The notes under the pieces were generated by a model, which saw nothing but the letters and a program-made list of their open reading frames with translations, was not told the DNA's origin and searched no databases. From Candidatus Sulfomarinibacteraceae bacterium (lineage in GTDB: Bacteria > Acidobacteriota > Thermoanaerobaculia > Thermoanaerobaculales > Sulfomarinibacteraceae), in assembly GCA_963796455.1 (NCBI GenBank), contig CAWCLO010000001.1, positions 1,024,001 to 1,088,000 on the forward strand: a DNA stretch of 64,000 nt, written 5' to 3'. This document shows, one piece after another, positions 1-64,000 of the stretch; position 1 is the first letter of the stretch; the number at the start of each line of letters is the position of its first letter. A program made the translations under genes and the position numbers.

Positions 1-1245
1 GACAAAGAGGATCAGAACAAAGGTGCCCGCGGGCAAGGCATTGACCACAGCGACAATAGCCGCCTGGGGCGAAACCTCGTTCATGATTTTGATCACCGGG
101 ACCGTGCCATTGAGCTGTTGGTGCAGCGCCGTGTTGCCGAAAACGGCAAAAAAGAGCCAGCAACCGAGGCTGCCCCACACGAGATTCGCCGCCACAACTT
201 GGCGGATGGTTCTGCCCGCGCGAAATCCTGGCGACAAAGAGGCCCATGAACGGGGCATAGGCGATCCACCATGCCCAGTAGAAGACCGTCCAGGTCTGGG
301 GAAAGCCCGACCCACCGACCGGGTCGGTGTAGAAGCTCATTTTCAGAAAGTTTGTAGCGAGCAGCCCGAGGCTGTTGGTGAAGGTATCGAGGATAAAGAC
401 CGTTGGCCCGAAGACCAGCACAAAAGCGAGAAGGAAGAACCCGAGATAGACGTTGGCATCGGCCAGCCGCTTGATGCCCTTCTCCATCCCGAGGTAAACG
501 GTGGTGCCGAAGATCGCGGTCCAGATGACGATCACAAAGGCATCGAGGGCAAAGGTCCGCTCGATCCCGGTCAATGTGCTGATGGACTCGGAGAGGATCG
601 GAGTCCCGAGACCGAGCGAGGTTCCGGTGCCTCCGACCAGACCGAAGATAAAGAGCACATCGATGAGTTTACCGAGCGGGCCGTCCGCGCGATCACCGAT
701 GACGCCTCGGCAGGCCTGGCTGATTCTCAAAAGCGGGACTTGCCGATTGTGGAAGGCATAGGCGATGGGCAGGGCCGGGATGCAATAAAGCGCCCATGCA
801 AGCGGCCCCCAATGAAAGAGCCCGTACATTGCTGCCCAGTGGGCTGCCTCGGCGGTCTCGGCCTCGATGCCGAAGGGCGGCGCCTGGTAGTAATAAACCC
901 ACTCGATGGTGGCCCAATAAAGCAGCGACGTGCCGATCCCGGCACAGAAGAGCATCGCGATCCAGCTCAGAGTCCGGAATTCGGGTTCGGCATCTTTTCC
1001 TCCAAACCTGACCGAACCATATCTTGCCAAATGCAAACCACAGAAGCGCACACAAAGCCGCAAAGGTGAACCACAGAAACAGAACCCCGAATTTCGAGGT
1101 GATGAATGCCATCACCCGGCCGAGGACCGCGGCACTCTGCTCGGGGAAGGGGATCAGCGGGCACGATCGCAGAGACCACAACCAGGAAGGGCGGGCCAGA
1201 ACACCTGATGATCGATCGGCGCCGGTGTCGGATTATCTTCATCAT
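1..1245 (-). CDS. BCCT family (betaine/carnitine/choline) transporter, frameshifted, 3' end runs off the window
   Basis: Manual minus-strand translation gives BCCT motifs SWIAMLFCAGIGTSLLYW, FHWGPLAWALY and [30 protein letters not shown]. The N-terminus is split across ORFs 967..1245 and 693..1181. Confidence 0.9.
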
Positions 1246-1260
1246 GCCCCTTGTCCCGGA

Positions 1261-2585
1261 CTACTTTGGCCCGTCGACCTCAGCGAAAATCCCGTTCAGA
1301 ACCTCGCGCAGGCGAGGAAGCACCTCGAGCTCGCTCTGGTCGTCGTTGAAGTACCCCACGTAGACGGCCACCAGATCGCGATCCGGATTGACCAGCAAGA
1401 CCCTGTCCGGCCCAGCCGCCCTTGAAGACATCGTTGTTGTCAAAGACCAGGTCCCACTGGTAGACATTGTGCTTGATCGTTTGATCCATCGCCTCGTCCG
1501 GGGGACCTCCAACGCTGCGTTGGCCAACAGTTCGGGACGCCCACCGTTCTTCAGCATTTTGATGTGACCGATCGGAAATGATCTTTCGTCGGAGACAATC
1601 GAATAGCTCGGGGTGAAAAGCAGACCGAATCGCGCGAGATCTCGGGGCCTCGCGAGGAACCCTCCCGCGAACAGGGGAACTCCAAAACGGGGTGCCAGCA
1701 TCGCTGCGTCACCTTCGGCGCCGATCTGCGTCCAGATCTCGCGGGAGAGTGCGTCTTGAAAGGGCATCCCGGTCAGTTTTTCGACCAACCAACCGAGAAT
1801 GTAGGTGTTGATCGAACCATACTCGAAGGAGGTCCCTTGCTCGGCGAAACATCCGACCTCGAGACCCGCGATGTATTCGTATGGATCGTCTGGAGACCCG
1901 CTCGTCCCAATGGGCTTCTCCGGTCGTCTCCATCAGCCCGTAGTAGCAGGAGTCTCTGTCGTAATACTCTTCCGGGCAATCGACACCGGTAGCCATGTCG
2001 AGGATGTTTCTCACGCTGATCCCCGCGTAGGGGGAACCCGAGAGCTCCGGAATATAGGTCTCGACGGCCTTGTCGATTTCGACCTGTCCGCGCGCCTCGA
2101 GGATGCTCACGACGGCGGAGACCAGCACCTTGGTCACCGACCAATAGATCGGCCTCTCATAAGGCTGCATTCGTGGATAGTCTTCAAATACGATGACGCC
2201 ACGGTGCAGGATGACCATGCCCATACAGGTCGAAAAATCGCTGTTCAGGAATTCAGAAAATCGCATGGGCCCGTCGGGGGTATCGACGGTGTGAGTTGGC
2301 GATAGCCGCCATCGGCCGGCTCTCGAGTTCTCGAACGGGACCGGAGCGATACACATTGACCGTCGGAAAAACCCGGTTGAGGTTCCGGTTGTTCCAGGCC
2401 ATATCGACGCCGTTGACGTTCCACCAGGATGTGTCTGTCGGCAGCTTGCCGATCTGGCGGCGAACCTCTTCCACCGAGGACGCAGACTCGAAGGTCTGAG
2501 TATCCACCACCGCCGCGCCTGCCGCCGCGACCAGAAGCCCGATCGGGATCAGGGCTGCGACCCGATGTTTCACATTGCCTCCCAT
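1261..2585 (-). CDS. Serine hydrolase, beta-lactamase/NylB-like, signal peptide, frameshifted
   Basis: SxxK motif (WSVTK), RNILDMATG and ARPRDLARFG are spread over the tail of 2253..3602 and ORFs 1709..2356, 1261..1788 and 1280..1489. The N-terminus is hydrophobic. Confidence 0.8.
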
Positions 2586-2589
2586 GCCC

Positions 2590-3647
2590 TCACCTGCCAT
2601 TCTTTTCGAAGAATTCCAGATCACATCGATCCCGAACTGATCGTTTCCCTTGCGCGGCCAATCGTGACCGCCGTCCCAGCCGCAATCCACGATCTCGGCA
2701 CCGGAGGCACAGCTAGTACGCTGGATGCACTCGAGCCCCTGGGTACCGTCCTTCGAGGTCCGGTATGGGCTGTCTTCGCTCGCGCAGCCCTGGGAATCAC
2801 TGGCAGCCCAAGCGTTGAGAACCTCCGCGGAGGGGGTGTAGAGAAAGCCATCGCTTGCCGGTACGCCGTCGAAGGGCACTGTGGTGTCGTGGGTCGCATA
2901 AATGTTCATCATCGAAATCGCGGGCGATGGTCCGGGTGCGCAGTTGAATCCTCTCGCGATCGTCCCCGCCACCGGGGCAATGGCCGCAAAACGATCCGGG
3001 AGATCGCAACCGAGACGGTGGACAAACATCCCGCCGTTGCTGATCCCGGTGGCAAAGACCCGATCAAGATCGATGCACAGAGTGGCCTCCAACTCGTCGA
3101 GAAGTGAAACGATGAAACCCACGTCGTCATAGCACGAACACCAATCGCACTCTCTCGGCTCGCCGCATTCGGGCGGCGTCGGATAGTCAAAGGCCTCGTC
3201 GGTGCAGATCGATCCCTCGGGGCCCGGAGAGGAATTGCACGCAAGATCATTCCACGACGTGATCGTGGCTCCATCCACCTCGAAACCGGTCGCCTGGGGA
3301 TAGCCAACCACATATCCCTTTTGATCGGCATGTTGACTGAAGGAGGTGTACTCGTTTTCCAGCTTCATCACGTTGCCCGTATAGCCGTGGATGACGAGAA
3401 CCAATGGAGCTGGGCTCGCCGAATCGTAGCCGGTCGGGAGGTGGAGGCGGTACTCCCGTTCGAGCTCCCCGACCGTGATATCGAACGGCGCCGAGGAGCC
3501 AGCCTCGAGCGCCGCCTTCGATCCACAACCCGTGCTCGGATTGGAAATCCCCACCTCACCAGCGGTTCCAGCGGAGAAACCGGGCCCCGCCGCTGCCACC
3601 ACCAGGATCGAAAAAACCGACGGCAGGCCGCGAGCTCCACGATATTT

Positions 3648-3651
<4 letters not shown>
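2590..3651 (-). CDS. PHB-depolymerase/LpqC-like esterase, frameshifted
   Basis: Motifs PLVLVIHGY, DDVGFI, RVFATGISNGG (nucleophile elbow) and GGHDWP. The ATG at 3651 overlaps the beta-galactosidase stop (ATGA). The probable true end IW(E)FFEKNGR* at 2590 needs one extra G. Confidence 0.8.
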
Positions 3652-6827
<3,176 letters not shown>

Positions 6828-6900
6828 GAGAACCCTCCGACCACAAAAATTCAGTACCGTCCGACATTCCGAAACCTCGACCCGACCCGTGAATCGGCTC

Positions 6901-6930
6901 GAAAAAAGAGACAGCCCGCCGAAGCGGGCT
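6901..6930 (-). terminator. Intrinsic terminator downstream of the TonB receptor
   Basis: Minus strand reads AGCCCGC-TTCG-GCGGGCT followed by GTCTCTTTTTTC, a cUUCGg tetraloop hairpin with a U-tract. Confidence 0.8.
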
Positions 6931-6950
6931 CGAACTCTATGCGCCCTCCA

Positions 6951-9744
6951 CTAGAAGGAGATTCTTGCTCGCAATTGTGCCCTTCGCGGTAGGACCCACC
7001 CACCGGGCAGCGGCTCCTCACCGACCGGGAAGTCGAGATTACTCCACCACTCGACGGCATCGTCGTTCAGAAGATTGAGTATCTGGAGGTCGATGCTGAG
7101 ATCGGTTCCTTTCCGAGGTTGAAGTGCTTGCCGATGCCAATGTCCCAAAGGTATTGGGTCGGCAGGCGTTGGCTGTCTGATGCCGGCGAGGTGACGATCG
7201 TGGTGGATCCACGGTTCGGGAGTTGGATCCTCTGTTGGCGGTCGAGGTACGCCCGCTTTGATTTGAGGCACCGAACTGATCTTGAACTGCAGCGGCAGCA
7301 CCCAATTGCCGACAAAACGGAGAATGTGGCGGCGGTCTCCGGCCAAAACCTTATCCGAGTTGATAAAGGCGTTGGGGTCGGCGTCGTCACGGTTGGCGAG
7401 AACCTGGCCCTGACCGGCCCAATCGGCCGTAAAGTGCCGAGGATTCAGACCCTCGGCCCTCGAGTAACTATATGAAGCCATGAGGTCCCAATTTTTGCTG
7501 AATCTCTTGTTGTAGTCAGGAAAAATCCTACATAATCCTGCTCGTAGGGTCGGATCTCCACCTGCCGCACCTGGGGCCAGAGGTGTTTCCCTTGTAGCGC
7601 GTCGGTTCGACCGAGTAGTCCCTCAGTGTGTACGTGTTTCCGGTCTCCGGATCGGTCCAATCGAAATTTTCGTACTCCCCGTCATCGTCGATGTACCAGC
7701 CGATCTGGTTTTTGGTTTGTTTGTAAACCACCTGCGCTCCTACGGCACTCGTCGATGTCACCTGATGATCAAACCCGAGGGTGTACTCCCAGGTGTGGGC
7801 GTTCTTTGTACCGTCGATGAGGAAAGCGTCCGGTGTCGTCTCCCAGATCGAAAGCAACTCCCACTCCTGTCATAGTTCCACCAGTAAGTCGCCCACGCCG
7901 GCACGGCAGGCGGCGGTGAATACCAGTCGCCGGAGGTCATACCGGCGTGGAACTGCCCGATGGATCCACGGATGACGGTTCTTCCATCGCCCTTGGGTTG
8001 CCAGGCGAAGCCGATACGAGGATCCACGTTGGTCCAGTCGACCATGTCCTTGCCCGGAACGACCTCGCCGGTTGGGATGGAGTTCCTATCCAGGCGATTG
8101 AAGTCCGGGACCGAACCGGTGTGTTTGTCGTAACGTACACCGAGATCCAACGTGAACTTGCTGCTGATGGACCAACTGTCGGTGACGAAGACACCGATCG
8201 ATTTGGAATCGCCGCCGTAGTAGTAGGGCGTCCCGGTGTACCAATACTGTTCGATGGTGGTGTAATAGTAACCAGGGTAGTAATACGACTCGTAGGTGTA
8301 ATACTGCTGGTAATACCAGTCGGGTCGGAAGGGTTTGGTGGTTCCGCCACCCTGTGAGTACTGGACTCCGAAGCGAAATTCGTGGTCACCCTTGATGAAC
8401 TCATCAGCGTGCTGGGTGATGATGACCTCGGCGTCATCGGAGTGCTGCTCCCAATCCCAATCCCAATAGGTGCCGCCGCTCTCGAGCGTTGGTGACACGG
8501 TGTAATCGGCGAAATAGGGTTCGGTGCTCGGGTACTGGGGACGGTTCTTGGTCTCGCCCCGCCAGATGCCGCCACGCACCTCGAGGACCGTGTTCGCTCC
8601 CAGGATCGCACTGTAGTCCAAAGCAAACATTTTGTGTTCTTCGTACCACTCTTGCCAGGTCGTCGGTTCGGCAAAGATGCTGCCGGTGTTCGGTCCCAGA
8701 TAGTCGTGATCGTTGATGGTCAGGTTGATGCGGTGATTCTGGGCGATCTGCGCCGTCAACTTGCCGTCGTAGTTGTTCCACTCTGATCCCTTTTGCTCAG
8801 GAAGGGTGGAATCATCAAATGGACCGAAGTCCTGAAACCGTCCCGACTCGGCGCCAATGAAGAACCACAATTTATCCCGTAGAACCGGGCCACCCAGGGT
8901 CACTGCCAGATTGTTATGATGATCCAATCTATAGGTCTGGGCACCCTCGGGGGCGTCCTCACGCCGCGCATTCTCGCTGACCCAATCCGGATTCCACCAG
9001 TCGAGAGCGGCCGATCCGTGAAACTGGTTGGTTCCGGATTTCGTGACGACGTTGAATGCCGTGCCGAGCATCCCGCCGTACTCGGCGGTGGCACCGGTCC
9101 CGAGCACCTGAATCTCGGCGACGAGTTCATCGTTGATCGACCACGAGAGATCGCCTCCCTCCGGAGCCGTCCGATCGAGCCCATCGATGTTCCACTGGCT
9201 CGATTTGATATCGGCTCCAAAAGCAGCGATCTGGCTCGACCCCTCATTCATCTGGACGACGCCCGGGGTCATCGCGATCATGTCGTAGAAGTGGCCCCTT
9301 GTCGGCAGGTCGATAATCTGTTCGTTGTCGAACCTGGTATTGAAGGTGGGGCTCGAAACATCGACAATCGGTGTTTCTGCGACCACCGTTATTTCATCGG
9401 AAAATGTATCGGGCATGGTGAAGTCGACTGAAGCCACCGCTCCAATGTTGACCCGAACGGCTTCGGCGGACTGAGTCTGGAACCCGGTGAGAGAAGCGGT
9501 CACCGAGTAGGTGCCGATAGGTATCGCCGCAAATTGGAATCCACCGGATGCACTTGTTACCGACGATCGCTGGGCGGAGCCCAGGGGCTTCACCGGCAAC
9601 CACGATGGTGACTCCCGGGATGGCCTGACCGGCATCGTCGACGACTCTCCCTCGAATGCTGCCCATGGTCTGGGTCCACCCGATCTGCCCGACCAGCAGG
9701 ACGAGCACAAAAACTGAAACTCCGAGCAACCGCCTTTTCGTCAT
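6951..9744 (-). CDS. TonB-dependent receptor with N-terminal carboxypeptidase-regulatory-like domain (Oar-type), frameshifted
   Basis: Signal peptide followed by GSIRGRVVD, AEYGGMLG..NVVTKSGTNQFHG, LGGPVLRDKLWFF, LDLGVRYD and PRIGFAW. The C-terminus ends in Phe (QLRARISF). Confidence 0.9.
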
Positions 9745-9800
9745 CGAAAACCTCCTCCGGTCCGGTTATTCGTTGATCGAACCATTTGACGCCCCCTCGA

Positions 9801-9821
9801 GCAACGGGCAACGGGCAACGG
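9801..9821. repeat. Heptamer tandem repeat (GCAACGG)x3
   Basis: Read directly between the DeoR stop and the TonB receptor start. Confidence 0.7.
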
Positions 9822-9854
9822 TTCGATAATTCTCGGCAAAAACTTTCCCTTCAC

Positions 9855-10664
9855 TCATGCGTGGCGCGGATGAACCGATTCAACAGCCAGTCCATCCGCC
9901 TCCAGTTCTCGGATGATCGTTTTGTCCGCAAGATCGTCGGTTATCAACAGGTCGGCCCCGGAGATGTCCGTTACAAAGGCCGATGCGACCTCGCCGATCT
10001 TGTCGTGATCGGCCAGAAAAACAGTCTTATCGGCCGACCGAACCATCGCCTGTTTGATCTCAGCCTCGGCGATGTTGGCGTTGGTGAAACCACGTTCCGG
10101 ATCGACGCCGTTGCATCCCAGAAACGCCACGTCGGCTTTGAGCTGATCGAGAAGCAGCGTGCCCATCGGTGCGACCAGCGAGTGCTGAAGAGGTCTCAGC
10201 GTCCCTCCGGTCACGATCACCGAGACACCAGGGAGCGATTCGAGGATCAGGGCGATGTTCAGCGCGTTGGTGATCACCACCACTCGGACGAGATCAGGCG
10301 AGAGAGCGTTTGCCAGCTCAGTTGTGGTGCTTCCGACATCGATGATCACCGTCTGGCCGTTCTTCACCATGGCTGCCGCATAGGCGCCGATGGCCGCCTT
10401 TTCGGCGCGGTTGGCCGTGCTGGTCTCTTCGAGAGGCAGTTCGATGACACCGTTGGCCGACGCGACTGCGCCGCCCCGAACCCGGGTCAGGACATTTTTC
10501 TGCTCGAGGAATTTCAGGTCTTCGCGGATCGTCACCTCGGACACCTCGAGCCGTTCCTTGAGATCCGCGATGCTCACGCGTCCGTTGATTTCTATCGCGC
10601 GCCGAATCGCGTCGTGCCGCAATGCAGCCTTGAGAGCAACCGGATGATCTGATGTCAACACCAT
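9855..10664 (-). CDS. DeoR/GlpR family transcriptional regulator
   Basis: HTH motif VSEVTIREDLKFLE..RVRGGA and sugar-binding domain motifs IDVGSTTT, ITNALNIA and FLGCNGVD. Confidence 0.95.
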   Translation of the reverse strand: MVLTSDHPVALKAALRHDAIRRAIEINGRVSIADLKERLEVSEVTIREDLKFLEQKNVLTRVRGGAVASANGVIELPLEETSTANRAEKAAIGAYAAAMVKNGQTVIIDVGSTTTELANALSPDLVRVVVITNALNIALILESLPGVSVIVTGGTLRPLQHSLVAPMGTLLLDQLKADVAFLGCNGVDPERGFTNANIAEAEIKQAMVRSADKTVFLADHDKIGEVASAFVTDISGADLLITDDLADKTIIRELEADGLAVESVHPRHA

Positions 10665-10696
10665 GGGCTTCTTCAGTTTTAAAAGATAATCCCAGA

Positions 10697-10917
10697 TTTT
10701 CGAAAGCGCAAGTGATAGGAAACGACCCTGCCCAAAAACGTCGAAAAACGATTATATCCGCCATTAACGCCGTTCGCACGCACCAACCAAGGAACAATGA
10801 TACACATTATCACTTTGTTTTCTTAAGGTTGGGCCGCAACAACTCTTCAACATTGCCAAGCACATGTCCATGGCCAATGGTGTACAGTACATCGTGAAGG
10901 ACTCGGAATTTCGAAAG
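10697..10917. promoter_or_regulatory. AT-rich divergent promoter region with two TTTCGAAAG sites (candidate DeoR operators)
   Basis: TTTTCGAAAG at 10697-10706 and TTTCGAAAG at 10909-10917, one near each divergent start. The operator role is inferred. Confidence 0.4.
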
Positions 10918-10946
10918 AAATAAAAAGAAACGAGAGCATCGCACGG

Positions 10947-12012
10947 ATGATCGACCACTCGAATTCCCGGATTTCAGCGCGGTCCTTCGGGGTTCTAGCC
11001 GACGGCCGTGAGGTCGATCTCTATCGCCTGGGCAATGATCGAGGAATGTGCGCCGAGATCACGAACTACGGCGGGATTGTCACCTCTTTATGTGTCCCGG
11101 ATCGAGAGGGTCGGATAAAGACATCGTGCTCGGCTTTGACGATCTGGATCATTACCTGGATGGCCACCCTTTTTTCGGTGCGATCGTCGGTCGCTACGGC
11201 AACCGCATCGCGAAGGGGCATTTCACACTCGACGGTCGAGGATTCGACCTCGCCAGAAACAACGGCCCAAACCACCTCCACGGTGGTGAGGTCGGTTTCG
11301 ACAAGGCCGTGTGGGCGGCCTGTACGAACGGAGGAGAACTCCGGCTCAGCCATATAGCCCGGACGAAGAGGAGGGTTTCCCGGGCCGGCTCGAGGTTACC
11401 GTCATCTACAGGCTGACCGACACCAACGAGCTCTGGATCGACTACCAGGCCACCACAGACCGCCCGACCATCGTCAACCTGACCAATCACTCCTATTTCA
11501 ATCTCAGCGGCCACGACAGCGGCGACATCCTCGACCACAAAATCTCGATCAACGGGGATCGCTTTACGCCGGTAGATGAAAACCTGATTCCGACCGGCGA
11601 ACTCCGTGCGGTCGCCGGAACACCGATGGATCTCCGCGAACCGGTGGCCATAAGATCACGAATCGACTCGCAGGACGAACAATTGCACTTCGCCGGAGGC
11701 TATGACCACAATTGGGTCCTCAACCGGGCATCAGATGAACTCCAGATCGCGGCAACAGTCCGCGATCAGACCAGCGGTCGGGTGATGGATGTCTTGACCA
11801 CAGAACCGGGAGTCCAGTTCTATACGGCGAATTTTCTCGATGGAAGCCTGATCGGTAAAGCGGGTGCACGTTATGGACGGAGGTGCGCGCTGTGTCTCGA
11901 GACCCAGCACTTTCCGGATTCACCCAACAAACCGGATTTCCCTTCTACAGTTCTTCGGCCGGGAGAGACCTATCAATCAACGACCGCCTACCGCTTCTCG
12001 GTGGAGTCGTGA
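10947..12012 (+). CDS. galM: Aldose 1-epimerase (galactose mutarotase), two frameshifts
   Basis: Motifs [34 protein letters not shown] and [12 protein letters not shown]. Confidence 0.93.
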
Positions 12013-12096
12013 TGGGCCGCATTCTCTGCAACGAATTATTGACGATCGATCAACGGCAATTCACACTCGTCTCGCAACGATGAAGGGAGAGGGATC

Positions 12097-14136
12097 GTGG
12101 GCGTAGGCATCATCGACATTCTCGTCTTTGTCATCTTCGTGGCAGCAGTCATCGGCATCGGTTTGTGGAAGAGCCGGGGCGAAGAAACGCACAGCGAGGA
12201 CGGCGCCCAGGACTACTTCCTCGCCGGCCGGGGGCTGACCTGGTGGCTGGTCGGTTTCTCACTTATCGCCGCCAATATCTCCACCGAACAATTTGTCGGC
12301 ATGAGCGGCAAAGCGGCCGACTGGTTGGGTATGGCCATTGCCAGCTACGAGTGGATGGCGGCTATCACCCTCGTCGTTGTCGCTTTTCTCTTCGTGCCGA
12401 CCTTCTTGAAGAGCGGTGTCTACACCATCCCGGAATTCCTCGAGTATCGCTACAACCCCTTCGCCCGCACGGTGATGGCCATTTCGACCCTGATCATTCT
12501 GGTCGGTGTGCCGACCGCTTCGGTCATCTATTCCGGCGCCAAGGTGATCACCGTCAATTTTCAGGGCCAGGCGATCTTCGGGTTGGATCTCGGCAGCATT
12601 ACAGTCGGTTGTTGGATCATCGGTTGTTTGGCGGCGGTCTATGTTTTTGCCGGTGGTCTCAAGGCCTGCGCCTGGGCGGATTTGATCCAGGGCACCGCGC
12701 TGATCATCGGCGGCGCCATCATCGCCTATCTGGCGATGCGACTTCTTGGGAACGCCGACCCGGCAGCCTTGGCAGCAACGGCGACGACCTCGATCGATCC
12801 CGCCCAATTGGCGGACGCCGGGGCGATCGAACGATTGCAACTTCTCAACGCCGGCGATTGGGAGGCGGGCAAACTCCACATGGTCCGCCCGGCCACCGAT
12901 CCCGAGATTCCGTGGACGGCCCTGGTGGTGGGTCTGTGGATTCCGAATTTCTTTTATTGGGGTCTCAACCAATACATCACACAGAGGACTCTGGGTTCGA
13001 AATCCCTCGCCGAGGGTCAGCGCGGTGTGGTTTTTGCCGCATTTCTCAAGCTTCTGATCCCCTTTGTGGTCGTGATTCCCGGCATTCTCGCCTACAACCT
13101 CTTCACCAGCGATCTGGAGACCGCGGCGGTCGTAAAAAATGCCAAAGCAATCGCCACCTACGCACCCGATCTCTATGAGCAACTTTCCGACGAGATCAAG
13201 CCGGACCCCAACGAAGCGCTCTTCGCCAACGACATCAAGGCCATCAACAAGAGGCTCGATGCGGCGCGGAACAAACCGACGAAGAAAATCACCGTCTTCC
13301 GCTTCAGCGAGACCTTTGCGACCGGCCATCCTGATGATGCACTCCGCGTGCTGAGCTATAACAGCGGCATCCTGGGTCGGCCCGAGATCGGCCCGATCCT
13401 CGATCCGCGAGAAATCCTCGCACAAAACTCGAGCCTCCTGACCAGCGCGGCCGGCGATGAAACCAGAGATACGGTGCATGAGCTGGTGTTGCGCGATTAC
13501 GACGCCGCCTTCCCGATCCTCATCAAGAACCTCCTGCCGACCGGATGGGGACTCAAAGGCTTCGTCCTGGCAGCTATCTTCGGCGCAGTTGTCAGTTCCC
13601 TGGCTTCGATGTTGAACTCGTCGTCGACGATTTTTGCGATGGACATCTACCGGAAGATCAAAAAGCGGCCATCCCAATTCGAACTGGTCACAGTGGGACG
13701 GATCTGTGTGGTCGCTTTTGTCTTCATTGCGATGCTGATTGCTCCAAGGCTGGACAACCCCAAATTCGGCGGGATCTTCACCTTCATCCAGGAGTTCCAG
13801 GGCTTTATCAGTCCGGGCATCCTCTCCATCTTTCTCTTCGGCGTCCTGGTTCACCGCGCGCCGCGTGCCTGCGGAACCGTCGGTCTGATCATCAATCCCC
13901 TGCTCTACGGAGGTCTCAAGTACTTTGCGCCGGGAATCGCTTTCCTCAATCGGATGGCGATCTGCTTCGCGGTAATTCTGGCAGTCCTCAGCATCATGAC
14001 GCTGCTCAAACCGATGGCCCAACCGGTGACCCTGCCGGTGAACGAAGCCATGGACATGCGCACCGACCCGCGCACCAAGGTCTTCGGCGGCGCGGTGGTT
14101 CTCTTGACCCTCGCGCTCTACGTCATTTTCTGGTAG
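12097..14136 (+). CDS. Sodium:solute symporter (vSGLT-like sugar transporter)
   Basis: Motifs YFLAGRGLTWW, SLIAANISTEQFVGMSG, YEWMAA, YWGLNQYITQRTL and FIQEFQG, with many TM segments. Confidence 0.95.
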   Translation: MGVGIIDILVFVIFVAAVIGIGLWKSRGEETHSEDGAQDYFLAGRGLTWWLVGFSLIAANISTEQFVGMSGKAADWLGMAIASYEWMAAITLVVVAFLFVPTFLKSGVYTIPEFLEYRYNPFARTVMAISTLIILVGVPTASVIYSGAKVITVNFQGQAIFGLDLGSITVGCWIIGCLAAVYVFAGGLKACAWADLIQGTALIIGGAIIAYLAMRLLGNADPAALAATATTSIDPAQLADAGAIERLQLLNAGDWEAGKLHMVRPATDPEIPWTALVVGLWIPNFFYWGLNQYITQRTLGSKSLAEGQRGVVFAAFLKLLIPFVVVIPGILAYNLFTSDLETAAVVKNAKAIATYAPDLYEQLSDEIKPDPNEALFANDIKAINKRLDAARNKPTKKITVFRFSETFATGHPDDALRVLSYNSGILGRPEIGPILDPREILAQNSSLLTSAAGDETRDTVHELVLRDYDAAFPILIKNLLPTGWGLKGFVLAAIFGAVVSSLASMLNSSSTIFAMDIYRKIKKRPSQFELVTVGRICVVAFVFIAMLIAPRLDNPKFGGIFTFIQEFQGFISPGILSIFLFGVLVHRAPRACGTVGLIINPLLYGGLKYFAPGIAFLNRMAICFAVILAVLSIMTLLKPMAQPVTLPVNEAMDMRTDPRTKVFGGAVVLLTLALYVIFW

Positions 14137-14150
14137 GACAACGGTCGCAC

Positions 14151-15398
14151 ATGACTGACTCGCTGTCACCAGCCGACCGGTCCGCCATCACCAGACTTCG
14201 AAGTCTGGCGGTGGATGCAGATCTCGATATGACCGGAGCCAGGATCCGACGAACCTCTTCGAGATTCTGCCTCGGGGTCGAACACGGTGACTACAACGGC
14301 ACCGAGCTCTTTGGAGTCGGCACCGACCGCTTCATCTGGCTTGCTTTCAAAGCGAATGACAGCGGTCGGGTTCGATTATTCAGCGGAAATTTCCCCGAAG
14401 ACGGGATCGTGTCCTTTTCAACCGGTGAGGTGCCCGAGCCGAAAAGCCCCGAAATCGCGCACACCTGGGCGCGATTCCCTTTCGGCGTCGCCTACGTGTT
14501 GGCGCGGGAAGGCGTCACGTTGACCAAGGGCGTCGACATCGTGATCCACGGAAATATCCCCGGCGGTGGGATGTCGCGCTCGGCCTCGCTCACCCTCAAT
14601 CTCATCCTGTCGATTCTGGACGCCAACGACCTCTCGATCGACGATCCAATGCGGGTGGCCATCCTGGCGCAAACCGTCGAAAACGAATACATCGGATCGC
14701 CCTGCGGTCTCCTCGACCAGATCATGATTCTTTTCGCGAAAGAGGGTATGGGGACTCATTACCGACCCAGCGACGGGTCGATCTCGTATGTGCCGCTCGG
14801 CGAGAAAGCGATCGATTTCAGAATCGTTGGCCTCGACACGGGAACGGTTCGTCCGGGTCTTGAAAAGTCCACCTACCATTTGCGCCGCGCGGAATGCGAA
14901 GAGTTTGTCGAGTTGTTGCGGCCGCAGTTCGGTTTCTCGTGCCTCGGGGATGTCCGCACGCAGGAGGTTCTCGAAACGATCACCAGAATATTCGGGTCCA
15001 CACACCCCCACCTCTGCGATCGCCTGATCTATATTTTTGAAGCGCAACAACGATTCTCGATGATGCTCGGTGCGTGGAAAACCGGAGACATCGAGACTGT
15101 GGGACGACTGTTCCGCGAGGACGGAATCGGCTTGCGGGACAGGTATCGGATTTCCGGGCCCGAACTCGAGACCATGTGCGATATCGCCCGCACCGTGCCC
15201 GGTGTTCTGGGTGAAAGAATGCTCGGTGGCGGTGACAAAGGCGCCGCAGGGGCCCTGGTCCGCACCGAAGCAGTCGATGCCCTGGAGCAGGCGATCGGCA
15301 CCGCGTACCCGTTGAGCCATCCGGTTTTTGCAGAAAGATCGTCGGTTCACGTATGCCGAATGGTCAAAGGAATCACGACCCTCGAAGAAGCGATCTGA
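14151..15398 (+). CDS. galK: Galactokinase-like GHMP kinase
   Basis: Motifs EHGDYN, PGGGMSRSAS, CGLLDQ, ISGPELE and GERMLGGG. The ATG at 14151 follows the symporter stop, so the longer 13545 ORF is spurious upstream. Confidence 0.8.
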   Translation: MTDSLSPADRSAITRLRSLAVDADLDMTGARIRRTSSRFCLGVEHGDYNGTELFGVGTDRFIWLAFKANDSGRVRLFSGNFPEDGIVSFSTGEVPEPKSPEIAHTWARFPFGVAYVLAREGVTLTKGVDIVIHGNIPGGGMSRSASLTLNLILSILDANDLSIDDPMRVAILAQTVENEYIGSPCGLLDQIMILFAKEGMGTHYRPSDGSISYVPLGEKAIDFRIVGLDTGTVRPGLEKSTYHLRRAECEEFVELLRPQFGFSCLGDVRTQEVLETITRIFGSTHPHLCDRLIYIFEAQQRFSMMLGAWKTGDIETVGRLFREDGIGLRDRYRISGPELETMCDIARTVPGVLGERMLGGGDKGAAGALVRTEAVDALEQAIGTAYPLSHPVFAERSSVHVCRMVKGITTLEEAI

Positions 15399-15491
15399 CT
15401 CCACTACTTGGGGATAACGCATCTTCAACGGTGACGCCGGGTTTCTCTGGTGTTATCATCTCGCCCTTGATCGCGGACCACGGAGGAAAAC

Positions 15492-16910
15492 ATGCCCCGT
15501 CGAATCAGCTTTTTCAAACAGGTCAACACGGTGTTCGACCGTGCCGCCAAACACACCGATCATTCGCGCGGCATTGTGGAGATGATCAAAGAGGTCAACA
15601 GCGTGATCCACTTCACCTTTCCGGTCAAGCGGGACAGCGGCGAGATCGAGATCCTCCACGCGTGGCGCGCCGAGCACAGCCAACACATGCTTCCCTGCAA
15701 GGGCGGTATCCGTTACGCGGCGATGGTCAACGAAGACGAAATTATGGCGCTCGCTGCCCTCATGACCTACAAGTGCGCCATCGTCGACGTTCCTTTCGGC
15801 GGCGCAAAAGGCGGCGTCAAGATCTCCGCGCACCAGTATTCCGAGAGGGAACTCGAGAGGATCACCCGCCGCTTCACCTTTGAGCTGTTCAAGAAGAACT
15901 ACATCGGACCCGGCCACGACGTCCCGTCACCGGACTATGGGACCGGCCCCCGGGAGATGGGGTGGATCGCCGATACCTATGCCACCCTCGCGCCGCAGGA
16001 TATCGACGCCCTCGGTTGTGTCACAGCCAAACCGGTGCAACAGGGTGGTATCCAGGGCCGCAAGGAGGCCACCGGCCGCGGGATTTTTTATGCACTCAGG
16101 GAGGTCTGCAGCCTCGGAAGAGACATGCGGCCGCTCGACTTGAGTCCTGGTCTCGAAGGAAAAAAAGTGGTGATCCAAGGCCTCGGAAACGTCGGTTATC
16201 ACGCCGCCAAGTTTCTCCAGGAAGATGGAGGGGCGATCATCGTCGGTCTGAGCGAATACGAGGGGGCGATTTCCAATCCGAACGGTCTGAATGTCGAAGA
16301 GGTCATGGAGCACCGCCGGGAGACGGGATCAATTCTCGATTTTCCCGGCGCCCAGAATCTCGAGACACGTGAGGCCGCCCTCGAACTGGAGTGCGACATT
16401 CTCGTGCCGGCCGCCCTCGAACACGCGATCACCATCGACAACGCACCCCGTATCAAGGCAAAGATCATCGCCGAAGCCGCCAACGGTCCACTGACTTCCG
16501 AGGCGAACGACCATCTGCACGAGCGCGGTGTGTTGGTCATCCCCGATGCCTACATCAATGCCGGTGGCGTCACGGTCTCGTATTTTGAGTGGCTCAAGAA
16601 CCTCCAGCATGTCCGCTTCGGCCGGATGGACAAGAGATTCGGGGAGAAGACCACGCTTGGGATCCTCAATGCCATCGAGCACGCCACCGGCAGCGTTTTT
16701 TCAGAGGCCGAGATCTCGAGCTTTTCACGCGGCGCGGAAGAACTCGATCTCGTCAACTCCGGTCTGGAGGAGACGATGGCCAAGGCCTATCACGAGATCC
16801 GCGAAATCAAGCAATCGGTTTCCGAGAACATCGATCTTCGAACCGCAGCCATGATCAGCGCGATCAACAAGATCGCGATGGTTTACGGGCACCGGGGTAT
16901 CTTCCCCTAG
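15492..16910 (+). CDS. gdh: Glu/Leu/Phe/Val dehydrogenase (glutamate dehydrogenase)
   Basis: Motifs PCKGGIRY, MTYKCAIVDVPFGGAKGG, ATGRG, QGLGNVG, EAANGP and NAGGVTVSYFEW. RBS GGAGG. Confidence 0.95.
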   Translation: MPRRISFFKQVNTVFDRAAKHTDHSRGIVEMIKEVNSVIHFTFPVKRDSGEIEILHAWRAEHSQHMLPCKGGIRYAAMVNEDEIMALAALMTYKCAIVDVPFGGAKGGVKISAHQYSERELERITRRFTFELFKKNYIGPGHDVPSPDYGTGPREMGWIADTYATLAPQDIDALGCVTAKPVQQGGIQGRKEATGRGIFYALREVCSLGRDMRPLDLSPGLEGKKVVIQGLGNVGYHAAKFLQEDGGAIIVGLSEYEGAISNPNGLNVEEVMEHRRETGSILDFPGAQNLETREAALELECDILVPAALEHAITIDNAPRIKAKIIAEAANGPLTSEANDHLHERGVLVIPDAYINAGGVTVSYFEWLKNLQHVRFGRMDKRFGEKTTLGILNAIEHATGSVFSEAEISSFSRGAEELDLVNSGLEETMAKAYHEIREIKQSVSENIDLRTAAMISAINKIAMVYGHRGIFP

Positions 16911-17003
16911 CCCGGATACACGATCTGAGATCACTGCTGCCCGAAACAAATCGTCGATGAAGTTGCAAACTTGACAACTCGAGGTTGAGTGGTTGGTTTT
17001 TGG

Positions 17004-17346
17004 CATTTCCGGTTCGCGGTTGCCCGCGCCATATTTCGATTCCGTCTCAGTGCCCGACTTGCAGCGACTGCGACGGTATTCAGCGCCAGCGACAGTGTCC
17101 AGCTTCAGCGGCAGGGAACAGCGATCAGGTCCAGCGACGGCGTGGCAACCTCCGGGCTGTTCAACAAAAGGAACAGCCGTTGTGGTGTATGCGTCTCGCC
17201 TGCACACCGTGCGGCCGAGACGGCCGCACTACAAAGACCGAAGCCCCGAAGGAATGAGTGCTGTTCGCTGTCCCGGTCGCTGATCGCTGTCGCTGATGAC
17301 TGACCGCTGCCGCTGACTGCTGTTCGCTGACGCTGTCCCTGGACGC
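17004..17346 (+). mobile_element. Gene-less sister copy of the four-helix-bundle cassette (CAGCG-rich arm, central hairpin, CGCTG-rich arm)
   Basis: Shares CATTTCCGGTTCGC, CAGCGACAGTGTCCAGC, GTTCAACA, CTGTTCGCTG and CGCTGTCCCTG in the same order with 22030-22808. Confidence 0.65.
17180..17234. repeat. REP-like inverted doublet
   Basis: TTGTGG-TGTATGCG-TCT-CGCCTGCA and TGCGGCCG-AGA-CGGCCGCA-CTACAA form two palindromes with GTGG/GTAG feet in inverted orientation. Confidence 0.55.
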
Positions 17347-17388
17347 GGTCAGAGACACCGCACTGAACAGGAGTAATCCAAGAACCAA

Positions 17389-17432
17389 GAAAACAAACCA
17401 CCCACCCCGTTGTATTCAACTGGGGTGGGTGG
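17389..17432 (-). terminator. Intrinsic terminator of the lipoprotein gene
   Basis: Stem CCACCCACCCC / GGGGTGGGTGG followed on the minus strand by TTTGTTTTC. Confidence 0.7.
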
Positions 17433-17470
17433 CGCATGAATCGTGGACTGTCAATCCAGGCGAATGGGAG

Positions 17471-18076
17471 CTATTTCGCTTCCAACTCGAAGGGGATGCG
17501 AATCTCGCTCTCCGGCAAATCGATGCCCAGGACCCACCGACCTGACTGGATTCCACCGGGAACCTGGACAAAGAGCCGGCCGAAACAGGCTCGCTGTTGG
17601 TTGAGGACCACTTCGTCAAAGGAGACACCGCCGCCGGGGGCCACGAAAAACTGCATCGAACAGTCTTCCCGGTTGGGGGGGAAGTACTCGAGCGGATCTC
17701 GATTGACATTCGCTCTCTGGATGGTCGGCCGCAGCTCACCCCAGGCATCGTTGAACTCAGTCTGGGAGGCGATGGAAATTCGAGATCCTGACGGCGACCG
17801 CAGGAAGATGTTCTCTCGCTCGACCTTTGGTGTTTGGCCCGCCGGCGCACTCAGCCCGAGCTCCAGAATCATCCACTCGTCACCGAGCTGGGTGTTTGCA
17901 AAACGATAGCCGAGGATGACCCACAGCTCCGGGCCGAACTGTTTGAGGACATACTGACCCATGCGTTCGACGCCGGGGGTATCGGTCGGTGTCGCAGACG
18001 AGCACCCGGTAACGGTCAATGTCAAACTGAGGATGGCGGCCACAACCAGGGTCGCCTTGGCACATTTCGATTTCAT
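17471..18076 (-). CDS. Hypothetical lipoprotein
   Basis: MKSKCAKATLVVAAILSLTLTVTGC signal peptide with lipobox, a purine-rich RBS and a downstream terminator. Confidence 0.75.
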   Translation of the reverse strand: MKSKCAKATLVVAAILSLTLTVTGCSSATPTDTPGVERMGQYVLKQFGPELWVILGYRFANTQLGDEWMILELGLSAPAGQTPKVERENIFLRSPSGSRISIASQTEFNDAWGELRPTIQRANVNRDPLEYFPPNREDCSMQFFVAPGGGVSFDEVVLNQQRACFGRLFVQVPGGIQSGRWVLGIDLPESEIRIPFELEAK

Positions 18077-18362
18077 TTTCGCCCCTTTCTTTCTCGGACT
18101 CTCGATACTTGTTTGCAATCTCAATGCCAGAAAGTTTCAGGGAATTCCACCCGAACACACATCCGATGTGTCTCCATACGGCGACACCATGTCCTGAATC
18201 TTTCGTTTTCCGCTTCATTCTCTCCCAGCCGCCTGCCAAAGTCGAGTGGCGCGATCGACCCGGGACGCGGTATCCTATGCCTGTATCTCCGGCCGGTTTG
18301 AATCACCCGGTTCCCGGCCGGAACAGTCAGCAGCCCAAAGAACTCAAAGAACGGAGGAACGC

Positions 18363-19415
18363 ATGGACGAACCTCGCTACTACTTCCTCGATGATCGGAG
18401 GACGGCCGATCTCGAATTCTCGAAGCTCGGATTCGACTACCTCGATTGCCCCTATCGCTTCGAGGCTGTTTTTGAGCACGGAGTGTGGCGAGCGCGGGGG
18501 CTGTTGGAGGACAACGCGGTCCATATCCCAGAGGGCAGCCAGAGCCTCCACTACGGCCAGCAACTTTTTGAGGGTATGAAGGTCCAACGAGGAGGCGACG
18601 GCAAGGTCTATGCTTTCCGCCCGTTTGACAACTCTCGCAGGCTCAACGAGGGCGCCCGCTATCTCCAGGGCCCGGAGGTTCCCGAGGCGCTCTTTATCAG
18701 GGGAATCGAAGAGGTCGTCAGGGCAAACGAGCCATACGTTCCTCCTTTTGCCTGCGGTGCATCGATGTACATCCGTCCGTTTTATTTCGGCGTCGGCGAC
18801 AACGTCGGAGTCAAACCCGCTTCAAAATATGTCTTCCGCATATTCGTGAGCCCGGTGGGGCCCTACTATCGCGGCGGTTTCGGCCCCGACCAGGGCAAGC
18901 CCTTCATGGTCAGCCGCTACGACCGTGCCGCACCCCATGGCTCGGGGCACATCAAGGCCGGCGGAAACTACGCCTCCTCATTTTTCCCCGGCGGCGAGGC
19001 CAAGGCCACGGGATATATCGATGCCCTGTATCTCGACCCCACCGAACGACGCTATATCGAGGAGGTCGGTGCGGCCAACTTCCTGGCATTCAAAGGCGAC
19101 TCGCTGTTGACTCCCAAATCACCGAGCATTCTTCCGTCGATCACCCGCATCTCTCTGATGGAAATCGCCTCGAAGGTTTTTGGGTGGCCTACCGAAGAAC
19201 GAAAAATCGCTCTTGAGGAGCTCGACGAAATTTCGGCCGCGGCCTGTTGTGGAACCGCCGCCGTGATCACCTGGATCAACCGGATTGTGGATGGTGATCG
19301 GGATTGGACCTTTGGCTTCGACGAGCGCTGGCAAGAGCTTTACGACGTGCTTGTGGGCATCCAAACTGCAACCCATGAGGACAGTTTCGGTTGGAGGCAC
19401 GAGATCCCGATGTGA
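18363..19415 (+). CDS. ilvE: Branched-chain amino acid aminotransferase
   Basis: Motifs LHYGQQLFEGMK, YIRP, IKAGGNY (PLP Lys), EEVGAAN, ILPSITR and GTAAVI. GGAGG precedes the ATG at 18363. Confidence 0.95.
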   Translation: MDEPRYYFLDDRRTADLEFSKLGFDYLDCPYRFEAVFEHGVWRARGLLEDNAVHIPEGSQSLHYGQQLFEGMKVQRGGDGKVYAFRPFDNSRRLNEGARYLQGPEVPEALFIRGIEEVVRANEPYVPPFACGASMYIRPFYFGVGDNVGVKPASKYVFRIFVSPVGPYYRGGFGPDQGKPFMVSRYDRAAPHGSGHIKAGGNYASSFFPGGEAKATGYIDALYLDPTERRYIEEVGAANFLAFKGDSLLTPKSPSILPSITRISLMEIASKVFGWPTEERKIALEELDEISAAACCGTAAVITWINRIVDGDRDWTFGFDERWQELYDVLVGIQTATHEDSFGWRHEIPM

Positions 19416-19437
19416 TCTCAGTCCGAACTCAACGGGG

Positions 19438-19791
19438 TCAGTCAGTCGCTCCCAGTTCCAAAACAGCTTGTTCCTTCTCGTCGTAGATGGCGAAAATCTC
19501 ATCGAGGCGAGTCAACCTCAAGAGACTCAGAATACGACCGTGAGGTCGGTAGAGAGCGAGCCGGCGGCCCACCTTCTCGAATCGTTGGAGATAACCGACC
19601 AGCTCACCGAGACCGGTCGAATCCACGCTGTCGATCCCCGACATATCAACCAGCACCGCGGGAACGTCCGAATTCAGCAGCTCTTCGAGATAGGCAGAAA
19701 AACGACGTGCGGACTCTCCGAAATTGATGACCCCACGCACATCGACGATGGTCACGCCCCGATCCTCGGATCGCTCGATCTCCATCTTCAT
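19438..19791 (-). CDS. STAS-domain anti-sigma factor antagonist
   Basis: Phospho-Ser motif VDMSGIDSVDSTGLGELV and LRLTRLDEIF. Confidence 0.9.
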   Translation of the reverse strand: MKMEIERSEDRGVTIVDVRGVINFGESARRFSAYLEELLNSDVPAVLVDMSGIDSVDSTGLGELVGYLQRFEKVGRRLALYRPHGRILSLLRLTRLDEIFAIYDEKEQAVLELGATD

Positions 19792-19952
19792 ATCCCTTCC
19801 CTGCAAAGTGTCTGCCGTTTCCCGAACAGAACCGGGAACGTCGCTCAGCCACATCGAGACATTGGTGATCGCTTCGGCGGCCATTGTACGAGCGGTTTCG
19901 ACACGAAGGCAAGTTTGATTTCGAGCTTTTTCTCAAACCGCCACGACGTCAA

Positions 19953-20381
19953 TCAAAACGGCCACCACCATCGACGGGCCGGCAAGGGTTGAATATCACC
20001 CCCTCCCGCGGCGACCGCTGACAGCGCGCGTTGTCGTTCGAGAGGGTCACGTTCGACCAACAGGCAGTCGACCTCTTCAATCCTATCCAGCAGTTCCGGG
20101 ACCGAGTTGAGGACCAAAACATCGAGAAACTCCTTCTCGGGGAGAGCATCCGCCACGGCTTCCGAAACCATATTCAGGGCCGAGCGCAACGAGCCCACCG
20201 CCTCCGGTTCGAGCCACACAAAGAGCGTCGGCGAAGGCCCCCCGTCGACACCCGCGACCTCCACATCGACCAGGTAGGCAAAAGCAAGATCCGGACATGA
20301 CCGAAGACAAAGCCCGAGATTGCCGAGAATCTCTTCCGAGAGGGGCTGGTGCGGTCTGGAGATGGTGATTTCGTCGTTCAT
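19953..20381 (-). CDS. Hypothetical protein, SseB C-terminal-domain-like
   Basis: Coherent ORF (P..L...L......PDLAFAYL) ending in RRWWWPF. The family call is by resemblance only. Confidence 0.55.
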   Translation of the reverse strand: MNDEITISRPHQPLSEEILGNLGLCLRSCPDLAFAYLVDVEVAGVDGGPSPTLFVWLEPEAVGSLRSALNMVSEAVADALPEKEFLDVLVLNSVPELLDRIEEVDCLLVERDPLERQRALSAVAAGGGDIQPLPARRWWWPF

Positions 20382-20475
20382 GTCGGCAATGAAAGATCTT
20401 ACAGGACCCGTTCCAACCTCATCCGATGTGACGCGAGGCATGGACCGCGTTCAGTGAAGGAGCTATGGTGAAAAA

Positions 20476-21429
20476 ATGGTATTTTGGAGAATATGCACGC
20501 TGTGGCTGATCGGAACGGCCTGTGCCACCGTGGCCTCGGGTGAAGACTTCGAGGATGCGTTGCAACGCGCCCGGTCGGCCGCCGAAGCACATCGTTACCA
20601 AGAGGCCATCGAGATCCTGACCCCCTTCAACTCCGCCGAAGACCCCGATCGGCGTTACATCACCGCCGCTGAGATCGGTCGAGCCTATTTTCATATGGGT
20701 CAATACAAGCCTGCCGACAGCGCGTTTCGGCAGGCGGTTCGCCTGCATCCCGAATATGTCGAAACCGCCGTCTATCTCGAGGCCACCTCATTCCTCCTTG
20801 GGAACCGAGGCCAGGCATTGCTGATTCTCGAAGAACTCCTGGCGAGCGGCGCGATCGATCTCTACCTCGCGGTCACCCTTCCCGGGGAGCGCGCCTTTCT
20901 CGCCGACCCGGAGGTCCAGTCGGTAATCAATCGCCACGCCCGTGCTCTCGATCTCGATCCCTTGGCAGGCACATTCAACGGCATCGCCCTCGGTGACTCC
21001 AGAGCAGATGTGGTCGCGGCGCTCTCAGCCCATTCCCCTGATCCTTCAAAACCGACACTCTCCGCCTCTGCCGGTCCTGCCGTCATCTGGGCATTTCAAT
21101 TTGATGGCGCGGATCGACTTGCCGAGGTCATTCTCCAAACCGACAACCTCTCTCGCTATACCCCCTACCGTCTTCGCATCGGCGATGGCCTGGACTGGCG
21201 TGCGACCCCGGCTGCTGCGGTCGCAGCCCTTGGGCCGCCACGCACCATGAAACCGGCGGATGACGGCTCCATGGCGGCGAGCTGGGACTATCCAAACCAC
21301 CGATTGACTCTTTTTTTTGCAACGCCACGGGAACCGAGGCCGGACGGAGTGCCAGAAGGGGCGGCCATGATCCGTGCCGCCCAGATTGGTCGCCACGCAC
21401 CGGGTTCTGCTGATACGATGAATCGATGA
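20476..21429 (+). CDS. Exported TPR-containing protein
   Basis: Signal peptide and TPR-like IGRAYFHMGQYKPADSAFRQAVRLHP. Confidence 0.75.
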   Translation: MVFWRICTLWLIGTACATVASGEDFEDALQRARSAAEAHRYQEAIEILTPFNSAEDPDRRYITAAEIGRAYFHMGQYKPADSAFRQAVRLHPEYVETAVYLEATSFLLGNRGQALLILEELLASGAIDLYLAVTLPGERAFLADPEVQSVINRHARALDLDPLAGTFNGIALGDSRADVVAALSAHSPDPSKPTLSASAGPAVIWAFQFDGADRLAEVILQTDNLSRYTPYRLRIGDGLDWRATPAAAVAALGPPRTMKPADDGSMAASWDYPNHRLTLFFATPREPRPDGVPEGAAMIRAAQIGRHAPGSADTMNR

Positions 21430-22001
21430 CTCATATGCCATCATCACTGGCCGGTAGCATCCTGATTGCAATGCCGGGTCTCGCCGACCCGAATTTTTGG
21501 CATTCGGTGGTGTTGCTTGGAGTGCATTCGGACGAGGAGGGGGCCTTCGGGCTTGTGATCAACCGAAGCCTCGACGTCAATCTCGACGTGATTCTGGACG
21601 AACTTGGCGAAGAACCGGTGGGTTCCGATGTTCCAGAAGTTCTGGCGGGCGGCCCGGTGCAACCGGGCCACGGATTTGTACTTTTTGAACGCGGGGTGGC
21701 GATACCCGATGACGACGATATCGAGATCTCCGATTCGCTGGTTGTCTCTGGCAACACCGAGACCCTGACCCGGCTGGCCCACGGAGGCGGCGAAAACCGC
21801 TTCTCCCTGCTGCTTGGATATTCGGGATGGCACCCAGGTCAGCTCGAGCGCGAGATCGAAGAAAACTCGTGGGTCGTGGCACCGCTGGACAAATCGATCA
21901 TTTTTGATGTGCCGGTGGAGGATCGCTGGACCGCCGCGCTGAGGTCGATTGGTGTAGATCCCGGGACCCTGGTGGATACCGGATCCAGCGAACCGAGCTG
22001 A
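21426..22001 (+). CDS. yqgE: YqgE/AlgH family protein
   Basis: Motifs LIAMPGLADPNF, GAFGLVIN, GGPVQP and GYSGWHPGQLEREIEENSW. Confidence 0.95.
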   Translation: MTHMPSSLAGSILIAMPGLADPNFWHSVVLLGVHSDEEGAFGLVINRSLDVNLDVILDELGEEPVGSDVPEVLAGGPVQPGHGFVLFERGVAIPDDDDIEISDSLVVSGNTETLTRLAHGGGENRFSLLLGYSGWHPGQLEREIEENSWVVAPLDKSIIFDVPVEDRWTAALRSIGVDPGTLVDTGSSEPS

Positions 22002-22029
22002 CACACACGGTTTTCGGGTCGATTTTCGA

Positions 22030-22808
22030 CATTTCCGGTTCGCCTTTGCCCCGTGTTCGCGGCCATATTGCAGCGGCAGCGACAGTGTCCAGCGTCAGCG
22101 ACAGGAACAGCGAACAGGGACAGCGGTCAGTGTTCAGCGACGGAGAGCAGCGGCAGCGGTCAGGAGTACAGGCGACGAAGTGGCCACCTCCGAGTCGTTC
22201 AACAGAAAGGGGTAGCCGGTGGGCGGCCGATGTCAAGGACAGGCAGGGTGCAGGGCATCCTTGACATCGGCCACCACACCGGCTTGTGGGTATGGGCATG
22301 AACGACCCGGAGGTGACCATGTCCAACGCCGCCACGAACACCAACCTCATTGCCCACTCGAAAGCCCTCGAAGCAGCAGGAATCGCGATCAAACTCGTGA
22401 TGAGAGTTCCCGCTCCGCTGAAATCCATAGCCGATCAGGTGATCCGGTCGGCAAGTTCAGTCCCTGCTAACTTGGCGGAAGGGCACGGCCGAGTCGGTAG
22501 AGACCGGTCGAACCACTGGAGAATCGCCTACGCCTCGGCCAAAGAGGTCGACAGCCACTTGGAGCTCCTCGCCCGCGCCGGGGCAGTCAGCCCCAATGGC
22601 GCCAGTGAAGCGATGAATGCCTTCGATCAGGTCCGTGCCATGACCTGGCGATTGCTCAACCCAAAGTCTTGATTTCAGGGCTCCATACCAGTCAAACGTG
22701 ACGCTGACTACTGTTCGCTGGCCGCTGTCCCTGAACGCTGCTACCTGTCGCTGCCCCTGACTCCTGTTAACTGACGCCGTCTGCCGTTCCCCGTGGCTGT
22801 CCCTGAAC
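22030..22808 (+). mobile_element. Four-helix-bundle cassette with complementary low-complexity arms
   Basis: 5' arm CAGCGAACAG (22108-22117) and CAGGGACAGCGG (22115-22126) are exact reverse complements of 3' arm 22711-22720 and 22722-22733. A 15-bp perfect hairpin lies at 22225-22239/22258-22272. Confidence 0.65.
22319..22672 (+). CDS. Four helix bundle protein (23S rRNA IVS protein / Avd-like family)
   Basis: Motif IADQVIRSASSVPANLAEGHGR...WRIAYASAKEVDSHL. GGAGGTG precedes the ATG at 22319. Confidence 0.9.
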   Translation: MSNAATNTNLIAHSKALEAAGIAIKLVMRVPAPLKSIADQVIRSASSVPANLAEGHGRVGRDRSNHWRIAYASAKEVDSHLELLARAGAVSPNGASEAMNAFDQVRAMTWRLLNPKS

Positions 22809-22849
22809 GTTTTCCGAGCCACCGTCTCGAACAAGGGTGGCTCTTGCCA

Positions 22850-23018
22850 ACAAAAACGCCCGGCTGCGTTCAGCCGGGCGATGTTTGAATCGGGAGGGTC
22901 GGTTCCGCCAATTAGGTAGGAAAAGACGATGGGAAATGTGGCAGGCCTTTAAAGGTTGGCCTTTATCGGCAGGTTTCAAGGTGGTCAGCTTCCCCGGACC
23001 CCTCCCTTTCTCAATTGA
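22850..23018 (-). ncRNA. Candidate small RNA of about 165 nt
   Basis: Bounded by a minus-strand promoter and a terminator. The ends GGGAGGGGTCCGG and CCGACCCTCCC are complementary, and there is no credible ORF. Confidence 0.45.
22851..22880 (-). terminator. Intrinsic terminator
   Basis: 10-bp stem CGCCCGGCTG/CAGCCGGGCG with a 4-nt loop, followed on the minus strand by TTTTTG. Confidence 0.8.
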
Positions 23019-23024
23019 TGCCTG

Positions 23025-23053
23025 ATCATAACACGCAGCCCGAACGGAGTCCA
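23025..23053 (-). promoter_or_regulatory. Sigma70-type promoter for the candidate sRNA
   Basis: TGGACT-17 nt-TATGAT with an extended TG. An inverted repeat CAGAATCA-N8-TGATTCTG lies upstream at 23068-23091. Confidence 0.55.
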
Positions 23054-23137
23054 GACTATTAGTCCAACAGAATCATGGGTTTGTGATTCTGAATGGCAGT
23101 ATCAATTTCATTGGTCCCCGACCTGAAACGGCGTGTA

Positions 23138-24004
23138 TCACTCGTTGGCGAGACTCAATTCGACGGTGATGTCCCTTCTCTCGCCCTCTGCGAGTTCGAC
23201 CACATCGGACCAACGAAGGAATCCCTCCGCACGGATCTCGACCACATGCTCACCCGCACTGGTCGCCAAGGGGCTCTCCATCGAAGCAAGCTCACCAGCG
23301 GTAGCAACAAACACACCGTCGATAGAGACCCTCGCCTGCTCCGGACTGACGCGAAGAAAAAGCGACGCGTTGTGTTTCGAACTCGCTGAAGGGGGCCCGG
23401 CTGCTCCGTCAATGTCGTTCCGGAGCCTTGGATCAGGCCCTCCGGAGCGCGCCGGGACCGCTACCTGTTGTTGCACCGGATTTTTTGGAGAAAATACGCG
23501 GTCGAGCGGAATCCCCTTGCCAAAGTCCTCCTCAGGCTCGCGGTGCCCACTCGAAGCCCTTAGCAACCGATGGGTCATGTCGTATCGGCAGCGAGGTTGA
23601 ACGTCAAGATCGACCCTTACCGTCTGAAAACCATCGAAGCGCAATTCCAGGACATAAAATCCCGGTTCGAGAAAAAGGAATCCCTTCTTGCCGTTAAAAT
23701 ATCGGGATCTCCCGACGAATTTCTCATCGACATGCACCCGGGCGTCTTTGGGGCGGATATCGAATCTGAGCACCGCGAGATCAGGCCCTGGTGGCGTTTC
23801 GGATGACGGTTCCGGCCCATTCCAATAGGCCGCGACCGGGATGCACTGGAGCTCAACCTGACTCACCTCGGCCGAGGTGTCCTGCGGCACCCCGGGTGGC
23901 GTTGCCTCAGCAGCGCTCGGATTCCCCGATACCGGCGCGACCCCGGCAATCGAAACCGTCAAAACGAGGATTCCGACTCCACACAACCCTCGCAACTTCC
24001 TCAT
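23138..24004 (-). CDS. Exported PEGA-domain protein
   Basis: Signal peptide MRKLRGLCGVGILVLTVSIAG and two PEGA-like repeats (PKDARVHVDEKFVG; PEQARVSIDGVFVA..GEHVVEIRAEGF). RBS GGAGGTG. Confidence 0.85.
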   Translation of the reverse strand: MRKLRGLCGVGILVLTVSIAGVAPVSGNPSAAEATPPGVPQDTSAEVSQVELQCIPVAAYWNGPEPSSETPPGPDLAVLRFDIRPKDARVHVDEKFVGRSRYFNGKKGFLFLEPGFYVLELRFDGFQTVRVDLDVQPRCRYDMTHRLLRASSGHREPEEDFGKGIPLDRVFSPKNPVQQQVAVPARSGGPDPRLRNDIDGAAGPPSASSKHNASLFLRVSPEQARVSIDGVFVATAGELASMESPLATSAGEHVVEIRAEGFLRWSDVVELAEGERRDITVELSLANE

Positions 24005-24023
24005 GAAGCACCTCCACGAGGAA

Positions 24024-24929
24024 TTAATGCAATCCCTCTGCCAGACCTTCCAGATAGCAGCTGTCGAGGAACTCAGCGTAAACGGCGGGGGGCACGAGAC
24101 CGTCAAAGACCTCGCCAAACTCCACCGCCAGCCGGAGCAGAGCGCGTCGAAGCCGTCTGGAGTGCTTTTTGCCGGTCAGTTTCTCGACTCCGAGGAACGA
24201 CCGCAGCTCGGGATGATGCTCGGCAAAAATGGCCGCAGACAGCCCAGATGTCCTCTGGCGGCGACAAAATGTCCGCGGAAGAATACGGTGGCGATGGATG
24301 GTTCGCGCTCGTGGTTGATAACGAAGAGTCAGCCCCTCTGCCGCAGCGCGATAGGCAAATTCGATGTCTTCCCAGGCTGCAGCCGGGAAATCCTCGCGAA
24401 ATCCCCCGACCCGTTCGAATTCTCCGCGTGCAATAGAGATATTCGATGTGTAGAAAAAATTAAAGGGCACATGACAAGGATCTTCGATCAACAAATAACC
24501 GAACTGGGCTCCCCATTCGTTGATGTGGCGGAGGAATGGGCTCTCGATATCAGTTGGAAAAGAAGTGTAGCCAAGCACAGCGAGCGGCCCATTGCCGCCG
24601 AACAGTCGATGTTCTTCCAAATGATTCAGCAACCAATCCGGCTGGGGGTCGGTATCGTCGCCGAGAAAAAGTATGAGTTCACCATGTGCTGCCTCGACAC
24701 CGAAGTTCCGGGCCCGCGCCGGCCCAGCGTTGGCCTGGTGACGCACGATCAGATCCGATCGATCCGAATGTCCCTGCAACCACGCCCCTGTTCCATCATT
24801 CGAGCCGTCATCGACGACGACAATCTCGAGCTTGCTCCCATCAGGCACCGCCTGTGTTTCGAGCGATCGCACAACACGCTGCAGATCTGCGAGCCGGTTG
24901 TAGGTCGGTATAACGACACTTGCTCTCAT
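24024..24929 (-). CDS. Glycosyltransferase family 2
   Basis: Motifs SVVIPTYNR, VVDDGSNDGT, GPARARNFG, FLGDD and WEDIEF. Confidence 0.95.
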   Translation of the reverse strand: MRASVVIPTYNRLADLQRVVRSLETQAVPDGSKLEIVVVDDGSNDGTGAWLQGHSDRSDLIVRHQANAGPARARNFGVEAAHGELILFLGDDTDPQPDWLLNHLEEHRLFGGNGPLAVLGYTSFPTDIESPFLRHINEWGAQFGYLLIEDPCHVPFNFFYTSNISIARGEFERVGGFREDFPAAAWEDIEFAYRAAAEGLTLRYQPRARTIHRHRILPRTFCRRQRTSGLSAAIFAEHHPELRSFLGVEKLTGKKHSRRLRRALLRLAVEFGEVFDGLVPPAVYAEFLDSCYLEGLAEGLH

Positions 24930-25816
24930 GATTTTTCATACCCCGGCACCAATCCCGAATGGCGCCAAAAAAGGAGAATACCACTCACACAAACCGCGTC
25001 ATCGGCGCCACAGCCCGCCACCCAATCACGGCTTGAGGCCGCTTGGCAAGAGAACGCGAATAGCCGGTGGCGTAGTCGACGGGAATGAACGGAAAATTCC
25101 TCGGCCTTGCAGCGTTCCACGTCCACCCTTATCCGACTGATTGATCGCGCTCGAGGGCCTGCAATTGCTCGATCTCGACCTTCCGGACAACCACCGGGCG
25201 AAGACGCAATCGACTCTCCAGGTGTTCGATCGACACCAAAATTCGGGCATTTCAACACGACGGTCGCCTGAACATGGAAATATTCGTCTTTGTGAGCATG
25301 AAATCAATCGTATGGTAAACCGGTACCGCTACGGAACACGCCACGTGAAAAATGGGCGAAATCTCCCCTGCACTGTATGCGCCGAAGAATTCAGTAGCCC
25401 GGGAGGCCCTCGCGCCACCACCGACCGGGCCGAGCGGGTCGTCTTTGACCACCGCAAGGCACCCGGATCGCCGCCGGAATTGATCTCGCGACCGATCGAG
25501 ATCGCGCTGCCGGCCCCTCGCATCCACCTGGATCCATTGAGCCGGGCCTCGATGACTTCTTTCCATTGCCGGAGATTATACCGAAATCAGAACAATCGCC
25601 ATCTCATCGATCGCAGATCTGAAGTCTGAAATTTATCAGAAACCCGATCTCCTTTACGGATTTTCAAGAACCAACAACCAACCCCATCACCGCACTGAAA
25701 GTCATGGAAACACGGAGATTATGAAAGAATAATCTATTTCAATCCGATTCCGAATCGGCGTGTATGGCTTATATTTCAACTCTTATTTCGTAACAAGTCA
25801 GTTCCAACACAGTGAA

Positions 25817-25874
25817 TAAAAATGAGAAAAAGATTTAAAAAATGCTTGACTCACGTTTCAGAAATTCATATGCT
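25817..25874 (+). promoter_or_regulatory. Strong sigma70 promoter with AT-rich UP-like element
   Basis: TTGACT (25846-25851), 17 nt, TATGCT (25869-25874), preceded by A-tracts. Confidence 0.75.
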
Positions 25875-25901
25875 GACCACAGTCTCTTGGGGAGGTGTTC
25901 A

Positions 25902-26288
25902 ATGGCGTTCGAAAAGTTCATACCGCCACAAACTTCAGGAGTTCGGCCTCGGGCGACCATTCGACCGAGCGGGTTGATTTCCTTTGATGCTGCTTCGGTG
26001 GAAGCCTTCGGCCTCGACTCGGCGAAGTTTGCCGTCCTGTATTTCGACAAAACACGCAAACTCGTGGGAATACAGATCATCAAAAACGGCACCGATGACG
26101 GCGTGCTAAAACTCTCTCGGAGGCGTCGTTCGGTGAGCCTGAAAGCGCCACAGTTTTTTGATCTTTACGGGCTTTCTTTCGATGAGGCACAGCGCTTTGA
26201 CGTTGGACATGATCCGTCATCGAATATGCTGACGATCAGCTTGAAGAACGTGCAACGACGACGCGGACGGCGCCCGAAGAAATCCTGA
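25902..26288 (+). CDS. Basic hypothetical protein, candidate DNA-binding protein
   Basis: GGGGAGGTG precedes the ATG at 25902. The 128-aa product is beta-rich by pattern and ends in RRRGRRPKKS. Confidence 0.75.
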   Translation: MAFEKFIPPQTSGVRPRATIRPSGLISFDAASVEAFGLDSAKFAVLYFDKTRKLVGIQIIKNGTDDGVLKLSRRRRSVSLKAPQFFDLYGLSFDEAQRFDVGHDPSSNMLTISLKNVQRRRGRRPKKS

Positions 26289-26293
26289 TCCAA

Positions 26294-27097
26294 CTATTCC
26301 GAGCGACGCGGCCAGTCCTCACCAATATCAAAGAGATTCCGAAAGCCGGCGGAAGAGATCGAAGCGATTTCGACCGCCGGTTTTTTCCATTCCTTCGCCA
26401 ATTGGTGACCCACCTCCGTGACATATGACGGTTCGTTACGTTTGCCGCGATGTGGGACGGGCGCCAGGAATGGGCTATCCGTTTCAACCAGGACATTTTC
26501 AGGGCGCAAGACTGCGGCCATTTCCCGAATATTGTCGGCTGCTTTGAAGGTCACCATGCCGGAAATCCCGATCGAAAGTCCCAACTCGATGACGCGAAGC
26601 GCCTCTCGAGGACCTTCGGTAAAGGAGTGACAGACTCCCCGCAAAGCGCCACGATGACCTTCGAGCACCGTTTCGAGATCTGACCACGACTCACGGTTAT
26701 GGAGTATGACCGGCAACCTGGCCTCGGCCGCAAGGGCGAGCTGCCACTCGAGGGCGCTCAACTGGTCCTCTCGAGGCGAATTCATGTAGTGATAGTCGAG
26801 CCCGATTTCACCCACGGCCACCACGCCCGGTTCCTCGAGCGCAGCTTCTATCCGTCGTTTGAGCCCGTCGTCAAGGGAGGCCGCATCGTGGGGATGGACC
26901 CCCGCAGCCGCGACGACGCAGCTGGAAAAATCTTGAGCAAGGGAAATCGCCACATCGAGATCATCAGCGCCGGTGGCCGGCACCAGAACCCCAACAACCC
27001 CGGCGGCGAAAGCACGGTCGAGCACTTCGGAAATCTCGTCTGCTTCGAACATTGTCAGATGGGCGTGGGAATCGATCCAGGTGGTGGTTGCTTCCAT
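26294..27097 (-). CDS. tatD: TatD family nuclease
   Basis: Motifs IDSHAHL, GVHPH, VGEIGLDY, HSFT and ETDSPFLAP. Confidence 0.95.
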   Translation of the reverse strand: MEATTTWIDSHAHLTMFEADEISEVLDRAFAAGVVGVLVPATGADDLDVAISLAQDFSSCVVAAAGVHPHDAASLDDGLKRRIEAALEEPGVVAVGEIGLDYHYMNSPREDQLSALEWQLALAAEARLPVILHNRESWSDLETVLEGHRGALRGVCHSFTEGPREALRVIELGLSIGISGMVTFKAADNIREMAAVLRPENVLVETDSPFLAPVPHRGKRNEPSYVTEVGHQLAKEWKKPAVEIASISSAGFRNLFDIGEDWPRRSE

Positions 27098-27147
27098 GGG
27101 GGGAGTGTAACCCGTACGCCGGAGGGCGACCTAGACGACATGGCTTG

Positions 27148-27217
27148 GCTATGGGCTATGGGCTATGGGCTATGGGCTATGGGCTATGGGCTAAAGCTTA
27201 TCGCTTATCGCCTTCAG
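27148..27217. repeat. Heptamer array (GCTATGG)x6 plus degenerate GCTTATC units
   Basis: Six perfect copies at 27148-27189, between rsmE and tatD. Confidence 0.9.
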
Positions 27218-27232
27218 CGATGTCAGGCGGCC

Positions 27233-27956
27233 TCAGAGCAGCCCCTCGTCCCTTGCGATCAACATTGCGGCACCAACCACAGCCGCGGTTTCGGCGCGGA
27301 GAATATTGACGCCCAATCGTACGCGGGGCCAGCCTGTTCGTTCGAAGAGATCGATCTCCGCTGGCGGAAAATCCCCCCTCGGGACCCACCGCAAGTGCTC
27401 TCTTCGATCCTCCGGAGATCTCCGGCAGGGGCTGACCATCAGCAATCCGCCACGAGACCGCGATCGCGAAACGATCAACGAACGCCGCAAGCTCCTGAGG
27501 TTCCTCAAGTTCCATCGACCACGGGCGGCGGCACTGTTTGAGCGCCTGCATTGCAGTTCGGCGCCAGTGACCGAGCCGACTGCTGAGATCGCGGCCTCGT
27601 CCCTGGGTTCGCTCGCAGATGACGGGCACAAACCGCCTGACACCAATCTCAACCGCCTTCTGAACTGCCCAATCCATCGCGCTTCGATCGATGATCGCGA
27701 GGCCGAGAGTCACTCCCTGGCCGCCCGGCGGGTCCTTGCGATCGATGGTCAACAGCTCCGCAGACACCCGTCTCGTGGCCAGTTCACGAAGAACAGCCAC
27801 AGCGACGGTCCCACGTCCATCGGCGAGGACGATTTCGTCGCCCGGCCGGCACCTCAAGGCCCCGGCAGCATGCCGCGCTTCAGGTTCTTCGAGATCAACC
27901 GTCTCGCCGGAAGATCCATCCAAAGCATCGATCAGCAACCACGGTCGCTGCTTCAT
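27233..27956 (-). CDS. rsmE: 16S rRNA m3U1498 methyltransferase, frameshifted
   Basis: Motifs MDWAVQKAVEIGV, ALKQCRR, VGPEGGFS and LGVNILRAETAA, with the C-terminus in a second frame. Confidence 0.9.
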
Positions 27957-28804
27957 GACGCCACCGCCGCCGTCAAGCACGCCCATTCGCCCATGACCGT
28001 TTGTTCCTCGATGATGAGGCCGGCGGCGGCTAGATTCATCGACACATCCTCCACCTCAGTGAGCAGAATTCCCGAGAAAACCACTCTTCCATGCTCCTGG
28101 AGCGCTCCCCGCAGATCAGCCAGCATGGGCAGAAAATGGGCCGAAATCATATTGCACAAGACAAGGTCGAAGGATGAAGCCGCAACGCCGGAGATCGACC
28201 CGAGAACCAATGTGACGGAGGGGTCCCACTCCTGCTGAGCAAGGACCTGCCGTGCCACCCAGGTCGCCGATGGATCGATATCGATGGCGATGACCCGTTT
28301 CGCACCGGAAAGGTCCGCGGCCAGCGCCAGGATACCCGAACCGGTTCCGAGATCGAGGACGTCGAGACCGACGAGATCCATCCGTTCCAGAGCTTCGAGG
28401 ATCAATTGGGTCGATTCGTGACTGCCGGAACCAAAAGCCATTCGTGGTTCGATCACCAGCCGCCGTCGATCAGGTGGCGCAGGTGAAGGTGTATCCGGCC
28501 GGGGATCGATCCACCAGCGGCGGCCGATGGAAAAAGGGCGCGTCGCTTCGCGATACCGCGCGAGCCAATCGTGGACTGCGATCTCCTCGACGCTCAGATC
28601 CGTGGCACCTACCCCATTCAGCATCGATGCCATCTCGGCGATGGCCGGGGAATCCCGGGCTTCGGTATAGGTGACAACGCGCTGCATTCCGTCGCTGCCG
28701 GGCTCCACCACCGTGCCCAGGATCGGCCACGGGCCCAGAAGTTCAGGGAGATCCTCCTCCAAACCGTCAGGAATCTGGAAACGAAGGCTGATATAGCCGT
28801 CCAC
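27953..28804 (-). CDS. prmA: Ribosomal protein L11 methyltransferase
   Basis: Motifs IEPRMAFGSGSHEST, VLDLGTGSGILA and FSGIL. It follows dnaJ. Confidence 0.93.
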   Translation of the reverse strand: MDGYISLRFQIPDGLEEDLPELLGPWPILGTVVEPGSDGMQRVVTYTEARDSPAIAEMASMLNGVGATDLSVEEIAVHDWLARYREATRPFSIGRRWWIDPRPDTPSPAPPDRRRLVIEPRMAFGSGSHESTQLILEALERMDLVGLDVLDLGTGSGILALAADLSGAKRVIAIDIDPSATWVARQVLAQQEWDPSVTLVLGSISGVAASSFDLVLCNMISAHFLPMLADLRGALQEHGRVVFSGILLTEVEDVSMNLAAAGLIIEEQTVMGEWACLTAAVAS

Positions 28805-28829
28805 CGGTCAGCTCACGCGCATCGTCTCA

Positions 28830-29969
28830 TCAGTCACCGACGCTGAAAGCGCGTTTGATCCGGTCGAAGAAGCCCATGTCTTCTTCGGGCTCGAGACCCC
28901 CTCCGAGTTCCGCGACCTCTTCGAGGAGCTTTCGTTGATCCCGGGACAGGACTTTTGGCACCACCACCTTCAGGTGAACATAAAGGCTGCCCTGGCGACG
29001 TCCGTTGACGTGCGGCATGCCTGCACCACTGATCCGAAGGATGTCTCCGGGCTGCGCACCGTTGGATATGTCGAGTTTTCGTTCTTCGCCCAATATGGTC
29101 GGTATGGTCACTTGAGTGCCGAGCATTGCCTGAAAAACCGACACTGGAAGCTCGAGGTGGAGATCCGAACCATCGCGTTCGAAGAGCTCGTGGTCTTCGA
29201 TAGCCATGACGACATAAAGATCGCCACGGGGGCCGCCCATCGATCCATCCTCTCCCTCGCCGCCAAGACGCAAGCGCATCCCGTTGTCGACTCCGGGGGG
29301 CACTGTCACCGCGAGGGTCGCTTCCTGTTCAGATCGACCACGACCGTCGCATTCGGTGCAGGGATCACGATTGACCCGGCCCGCGCCACCACAAGAAGGA
29401 CAGGTTTGAGCGACGGAGAGAAAGCCGCGCCGAAAGGCGACCTGGCCCGCGCCCTGGCAGGTGCCGCAACTCTCGGGAGTCGTGCCCGGTTCTGAACCCG
29501 AACCGTCGCATCGATCGCAACTTTCGAATCGCGGCACACGAATCGATTTTTCGACCCCTCGAGCCGCCTCCTCGAGCGTCAGCTTGAGCGTGTATTGAAG
29601 GTCGTGGCCACGGCTCGATCGGCGCCCGGAAGCTCCCCTGCGGGTCCCGAATATGTCTCCGAAACCAAAGAGGTCGCCGAGAATGTCGGCAAAGTCGCCA
29701 AAGGAATTGGGGTCAAATCCCGTAAACGGATCGCCACCGAGGCCCTGATGGCCAAAGCGGTCGTATTGAGCCCGTTTTTCAGCGTTGGACAGGACCGCAT
29801 AGGCCTCCGCCGCCTCTTTGAACCTCTCCTCGGCTGCGGAATCATCGGGGTTTCGATCGGGATGGTTCTCGATCGCGAGCTGCCGGTAAGCAGTCTTGAT
29901 CTCGCCAGCCGACGCATCCCGGGCAACACCAAGGATCTCGTAATAATCTCGCCGGGTCGCCGCACTCAT
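28830..29969 (-). CDS. dnaJ: Chaperone DnaJ
   Basis: J domain with HPD, a G/F-rich region and four CxxCxGxG repeats. Confidence 0.98.
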
Positions 29970-30092
29970 CTTGATTCAGCCTGCATTTCTCGCCACCTCA
30001 CCAATGCTGCCCGCGATATCCCGCATCCTTCGGATATGTTCTCGCACTGGATCGTTCGATCGGTGTCACGGTGCCAGGTTCGAAAACGCCAT

Positions 30093-30121
30093 ATCATACG
30101 ACATCATTCCGGCCTCGTCAC
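30093..30121 (-). promoter_or_regulatory. Candidate internal promoter upstream of dnaJ
   Basis: GTGACG-17 nt-TATGAT in the 174-bp dnaK-dnaJ gap. Confidence 0.45.
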
Positions 30122-30143
30122 ACGCTCCGGCCCGAGTTACCGG

Positions 30144-32039
30144 CTATGACTCGTTTTCACCATCCTCGGAACCGGCGTGGTCTTTGATCGGGGGCGCATC
30201 GGAGCTCATCTTGAGTTCGCCGCCGAGCGCCGCCACAGGATCCAGCATGATCACGTGAGTCAGGATCTGGGCCGCGTCCTGAACCGCATAGATCGCCTCT
30301 TCGAGCACCGAGCGTTCTTCGCTCGTGAGCGCCTTGCGGGCGCGGTTGATCGTCGCTCTGACTTCTTCACGATCTTCGGTCGAAAGCCCCGCACCAAACT
30401 CACGAACGACCCGCTCGTTGGTATAGAGAAGGCCCTCGAGTCGGTTCTGGAGTTCGCGAATCTCGCGGTGTTCCTGATCGTCTTTGCGAAACTTGTCGGC
30501 TTCGGCAATCAACGCATCGATCTCCGCCTTCGAAAGACCGCCGGCCGGGTTGACCTCGATGCTCTGTTCCTTGCCGGTTGCGAGATCTCGGGCACTCACG
30601 TTGACGATCCCATTGGAATCGATAGCAAAGGTGACCTCGATCTGAGGCACCCCTCGGGGGGCAGGCGGAATTCCGACAAGATCAAATCGACCCAGCGATC
30701 GGTTCTCGCTGGAGATACCTCGCTCGCCTTGGAGAACATGAATGTTCACCGTGGTTTGGTTTTCTCCAACGGTCGTGAAGATCATCGATTTCTTAGTCGG
30801 CACGGTTGAATTGCGTTCGATGATTCTGGTGAAGAGCCCGCCGTGAGTCTCGATGCCGAGGGACAGCGGCGTCACGTCGAGCAGGATGAGGTCCTTGACT
30901 TCACCCTGCAGAATGCCGGCCTGAATGGCGGCACCGATGCCGACCACTTCGTCGGGATTGATGTCCTGATTGGCCTCGCGTTTGAAGAATTCCGCGACGG
31001 TCCTCTGAACCAATGGCATCCGGGTTTGCCCACCCACCAGGATGACCTCGTTGATCTGTTCGGGCTCCAGGCGCGCCGCCTCGAGCGCATTGCGACAAGG
31101 TTCCAGGGTTCGTTCGACGAGGTCGGCGACCAGGCCCTCGACCTGGGTCTGAGTGAGGGTCACCTGGAGGTGCTTCGGACCAGTGTGGTCGGCAGCGATA
31201 AAGGGCAGCGAGATCTCGTTTTCTTCATGGGTCGAGAGCTCACATTTGGCGGCCTCGGCCGCCTCTTTGATGCGCTGCATGGCCATCATGTCGCCCGACA
31301 GGTCGAGTCCGGTTTCAGTTTTGAACTCCTGCAGGAGGTGCTCCATGATCCTGGAGTCAAAATCCTCACCACCCAAAAAAGTGTCGCCGGCTGTGGACTT
31401 CACCTCGTAGATACCATCGCCGATTTCGAGCACCGAGATATCGAAAGTACCGCCGCCGAGGTCGTACACTGCGATGGTCTCGTTTTTGTTCTTGCCAAAA
31501 CCGTAGGCCAACGACGCTGCCGTCGGCTCATTGATGATTCGAAGCACTTCCAGACCGGCAATGGTGCCGGCATCCTTGGTGGCCTGTCGCTGACTGTCGT
31601 CGAAGTATGCCGGAACCGTAATGATTGCCTGGGTGATCTCCTCACCCAGAAACTCCTCGGCGAACTCCTTGATCTCACGCAGGATGAATGAAGAAATTTC
31701 GGGAGGGCTGTACTGCCGTTCGAGAATCTCCACACTCACGTCGCCGTTTTCCGCCTCGACAATGGAATACGGCACCAAGGTTCTCGCCCACCGCACTTCT
31801 TCGGAATCGAAACGGCGGCCGATCAGACGTTTGACTGCATATGCGGTGTTCTGAGGATTGGTCATCGCCTGACGTCGCGCGATCTGGCCAACCAGGCGCT
31901 CCCCGGCGGCCGTGAAAGCGACCACCGAAGGCGTCGTTCTGGCGCCTTCTCGATTTGGTATGACCACGGGCTTGGTGACATCGACCACCGCAGCACAGCA
32001 GTTTGTCGTCCCGAGGTCGATGCCGATGATCTTGCTCAC
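30144..32039 (-). CDS. dnaK: Chaperone DnaK (Hsp70)
   Basis: Motifs [36 protein letters not shown] and [13 protein letters not shown]. Confidence 0.98.
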
Positions 32040-32674
32040 GAAGCTTCTCCCTCGCCGCCCCCGCCACTCTCAGGTTCAACCGCGACCCCGACCATTGCCG
32101 GCCGGATCAATCGGTCCCCAAGTCTGTAGCCTTTGAGCATCACCCACGCCACGGTTCCCGGTTCGTGCTCACTATTCTCCACCCGTTGCACAGCCTCGTG
32201 AACCTCCGGATCGAAAGGCAGTCCGACCGGATTGATCTCGGCCACGCCGCGCCGATCGAGCAGATCCGCCAGCTGTTTCGAGATCATCTCGACGCCCTCG
32301 CGGAAGGCCCCGCTGTCGTCACCGGAATGCTGCAGAGCCCGGTCGAAATTGTCGATGACCGGCAAGAGTTCGGCGATGAACTCTTCCGCCCCGGCCCGAC
32401 GATGCTCGTCGCGCTCCCGCTCGACCCGCTTGCGAAAATTGTCGAACTCGGCCAACTTGCGAAGATAAACGTCACGCACGTGTTCGACTTCGGCCCTGAG
32501 TTGCTCGACCTCGGACAAGGGGGGTTCAGCGACGACCTGAACCTCAGCTGTCTCCTCGGGAGACGCCTTCGTCTCGCCTTCAACAACCTCTTCGTCCCCT
32601 GCGTCGATGAACTCGATTTCCACCTCGTCGGCGAAGTTGTCAGCGTCGATTGGAAAGTCTTTTTCGTCAGGCAT
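32036..32674 (-). CDS. grpE: Nucleotide exchange factor GrpE
   Basis: Motifs [28 protein letters not shown] and [15 protein letters not shown]. Confidence 0.97.
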
Positions 32675-33716
32675 GGTTCGCTCCGGGCGTTTCCAACATC
32701 TGCGTCAACGTGTCCCCTATGTACTCCACCACCGGCACGATTTTCTGATAGTCCAACCTACGCGGTCCGACCACGCCAATAGCACCTGCCCGGCGGTTGT
32801 CTCGATAAAACAAGGTGGCGACGATTCCGAGACCACCCGATGCGGTCGCCTCCGACTCTTCCCCGATCAGTACCTGGGTTCGTCCGCCGGCAAAAACCCG
32901 CCGCAGTTCGCCTGCGATGCGATTGTGGTCCTGCAACGAGGCCAGCAGCGAGCGGACGCGATCGATTTCTGAAAAGGCGGCTGTTCCGAGGAGGTTCCCA
33001 GTGCCGGCGACCCGCACTTCGACCTCGAGTTCTTCACTCGTGAAGACTTGCCGCGCTACACCACGAGCCTCTTCGCGCAGCCTCTCAGACTCCGGCGCCT
33101 GACGCCGGGTCACCAAGCTCTCGTGATCGGCTGATACATCCTCGATCCGGAGGCCAGCGAGATTCCTGGTCAGAAAATTCGCAATCGTCTGCAATTCTTC
33201 CCGGCTCCGATTTCGATCTATTTCGAAGACCCGTTTTTCGACGGTTCCATCGTCGGTCACGATCACACAAAGCACCCGGCGGCCGCCAAGCAAAACCAAT
33301 GAAACGGCCTCTAAGATGGGCCCCTCATCGACAGGCCGCACGGCCACACCGGCTTCCCTGGTTGCATCGGCCACCAATTCCGCAACCCAATCGATGTCTT
33401 CCTCGAGTTCCCGCCGCATGAATTCCATCCGACCGGCAAGTTGCCGGCGCACAATCGGAGGCGGTGGCGTCGAGCGTGGCAGATTGTCGACGTACAAACG
33501 AAAGGCGCGATCCGACGGAACACTCCCCGCAGAGGCGTGAGGGCGATGAAGAAAGCCACCATCCTCCAGATCCGCCATCACGCCGCGAATGGTCGCAGAA
33601 GACAGACCGAGACCGGAATGGCGTGCCACACGTTTCGAGGCAATCGGCTCCCCAGAGCGGATATACAGCTCGACAACGGCACAGAGAACGGAAAACGCTC
33701 TCCTGCTCAAATCCAT
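32667..33716 (-). CDS. hrcA: Heat-inducible transcription repressor HrcA (divergent)
   Basis: Motifs YIRSGEPIAS, SSATIR, PHASAG and GAIGVVGPRRLDY. It is the first gene of the dnaK operon. Confidence 0.93.
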   Translation of the reverse strand: MDLSRRAFSVLCAVVELYIRSGEPIASKRVARHSGLGLSSATIRGVMADLEDGGFLHRPHASAGSVPSDRAFRLYVDNLPRSTPPPPIVRRQLAGRMEFMRRELEEDIDWVAELVADATREAGVAVRPVDEGPILEAVSLVLLGGRRVLCVIVTDDGTVEKRVFEIDRNRSREELQTIANFLTRNLAGLRIEDVSADHESLVTRRQAPESERLREEARGVARQVFTSEELEVEVRVAGTGNLLGTAAFSEIDRVRSLLASLQDHNRIAGELRRVFAGGRTQVLIGEESEATASGGLGIVATLFYRDNRRAGAIGVVGPRRLDYQKIVPVVEYIGDTLTQMLETPGANHA

Positions 33717-33904
33717 CAAAAACTCCCGGTCATGCTTCAACAAACCGACCTCCAGACTGCAAACAAAAGGCCTGCAATCTTCACTCGGGAAAGTCCGAGG
33801 CCAGCATCCATAATTGTAACATCGACGCGAATCCCATGGCGTCGTTCTTTCGCCGGCTTCGAATGGCGCGAAATCGTCGTAGAGACCGCAACCAATTGCA
33901 GATA

Positions 33905-33933
33905 TTGACCGTTGTGGGCCACTGTGTTAGCTT
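33905..33933 (+). promoter_or_regulatory. Sigma70-type promoter of the mglA-like gene
   Basis: TTGACC-17 nt-TAGCTT with an extended TG. Confidence 0.55.
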
Positions 33934-33963
33934 GGAATTTGCGAACAAGGTCGCAATTCTGCC

Positions 33964-35451
33964 ATGGTTTTTTTCAATTGGGCGACGATGCAGATGGCTG
34001 CCAAGATCGTTTATTACGGTCCTGGTCTGTGTGGAAAAACGTCCAATCTCAGCTACATTTATGCCAAGACCTCACCCAATTCACGCGGCGAAATGGTCTC
34101 CCTCGAGACCGAGTCCGACCGAACCCTGTTTTTTGATCTTCTGCCGATCGAGGTCGGAACGATCGGCGGCTTCAAGACCCGACTTCAGCTCTATACCGTG
34201 CCCGGTCAGGTCTTCTACAACACAACCCGAAAACTGGTTCTCAAGGGCGTCGATGGTCTGGTCTTTGTCGCTGATTCCCAGCGTCCGATGCGCGACGCGA
34301 ATCTCGAGAGCTTTTCAACGCTGATCGAAAATCTGGAGGAGTTCGGCCTCGAGATGTCCGATCTTCCGATTGTCCTGCAATACAACAAACGAGACCTCAA
34401 AAACGTCCTTTCGATCGATGAACTCAATGCGGACCTCAACCCGGACGGCGATTTTCCTTATTTCGAAGCCTCGGCCGTAAACGGTGAAGGGGTCATCACG
34501 ACCCTCAAGGAAATCACCAAGATCACCCTCAAGAAACTTCGTGCTCGAATGTCGGCTCCGGAACCTTCGAAAAAGAAGGGCAAGATCGGAGGACCGACAG
34601 TTCGACCGGTCAAACCACCGCAGCCGGCACCATCCATCTCGGCGGCATCCCTCGCCCGTGCGGCGGAAGAAGGAGCCGGGGATCGGCAACTGGTCGAAAC
34701 TCCCGAGATCGAAGTCGAGATGCCGCCCCCGGAACCACCACCACCGCCACCACAGCCCCAGGTGATGGCCGAAGGCTCGGCCGCTGCGGAAATCCTCGTC
34801 GACTCTCCGCCTCAGGCAACCCCTGCCGCAGTGGCGCAGACGATCGAAGAACCGGCCGCACCCGAGTTTTTCGAGCCACCACCACCACCCAGGGAAGAAC
34901 CGATGCCGGTGGTGCCGGGCGTGACCGACCTCCCCACTTTCGAGAGCTCGGGACCAGATTTTGGCGAAATGGTCGCCGACCTCGGATCGAGTGATGAATC
35001 CGCCGTCGGCGTCGATGAGGTTGACGCCGCATCCGAGGTCGAGATCGAATTCGACGACAGCGACACACCGAAAGAAGAGCCTCCCCCGGTCAAGCGAGTT
35101 CACGTCACCGATCCGATGGATATCCTGGCTGAACTCGACGGACTCCGGAAACAGGCGACCATGCAGAACGGCAATCTTCGGGCCGCAACTTCCGCATCGG
35201 ATCTCGATATTGATTCGTTGATGGCCGCGAGTAAGCCCGAACAGACCCGCGAGCTCAGCAGGTCGATCGAAAAGGCTCTCAATTCGGACATATTCAAGAA
35301 CATGCGCGGTATGCAGCTGGCGATCCGCATCCAGAACGAAAGTGGAGAAACGATCCACACATTCGACCCTGTGTCCCTCGACGTCGAGGACGCCCGGTCA
35401 CTCAAGCAGCTGCGGCTCCGCTTTGCACTGGATCTGGAGAATATCCGTTGA
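33964..35451 (+). CDS. mglA: MglA-family small GTPase with Pro/Glu-rich linker and extra C-terminal domain
   Basis: Motifs KIVYYGPGLCGKTSN, RTLFFDLLP, LYTVPGQVFY and QYNKRDL, plus an extension of about 300 aa. Confidence 0.88.
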   Translation: MVFFNWATMQMAAKIVYYGPGLCGKTSNLSYIYAKTSPNSRGEMVSLETESDRTLFFDLLPIEVGTIGGFKTRLQLYTVPGQVFYNTTRKLVLKGVDGLVFVADSQRPMRDANLESFSTLIENLEEFGLEMSDLPIVLQYNKRDLKNVLSIDELNADLNPDGDFPYFEASAVNGEGVITTLKEITKITLKKLRARMSAPEPSKKKGKIGGPTVRPVKPPQPAPSISAASLARAAEEGAGDRQLVETPEIEVEMPPPEPPPPPPQPQVMAEGSAAAEILVDSPPQATPAAVAQTIEEPAAPEFFEPPPPPREEPMPVVPGVTDLPTFESSGPDFGEMVADLGSSDESAVGVDEVDAASEVEIEFDDSDTPKEEPPPVKRVHVTDPMDILAELDGLRKQATMQNGNLRAATSASDLDIDSLMAASKPEQTRELSRSIEKALNSDIFKNMRGMQLAIRIQNESGETIHTFDPVSLDVEDARSLKQLRLRFALDLENIR

Positions 35452-37451
35452 GCCCGACAAAAAAAGGTTCGATCGGCCGGCTACTGATTGCAGTGGCACC
35501 GGCCCTACTGATGGTTGCCTGTGCGACGTCCCCACCCGCATCGAATAAAAGTCAGATCGATGAGAAACTCCGGGCCAGGGCTCACACCGAATGGGAAGAA
35601 AGCACCCGAAACCGAGCCGACGCGCTGATGGCCCAGGCCCAGAATTTACAATCCGACGGTCTCTTCGCCGAGGCACTGGCCAGGACGGACGAGGCAATCT
35701 GTGAAGTTGTCGCCGTCCCGGCGGGTTATGAACCGCAAACGGCGTACATCGAGTATCTCGCGGAATTGATCGACGAGGCGAATGAACTCGAGACCTCGAT
35801 GCTTTCTTTCGAAGAAGGATTCGAGGAAAACCAGGAATTGGTGAGCCTCCCACCCCTCGACCTCTTCGTCGACGAGGACATCGGTGTCGTGGAAATCGAA
35901 GAGATCGAGGAGAGTCTCCTTCCCGAGAGCGACTTTCCGCTGGTTCTCAATCCGACGGTTGAAAAGTTTCTCGAAGCCATGAGCTCTCCAGGGGAATACC
36001 GGAATCGGATCGCAATCGGGCTCGGTCGCGCCGGAAGCTACCTTCCGATGATCCGGGAAAAGATGGAGGCTGCAGACCTGCCGGTGGACCTCAGCTATCT
36101 GCCGTTGATCGAATCCGCCTACTCCAATCGAGCCTATTCACGTGCCCGAGCTGTCGGAATGTGGCAGTTCATCGCCTCGACCGGTCGACACTACGATCTC
36201 GACGTCGGGTCCCTGGTTGATGATCGACGGGACCCCGTCCTGGCAACGGATGCGGCCATCGCATATCTGGACGATCTTTATGGCCAGTTTGGCGATTGGT
36301 ATCTCGCTTTGGCGGCTTACAACTCCGGATCCGGCAACGTACGGCGCGCCATCCGTCGATCCGGGAGCAAAGATTTCTGGGTTCTGCTCCGCTATCTGCC
36401 GCGGGAAACCCGCAATTACGTGCCGGCTTTCATCGCCTCGGTCATCGTCGCCCACGACCCCGAGAAATACGGTTTCGAAGCACCCCGTGATGAGCCCTGG
36501 CAATTCGATTCGATCGAGGTACCCGATGCCCTCGACCTCCAGGTTCTCGCCTCGGGAACGGGCATTCCGATCGACGATCTTCGCGAGCTCAACCCGGCAA
36601 TTCGCCGAGACCTCACCCCGGCCAGTGGGACGACAATGGTCCGTCTGCCTTCCGGCACCAGGGCCAAGGCAGAAGAAGTGCTCGCATCGACCCCACGCGA
36701 AGAGTGGGCGCCGAGAATGCTCCACACCGTGCGGTCGGGCGAAAGTCTCTATTCAATCGCCCGAAAGTACGGCTCGAGTGTCAGCGCCATCCGCCAGGCC
36801 AACGGTCTTCGGGGGAGCCTGATTCGACCGGGACAGAGCCTTGTCGTTCCGCGCTTCGGTTCCTCGGCATCGGCATCGGCCGGAGTGACTCGGCGCGCCG
36901 AGGCCGACGGCGCCTATGTGGTTCAGCGCAACGACACCCTGTCGGATATCGCGAGCGGATTCTCGATCTCGATCACCAGCCTCTGCAATGCCAATGGCCT
37001 CGATCGCCGCGACATCATCCGTCCGGGCCAACGATTGGTGATTCCCGGGACATCATCGACGCGCTCGTATACACCGGCCACCTCCACAGCTTCGGTATCA
37101 GAATCGGCCTCGGGATCTACTTATACCGTGCGCAAGGGCGACACCCTTTACGATATTGCCAATCGCTTCACGGTTTCAGTGAACTCGATCAAACGCGCCA
37201 ACGGCCTCTCAAGTTCGAGAATCTACCCTGGTAAGGTCCTGCGGATTCCGAATCCCGTGCAGGGCTCCAAAAAACAGCGCTCAACCTCGAACGCCACCAC
37301 CTATCGAGTTCGTAAGGGTGACACGCTCTACGACATCGCGCAGCGTTTCGGTGTTTCGATATCGGCTCTGCGGCAGGCCAACGGCCTTCGGAACTCGCGA
37401 ATCTATCCCGGCGATGTCCTGCAAATCCCGGGCAAGCAGGCAAAAAGCTGA
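35448..37451 (+). CDS. Lytic murein transglycosylase lipoprotein (MltD-like) with four LysM domains
   Basis: Lipobox MVAC and SLT motifs LIES, AVGMWQF, ALAAYNSG and ETRNYV, followed by four LysM repeats. Confidence 0.93.
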   Translation: MSPTKKGSIGRLLIAVAPALLMVACATSPPASNKSQIDEKLRARAHTEWEESTRNRADALMAQAQNLQSDGLFAEALARTDEAICEVVAVPAGYEPQTAYIEYLAELIDEANELETSMLSFEEGFEENQELVSLPPLDLFVDEDIGVVEIEEIEESLLPESDFPLVLNPTVEKFLEAMSSPGEYRNRIAIGLGRAGSYLPMIREKMEAADLPVDLSYLPLIESAYSNRAYSRARAVGMWQFIASTGRHYDLDVGSLVDDRRDPVLATDAAIAYLDDLYGQFGDWYLALAAYNSGSGNVRRAIRRSGSKDFWVLLRYLPRETRNYVPAFIASVIVAHDPEKYGFEAPRDEPWQFDSIEVPDALDLQVLASGTGIPIDDLRELNPAIRRDLTPASGTTMVRLPSGTRAKAEEVLASTPREEWAPRMLHTVRSGESLYSIARKYGSSVSAIRQANGLRGSLIRPGQSLVVPRFGSSASASAGVTRRAEADGAYVVQRNDTLSDIASGFSISITSLCNANGLDRRDIIRPGQRLVIPGTSSTRSYTPATSTASVSESASGSTYTVRKGDTLYDIANRFTVSVNSIKRANGLSSSRIYPGKVLRIPNPVQGSKKQRSTSNATTYRVRKGDTLYDIAQRFGVSISALRQANGLRNSRIYPGDVLQIPGKQAKS

Positions 37452-37698
37452 ATTTCCCGCCGCCTGTTCGCCGAATCGCTGCTACAATTCCCTGCCTGCT
37501 CCCATGCGATTTTTCGCTGGCGACACTGGAGATCTCGATGGAGAAACGAGCGGTTTTCTGCAATGACACAAGGCAAGGATTTGCGCGACGTGAGCTTCGT
37601 TACCCTGCCCACAACAATTCGAGAACTGATTCGGCGACCGCAATCATGCGCTGCCTCCGGATCAATACCCTTCTGCAGCGTTCAACTGAGGAGCCCGG

Positions 37699-39813
37699 AT
37701 GACTGAAACCGTCACGATCAGACCAGAATTCAGCGATGCCCTCGAAATCGAAGATTGGGGCAAAATCGAGGAACTCTGGTTGGAGTCCCTGGAAAAAAAA
37801 CCGGTCCCCACCAAGGAACTCTTTGAAGTCCGTCGCCTGATATGGAAGGCGGGTCGCAAGAACCTCGCCAGAACGCTTCTCGAGCTGCTTGCCGATTCAT
37901 TGGAGGGGTCAAAATCCAGCGAAGATTATCTGACCGCGATGCGCGAGTTGACCCGCCTGTCGGACTCGAAACCATCCGGCGAACTCGTTGACCGCCTGGT
38001 GGCCAGCGTACGCAAGGCCCGACGCGACAGCCCGTCGCTCCAGGCGGTGCTCGACCGACACCCGATCGCGGGCGAACGGAAACCGCTCAAGGAGCTCGAT
38101 GCCGTCGAGTGCTGGCTCGATCACGACGTGGGTACGGTGGTCGAAGTCGCCGGTAAGGGTGTTGGTCGAGTTGTCGACCTGAACCTTCAACTCGAAAACA
38201 TCAAGGTCGATGTAGGGACCGGGCGACCCATGTCGATTCCCTTCGGCGCCGTCAGAAAATTTCTCAAACCGCTTCCCGATGGCGACATCCGGCGCCGCAA
38301 AGTCGAAGATCCCGAGGGCCTCACGGAATTTGTCGAGGCACAACCCGGCGAGGCCCTGGTTCAGGTGCTCGAGAGTCTCGGCGAGACCTCGGACGTTGGC
38401 GCCATCAAAGCTGCCCTGATTGGAGTCCTCCCACCCACGCGCTGGAACTCATGGTGGGCCAAGGCTCGAAAGCACCCCCGGGTTCTGAGTTCGGGGTCCG
38501 GTTCGAGACTGCGCTACACGGTCAGCCATAGCGCCGAAGGCGCAGACGAAACCCTGCTCGAGGAACTCCGCATGTCGACCGGCATGGCTCGCCTCAAGAT
38601 TGCTCGCAGACTTGCCGACCGCGGCACCGATATCGCAACACTTACCGGGTCAATTCTCGCGGAGTCGTTACCGGAAGTGGAGGCCACCGACCCCGGCGTA
38701 GCCTGGCAGACAACCGGAGTCCTCGCCGGATTGCCCGGAGGTGAGGAAGCCGCGAACGCATCCCGGAGCCGGTTGTTGAGTGATGCCGAGCCGATCGCTC
38801 TCCTTTCAGGGGTGAGCGACCGGGGCGTCCGTTGGGACGCTCTCGAAGCCATCGCGTCCGCCAAACCCGATACCTGGCCAGAAGTCTGGGCGACTTGGCT
38901 TCTGCATGAAGAAAACCCTCAGCATCTCCGAGCCATTACCACCCGACTTGAAAGCGAAGGCCACACCAACCTCACCGATCGCTCGATGGAACTGGTGTTT
39001 AGAAACCATGCCGAGCACGCGGCGCAGTTCATCTGGGCCTGTGAAATCATGACCGAAGACGATTGCCCTGAATCGGTTCGCCAACGCATGACTCCTTCGG
39101 TCCTGGAAAAAATCCCCGACACGATCACGCGCCGGGATTTCTCGCCCTACCGGAGCCGCGGCAAGGGCCTGCTCGACGGCGGAAAAGTCGCGATCCGCCT
39201 GTTGATGGAATCGGCGTCGGAGTCGCAGGCAAGTCGATTCAATCAGCGAATCGCCCGACTCGACACGGTCGAACCCCATCGTGTGAGGCTCGTCGAACAG
39301 GCCGCACGACATCTGCGGGGCGATGACCAGGGTAGCGACGTGCCGGTACTCGCCGCTACCAAAGAGGCTATCGCAGGCAAGAGGGAAGAACTCAGGACCT
39401 TGCTCGAAGTCGACATTCCAAAGACCCTGAAGGGCATCAACGCGGCTGCGGCCGAAGGTGATCTACGCGAGAACTTCGAGTACCACATGCTTCGCGACCG
39501 GCAGGAGCTGCAATCGGCACGGGCGGCGAAGCTGCAGCAGGAGCTCACAATCGTTCGAGTCCTCGAGCCGGGAGCGGCCGACACCAGCGTGGTCAATATC
39601 GGTACCATCGTGCACTTCGAGAGTGATGGCGATCAGGGCGTTGAACCGATCACCATTCTCGGCGCCTGGGACGCCGACCTCGACCGCCGGATCTATGCAA
39701 ACGGTACCGGTCTGGCGGAAGGGTTGCTCGGCACCTCCATCGGCGACGAAGTCGAGGTCGAGGAGGGAACGGCCACCATCACACGAATCGAGGCATGGCA
39801 GGGCTCGGATTGA
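37699..39813 (+). CDS. greA: GreA/GreB family factor with long N-terminal extension
   Basis: C-terminal AAAEGDLRENFEY, TILGAWD and LAEGLLG. Confidence 0.88.
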   Translation: MTETVTIRPEFSDALEIEDWGKIEELWLESLEKKPVPTKELFEVRRLIWKAGRKNLARTLLELLADSLEGSKSSEDYLTAMRELTRLSDSKPSGELVDRLVASVRKARRDSPSLQAVLDRHPIAGERKPLKELDAVECWLDHDVGTVVEVAGKGVGRVVDLNLQLENIKVDVGTGRPMSIPFGAVRKFLKPLPDGDIRRRKVEDPEGLTEFVEAQPGEALVQVLESLGETSDVGAIKAALIGVLPPTRWNSWWAKARKHPRVLSSGSGSRLRYTVSHSAEGADETLLEELRMSTGMARLKIARRLADRGTDIATLTGSILAESLPEVEATDPGVAWQTTGVLAGLPGGEEAANASRSRLLSDAEPIALLSGVSDRGVRWDALEAIASAKPDTWPEVWATWLLHEENPQHLRAITTRLESEGHTNLTDRSMELVFRNHAEHAAQFIWACEIMTEDDCPESVRQRMTPSVLEKIPDTITRRDFSPYRSRGKGLLDGGKVAIRLLMESASESQASRFNQRIARLDTVEPHRVRLVEQAARHLRGDDQGSDVPVLAATKEAIAGKREELRTLLEVDIPKTLKGINAAAAEGDLRENFEYHMLRDRQELQSARAAKLQQELTIVRVLEPGAADTSVVNIGTIVHFESDGDQGVEPITILGAWDADLDRRIYANGTGLAEGLLGTSIGDEVEVEEGTATITRIEAWQGSD

Positions 39814-39830
39814 ATTAGGAATTAGGAATG
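39812..39830. repeat. AATTAGG heptamer repeat; 19-bp inverted partner of 40850-40868
   Basis: GAATTAGGAATTAGGAATG overlaps the greA stop. Confidence 0.75.
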
Positions 39831-39905
39831 CCGCCAAACCAGCGGTAGCGTTCAAGCGGCGCTGGCAACGTTCTGTTCCTCAGACGATCAACTCTTGACT
39901 TGGGG

Positions 39906-40808
39906 TCATTTAACGTCGTCGGGTCGCGTCCGCCACCTCCGGTGCATCCAAACCCATTGTTCCGGATGGGAACGCACCTGCTCCTCGATCATCTCGGTGA
40001 TGTTTTTTGTCAGGAGCTGTACCCGATCTTCCAGCGACCCCTCCTCAGGAATCATGACGGGAGGGTGGATCAAGGCCTTATGGCTCCCGTCAGGAAGACG
40101 ATAGATAAAGCCAGGCACCACTGGGCAGCGCATCCGAATGGCCAGTGTCGCCAGACCGGATGGCGTCCATGCCGGGTGGCCAAAAAAAGGTACAAAAACA
40201 CCGGGAATATCGCGGATGTCCTGATCGATCAACAGCCCGACGACCTGGTTGCGACCGAGCGCCCTCGCCAGCTGTCGTCCCGCCGCCGGTCCGCGGGGCA
40301 CGATTTGGGTTCCGAAGCGGGTGCGCATCGTGGTCACGATCTGATCGAGGCGAGGATCATCGAGTTCGCGGACTGCGGATATCAACGGAACCCCACCTAT
40401 CGGCAGGCGAGCGGAGAGCAGTTCCCAGTTTCCGCAGTGAGCGGTCGCAAACATCGCGCCGCGCCCTCCCTCGAGGGCATGGTCAAAGTGCTCCAACCCT
40501 TCGATCGAGCACAACTCTTCCACCTCTTCCGCCTTGGCGCCCCACAGCCAGGCAACTTCGGCAAACATCGTGCCGAAATGGCGGGCGCAACCTCGCATGA
40601 TGTCGCTCCGGGCCGTGTCATCGAGTTCGGGATAGGCGATTTCGAGATGAGATTGAATGCGCTGCCGATCGCGCGGGATCCAGCGCAACGCGGCAGCGCC
40701 AAAAACCGGACCCAGAAATCGGGTCAGCCTCAAGGGCAACCTGCTTCCGATTCCGAAGAAGATCCTCAAGCCGAGGTAAACAATGTGGTTTCTGAGCCGA
40801 CGAGCCAT
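39906..40808 (-). CDS. Lipid A biosynthesis-type (LpxL/HtrB family) acyltransferase
   Basis: Motifs HCGNWE, LIDQD, VPFFG and PEQWVWMHRRW. Confidence 0.9.
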   Translation of the reverse strand: MARRLRNHIVYLGLRIFFGIGSRLPLRLTRFLGPVFGAAALRWIPRDRQRIQSHLEIAYPELDDTARSDIMRGCARHFGTMFAEVAWLWGAKAEEVEELCSIEGLEHFDHALEGGRGAMFATAHCGNWELLSARLPIGGVPLISAVRELDDPRLDQIVTTMRTRFGTQIVPRGPAAGRQLARALGRNQVVGLLIDQDIRDIPGVFVPFFGHPAWTPSGLATLAIRMRCPVVPGFIYRLPDGSHKALIHPPVMIPEEGSLEDRVQLLTKNITEMIEEQVRSHPEQWVWMHRRWRTRPDDVK

Positions 40809-40849
40809 GGGTCAGTTTAGCGCGCCACTGGATTGCGGGCGAGGTGCGA

Positions 40850-40897
40850 CATTCCTAATTCCTAATTCTTAAATCTTTATTCTTAATTCTTAATTCT
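40850..40897. repeat. AATTCCT/AATTCTT heptamer array at the nth 3' end
   Basis: Sequence CATTCCTAATTCCTAATTCTTAAATCTTTATTCTTAATTCTTAATTCT. Confidence 0.8.
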
Positions 40898-41533
40898 TTT
40901 CTCGACCCCCACTCGCGGGCAGACCTCGTTCAACACACACCCGTCGCACTTCGGCGACCGGGCTGAGCACACCCGGCGGCCATGCAGAATCAACCTGGTC
41001 GAAAATTGGATCCACTCCTCACGGCGGATGAGCTGTTCGAGATCGGCAGCTATCTTTTCCGGAACATCATTCGACGTCAGTCCCAACCGTTGGGCCAGGC
41101 GCCGGACATGGGTGTCGACCGTGACCCCGGCCGCGATATTGAAGCCGATGCCGAGAACCACCTTGGCGGTCTTGCGCCCGACTCCCGGCAACGCCACCAG
41201 ATGATCCATATCTGCAGGAACGAATCCATCGTGGATTTCTTCGACCATTCGGGCCGCGGTTCGAAGTGATTTCGCTTTCTGGCGAAACATCCCCGTCGAT
41301 CGAATGACCTCCTCGACCTCATCCCTGGGAGCGGAGGCGAGGGCGGCCGGGCTCGGCCAGCGCTGGAAAATGGTCGGCGTCACCTGGTTGACGCGCACAT
41401 CAGTACACTGGGCCGACAGGATCGTGGCGACCAGAAGCTCCCACGGCGATTCGTGGTCAAGCTCGCAATGGGCATCCGGATACTCCCCTGCCAGGAGCTC
41501 CACCACGCGCCCGGCACGATCTCGAGGCTGCAT
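40883..41533 (-). CDS. nth: Endonuclease III
   Basis: Motifs LSAQCTD, LPGVGRKTA, VDTHV and a C-x6-C-x2-C-x5-C 4Fe-4S motif. Confidence 0.97.
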   Translation of the reverse strand: MQPRDRAGRVVELLAGEYPDAHCELDHESPWELLVATILSAQCTDVRVNQVTPTIFQRWPSPAALASAPRDEVEEVIRSTGMFRQKAKSLRTAARMVEEIHDGFVPADMDHLVALPGVGRKTAKVVLGIGFNIAAGVTVDTHVRRLAQRLGLTSNDVPEKIAADLEQLIRREEWIQFSTRLILHGRRVCSARSPKCDGCVLNEVCPRVGVEKRIKN

Positions 41534-43201
41534 TCAGTATTTGAAGCTCGAACCACCGATGAATTCCCGGAGGAGTGACGTCTGCGGCACCTCGTCCGGG
41601 AAGATCGGCACGAAAATGGAGAGGTGTTTGAGCAACCGATAGGCTTCGGTATAGGCGGGGCTGCTCCTCGGGACCTGGAGGAGAAAGCGCTCGGCATAGA
41701 CCTTGAGAACGGCCGGTTCGTAGACCAGCGCCGAGTTGAACATGACATCCGCCTGCTCTTGAAATGGAAAGATCCACTTCCCTTCACCGCGGCGAACACT
41801 CTCCCAGAGCTGCAGCGTCCGCTCGGCGGTAAAGCCCCTGAAGAGGTGATCACGCACCAACCGTCTGATGAGGCGCGCGTCGGAGGTGAAAATGCGATTG
41901 TGATCATCGATCGCAAGCTGGGACAACGCTGAGATGAAGATGCGGAAACAATGCTCTTTTGGAACCGATTGGGTGAGGCGATCGTTGAGTCCGTGGATGC
42001 CTTCGACCACAAGGACCTGGTCGTCTCCAAGGCGCATCGGCACCCAGTTTTCATTTTTTTCACGCTGACCGGTGACAAAGTCGAATCGTGGAGTCCGTAC
42101 TTCTCTACCGGCCAGGAGATCCGCAAGTTGGCTGTGAAAAAGCTCGAGGTCGATGGCTTCCAGAGCCTCGAAGTCCAGATTTCCTTGTTCATCAAGGGGT
42201 GTATCTTCGCGATTGACATAATAATTGTCGAGCGATAGCGAAACCATTTCGATTCCGTTGACCATCAACTGGATGCCGAGACGTTTCGCAAAGGTCGTTT
42301 TGCCGGAAGATGACGGCCCAGCGATCGTCACCAATCGAACCCTCGGCTCGCGCGAAAGAATGTTGTCGGCCACCCGGGAGATCTTCTTCTCGTGTAAACC
42401 CTCTGCAATGCGCAGTATGTCTCGGATTTTACCGTCAAGACAGAGGCGATTCAGCTGGCCCACATTTTGCGCACCAAGCAGTTCTTGCCAGCGCCGGGTC
42501 TCGGCATAGGTTGCGTAGAGAAGTGGACGGGGCGAAAAACGAGGCAGATGATTGCGGTCCGCCCGGCGGGGAAAACGCAACATCAACCCGTCTTCGTAGG
42601 GAATCACCCCAAAGGTCGGACAACACCCGGTGTGCGGGGCGTACGGCCCGTAGGCAAGGTCTCTGAATTGCCCACAGGTGATGACATGAACGGTTGACGA
42701 GCGGCGAGTTGCGAGGAGCCCGAGCTTGTCTTCGCAACCGTTCACACGACAATATTTCTCCGCCTCTTCGATGGTCACCGTCAAGCGGTGAAAAGTCCTG
42801 GATTCCTGGTGGATGAGGCGCATCGCCTCCTCGATAGCCGGCGCCATTTCCTCCAGATCCGGGTGGGTTCCGCGAAGCTGATAGTGATAGCAGTTGCCGA
42901 GGCTTTGCCCGATGACGGTGCGTGCCTCCGGATACAACATCCGGCAAGCTTCGTTGAACATCAGGCTCACCGACCGCTTGTAAACCGACTCACCACCCCG
43001 GTCTCCGTAACAGACGAGTTCCAGATCCACTTCACCACGAAGCGGGAAATCGAGCATCACCTGTCGGCGATTGACCAGGGCGCAGAGCACTGTGTCGGGA
43101 ACGCTGCCGTTGATTCCACGAAGAAATTCGTCGACGCGGATACCGGACTCCACGCGTCGGATCTCACCTTGATATCGAACCTCAACCCGGTTGTTTTTCA
43201 T
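41534..43201 (-). CDS. Nucleoside (uridine) kinase with ThrRS-N/TGS-like N-terminal domain
   Basis: P-loop AGPSSSGKTT and motifs SLDNYY, VEGIHGLN and RRLVRD. An alternative start lies at 43243. Confidence 0.88.
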   Translation of the reverse strand: MKNNRVEVRYQGEIRRVESGIRVDEFLRGINGSVPDTVLCALVNRRQVMLDFPLRGEVDLELVCYGDRGGESVYKRSVSLMFNEACRMLYPEARTVIGQSLGNCYHYQLRGTHPDLEEMAPAIEEAMRLIHQESRTFHRLTVTIEEAEKYCRVNGCEDKLGLLATRRSSTVHVITCGQFRDLAYGPYAPHTGCCPTFGVIPYEDGLMLRFPRRADRNHLPRFSPRPLLYATYAETRRWQELLGAQNVGQLNRLCLDGKIRDILRIAEGLHEKKISRVADNILSREPRVRLVTIAGPSSSGKTTFAKRLGIQLMVNGIEMVSLSLDNYYVNREDTPLDEQGNLDFEALEAIDLELFHSQLADLLAGREVRTPRFDFVTGQREKNENWVPMRLGDDQVLVVEGIHGLNDRLTQSVPKEHCFRIFISALSQLAIDDHNRIFTSDARLIRRLVRDHLFRGFTAERTLQLWESVRRGEGKWIFPFQEQADVMFNSALVYEPAVLKVYAERFLLQVPRSSPAYTEAYRLLKHLSIFVPIFPDEVPQTSLLREFIGGSSFKY

Positions 43202-43312
43202 AAGGCTCCAGTTTCGCGTCAATGGCCTGGTCCACCGGACCATGGAAGATCATAGACCAGCCTCGATTCAGTCTGCGCTATAGTTGGCGGGTCTCTCTCG
43301 ATAGGTGACATT

Positions 43313-43690
43313 ATGACTCAGAAAAAACCAAGCAAATCGATGGCCTGTCCAGCGTGGCTCGAGGTCGACGCCAGTGGCGAATGGAGCCGGGTTTTGCGGG
43401 CGGGAGTGAAGGAGGGTGTCGACGCAGATGCGATCACCGCCTATTGCACCAGCTTCGCACTATGGCGGCGGGTCGATGCCTTGATTCAAACTCTGGAGGA
43501 ACACGACGTCCTTTCCTGGACCCACCCCGACGGCCGCCCCCGCCAGCATCCGGCGCTGGCCATCGAGGCCCGTCTGACGGCGGATCTCACCGAGCTCGCC
43601 AAAACAATCGGCCTCGAGGACAACGGCCTCGACGGACGGCATCCGACGCGAATTCTGGTTCTCGACGAGGGGCCATCGGACCACATATGA
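43313..43690 (+). CDS. P27-family phage terminase small subunit-like protein
   Basis: Pattern PAWL...A..EW, D.DAITAYC..FA.W, G..RQHPA and LAKTIGL. Confidence 0.65.
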   Translation: MTQKKPSKSMACPAWLEVDASGEWSRVLRAGVKEGVDADAITAYCTSFALWRRVDALIQTLEEHDVLSWTHPDGRPRQHPALAIEARLTADLTELAKTIGLEDNGLDGRHPTRILVLDEGPSDHI

Positions 43691-43752
43691 TGAGATTTCT
43701 GCTCTGGTCCACGGTGCGCAACGGCCCTTGGGACCACGACCGGAGCAAGGGA

Positions 43753-43862
43753 TTGCAGAAAAATCGGGCTGCCGTATACTGAAGATTCTTTTAAGGCGCC
43801 CATGCCATACCGAAGGGTGGTCGAGTCAGTCGGCTTTACGGGGGCATGGGCGCTATTTTTTT
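43753..43862 (+). ncRNA. Candidate promoter plus hairpin small RNA or terminator
   Basis: TTGCAG-16 nt-TATACT (43753-43780), an 11-bp perfect stem 43796-43806/43843-43853 with a further-paired interior, then TATTTTTTT. Confidence 0.4.
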
Positions 43863-43865
43863 GCA

Positions 43866-44059
43866 GCTAGATGCTAGATGCTAGATGCTAGATGCTAGAT
43901 GCTAGATGCTAGATGCTAGATGCTAGATGCTAGATGCTAGATGCGGCAGGATCGTCGATTGTCCCCGACCGATGTCAAGAGCATTTCTGAAATCTCGATG
44001 ATCTGCCGATTGCAGCGGTTGAGGAAAGTGGCTGAATCCAGCATCCAGCATCCAGAATC
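43866..44059. repeat. Heptamer array (GCTAGAT)x11 with inverted degenerate ATCCAGC partner
   Basis: Eleven perfect copies at 43866-43942 and ATCCAGC units at about 44036-44057. Confidence 0.9.
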
Positions 44060-44093
44060 TTCTTCGGCGGGTTCGGCGGGATGCCGCGACCCT

Positions 44094-44219
44094 TCAGCTC
44101 TTCTTGATCTTCTGGGGATCGCAGACTTTGTCCTTTTTCTTGCCGACAGCGCCGCAGTCCTTGCAGCGAAATCGGCCAGGCTTCGGCTTGACCTTTGATT
44201 GGCCCTTCTTACAACTCAT
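44094..44219 (-). CDS. 41-aa Lys/Cys-rich microprotein
   Basis: Sequence MSCKKGQSKVKPKPGRFRCKDCGAVGKKKDKVCDPQKIKKS, with TATAAT 9 nt upstream. Confidence 0.65.
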   Translation of the reverse strand: MSCKKGQSKVKPKPGRFRCKDCGAVGKKKDKVCDPQKIKKS

Positions 44220-44298
44220 GACAACGAGATTATATCTCAGGAACTGGTGGTGATCCAGTGGCGTTCGAGCTAGAATCTTCGTTCGGCGGAGGCCTTCG

Positions 44299-44985
44299 AT
44301 GATGCAGATCCCAGAGTGGTACACCGGCAGCGACGAGACAGGGCGCGTTGCTGCAGGAATCGAACGGGCCATCGAACGGATGGACGATAGAACGGCCGAC
44401 CACACCGACATCAAGGATCTTCAGGCCTTGCTCGCAAAGGAGCAAGAAGAGAACTGGCGCAATTTCCTGTGCGGTCTGATGGGCACGATCTACTACGATC
44501 TCGAGGAGATCGACAGCGCACAGAAAATGCTCGAAGAATCGGTGACCAATTACAAGGCCTATCTTTCAACCTTTGACGAGGTGCTCAGCGTCTACTGCCA
44601 ATCGTGCTACACCCTCGGTGTGATTCTCTTCGACGATCGCCGCTACGGTGAGGCGGTTCCCTACTTCTTCCGCTGCCTGCCCTATATGCACGAGGTCTAC
44701 GACGAAACCTATATCGGTCATATCTACACATTTCTGGCGCTCTGTCTGAGTTGGACGAATCAGGCGGGGTACAGCGTGGTCTTTTCTGAAGCCGCAGCTT
44801 TCACACGACGGTACGACTGCGAATCTCTCGAGCAACTGATGGTCGCCTTTGGCGACGTCGGTGAGATCAGCAAGGCCACGGACGTTTTTCAGCTCCTCCA
44901 GCGCCACTGCCAGGATTACGAGCACTACGATCGAGTACTCGAGTATGCCGACCAGAATCTCGGCGAATCAGGGATCGTCAACTAG
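44299..44985 (+). CDS. TPR-like hypothetical protein
   Basis: RBS GGAGG and helical repeats such as YTLGVILFDDRRYGEAVPYF. Confidence 0.75.
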   Translation: MMQIPEWYTGSDETGRVAAGIERAIERMDDRTADHTDIKDLQALLAKEQEENWRNFLCGLMGTIYYDLEEIDSAQKMLEESVTNYKAYLSTFDEVLSVYCQSCYTLGVILFDDRRYGEAVPYFFRCLPYMHEVYDETYIGHIYTFLALCLSWTNQAGYSVVFSEAAAFTRRYDCESLEQLMVAFGDVGEISKATDVFQLLQRHCQDYEHYDRVLEYADQNLGESGIVN

Positions 44986-45003
44986 CCCGCATATCCCACC
45001 AGA

Positions 45004-45555
45004 TCAGGCAGCCGGTTTCGCGCGAAGGCTCAAGACTCCCCTGAAAGCATCCCGATACGCCCACGCAAGGAAGACCTCGAGCACCAGCACCAGAATCGCG
45101 ATCGGCATGCCAGCCGGGTCGAGAAAAATGTTGATCTTGATCTCGACCTGTGGAATCCGGATCCTTTTCCGGCGCGCCAGTCGTGCTTCCGGGTCTTCGC
45201 CGTCGAAATCTGAAGCGCTGATATCGAAAACCGTATTCTCGGCATCATCCATGGTGAAAACGTTGACGACGGCGTGATCATGCCGATCGATCTTCGAGAC
45301 GGCAAACGGCACTCCATCGCACTGGGCGCAGACGAAGAAATCGGCCGTCGAGGTCCCGAAACGGTATCGGCTGAGGAAATGTCCATCCTCGTCGGTGGCA
45401 GATAACCGGGCGCCGGAATGGGATATATGGGTTGCCCGGCGGGGACGGCAGAACGAACAGGAACAGGCTCGGGCCACGATCGATTCGCCACCGTCGGGCC
45501 ACTGTAGTCGATATCGGATACTTCGACAGTGGCAAACACCCGCGAAAATTCGCAT
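45004..45555 (-). CDS. GFA family (CENP-V/aldehyde-activating) protein with DoxX-like hydrophobic tail
   Basis: Zn motifs GVCHC, ACSCSFC and FFVCAQC. The tail reads FLDPAGMPIAILVLVLEVFLAWAYR. Confidence 0.75.
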   Translation of the reverse strand: MRIFAGVCHCRSIRYRLQWPDGGESIVARACSCSFCRPRRATHISHSGARLSATDEDGHFLSRYRFGTSTADFFVCAQCDGVPFAVSKIDRHDHAVVNVFTMDDAENTVFDISASDFDGEDPEARLARRKRIRIPQVEIKINIFLDPAGMPIAILVLVLEVFLAWAYRDAFRGVLSLRAKPAA

Positions 45556-45617
45556 CGAGAGGGAGTTCGTCCGTTGTGGATCTGGACCCAAGCAACCCCG
45601 ATCCCGTGAGCCACGGA

Positions 45618-45806
45618 TCACGGCACGATATTTCCGTAGGAAATCCAGTGATAGATGACGTAGAACCAGCTGAGAAAGGCGTGGAGCAGAGCCCACAGAA
45701 CACTGTGGTTTACATTCCAGCTGAGCAGGGCGGCGAGCACCGCTCCGATACTTCCAAAAATTCCTCCGCCGCAGCACCCGCAACCCTTGGCGTTGTGATC
45801 ACTCAT
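45618..45806 (-). CDS. Small membrane protein
   Basis: RBS GAGGAG and the sequence LAALLSWNVNHSVLWALLHAFLSWFYVIY. Confidence 0.75.
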   Translation of the reverse strand: MSDHNAKGCGCCGGGIFGSIGAVLAALLSWNVNHSVLWALLHAFLSWFYVIYHWISYGNIVP

Positions 45807-45900
45807 TTCTCGACTCCTCAGGAAATCATACGACGATCAGAACCCATTCATTCCCAGGCCCCAGGCGCCTTCAGCAATCGCCTCGTTCCGGGGAAACGCG

Positions 45901-46152
45901 TCAGGCTTTTTTGATCAGGCGGATGACAAAAAGCAACAGGCATGCACCGACGAACGCGGTGATGATCGCCCCGACAATTCCGCCCGTTGTGATACCGAGG
46001 AAGCCAAAGAGCCAGCCACCAATGACGGCACCAATGATCCCGATGACGATATCACCCAGGAGCCCGAAACCGCCGCCCTTCATGGCCACACCGGCAAGCC
46101 AACCGGCCACCGCACCTATCGCCAAAAAAATCAGCAAACTCATGAGATCCAT
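45901..46152 (-). CDS. GlsB/YeaQ/YmgE family (transglycosylase-associated) membrane protein
   Basis: Motif IGAVAGWLAG..GFGLLGDIVIGIIGAVIGGWLF. RBS GGAGGAGG. Confidence 0.92.
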   Translation of the reverse strand: MDLMSLLIFLAIGAVAGWLAGVAMKGGGFGLLGDIVIGIIGAVIGGWLFGFLGITTGGIVGAIITAFVGACLLLFVIRLIKKA

Positions 46153-46274
46153 TTCCTCCTCCATTTCTCCGGCCGTCGAATTCAGCTGGGTCAGACTGTG
46201 CCAAAACGAGAGCCGGATGGCCACACACTGGTGAATGTTGTGCATACCGTAGCACAGCGGGAGGCAGGTCAGGA

Positions 46275-46646
46275 CTACTGGGCCCTGATGTTGGTGATGG
46301 TTTCAGGACGAGGTAGGCGGACCCGTTTTGCTCCGTCCCAAGGGTGAATCTCGAGTCCGCTCAACCTGCCGCCGCTGACCCAGAGGATCACCGAAACCGG
46401 CACCCCGTCCGGCGATTCGGCATCGGCCATGACCAAAGGTGTCGGACGCCCCTCTCGAGAGGCATGTTTGACCGTCAGATCAACGCTTAGACAACCACAG
46501 AGACACGAACCGACAACCTCGACGTCCTGGATCTGACCCAGATACCTTCCGGCGCGGCCCCGTGCCGCACCGAGCAGGGCCTCGATCAGCTCGAGTTCTT
46601 CTTCCTCGAGAGGCCGAGTCGGAGTGTTGGCTTGGTCTCCGGTCAT
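46275..46646 (-). CDS. Hypothetical protein
   Basis: Coherent ORF containing RPLEEEELELIEALL, CLCGC and DGVPVSVILWVSGGRLSGLEI. Confidence 0.65.
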   Translation of the reverse strand: MTGDQANTPTRPLEEEELELIEALLGAARGRAGRYLGQIQDVEVVGSCLCGCLSVDLTVKHASREGRPTPLVMADAESPDGVPVSVILWVSGGRLSGLEIHPWDGAKRVRLPRPETITNIRAQ

Positions 46647-46893
46647 TATCCGATACCCCGATCAGGCGAAGGGCCGGAGCAATCCACTGGGTCGCCGAGG
46701 CCCTCCGATGCCGCTTCACCCACACCGATAGTTTCGATCACAGGGGAGGTACGTGAGAACATCAACCGGGTTCTCAAGCTGCGCGAGAAGATCGTCTGAA
46801 CGGGAAAAATTCCCGTTTCCGCCTTCAATACCCTCCCTACTTCTGGGTCAGTCCGCGCTAGAATCCACGCAGGAATCGACCAGAGGAGGCAGC

Positions 46894-48690
46894 ATGGAGA
46901 AAACGCTCAACGAGCGTTTCATGACGATCGTCGAGAACTGCGGCGACCAGACCTTGTTTCGAGTCAAGCTCGGCGGCGAGTGGCGGGCCCGTACTTTTGA
47001 CTGGGCCCTGGAGCAGGTGAGACTGACTTCCTTCGGCCTTCTGAGTCTGCAGGCCGCTCCCGGTGCAAGGGTCGCGATTCTGTCCGAAAACCGACCCGAG
47101 TGGGCAACCACTGATTTCGCCATCATGGCAGCAGGCCTGGTGAGTGTCCCCCTTTACACCACGCTGATCCCGGAGCAAATCGCCTACATCCTTCGCGACG
47201 CAGAGGCCAACCTCGTTTTTGTCTCGAACATGGATCACCTCGCGACCATCCTCTCGATCCGGGACTCCGTCCCATCGCTGCAAAAAATCGTCGTGTTCTA
47301 CCCCGAAGACCTGCAAGAGGACGAAACCGTTATCAGCCTCAACACGCTGCAGGATCTGGGTGCAGTCCACAGCCGCGACGAATTCGTCGAACTTTCGAAG
47401 CGAGCCCAACCAGACGACATTCTGACAATCGTCTACACCTCGGGAACCACCGGCGAACCGAAGGGCGTGGTCCTCACGCACCGCGGGTTCTGCGCGGAAT
47501 TCGACACGATCCAACCCTTTTTCGAGGGCGAAGCCGGTGACAGTCTGATTTCCTTTCTGCCCCTTTCCCACATCCTGCAACGGGTCGTCGACACCTTTGC
47601 CCTGCTCCATGGTTTCGAGATTGCATATGCCGAGAGCCTGGAGACTCTGGGAGAAAACCTGCGTGAGATCCGGCCTTCCCACATCGTTGCCGTGCCGCGG
47701 GTCTATGAAAAAATCCACGGAAGGATCCACGGCGGACTCCAGCGCGGCCCGGCGTTCAAACGGGCTCTCTTCGAGTGGGCGACCCGGATCGGTCGACGGA
47801 TCAGTCAGGTTGGAGGGCCGGAAGCCGCCGGAACCCTCCTGACGCTGCAACACGCCGTTGCCAACGCCCTGGTCTTCAAAAAGATCTCGGCCGCAACCGG
47901 CGGCAATCTGCGCTACTACGTCTCAACCGGTGCACCGCTGGCCAAGGGACTGGCGGAATTCTTCGATGCCGTCGGGATCCGCATCATCGAGGCATGGGGA
48001 ATGACCGAATTGACCGGAGCCGCCACCGCGAACACCTGGACCGACTGCCGGTTCGGGAGCGTCGGAAAACCCGGGCCGGGGGTCGAGATCCGAATTTCCG
48101 ATGATGGCGAAATCCATGTTCGAGGCGAAATCGTCATGCGCGGGTATTGGCGAAAACCGGAGGCCACAGCGGAGACCATCGACGACGACGGCTGGCTCCA
48201 CACCGGCGACGTCGGTCATATCGACGAGGATGGTTTTCTTCACATCACCGACCGGATCAAAGAGCTGATCGTCACCGCCGCGGGCAAAAACGTAGCCCCT
48301 CAACCGCTCGAAAACGCCCTCAAAACCCACGAACTCATCGCCCAGGCCATGGTGATCGGCGACCGTCGGAATTTCATCAGCGCAATCGTCGTGCCCCAGG
48401 CCGAGGTCCTTCAAGCGACGGCCGGGGAGCTGGGTCAGGATGGCGATCTCGAAGCTCTTTGTGAAAATGAAGAGGTTCGTAACCTCTACCGCCTCGCGAT
48501 CGAAGAAAAAATGGACGGTTTTTCGCGCTACGAAACGGTCCGGAAATTCGTTCTGGTTCCATCGGAGTTCAGTCAGGAGGCCGGTGAGCTGACGCCGACT
48601 CTCAAGCTCAAACGCCGGGTGCTGTTGCAGAAATACGCCGACCTCATCGATACCATGTACTCCGACAAAGGTGTTACAGCAGGGAATTGA
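46894..48690 (+). CDS. Long-chain fatty acid-CoA ligase (AMP-dependent synthetase)
   Basis: Motifs YTSGTTGEPKG, FLPLSH, WGMTE, GWLHTGD and ELTPTLKLKR. RBS GAGGAGG. Confidence 0.95.
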   Translation: MEKTLNERFMTIVENCGDQTLFRVKLGGEWRARTFDWALEQVRLTSFGLLSLQAAPGARVAILSENRPEWATTDFAIMAAGLVSVPLYTTLIPEQIAYILRDAEANLVFVSNMDHLATILSIRDSVPSLQKIVVFYPEDLQEDETVISLNTLQDLGAVHSRDEFVELSKRAQPDDILTIVYTSGTTGEPKGVVLTHRGFCAEFDTIQPFFEGEAGDSLISFLPLSHILQRVVDTFALLHGFEIAYAESLETLGENLREIRPSHIVAVPRVYEKIHGRIHGGLQRGPAFKRALFEWATRIGRRISQVGGPEAAGTLLTLQHAVANALVFKKISAATGGNLRYYVSTGAPLAKGLAEFFDAVGIRIIEAWGMTELTGAATANTWTDCRFGSVGKPGPGVEIRISDDGEIHVRGEIVMRGYWRKPEATAETIDDDGWLHTGDVGHIDEDGFLHITDRIKELIVTAAGKNVAPQPLENALKTHELIAQAMVIGDRRNFISAIVVPQAEVLQATAGELGQDGDLEALCENEEVRNLYRLAIEEKMDGFSRYETVRKFVLVPSEFSQEAGELTPTLKLKRRVLLQKYADLIDTMYSDKGVTAGN

Positions 48691-48692
48691 CC

Positions 48693-50825
48693 TCAATCGG
48701 CCGCTTCGACCCGAACCGGCACACCGTTGAGGACCGCATTCCCGCAGAGCTCGTCGACGACCAGGTTGTCGGTGAGATCGTTGGCGCTTGCTACCGATCG
48801 ATCCTCACCGGAGCCGGCCCACCGCCGGCCCCAACCGTGCGGCAAGCTGACAACACCCGGCGCCATATCGTCGTTGATCTCGAGAGCGGCCTCGACACGA
48901 CCGGTCCGTGAAATGACCACAACCCGATCACCGTGGTCGAGGCCGATCGGCGCTGCATCACCGGAATTCATCATGAGCGTGCATCGGTCCCGGCCGCGCG
49001 TCAGACGCGGAAAACGGTGCATCCACGAGTTGTTGCTCCGGAGATGCCGGCGGCCTATGAGGAGCAGTCTCTCGTCGTCGGGGAGATGGCCGATCTTCTC
49101 TCTGAGTCGCTCGAGATCATCGAGGAAGACGACCGGTCCCAGATCGATCTTCCGGTCCATTGTTCGCAGACGATCCGGCAGACAGGGAACGAGCGGGCCG
49201 AGGTCGATACCGTGGGCTTGTTTTTCCAGCCTGTCGAGGTTCATTCCGTCAGCAAAGGGCCGGAAACCCGCGCCGTAGGGCCCCGAACGCAACCCGAAAT
49301 CGAGGATCCGCCTCGGCCCGAGCACCGCATTCAGCCGGCGTTTGAACCGGAGCAACGGCGAATCACCATCGAGGCGCTGCCGAAGCTCTTCCAGGATCTG
49401 CCAATCGTGGCGGGCCTCCGGTACGGGTTCAAAGATCGCCGGTGAATAGCGGGCCACATTGCGGACCGCCAAAAGATTGAATACCAGATCGTAGTGATCG
49501 TGTTCGAGGGCTGACGTCGGTGGCAGGATGATCTCGGCATACCGGGTCGTTTCGTTGACGTAGAAATCGATGGCCACCATAAAATCCAGATCGGCGATTG
49601 CGCGTTCGACCTCAACGCCGTTGGGGGTCGACAGCACCGGGTTGCCGGCGATTGTCATCAGCGCCCGAACCTGCCCCGATCCAGGAGTCAGGATCTCCTC
49701 CGCCAGCGCAGCCACCGGGAATTCGCCGCCGAACTCGGGGAGACCGCGTACCCGGCTGTGACGGTGCCCCAATCTTCCCGGAGCGGTATTCGAGACCAGA
49801 TCCACCGCCGGCCGGGAGAACATGGCCCCTCCCGGACGATCGAGATTGCCGGTGACGATGTTGATGGCGTTGACGAGCCACTGGCAGAGGCCACCGAATT
49901 CCTGCGTCGAGACACCCATCCGTCCGTAACACACGGCTGACTGGGCAGCGACGAAGTCCCGCGCCATGCGACGCAAGGCCTCGGCCTCGATGCCCGTTAT
50001 TGTCGTGACAGACTCCGGGCTGAATTCGGCGGTCGCCTGGCGAAGCGCGTCGATTGACTCAACGATGTTTTCGAGGCGTCCCGGGTTCTCGAGACCCTCG
50101 TGGAAGATGACGTGCAGCAGCGCCATCAGAAGATAAGCGTCGGTGCCGGGGCGGATGAAAAAGTGTTCATCAGCCATCCGTGCTGTCTCGGTCCGGCGCG
50201 GATCGACCACGATCAGACGCCCACCGCGTGCCTGCAACTCCTCGAGCCTCCGTTTGAAGCCCGGCGCGGTCATCATGCTGCCGTTCGACACCACCGGGTT
50301 GGCGCCCAGGATCAACAGATGGGATGTCCGATCGATATCGGGTATGGGCAGCAGCAGTTTGTGACCGAACATCAATGTGGCGGCCACATGATGAGGGAGT
50401 TGATCTACGGAGGTGGCCGAATACCGGTTGTGGGTACCGAGGCATCTGATGAGGGCCGGGGCAAAAAGCAGGGATCCCCAGTTGTGAACGTTGGGGTTTC
50501 CGAGATAGACGGCCAAAGCGTCACGACCGTGGGCTTTCTGAACCGACCGGAGACGATCCGCGACTTCATCGAGGGCCTCGTCCCAAGCGATGGGTTGCCA
50601 CCCTCCACTCTGTCGCCGCATCGGTTGGCGCAACCTCTCGGGATCCTTGTGGATATCTTGCAACGCGACCGCTTTGGGGCAGATGTGGCCGCGGCTGAAG
50701 GGATCATCCTTGTCGCCACGAATGGCGATGATTTCGCTTCCATCCACCTCGATGGCAAGGCCGCAAATGGCTTCGCAGAGGTTGCAGGCCCGAAAATGGG
50801 TTGAGATTTGTGTGCGGTCGGACAT
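48693..50825 (-). CDS. Molybdopterin-dependent oxidoreductase
   Basis: 4Fe-4S motif CNLCEAICG...ICPK, plus VVDPRRTETA, RSNNSWMH and PGVVSLPHGWG. Confidence 0.92.
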   Translation of the reverse strand: MSDRTQISTHFRACNLCEAICGLAIEVDGSEIIAIRGDKDDPFSRGHICPKAVALQDIHKDPERLRQPMRRQSGGWQPIAWDEALDEVADRLRSVQKAHGRDALAVYLGNPNVHNWGSLLFAPALIRCLGTHNRYSATSVDQLPHHVAATLMFGHKLLLPIPDIDRTSHLLILGANPVVSNGSMMTAPGFKRRLEELQARGGRLIVVDPRRTETARMADEHFFIRPGTDAYLLMALLHVIFHEGLENPGRLENIVESIDALRQATAEFSPESVTTITGIEAEALRRMARDFVAAQSAVCYGRMGVSTQEFGGLCQWLVNAINIVTGNLDRPGGAMFSRPAVDLVSNTAPGRLGHRHSRVRGLPEFGGEFPVAALAEEILTPGSGQVRALMTIAGNPVLSTPNGVEVERAIADLDFMVAIDFYVNETTRYAEIILPPTSALEHDHYDLVFNLLAVRNVARYSPAIFEPVPEARHDWQILEELRQRLDGDSPLLRFKRRLNAVLGPRRILDFGLRSGPYGAGFRPFADGMNLDRLEKQAHGIDLGPLVPCLPDRLRTMDRKIDLGPVVFLDDLERLREKIGHLPDDERLLLIGRRHLRSNNSWMHRFPRLTRGRDRCTLMMNSGDAAPIGLDHGDRVVVISRTGRVEAALEINDDMAPGVVSLPHGWGRRWAGSGEDRSVASANDLTDNLVVDELCGNAVLNGVPVRVEAAD

Positions 50826-50921
50826 TGATCCACGGAGAATTGTATAGGGTCCCGGGCTCCGCTACAGTGCCAACGACCGCAGCGATTTGTTGACCGCCCG
50901 ACAACCACTCCGGAGGAATCC

Positions 50922-52649
50922 ATGCGCTCATCAGCGAAATTGATCGGATCCGCACTCTTCGCAGCCCTTCTGTTGATCCCGACGTCGCTCTTGGCAATCG
51001 AGTTCGAGGTGTCGTTTCCATCCGATCTCGAGACCGGGCCTGTGGACGGCCGTTTGCTGCTCCTGATTTCGGGTTCCGCCGAGACCGAACCCAGATTTCA
51101 AGTCCGCCCTGGGGTCAACGCCATTCAAGTCTTCGGAAAAGATGTTGATGGTCTCGAGGCAGGCCATGGGGTCCGCATCGACGATGCTGTTTTTGGCTAT
51201 CCAATCGAGAGTCTCAGCGAAATTCAGCCGGGCGAATACTCGGTCCAGGCCGTGCTCCACCGGTATGAGACCTTCAATCGAGCGGATGGCCACACGGTCA
51301 AGCTCCCGATGGATCGTGGCGAAGGTCAACAGTGGAATCGTGCCCCGGGCAATCTCTACAGCACACCGCGCACGGTGACGATTGCCCCTTCGTCCGACAC
51401 GGTCCACGAAATCGAGCTCGACTCAAAAATCCCACCCATCGAGCCGCCCGCCGAGACCGCCTACGTCAAGCACATCCAGATCCAGAGCAAGCTTCTGACC
51501 CAGTTCTGGGGCCGTCCCATGTTCCTCGGCGCCCACGTTCTTCTGCCGCACGGTTTTGCCGACCACCCCGAGGCACACTATCCGCTCATGGTCTTTCACG
51601 GCCACTTCCCATACGACTTCGGAGATTTCCGCACCTCTCCTCAGGACCCCGATCTCGAGTGCGAGTATGCCGAGAGATTCCAGGTGGACTGCTACAACCG
51701 TATTCGCCAGGAGGAGGCCTATGCCTTCTACCAGAAGTGGATCAGCCCTGATTTTCCCCGATTTCTCATCATCGAGATTCAGCACGCCAACCCCTACTAC
51801 GATGATTCCTACGCCGTCAACTCGGCCAATCTCGGCCCTTACGGTGATGCCATCACCCACGAACTGATTCCCTACATCGAAGAAAAATTTCGCGGTCTCG
51901 GTGAAGGGTGGGCACGGTTCCTCTACGGCGGGTCAACCGGCGGTTGGGAGGCCCTGGCGGTCCAGGTCTTCTATCCCGACGAATACAACGGGTGTTTTGC
52001 CGCGTGCCCCGATCCCATCGATTTCAGGGCCTACGTCCAGACCGATATCTACTCCGACAGCAACGCCTATTTCGAAGAGGGGCCGTTCCGTCGACTGGAA
52101 CGACCGAGCCGCCGCAACTGGCTCGGCGAGATCTCAGCGACCATGCGCGACGACGGTCTGTGGGAGCTCGCCCTCGGTACCAAGAGCCGGTCGGGCCAAC
52201 AATTCGATATCTGGGAAGCGGTGTATTCTCCGGTGGGTGATGACGGCTACCCGAAGCGGATCTGGGACAAAAAGACCGGAGAGATCGACCACGAGGTCGC
52301 GGACCACTGGCGCGAGAATTACGATCTCCGCTACATCCTCGAACGGGACTGGGCGGTCCTCGGACCGAAGCTCGAAGGCAAGATCCACATCTTCACCGGC
52401 GACATGGACAACTACTACCTCAACAACGCGGTCTATCTCACGGAGAAATTTCTCGAAACGACCACAGATCCCCACTACGGAGGCGTCGTGGACTACGGTG
52501 ACCGCGCCGAACACTGTTGGAACGGCGACCACAAGAACGGGAACTACCTCTCGAGGCTGCGCTACAACACGATGTACCTGCCGAGGATCCTGGAGCGAAT
52601 CGAGGCAGCCGCACCCGAAGGGGCCGATCTGACAAGTTGGAGGCACTGA
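50922..52649 (+). CDS. Secreted alpha/beta-hydrolase (putative esterase)
   Basis: Signal peptide, a GGSTGG nucleophile motif, and DSYAVNSANLGPYGDAITHELIP. Confidence 0.8.
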   Translation: MRSSAKLIGSALFAALLLIPTSLLAIEFEVSFPSDLETGPVDGRLLLLISGSAETEPRFQVRPGVNAIQVFGKDVDGLEAGHGVRIDDAVFGYPIESLSEIQPGEYSVQAVLHRYETFNRADGHTVKLPMDRGEGQQWNRAPGNLYSTPRTVTIAPSSDTVHEIELDSKIPPIEPPAETAYVKHIQIQSKLLTQFWGRPMFLGAHVLLPHGFADHPEAHYPLMVFHGHFPYDFGDFRTSPQDPDLECEYAERFQVDCYNRIRQEEAYAFYQKWISPDFPRFLIIEIQHANPYYDDSYAVNSANLGPYGDAITHELIPYIEEKFRGLGEGWARFLYGGSTGGWEALAVQVFYPDEYNGCFAACPDPIDFRAYVQTDIYSDSNAYFEEGPFRRLERPSRRNWLGEISATMRDDGLWELALGTKSRSGQQFDIWEAVYSPVGDDGYPKRIWDKKTGEIDHEVADHWRENYDLRYILERDWAVLGPKLEGKIHIFTGDMDNYYLNNAVYLTEKFLETTTDPHYGGVVDYGDRAEHCWNGDHKNGNYLSRLRYNTMYLPRILERIEAAAPEGADLTSWRH

Positions 52650-52796
52650 GAGTCGACTCGCCCGTTTCAGGGCCACGGCAAACAAGAGACCACATCTCAA
52701 TTACACGATCCGAGATGGGAAAACGGCTTTTTGAAATCAGAATTGTTGCGTCTGAGTGGTAATTTTTTCTCCAGCTGAAGGTTTTTCAAGATAGGA

Positions 52797-55700
52797 TTGG
52801 GTGTGCACCCCAGTCAGCCGACACGGGCTTCGCTCCAGGAAGGGTGGGTCATCGCCAACCATATCCTGGTGTCCTTTCACGTTGCCTTTATCTCTTCCGT
52901 GCTTGCTCTCCCGGCAGAAGCAATTCTCAAAGCCGATGTCCTGCGTTTTATCTTCCTCAGCTGGGAAACACTGGTCTCGGCCTTGTTCATGGGGATCACA
53001 TTTCATTGTGGAATCGCCATCCATGAACTCGGGCACTTTCTCGCCGCCGCTCGACTCAATGCACTCAACGAATCAGTTGCCGCTGACGCCAACGAACATC
53101 TCCACCGTCCGTTTTTCGGTCGTCTGGTTTTTTTGGCCGGGATGTTTCTCCGTATCCCCTACGGCACCGCACCAGGTGTCAAACGGGAAGGCCTGAACTA
53201 CTACCCAGATGCGCCCTACAATCTGGCCGTCGCCGCCGCCGGGCCACGAGCGAGCCGCAACCTGGCCGTCGCGGCCCTGCTGCCCGCCGCTGTATTGCTC
53301 ACCCTCGGTCTCTTCCTCGACACCGACCCGGCCATCTATGCCGGCCGGCTGCTCCTCGGTATCGGGTTGGTGGCCTTTCTGGATTTTCGATTCGCGGACC
53401 CCGGGAAATACGCCGAATTCCGCACCCGGGAAGCCCTCGCGAACGAACGAGCGGCCACCGTCGGGGAGGTCAAGGGCTGGCTTCTTCTTTGTCCGGAACA
53501 AAAGAACCGGATGATCGAGGAACGCATCCAGGAAGCGATCCACCCGCGGCTCGGACCGGTGACGGCGCCCTGGCAATTCCGCAATTGTGGAATGGGTGGC
53601 CGCCACACCGAAAAAGAATATCCCGAGTCCAACATCAGCATGCAGGAGGCCATGTTTCTGATTCTGAATGCACGGGACTACCAGGATGCGCAAGAGTTGA
53701 CGGTCCGGCTGCAAAACCGCCTCAAGGAAATCATCGAAAAGGAAGAGGGCTGTCGGGTCATGGGAATCGGCCTCGAAGGGGGGCTCGCACCATACATCGA
53801 CAAGGGCGACTATCAGCTTCCTGAACTTCGTCTGTGGGCGATGATGAAACAGGCCATCGCCGAGTGCGGTTGCCGGCCGGGAATCGACGTTGCGATCGCT
53901 CTGGACCCGGCGCTGAGCGAACTCGAGATCGCCTATCGCCAGGAATTCGACATGCCCGACAGTGTCGGGATGTATCTCTTCTGGCGCGACAAGGCCAAGC
54001 TCATCCTCGATCGAAATGCTGTGCTCGAGATCTACGCTACGGCGATCGAAGATCTCGAGATCCCCGTCCTGTCCATCGAGGACGGCTTTTCCGAGGACGA
54101 TCACGAGGGTTGGCGGCTGCTACTCGAACGCCTCGGCAAACACATCTTTGTCATCGGGGACGACCTCGTGACGACCAATGATTCGACGATCGAAGACGCC
54201 GCCGATCGCGGGCTGATCAACGCCGCCCTCATCAAAGCAAATCAGATCGGTTCGTTGTACGAGACTCTGCTCGCCATGATGGTGGCATTGGGCAAGGGCC
54301 AGGATCTCGTGGTATCCCACCGCTCCAAAAGCCCGAATGACGACATGGAGGCGCAGATCGCGCTGGCGGTCAATGCGCTCGGACTCAAGGCCGGAGGTGG
54401 CGCCAACACCGAACGACTCGTCAAATACCAGGCGGTCACCGAGCAGATGCTCAAGGTGGCGGACTCGGGTGGCGAAACCGCGCTGCACCCTGGTGAGAAA
54501 GCTGTTGTCCGTACCCTGCGAGCCTACGAGGAATCCACCAACGCGGGCATCCCGACGGTCGGCGTCACGCTCGAACTGGCTGTCCCCTCGGCCGGTGTGC
54601 GGCTCCAATTCAGAGGTGCGACACCGCTCGGAACATCCGCTGGGACCGGCGAGGCGATCCATCTGGTCGACGCCCTCATCGAACAGGCCGAACACCGGGA
54701 GATCATCGATCGCTTCGGCGGCTTCTTCGAGCAACGGGAAAGGGGCGTTTTCACCTTTGGCAAGGAAGTGTCGGAAGCTGAAATTCGATCCGCCCAGGAC
54801 GAAGGGCTGACGCATCTTTTCGAACGAGCGCAACGATATGGTGGGAAGGGCTGCCTCAACGCGGTCGACAACGTTGTGCAGATCATCGCGCCCCAGTTCA
54901 CCGGACGCGACATTGCCGGCCTCGGACTCAGGGAAATCGACGCCTCGCTGCTCGGTCTCGAACTCTTGACCGCCCGGCGGCGCGGAAAAATCGACTCTGG
55001 AGACGATTCGGAAAACCCCATCCAGGTCATGCAGCGCAAACAGAATCTCGGCATGAACGCGATGTTGTCGGTTTCGCTGGCGCTTTCTCGTGCGGTCGCC
55101 CACATCCAGGGTAAAGAACTCTACGAACTCTTGCGCGAAGAAATGATGCGAATCATCGAAGACCTGGCCCGATCGTATGAGGTGGAGGTCCGCGGCAGCC
55201 GTTTTTCCGATTATGTGACGGCCTTGCGCGAGGTCACCGGGATCCTCGAAGGACAGGGACAACCCGTGTTCGAGGTCCTCCGGAGTCGTACAGCGATCTA
55301 CTCATTGGCTGAAGAGTTCTCGAAAGGAACGCAAATTGTCGGGACCGGTTCCGGCGGTGATCCGATCCTGGAGGGAGAGCACAAAAGGACGAAGGCTGAC
55401 GATCCGCCACCCGTTCCCGAACCCGTTCCCGGGCCCGCCGCCCGCGGCATCGAGACCTCCCTGCCCAAAAACTTCACACCCCTGGACCGCGACACGATCA
55501 CCGATCTGAGCCGAGCCCTCCATCGAGCATTTGCGGTGACCGACGACCGAAGCGACGCTTCAAACACCCTCCGTTCCTACCTGGAGACCAAGACCGCCGC
55601 CGCGAGCAGGCTGGGCCGCTTCGGTATCGTCAACAACCGCGTATTCACCCACGACGGCACCCTTCTGGCGCCTTTTCTCGTCGGCGAGACCCTGGTACTG

Positions 55701-58700
55701 CAATCCGTCAACGACGACTCCAACCGAACCCTTGCGGTACGTCGTTTTCCCGCCGGCACCATTTATACGGACCAGGTGTTCATGGAGATCGCCGATTTTG
55801 ACGGCCGCGCGATCGACGTCGAACAGGCTCTCTTCTTCTTCGATGCCGAACATGTGACGGCGCCGCGGATCACCCGCATTCGCGACATCGCCTCACTGCT
55901 CAAGGAGGTCAACGAGGCCACCAATCGCAACCAGGCGCTCTTCCTCTTGAGACACCTGGTGGCGAGGCTCTGCAATCTCTCGGTCAAAACCTTTCTCGGC
56001 GCAAAGAATCTGCAGCCCGAGGTCAACGAACTCAACAGCCAATTGATACAGTTCATCAACGGCAGATTGTGCACGCGTCTCGCCGGTCTGTCTCGAACCA
56101 TCGTCCGCAACCTCTCGAGCGTCATCGGCAAACCGAATCTGATCGATCAACTGTGGAACGACACCATCCGCCTGGCTGAGGTGGAGATTCGGGGCAGCGC
56201 GATCGTCAACGAACTGCGGAGAAGCAGCCACCACGCGCTCGGGAAACGAACCCTCGTGCTCGCCGAGGCCTACCTCCGCTTTCTCGATACCGGCGAGATG
56301 GGTCAGTTGAATCGCCTCGGTTTCGATCATCCGGCGGCGAGCGATCTCGAGGCCAGAGAGAAACAGAAGCCGCGCGATATCGTCGAACGCGTGGTCGAGG
56401 ACCTTGGGCGGCTTCTCGGAACCTCCGAAACGGTGGCCAGAATCCAGGAATGGCAGCGATCCTACAAGGAGATCCTACTCCAGTGCCAATTCGGCAATCA
56501 GATCGAGACCGAACTCGAAACGATGATTGCCAAGGGCATTCGGGCCCGCAACCGGTGGGTGTATTTCCACCACCTGAGGATTCTCAACCAGAAAGCAGCG
56601 GACTTTTCGCGACCGGAGGCGGTGACTAAGGAATTCACCGCCCGCCTCGAGCGACTCCGCACCATGCGACCCGACGAAGCGGATTTCGACGCCGACCTGT
56701 GCGAAGCCGAGGCCCGCGAGGCCGTGGAGATCTTCACCACCGGAATCCGCGCCGCCTACCAGAACGAGCTCTTCCAGATGCTCGACGCGGTGATCGAGGC
56801 CAACGAAAAGAGCTCCCCCTACGAGACCTTCACGATGGTCCGGAGTCTGCGAATACGTTTGCAGACCATGATCCGAAACGGTGGGTTCCCATCGCAACGC
56901 TACTTCCTGCACCAACTCGATTGTCTGCTCGAGGAGATGAGCTACCTCGCCGTGAGACAGATCGCCACGGCCTATTCGGAAAAGGGGGTCGATCTCGAGC
57001 AGTGCCTGGAGATCATCCGCGTTTCGATTCTCAACCTCGAGTTTGACGGACTGGCCTCGCGTGAGTTGCACGATCTCTCGGGTCTGCTCGGCCACCCGAA
57101 TCGGAGCGACGGCGAGCTCCTCGATGTACTCAGACACGTCAGCCGCCACTACCACAAGATCCGCCAACGGGTGACCAATCCCTACGAACACATGAGTCAC
57201 CATCTCGCCCTCGACGAGGAAGACCTGCGCACCGTTCTGGCCAATATGCAGCGCTATATGCACGACCTCAACAGCGTGGTCCAATTCGCGGACATCGCCG
57301 GCGCACATATCCGGGACCAACAGACCCGAAACAAAGAAAACGGCAGCGCGCACGGCAGCGACGCTGATCTCCAATCGGTCCACGACATCATCCACATCTC
57401 GCACAAAGACCAGGTCGTCGCCGAAATGGATATCTGCTGCGAGCGGCCGAACTTGCGGGAGCGTTATGGCGGTAAGGGCAGCAGCCTGCTCTACGTCACC
57501 CAACTCAATCTTCCGACTCGGGACGGTTTCATCCTCCCAACCACAATCCCGCGCGCAGGCCTCCATCGTGGTGATACCACCTGGTTGGAAGGAGAAATCA
57601 CCAAACACCTGAAAATCCTCGAAACAGACCTTGCCGGCCAAAACGGGATCATCAAACGATTCGGCGACGAGAAGGAACCGCTGGTACTGGCGATTCGAGG
57701 CGGTTCGGTCTTCTCGATGCCCGGTATGCTCTCGACAATCGTCTTTGTCGGGATGAACGACCCCATCGCAGCGGCCCTGGCCCAGCACGGTCCATGGCGC
57801 GCCTATGATTCGTATCGCCGCTTTCTCGCCTCCTTCGGCCTGGCTTTCTGGGGCGTCGACCTCGAGACCTACAACCTGGTTGATGATGCCAAAAAGCGCC
57901 ATGGGGTCGAGTACAAAACTGATCTTTCGTGGGAAGCGATGAAAGAAATCGCCGAACGGTCAAAAACGGTGTTCAGAGATCACGGTCTATCGGGCGAACT
58001 GGACCGCATCCTGAAAGACCCGAGGCAGCAGCTGCTCGCTGCCGTGTGCGCGGTCTTTGAGTCCTGGAACAAGGAGAGAGCCCAGCGATATCGGGAGATC
58101 AAGGGCATCTCGCACTCGTGGCAGACCGCGGCCATCGTGCAGGAGATGGCTTTTGGCAACGGCCGCAACGCAGCGATCGAGGCGCCGATGGATGAAACCT
58201 TGGTGTCCCTCACGGGCGTCATTCCACGCACCACCGTCACCGAGTTCGGTCTGCGGGAGCTGTCGGGTGAATTCAAATTCTCGGCCGCCGGAGACGATCT
58301 CGTCGGCGGTGTTACATCCTCCGAGTCCTTCCATTCCATCGATGAACTCGACTCCTTGATGCCGATGCTCGGGCGCCGGCTTCGCCACGTCTCCTCGCGG
58401 CTCAGGCGATCGATGGGCACCGATCAGGAGGTCGAGTTCACCGTCGAAAACGGAGTTCTGAGCGTTCTCCAATCAAGGACCGCGGAAACCTATGCCGACC
58501 AGGCAATCGATCGTTTTGTTGAGCCCGGCGAGGCCGTCACCAGGGGACTCGGTGTACGCGGCGGTGGTTTCCGGGGGCTGGTCGCCTTCGATGATGCCGA
58601 TCGTGAAGAACTCGCGGCGATCGATTTCTCTCGCCGCGACGATGTCGACGGGGTGCTCCTCGTGTTGGAGAACCCCACTCCGGAGGAGATCCCGATGATC

Positions 58701-58979
58701 ATCTCCGCCGATGGGCTGCTGACCGCAAAGGGTGGATCCACCTCGCACGCCGCAGTCGCCGCCAACGGGATTGAGGACCGGAATTTCTGTTCGGTCATGA
58801 GCGCCGGCGGTCTTCGCGTCGACCTCGAAAAGCGTGAAGCCGTCATCCAGAACGCCGACGGAGAGATCCTCCACCGGATCCTCAAGGGTGATGTGCTCTC
58901 GCTGCACGGCACCTCGGGTGAGGTCTACATCGGTTCTCGCGCCCTCCGCCAGGTCGACGGCAAGGAACCGCAATCGTGA
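52797..58979 (+). CDS. 2060-aa multidomain protein: HExxH membrane domain, circularly permuted enolase, unknown helical region, PPDK ATP-grasp and phospho-His domains
   Basis: HELGH...AAAGP, then enolase barrel motifs GGRH, MQE, GLEGG, SIEDG, GDDL, IKANQIG and SHRS, which precede cap motifs PLGTS, RYGGKG and LGMNAMLSVSLA. PPDK motifs follow: YGGKG, SMPGM, YDSYRRF, VQEMAFGN and GGSTSHAA. Confidence 0.88.
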   Translation: MGVHPSQPTRASLQEGWVIANHILVSFHVAFISSVLALPAEAILKADVLRFIFLSWETLVSALFMGITFHCGIAIHELGHFLAAARLNALNESVAADANEHLHRPFFGRLVFLAGMFLRIPYGTAPGVKREGLNYYPDAPYNLAVAAAGPRASRNLAVAALLPAAVLLTLGLFLDTDPAIYAGRLLLGIGLVAFLDFRFADPGKYAEFRTREALANERAATVGEVKGWLLLCPEQKNRMIEERIQEAIHPRLGPVTAPWQFRNCGMGGRHTEKEYPESNISMQEAMFLILNARDYQDAQELTVRLQNRLKEIIEKEEGCRVMGIGLEGGLAPYIDKGDYQLPELRLWAMMKQAIAECGCRPGIDVAIALDPALSELEIAYRQEFDMPDSVGMYLFWRDKAKLILDRNAVLEIYATAIEDLEIPVLSIEDGFSEDDHEGWRLLLERLGKHIFVIGDDLVTTNDSTIEDAADRGLINAALIKANQIGSLYETLLAMMVALGKGQDLVVSHRSKSPNDDMEAQIALAVNALGLKAGGGANTERLVKYQAVTEQMLKVADSGGETALHPGEKAVVRTLRAYEESTNAGIPTVGVTLELAVPSAGVRLQFRGATPLGTSAGTGEAIHLVDALIEQAEHREIIDRFGGFFEQRERGVFTFGKEVSEAEIRSAQDEGLTHLFERAQRYGGKGCLNAVDNVVQIIAPQFTGRDIAGLGLREIDASLLGLELLTARRRGKIDSGDDSENPIQVMQRKQNLGMNAMLSVSLALSRAVAHIQGKELYELLREEMMRIIEDLARSYEVEVRGSRFSDYVTALREVTGILEGQGQPVFEVLRSRTAIYSLAEEFSKGTQIVGTGSGGDPILEGEHKRTKADDPPPVPEPVPGPAARGIETSLPKNFTPLDRDTITDLSRALHRAFAVTDDRSDASNTLRSYLETKTAAASRLGRFGIVNNRVFTHDGTLLAPFLVGETLVLQSVNDDSNRTLAVRRFPAGTIYTDQVFMEIADFDGRAIDVEQALFFFDAEHVTAPRITRIRDIASLLKEVNEATNRNQALFLLRHLVARLCNLSVKTFLGAKNLQPEVNELNSQLIQFINGRLCTRLAGLSRTIVRNLSSVIGKPNLIDQLWNDTIRLAEVEIRGSAIVNELRRSSHHALGKRTLVLAEAYLRFLDTGEMGQLNRLGFDHPAASDLEAREKQKPRDIVERVVEDLGRLLGTSETVARIQEWQRSYKEILLQCQFGNQIETELETMIAKGIRARNRWVYFHHLRILNQKAADFSRPEAVTKEFTARLERLRTMRPDEADFDADLCEAEAREAVEIFTTGIRAAYQNELFQMLDAVIEANEKSSPYETFTMVRSLRIRLQTMIRNGGFPSQRYFLHQLDCLLEEMSYLAVRQIATAYSEKGVDLEQCLEIIRVSILNLEFDGLASRELHDLSGLLGHPNRSDGELLDVLRHVSRHYHKIRQRVTNPYEHMSHHLALDEEDLRTVLANMQRYMHDLNSVVQFADIAGAHIRDQQTRNKENGSAHGSDADLQSVHDIIHISHKDQVVAEMDICCERPNLRERYGGKGSSLLYVTQLNLPTRDGFILPTTIPRAGLHRGDTTWLEGEITKHLKILETDLAGQNGIIKRFGDEKEPLVLAIRGGSVFSMPGMLSTIVFVGMNDPIAAALAQHGPWRAYDSYRRFLASFGLAFWGVDLETYNLVDDAKKRHGVEYKTDLSWEAMKEIAERSKTVFRDHGLSGELDRILKDPRQQLLAAVCAVFESWNKERAQRYREIKGISHSWQTAAIVQEMAFGNGRNAAIEAPMDETLVSLTGVIPRTTVTEFGLRELSGEFKFSAAGDDLVGGVTSSESFHSIDELDSLMPMLGRRLRHVSSRLRRSMGTDQEVEFTVENGVLSVLQSRTAETYADQAIDRFVEPGEAVTRGLGVRGGGFRGLVAFDDADREELAAIDFSRRDDVDGVLLVLENPTPEEIPMIISADGLLTAKGGSTSHAAVAANGIEDRNFCSVMSAGGLRVDLEKREAVIQNADGEILHRILKGDVLSLHGTSGEVYIGSRALRQVDGKEPQS

Positions 58980-59240
58980 GGCTTCTTTTCGCGACGCCGC
59001 AACCCTGACGGGCCGGGGACGATAAGAAAGTTCACCCGCCCGGTCACCCTGTCTCCGTCGGCGCCGCATGGCCGGTGCGACGACTTCTTGGAGATCCACT
59101 CAGGGTTCCGGGAATCGGGTCACGTCGAGATCGAGCTTGAGATGATTCATCGATTCGAGGCTTGCGTCCACGAGATCGCGATCCCGGTGCGGATTCGATC
59201 GCCGTTTCACCCAACTGAACTGATCTTCCCCGCTCCCCCT

Positions 59241-59288
59241 CTCCCTTTCTCCCTTTCTCCCTTTCTCCCTTTCTCCCTTTCTCCCTTT
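59241..59288. repeat. Octamer array (CTCCCTTT)x6
   Basis: Six perfect copies directly after the alpha-2-macroglobulin stop. Confidence 0.9.
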
Positions 59289-59297
59289 TTGGGAGTA

Positions 59298-62200
59298 TCA
59301 GTCGCCTTCGACCTGCAGTCGATGACCCGCCGAATAGGCCGTGAACTCGGGCGCATACATCGACTGTAGAACCGCCGGACCGACCCGGAATGCTCCGGCC
59401 ATGTTCGCGCGCAGGCGGTATTTGAAGGTGTACTCACCCGCCGGCAACCACTCAAAGAAGAAGTTGGTGCCGGAATCGCGGACCTCTTCGTACCAGGAGA
59501 TCCCGAGATCCCACTTGTACTGCGATCGCAATGTCTCGGGCTCGAATCCAGCGCCCCGCGGGTCGCGAAGATGGACATACTCGGCGGCGTGTTTGGCGCG
59601 GATCGACAGGTGGACCTCGATCTGGTCGCCCGGGTTGATTTTCTCGCCATCTTTCATAGGCCGAAGCACCCATCCCGAGCCGTCGTTGAAGCGTCGGAAG
59701 TAGGCCCGTTCGACCGCAAAAAGATCTCCCCGGGCCTCATCGGGCAGCCGCTCGGTGGAAAAGTGCCACGTGGCCGAAGCAAAGGCAAAGCCCTTGAGGG
59801 TTTTTCCACGACGATGGTGGACATGGTCTCCGGGTCCACGGCTTCGCCCTCGACAATCACCCGGTTGCGGGCTCCGGTGTAGCTATCCGGCTCGAAGACA
59901 AATCGTGTGGTCCGGGGCCCCATCGACACGCGAGATCTCCTCGCGCACCTCGAGGGTCTCTTCGTGGCGCAGATAGTGGGCCAGGGAATAGAGCACTTCG
60001 GCGGTGGCGCGGGTCGACTTCCAGTGGTTGAGTTTTTTGTTGAGCAGCAACCACTGGACCAGACCGTGGCGGCGGCCGTCGTCCGGCTCGAGCTCGGTCA
60101 ATGTCCGCAGAGCAAAAGCGTGGGTCTCGGTGGTGTCGTTGTACCAGAGCCAGGCGCGGTCCTCGGGCGCCCAATAGGTGCCGAGATCCTCATCGGTCTT
60201 TGCCGAATCCATCACCGAATCGAAGACCAGAACCGCCTCGTCGTGGCGCCCCATCCGCTCGAGGGTCAGCGCCAGATAGCTCTTGGTCAATGGTGAGTGC
60301 GCCTTCCAGTGGCGGAAGCTGAAATCGAGCATCCGCTTGCGGTCGTCGGCGGTGAACACTCCGCCCGTCCACGACTCGTCGGGGTAGTTGGAGAGCGTGT
60401 AGTTCAGAAACGTGATCGTTTCCCAGCAGCAATTGTGAGCCATCATCTGCTCGACCCAATAGTCGAGATAATGGCGGTGCATATACGCCCAGGCCCGCAC
60501 CACGACATCCTTCGGCGTCTCGACGCCAAACTCGAGGCCCTTGGAAAAACCGTGCAGGATGTAAAGCGTCATCCAAGGTGACGGAGGTCCGCCGGGCCAC
60601 CACGGAAAGCCGCCGAGTGAGGTCTGGCTCTTTTTCAACTTGGCAAGAGCCGCCTCGCGTTGGGCGCGGGTCACCGTCGGATCGAGGACGTTGACGAGGT
60701 GGTCGGAATCCTCCGCGCCACCGCGAGACATCTGCAGCCACGGCGTCTCGACCAACTCCATAGCGCGGTTGGGATCGTCGGCTTCCCATTGTTCAAATCG
60801 GCTCTCACGCTGCGACAGCTTTGCGGCCATCCGCTCTACCGATGGGTACCTATCAAAGAGGCTCGACACGATCCCGGTCGAAAGAAAACGGTTGAGGGTC
60901 TGTTCGGTGCACTCGTAGGGGTAATCCACCAGATAGGGCAGGGCATTGAGAACCGAGTAGAAGAGCTGGGCATCGATGGTGACCGCAAGTTGCCCGTGGA
61001 TCAGAGACGGGTCGTCATCCGATGCCATATCGGCAAAATGGAGCTCCCGGCGATCCGCATCGTGGAGCGTAGCGAAACGTGATTGCATGAGGTGAAGACG
61101 ACCCGGCAGTACCGGTAACGGTCGGAGCTCGCCGTCGGAGAAGTCACCGGCGCGAGCAATGACCTTGAAGGCCACAGTACCGACCCGGGCGGGGACCTCG
61201 AGTTCGAAACTCAGATCAGTACCCTTGCCGGCTTCGACCTCAAAGGGCAGACCCGAGGTGTCCTCGGCCGAAAGACCGAAGAGTGATCGCAGATCCTCCT
61301 CGGTATCGGGATCGTAGATCGAGAGGTTGAGCGCACCCGACAGTGTCTGCTCTCCGGCGTTGTTGACCACGACCTTGAGCAGAGCACGATCGCCCTCGCG
61401 GAGGAAGCGGGGCAGGTAGGGGCGAACCATGAGCTCCTTGACGCTCGCCGCCTGGCGGGTGACCGAACCACCTTTGAGATCGGTGGTCAGGGCGTGAACC
61501 CAGAGATTCCACTCTGTGACCGAGTCCGGAACATCGAACTCGACAGTCGCCGATCCGTCGTCGTTGAGGAGGAGGTGGGGCTCCCAGAAAGCGGTCTCCG
61601 AGAAATCGGACCGGAGTTCGACGGCAGCATTGGGCGGATCGGTGCCACCGGCTGCGCTCCGGTCGGCGTCAGCCAGGTTCCGGCTTGTCTCGCCTTCCCG
61701 CTTGAATTCCGCGCTCTCCTCGGCCGCCATCGGGGCGGCCATCGCCATGGCCGCGGAATCCATCCTCGATTCCATGACCATGCCCGCCTTCATCTGCCGG
61801 AATCCACCACGCCGACCGGGCCCGCCGATGCCGTACCCGTCCAGACTCATGAGCGCATCACCATGAAGGTGGGGGAAGCCCGGTGGATTGGGCAGTCCTG
61901 ATGTGCCCCAGGCGCGCGGCGCCTGGCCGAGGTTGTCCCATAAACGAGCGATCCCGGAGCGGTTCGGATAAAGCGCCGTCACCGACGGCGGCGAATGTGG
62001 GGCAAAGATATCGAGGCTGCGGTCATACATATAGGCCAGCAATTCGGCGGCGGCGGTGTCGACAGCGGACCCATCATGACGCCGCACCGTGACCGTGAAG
62101 GTTTCGCGGGTACCGGGCCGCATCCGGTCTCGGAAGGTCGCGAAATCGAGCTCCAACCGGCGGTCATCCCAGGGCACGAAAAGCTGGGCCGTCTGGCGTA

Positions 62201-64000
62201 CCAATTGGTGGTCCCTGACAAGGGTCAGGGCAACCCCAAAACCGCCACGATCAGACGCGGTGATGGGAATCTCGATCACACCCGACTGGCCGGCTCCGAT
62301 GGGACGTCTCTCGGTGCGGCGTCCGTCGCGGAAGATCTCGAGCATCATTTCCTGCTTGCGGAAGCCGGTGAAATACAGGAGCCGGGCGGTCTCCCCGACC
62401 GCAGCAGAGCCCCGGTCGAAGCGAAGCAGAGCGGGCAGCGACAGCGGGGTCCGTTTCCGACCGGTCACGACGAGGTGTTCCCGGGTTTCAAAGGCAGCAC
62501 CGAAGTCGTCCTCGGTGGAGTAGACCAATCGATAGGCGCCGGCGGTCAGCCCTGGGAGGTCGACCGAACCCGCACCGTCTTCTCCGTGCGCTACGTGTCC
62601 GGAAGCAATCTCCTCGCCGTCCGACCACCCGGCCAAGACACTCTCCGGATCGTAGCGATGTTCCCAACGGGAGCGGAGCTCGTCTCCCGGGTGTCCGGAG
62701 GCCGGGGTGGCCGCCCGGAACCAAGGGTAAGGGTTGATCAGCCGGGGTCAGGGTCTCCGACGGCTGATCCAGACGGAGCAATCGCCACGAACCGGTGCCC
62801 GCGCGGGGTGTTCCATCGAGGTCGGTACGGAGTACCCGGACAGTCGAGTCTTCCTTTGCCGCCCGAAAACCGAGGTCATCAATTATCCGCGCCTCGACAG
62901 CGACAAAACCGAGGCGGAAAACGCGCTCCGCCGATCGGGTCTCGCCACCCTCATCTGTGACATCCACACCGAGTCGGTAACGATATGTCACGCCCTGCCC
63001 GGCCTCGCGTTCGTCGGCTTCAGGGATGAACTGGACACGGAATCGGCCCTCGTCGTCGAGCCCCGATTCTCCCGCCGCCACCACCTGCCGTTGGCCGGAT
63101 GCTCTCGGATACCACCAGGACCACCAGCGCGGATAGACGGGCTCCCGAGTCACACTCCACTTCACATCACCGCTGACAACCGGGAGTCCGAAGTAGTAGC
63201 TCACCTCTCCTGTGAGCTCCGCCTCTCGATTGAGCCGCAGGGATACTTCGGGTTCGGAGATCTCCACCGAGAAGGTCGGCCTTTTGTATTCTTCGACCCG
63301 AAACCAGTTCTGTCCGCCAAAAGAAGTGCGAAGCCACCACCGACCGAGAAGGCGGCCGGCGGGAATCGTGAAACTGCCGCTGGCAGAACCAAAGGTGTTG
63401 GTGGACAGGGAGGTCGACCCGACCTCCTCACCGTTCGCATCCACGAGCGAAACCGTGATGTCGGTCTTTGGCACGGTTTCATATTCGATTGCTTCGCCGC
63501 CACCGCGGTAAGCGACAACCTTCCAGAAGATCTCCTGCTGCGGGCGGTAAGCCGAGCGGTCGGTATAGATCATTGCCGAGGAGCTCACTCCACGCGAGCC
63601 TTCGTGGCTCAGGTGAAGCCGAGTGGTGTCCAGGGCCAGATCGGCGTGGCGTTTTGCAAACACGAAATACTGTTCCCGTTGCCAGCGGGCGTGTTTGAAG
63701 GTCACCCGGCCGTCATCACCGCTACGTTGTCGTTCCATCTCGCGGTGACCCTTGCGGTAGTCATATCGATAGAGCGAAATATCCGCCCCTTCGAGTGCCC
63801 GGCCGCTCGCTCCGGATCGCGCCGTCACTTCGTAGCCGCCGGGAATCGTCCGGGTCACCAAGACCAGATCGGAAAGAATGAAGTTGTCGGCAACTCGAAG
63901 ATTGCCGGCCTCCTCGAAGTCCGCCCGCATCGATGCCACCACCAGATAGGCCCCGGCCTGATCGAGATCGGGCACCGAGAAGGTGTTGTGGGAGCGGAAA
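59298..64000 (-). CDS. Bacterial alpha-2-macroglobulin (MG2/A2M domains), frameshifted, 5' end beyond the window
   Basis: Motifs YTDRSAYRP, FRVEEYKRP, LRSDFSETAFW, LPRFLREGD, YPYECTEQ and LQSMYAPEF, across ORFs 62488..63975, 59883..62636 and 59298..59669. Confidence 0.92.

Follow-up and report, generated by a model that had tools for sequence, protein, structure and literature searches.

A 64,000 nt window of the genome of a Candidatus Sulfomarinibacteraceae bacterium (GCA_963796455.1, contig CAWCLO010000001.1, positions 1,024,001-1,088,000 of the forward strand) contains one very long reading frame, in which a sequence-only reading had recognised a hydrophobic HExxH domain, a complete enolase, and the N-terminal and His-swivel domains of PPDK. 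The locus raises the question of whether these parts belong to one genuine protein and, if so, what such a protein would do.

The Reading Frame and Its Conservation

The frame is unbroken over its whole length (52797-58979, + strand, 2,060 codons), and the domain coordinates first proposed proved correct to within a few codons. Its surroundings had been described as frameshift-free; this does not hold, as the adjoining downstream alpha-2-macroglobulin gene is split over several frames, so that the ORF lies outside any frameshift-free zone and the assembly carries indels in its vicinity. GTG 52803 appears a likelier start codon than TTG 52797, since AGGA lies 6 nt upstream of it and the database record of the protein has 2,058 aa with the N-terminus MHPSQ; residue numbers are nevertheless counted throughout from TTG 52797 (P0001). 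A Pfam scan of the whole protein returned, in this order, Peptidase_M50, Enolase_C, Enolase_N, PPDK_N and PEP-utilizers (Table 1).

Table 1. Features of the fusion gene, in window coordinates.
Feature	Residues	Position	Strand	Basis
AGGA, likely ribosome-binding site		52793..52796	+	sequence; 6 nt before GTG 52803
Whole gene, 2,058 aa from GTG		52803..58979	+	ORF and database record
M50-like membrane domain	12-225	52830..53471	+	Pfam, hhalign, conservation, hydropathy
Enolase barrel (canonical C-terminal domain), placed first	251-569	53547..54503	+	
Enolase N-terminal domain, placed second	570-790	54504..55166	+	Pfam Enolase_N, alignments to solved enolases
Helical extension (791-845) and variable Pro-rich linker (846-890)	791-890	55167..55466	+	conservation, split, insert
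Small alpha/beta subdomain	~895-1020	55479..55856	+	AF2 strands
All-helical domain, homologue of GWD central domain	1024-1515	55866..57341	+	AF2, hhalign, invariance
PPDK-type ATP-grasp domain	1552-1904	57450..58508	+	TIGR01828, PPDK alignment, conservation, tree
His-swivel domain	1909-2048	58521..58940	+	Pfam, PPDK alignment, conservation

The fusion is a real, conserved single protein. Full-length homologues were sought in independent genomes: all six parts are covered in 117 of the 119 other homologues (the best homologues among database proteins), and the whole domain order lies within one ORF at 53 of 80 GTDB loci, which span many phyla, and at 44 of 83 further loci; contig ends truncate most of the other loci in the set of 80. 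Because independent assemblies share this order, chance or misassembly is excluded, and an assembly chimera or read-through of adjacent genes, towards which the indels of the frameshifted neighbour might point, is refuted for the family and carries a negligible probability. The spread is patchy, with the fusion in 8 of 25 genomes of the genus and 6 of 401 of the phylum. A literature search gave no paper describing it; the architecture is unlike characterised proteins, as had been claimed, and is apparently undescribed.

Domain Composition

The N-terminal domain opens with a near-invariant hydrophobic helix (residues 13-37), followed by H70, the HELGH motif at 76-80 (H76-E77-x-x-H80), AAAGP at 146-150, D196 and D201. 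HELGH lies in a hydrophobic stretch, as first noticed, and within a transmembrane helix predicted from hydropathy; H70, H76, E77, H80, D196 and D201 are kept in 118 of 120 aligned rows, the other two being gaps. Pfam Peptidase_M50 matches residues 69-220 below its cut-off (E 0.009, 18.7 against 27.2 bits), with matches at E<=1 in 63 of 71 family members (best 2e-7), and hhalign aligned the domain with the N-part of RseP (75%, E 2.5e-5), while no match to the RseP C-part profile was found. Fold-match lists for the region were filled by enolase entries. With site-2 / M50 proteases (RseP, SpoIVFB, PF02163) the domain shares HExxH in a hydrophobic helix, a predicted beta hairpin, the GP helix and a conserved Asp after HExxH; it differs in having LDFxxADPG where M50 has NxxPxxxxDG (D196 and D201 being invariant), in an extra invariant His and Asp, and in carrying an enolase instead of PDZ or CBS domains. 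D201 is a candidate third Zn ligand, and the domain may be a zinc enzyme that would also tether the remainder on the cytoplasmic side.

Enolase is near-universal and structurally conservative. Judged by its alignments, that of the fusion is circularly permuted, the barrel (Pfam Enolase_C, residues 263-569, E 5e-46) preceding the N-domain (Enolase_N, best stretch 746-779, E 4e-12). The earlier description of a complete enolase stands insofar as every catalytic residue checked is kept; the reversed domain order had been missed. The barrel carries H270, Q283, E284, E327, D370, E428, D455, K480, H508-R509-S510 and K531, and the N-domain, which has two insertions, retains the loop-1 serine S614 (GTSAG) in 120/120 rows. 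All the catalytic and Mg residues named in PMC4535590 (H159, E211, K345, HRS, K396, S38/39, D246, E295, D320) thus have counterparts (H270, E327, K480, H508-S510, K531, S614, D370, E428, D455), kept in 118-120 of 120 rows with gaps making up the remainder. Compared with enolase proper (EC 4.2.1.11; PF03952 + PF00113; TIGR01060), the permuted form is about 31-35% identical, has loop insertions and is fused to a membrane domain; it scores 203 bits with TIGR01060, below the cut-off of 300, the active-site loops have low confidence in the structure model, and HRSKSPND conservedly replaces HRSGETED. By homology it is likely to interconvert 2-PG and PEP. That an enolase should be naturally permuted yet keep its full active site, and be joined in many phyla to a zinc-protease-like membrane domain, was not to be expected, and the literature search gave no example.

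The linker at 846-890 (mean conservation 0.11) is a natural split point (L029) and the site where 18 of 120 homologues carry an insert of about 270 aa with HHGxxH/HD motifs, although of three inserts tested only that of P0119 exceeded the Pfam HD cut-off. In hhalign the small subdomain gave no match to the region preceding the GWD central domain (E 0.16), and the GWD carbohydrate-binding region was unmatched.

The roughly 770 aa once called unassigned contain an all-helical domain (AF2 pLDDT 88.7) with invariant R1104, E1139, R1141, R1142, H1145, H1146, R1352, E1379, E1380, R1486 and D1490. Profile comparison indicates that it is a distant homologue of the central domain of glucan water dikinase (GWD), linked through bacterial intermediates: it matches Omnitrophota-type GWD-like proteins (hhalign 96.6%, E 6e-10), which in turn match plant GWD (97.7%, E 2e-12), and the pooled comparison gave 97% and E 8e-11 over 357 columns. 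Plant GWD alone gave E 0.23, below significance, and the pooled match without the Omnitrophota rows fell to 56%, E 1e-4; a reversed-profile control was negative, and the RPH-type acceptor domain, used as a further control, did not match (E 0.43). Of 24 aligned positions conserved in GWD, nine carry the same residue, among them R657, H701, R843 and D864 (numbering of Euphorbia GWD, P0260), whereas K699, L700, P706, D708 and W918 are not kept. In potato GWD, for whose central domain structures exist (PDB 9HA9, 9QVI), the His domain moves to the central domain for transfer, which R904 is proposed to assist (PMC13553574). The helical domain is, with fair probability, the acceptor site, in which R1486 would face the His as R904 does, an equivalence drawn from visual alignment past the point where the hhalign match stops, with a register ambiguity of one turn.

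The presence of the PPDK-type domains was borne out by Pfam, with PPDK_N at residues 1620-1788 (E 1e-14) and PEP-utilizers at 1951-2017 (E 5e-8), and their catalytic residues are intact: K1560, R1634, R1675, E1880, Q1892, R1894 and H1984, the last lying in GGSTSH and equivalent to PPDK H455, are kept in 120/120 rows. The ATP-grasp domain groups with PPDK and apart from PEPS/RPH in a quick tree, and TIGR01828 (PPDK) gives E 2e-77 as against 2e-5 for the PEP synthase model, its 261 bits falling below the cut-off of 843. As in PPDK (EC 2.7.9.1; TIGR01828; C. symbiosum 1KBL/1DIK), the ATP-grasp precedes the His swivel and the equivalents of K22, R92, R135, E323, Q335, R337, T453 and H455 are kept; in contrast, D321 is Glu, large N-terminal additions are present, and no PEP/pyruvate barrel follows, since the Pfam scan gave no PF02896 and the protein ends 12 residues past the His domain. 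Because the middle is a GWD homologue, the back half reads as a PPDK-type ATP-grasp and His swivel in which a GWD-type domain replaces the pyruvate barrel. GWD1/PWD (EC 2.7.9.4/5) share the homologous all-helical domain with its common Arg/His/Asp core and an ATP-grasp with swivelling His; their order is central-His-ATP and that of the fusion central-ATP-His, with a PPDK-type ATP-grasp, an insertion of about 80 residues in the middle cluster, changes at several positions that are invariant in GWD, and neither a CBM nor a GWD1_pHisD match. The role of K22 follows PMC4844700. In rifampin phosphotransferase, too, a different acceptor domain stands where the pyruvate barrel would be and the His swivel is C-terminal (PMC4844700), but the order is ATP-acceptor-His and the acceptor domain does not match that of the fusion. 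VadK (Rv1127c; NF004531), a barrel-less PPDK which autophosphorylates its His and has a regulatory role (PMC13400623), combines ATP-grasp and His without a pyruvate domain; it has these two domains only and no acceptor domain, in contrast to the 2,058 aa multi-domain fusion, which matches NF004531 at E 1e-53 (183 bits, below the cut-off of 456). By homology, ATP and Mg very probably yield phospho-His1984 and AMP.

Possible Functions

The fusion with enolase is the commonest form of the dikinase module, and its halves also occur alone. The dikinase half (middle, ATP-grasp and His domains) is its own gene at 17 of 83 loci, and 12 of these were read for at least 3.4 kb upstream without the permuted enolase appearing; G436, a 93% complete genome with the dikinase half, has no permuted enolase. 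The membrane-enolase half stands alone in G439 and G440, and the membrane domain is joined to the permuted enolase at 79 of 80 loci, a contig end truncating the one other locus. The sequence-only reading had proposed that 2-PG/PEP status may be coupled to His phosphorylation, ATP turnover or intramembrane proteolysis; homology with VadK (PMC13400623) makes phosphorylation from ATP likely, whereas the separate occurrence of the halves speaks against obligate PEP coupling, and channelling between enolase and dikinase is likewise not obligate.

The GWD homologue in the middle favours an ATP-to-acceptor dikinase over a PEP-fed relay, and on our preferred, though tentative, reading the enzyme is driven by ATP and phosphorylates the hydroxyl of a compound other than pyruvate, likely a phosphoglycerate. 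ATP would phosphorylate His1984, whose phosphate would then swing across to a hydroxyl bound by the GWD-like domain, the acceptor being a phosphoglycerate supplied by the fused enolase; 2-PG, converted to 2,3-bisphosphoglycerate, is the first candidate because, of the enolase's ligands, it is the one whose primary hydroxyl is free. In the members that carry it, the HD insert would act as the matching phosphatase. An intermediate of glycolysis is a likelier target than pyruvate or starch, and for lower-glycolysis metabolites as a class, suggested by association, the chance is somewhat short of even. The commonness of the enolase fusion, the want of a carbohydrate-binding module and of recurrent glycogen neighbours, and the GAPDH-like neighbours of a separate barrel-less PPDK family (next gene in 4/4 loci with readable downstream DNA) point this way; the GAPDH parallel is weak, since the helical part of that family matches the middle domain below significance (E 0.07). 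The stand-alone dikinase gene also shares the layout logic of rifampin phosphotransferase (PMC4844700). The invariant protease-like site, the HD insert and the patchy spread, however, fit regulation equally well.

A signalling machine, in which a VadK-like histidine kinase acts on a protein or on itself, the enolase senses 2-PG/PEP and a membrane regulator is cut by the M50-like domain once this is switched on, is somewhat unlikely. VadK provides the precedent of a regulatory, autophosphorylating barrel-less enzyme (PMC13400623), the conservation of HExxH and D201 exceeds the needs of a plain anchor, and the constant pairing of membrane domain and enolase, the HD inserts and a stand-alone dikinase downstream of a histidine kinase and receiver gene (L197) agree with such a role, as does the retention by the host of a separate normal enolase and full PPDK (matches in 8/8 carriers of the genus). 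Yet no sigma, anti-sigma or regulator gene recurs among the neighbours, the canonical M50 motif is not intact, the C-part profile does not match, and the fusion, unlike VadK, retains a GWD-type domain of 490 aa that is rich in invariant Arg/His. A combination of both ideas is doubtful: a membrane-bound metabolic switch, of a kind not so far described, in which an ATP-driven dikinase turns 2-phosphoglycerate from the permuted enolase into 2,3-bisphosphoglycerate, the HD insert erases that product, and the resulting state gates an intramembrane zinc protease. It can be likened to a bacterial Rapoport-Luebering-like shunt and, if real, would make the acceptor domain, mounted on a PPDK chassis, a living connection between PPDK and the kinases that phosphorylate plant starch.

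A membrane-tethered dikinase acting on glycogen or a lipid-linked glycan, with the enolase as passenger or regulator, is more doubtful still. Among characterised proteins the middle domain has no relatives other than GWD/PWD, and the host has glycogen synthase and phosphorylase; the synthase, present in 11 of 13 carriers tested, is non-discriminating because 13 of 17 non-carriers (one weakly) also have it, and in G436 neither glycogen gene was found. Against a glucan target also stand the lost GWD-conserved residues, the Pfam scan, which gave no CBM hit, no PF22973 and no PF23166, the absence of glycogen genes among recurrent neighbours, and the failure to find a GH13 branching enzyme in the host (90.5% complete).

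PEP-fed ATP regeneration, with PEP phosphorylating H1984 and the ATP-grasp making ATP from AMP and PPi as in PPDK, is closest to the sequence-only reading and improbable; the helical domain or enolase barrel would replace the pyruvate barrel. Glycolysis has two high-energy donors, and these are made by enolase and GAPDH, with which the two barrel-less families are partnered; the ATP-grasp is PPDK-type rather than PEP-synthase-type, and R1675 keeps the place of PPDK R135, a Pi-binding residue. The pyruvate barrel is nonetheless missing, GWD-type domains accept on sugar hydroxyls and not enolates, the enolase HRS motif buries the substrate phosphate, the host already has a full PPDK, and the two halves separate in nature.

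Databases list the fusion proteins as 'enolase' or 'PEP/pyruvate-binding domain', and for this reason they may be miscounted when the metabolism of sediment bacteria is reconstructed. Each half is directly assayable through its stand-alone form, the dikinase of 1,170 aa and the membrane-enolase of 850 aa.

Results

The fusion is a true protein family and not an artefact. A search with the fusion protein gave 417 matches among 7,999 scored candidates; 120 are listed, one being the query, and among these listed matches 117 of the 119 homologues span each of the six parts to at least 70%. Among the best 80 of 130 GTDB loci the whole domain order lies in a single ORF at 53, while 20 end at a contig edge, four are disrupted by stops or frameshifts, two hold the membrane-enolase half without the rest and one is cleanly split into adjacent genes (953 and 1,179 aa); membrane domain and permuted enolase occur together in 79 of these 80. 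Full-length homologues in independent genomes, for which the sequence-only reading proposed a search, exist. The listed homologue records are all MAGs, titled as Acidobacteriota, Planctomycetota, Gammaproteobacteria, Deltaproteobacteria/Myxococcota, Aminicenantes, Krumholzibacteria, Gemmatimonadota and Dehalococcoidia, the closest named ones (80-81%) including Ca. Sulfomarinibacter and Thermoanaerobaculia. The gene is accessory: it is carried by 8 of 25 genomes of its own genus and 6 of 401 in the phylum (counting the unpublished genome G064 as a non-match), and is absent from all 16 genomes of the one other family sampled in the order. All eight genus carriers have matches to normal enolase and normal PPDK, and both are intact in the host, which holds at least six PPDK_N-domain genes in addition to the fusion gene (contigs C1, C4, C5 and C8).

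The single uninterrupted 2060-aa ORF of the sequence-only reading is intact. The likelier start is GTG 52803, 6 nt past AGGA (2,058 aa); residues are numbered from TTG 52797. All five Pfam families proposed for checking were matched: M50 (weakly, 69-220), Enolase_C (263-569), Enolase_N, PPDK_N and PEP-utilizers. The description of this part of the window as frameshift-free did not hold, since, measured against an intact homologue, frameshifts break the alpha-2-macroglobulin gene that follows directly downstream, once near 62690 and apparently twice, in compensation, near 59700-59950; these are probably assembly indels.

Features of the fusion locus and of related loci
Feature	Location	Strand	Remark
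Fusion ORF	window 52797-58979	+	2,060 codons without a stop
First hydrophobic helix	window 52833-52907		residues 13-37, including H22 and H28
Upstream block	window 46753-52649		acyl-CoA synthetase-like, molybdopterin oxidoreductase, secreted esterase-like (575 aa); syntenic with the fusion in close relatives only
Alpha-2-macroglobulin gene, bacterial, frame-broken	window 59298-63999	-	66-77% identity to intact 2,009-aa homologue in locus L125
Separate barrel-less PPDK family	L093:1979-7598
Separate barrel-less PPDK family	L210:5406 onward
Separate barrel-less PPDK family	L212:6766-12349
Separate barrel-less PPDK family	L213:1200-6627
Stand-alone membrane-enolase, Dehalococcoidia MAG	L088:1-9776		848 aa; last in a series with ACS/CODH beta, CdhD and CooC-like genes, all on one strand
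Tandem membrane-enolase	L092:6681-11681		1,666 aa; normal enolase about 6 kb beyond, on the same contig
Stand-alone dikinase	L197:7406-13260		genes for a TPR histidine kinase and for a receiver domain alone precede it on the same strand

Hydropathy places hydrophobic stretches at about residues 17-44, 48-76, 152-177 and 179-197, and HELGH, AAAGP, D196 and D201 are near-invariant in the family alignment. Of 71 members, 63 matched Pfam M50 at E<=1, with 2e-7 as the best value; the match of the window's own protein is below cut-off. An RseP N-part profile (24 sequences) matched the membrane domain at 75%, E 2.5e-5, and the C-part profile bearing the NxxP..DG motif did not, which argues for an M50-like domain whose third-ligand motif is a variant one. 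The first hydrophobic helix is almost invariant across phyla, candidate roles being a metal site, a dimer contact or a self-substrate.

The modules also occur apart. Across 80 metagenome and 3 genome loci, 44 of 83 hold full fusions and 17 stand-alone middle-ATP-His genes, two of the latter sharing synteny with full fusions. Genome G436 (93% complete) has the dikinase half only, and G439 and G440 the membrane-enolase half only, in tandem in G440. In 18 of the 120 listed proteins the variable linker is interrupted by an HD-type insert, about 270 aa long and intact in its motifs. No normal enolase was found in the incomplete 1.0 Mb Dehalococcoidia MAG of L088.

Residues 1552-1904 and 1909-2048 align to C. 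symbiosum PPDK, and K1560 (K22 in PPDK), R1634 (R92), R1675 (R135), E1880 (E323), Q1892 (Q335), R1894 (R337) and H1984 (H455) are each kept in all 120 listed matches. We take R92, R135, E323, Q335, R337 and H455 to have their generally accepted roles; that of K22 follows PMC4844700. A quick tree built on 27 rows (8 omitted) joins the ATP-grasp to the PPDKs, separate from PEPS/RPH (100% SH-aLRT), with stand-alone forms scattered among fused ones.

A confident AF2 model of residues 925-1545 (pLDDT 88.7, pTM 0.79) predicts a small alpha/beta subdomain followed by about 20 helices, and a structure search gave no clear PDB match. The middle profile had 94 matches among 1.84 billion representatives. 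Weak matches outside the family (E 3e-7 to 5e-6) were dikinase-like wherever length allowed judging, two showing GWD order and a GWD1_pHisD domain, and onward search from them reached bacterial and plant glucan water dikinases. In profile-profile comparisons, with pairwise E-values, the middle matched the Omnitrophota-type central domain (96.6%, E 6e-10), which matched plant GWD (97.7%, E 2e-12, 366 columns); a pooled 65-row profile matched the middle at 97%, E 8e-11 over 357 columns, and at 56%, E 1e-4 over 329 columns without its Omnitrophota rows. Plant GWD alone (E 0.23), a reversed profile and the RPH-type acceptor domain were not significant against the middle. On these profiles the middle is homologous to the GWD central domain, a homology derived in the present analysis. 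NELRRSSHH aligns with GWD EEWHQKLHN. Of 24 GWD-conserved positions in the alignment the middle shares 9, and K699, L700, P706, D708 and W918 (numbering of P0260, a Euphorbia GWD) differ. By eye, just past the end of the computed alignment, LALD..NMQR (invariant R1486) pairs with LGVD..EEIVR.

The GWD-order dikinases P0206, P0208 and P0216-P0226, Omnitrophota-type and some with HEAT repeats, link the fusion family with plant GWD. P0209 (1,628 aa; cluster members named Ca. Omnitrophota) has a GWD-like central domain, a PPDK-type ATP-grasp and His, and is sister to the fusion family in the quick tree (93%). Its N-part appears GlpX/FBPase-II-like, judged by eye from a motif, with no Pfam match at 0.001.

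Discussion

From the architecture, conservation and homologies observed here we infer a reaction in which the ATP-grasp would pass the ATP beta-phosphate to H1984, as PPDK, RPH and GWD do, whereupon the phosphorylated His domain would swing onto the GWD-like domain and a hydroxyl receive the phosphate. According to PMC13553574 the 20 helices of the potato GWD central domain form three clusters, helices 18-20 carry the His domain during transfer, and E900/R904 are proposed helpers; the barrel-less VadK autophosphorylates, according to PMC13400623.

We tentatively favour a phosphoglycerate as acceptor, because enolase is the usual fusion partner, because the free primary hydroxyl of 2-PG resembles the C6-OH used by GWD (PMC13666283), because no CBM and no glycogen linkage were found, and because a separate barrel-less PPDK family (1,370-1,450 aa; helical N-part, ATP-grasp and His) precedes a divergent GAPDH-like gene directly at all four readable loci, with an FBPase_3 gene next in L212. 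The helical part of this GAPDH-linked family is not significantly similar to the fusion's middle and resembles GWD at motif level only (E 0.008-0.07).

Signalling directed at a protein, with regulated proteolysis by the M50-like domain, is a less probable reading; no functional neighbour recurring across phyla was found at the loci of fusion and stand-alone forms. Glucan phosphorylation, the reaction of the GWD homologues, is unlikely: glycogen synthase was found in 11 of 13 carriers vs 13 of 17 non-carriers, and neither synthase nor phosphorylase was found in G436; the host has both, and no GH13 branching enzyme was found there. ATP regeneration fed by PEP is improbable, and the Pfam scan found no pyruvate barrel in the fusion protein.

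The fusion's working is likened to that of swivel-His dikinases with the acceptor domain swapped. It falls outside PPDK for want of the barrel, outside GWD by domain order and lack of a CBM, and outside VadK by cut-off and size. Of the complete enolase of the sequence-only reading the active site stands, whereas the domain order is permuted rather than canonical. In the literature searched, neither this architecture nor a naturally permuted enolase was found described, and the accessible parts of PMC8100219, PMC5371819 and bioRxiv 10.64898/2026.06.07.730766 gave nothing on the architecture. Among the bacterial 'phosphoglucan water dikinase' proteins (P0234-P0247), most carry an AP-endonuclease-2-type barrel (PF01261) instead of a CBM.
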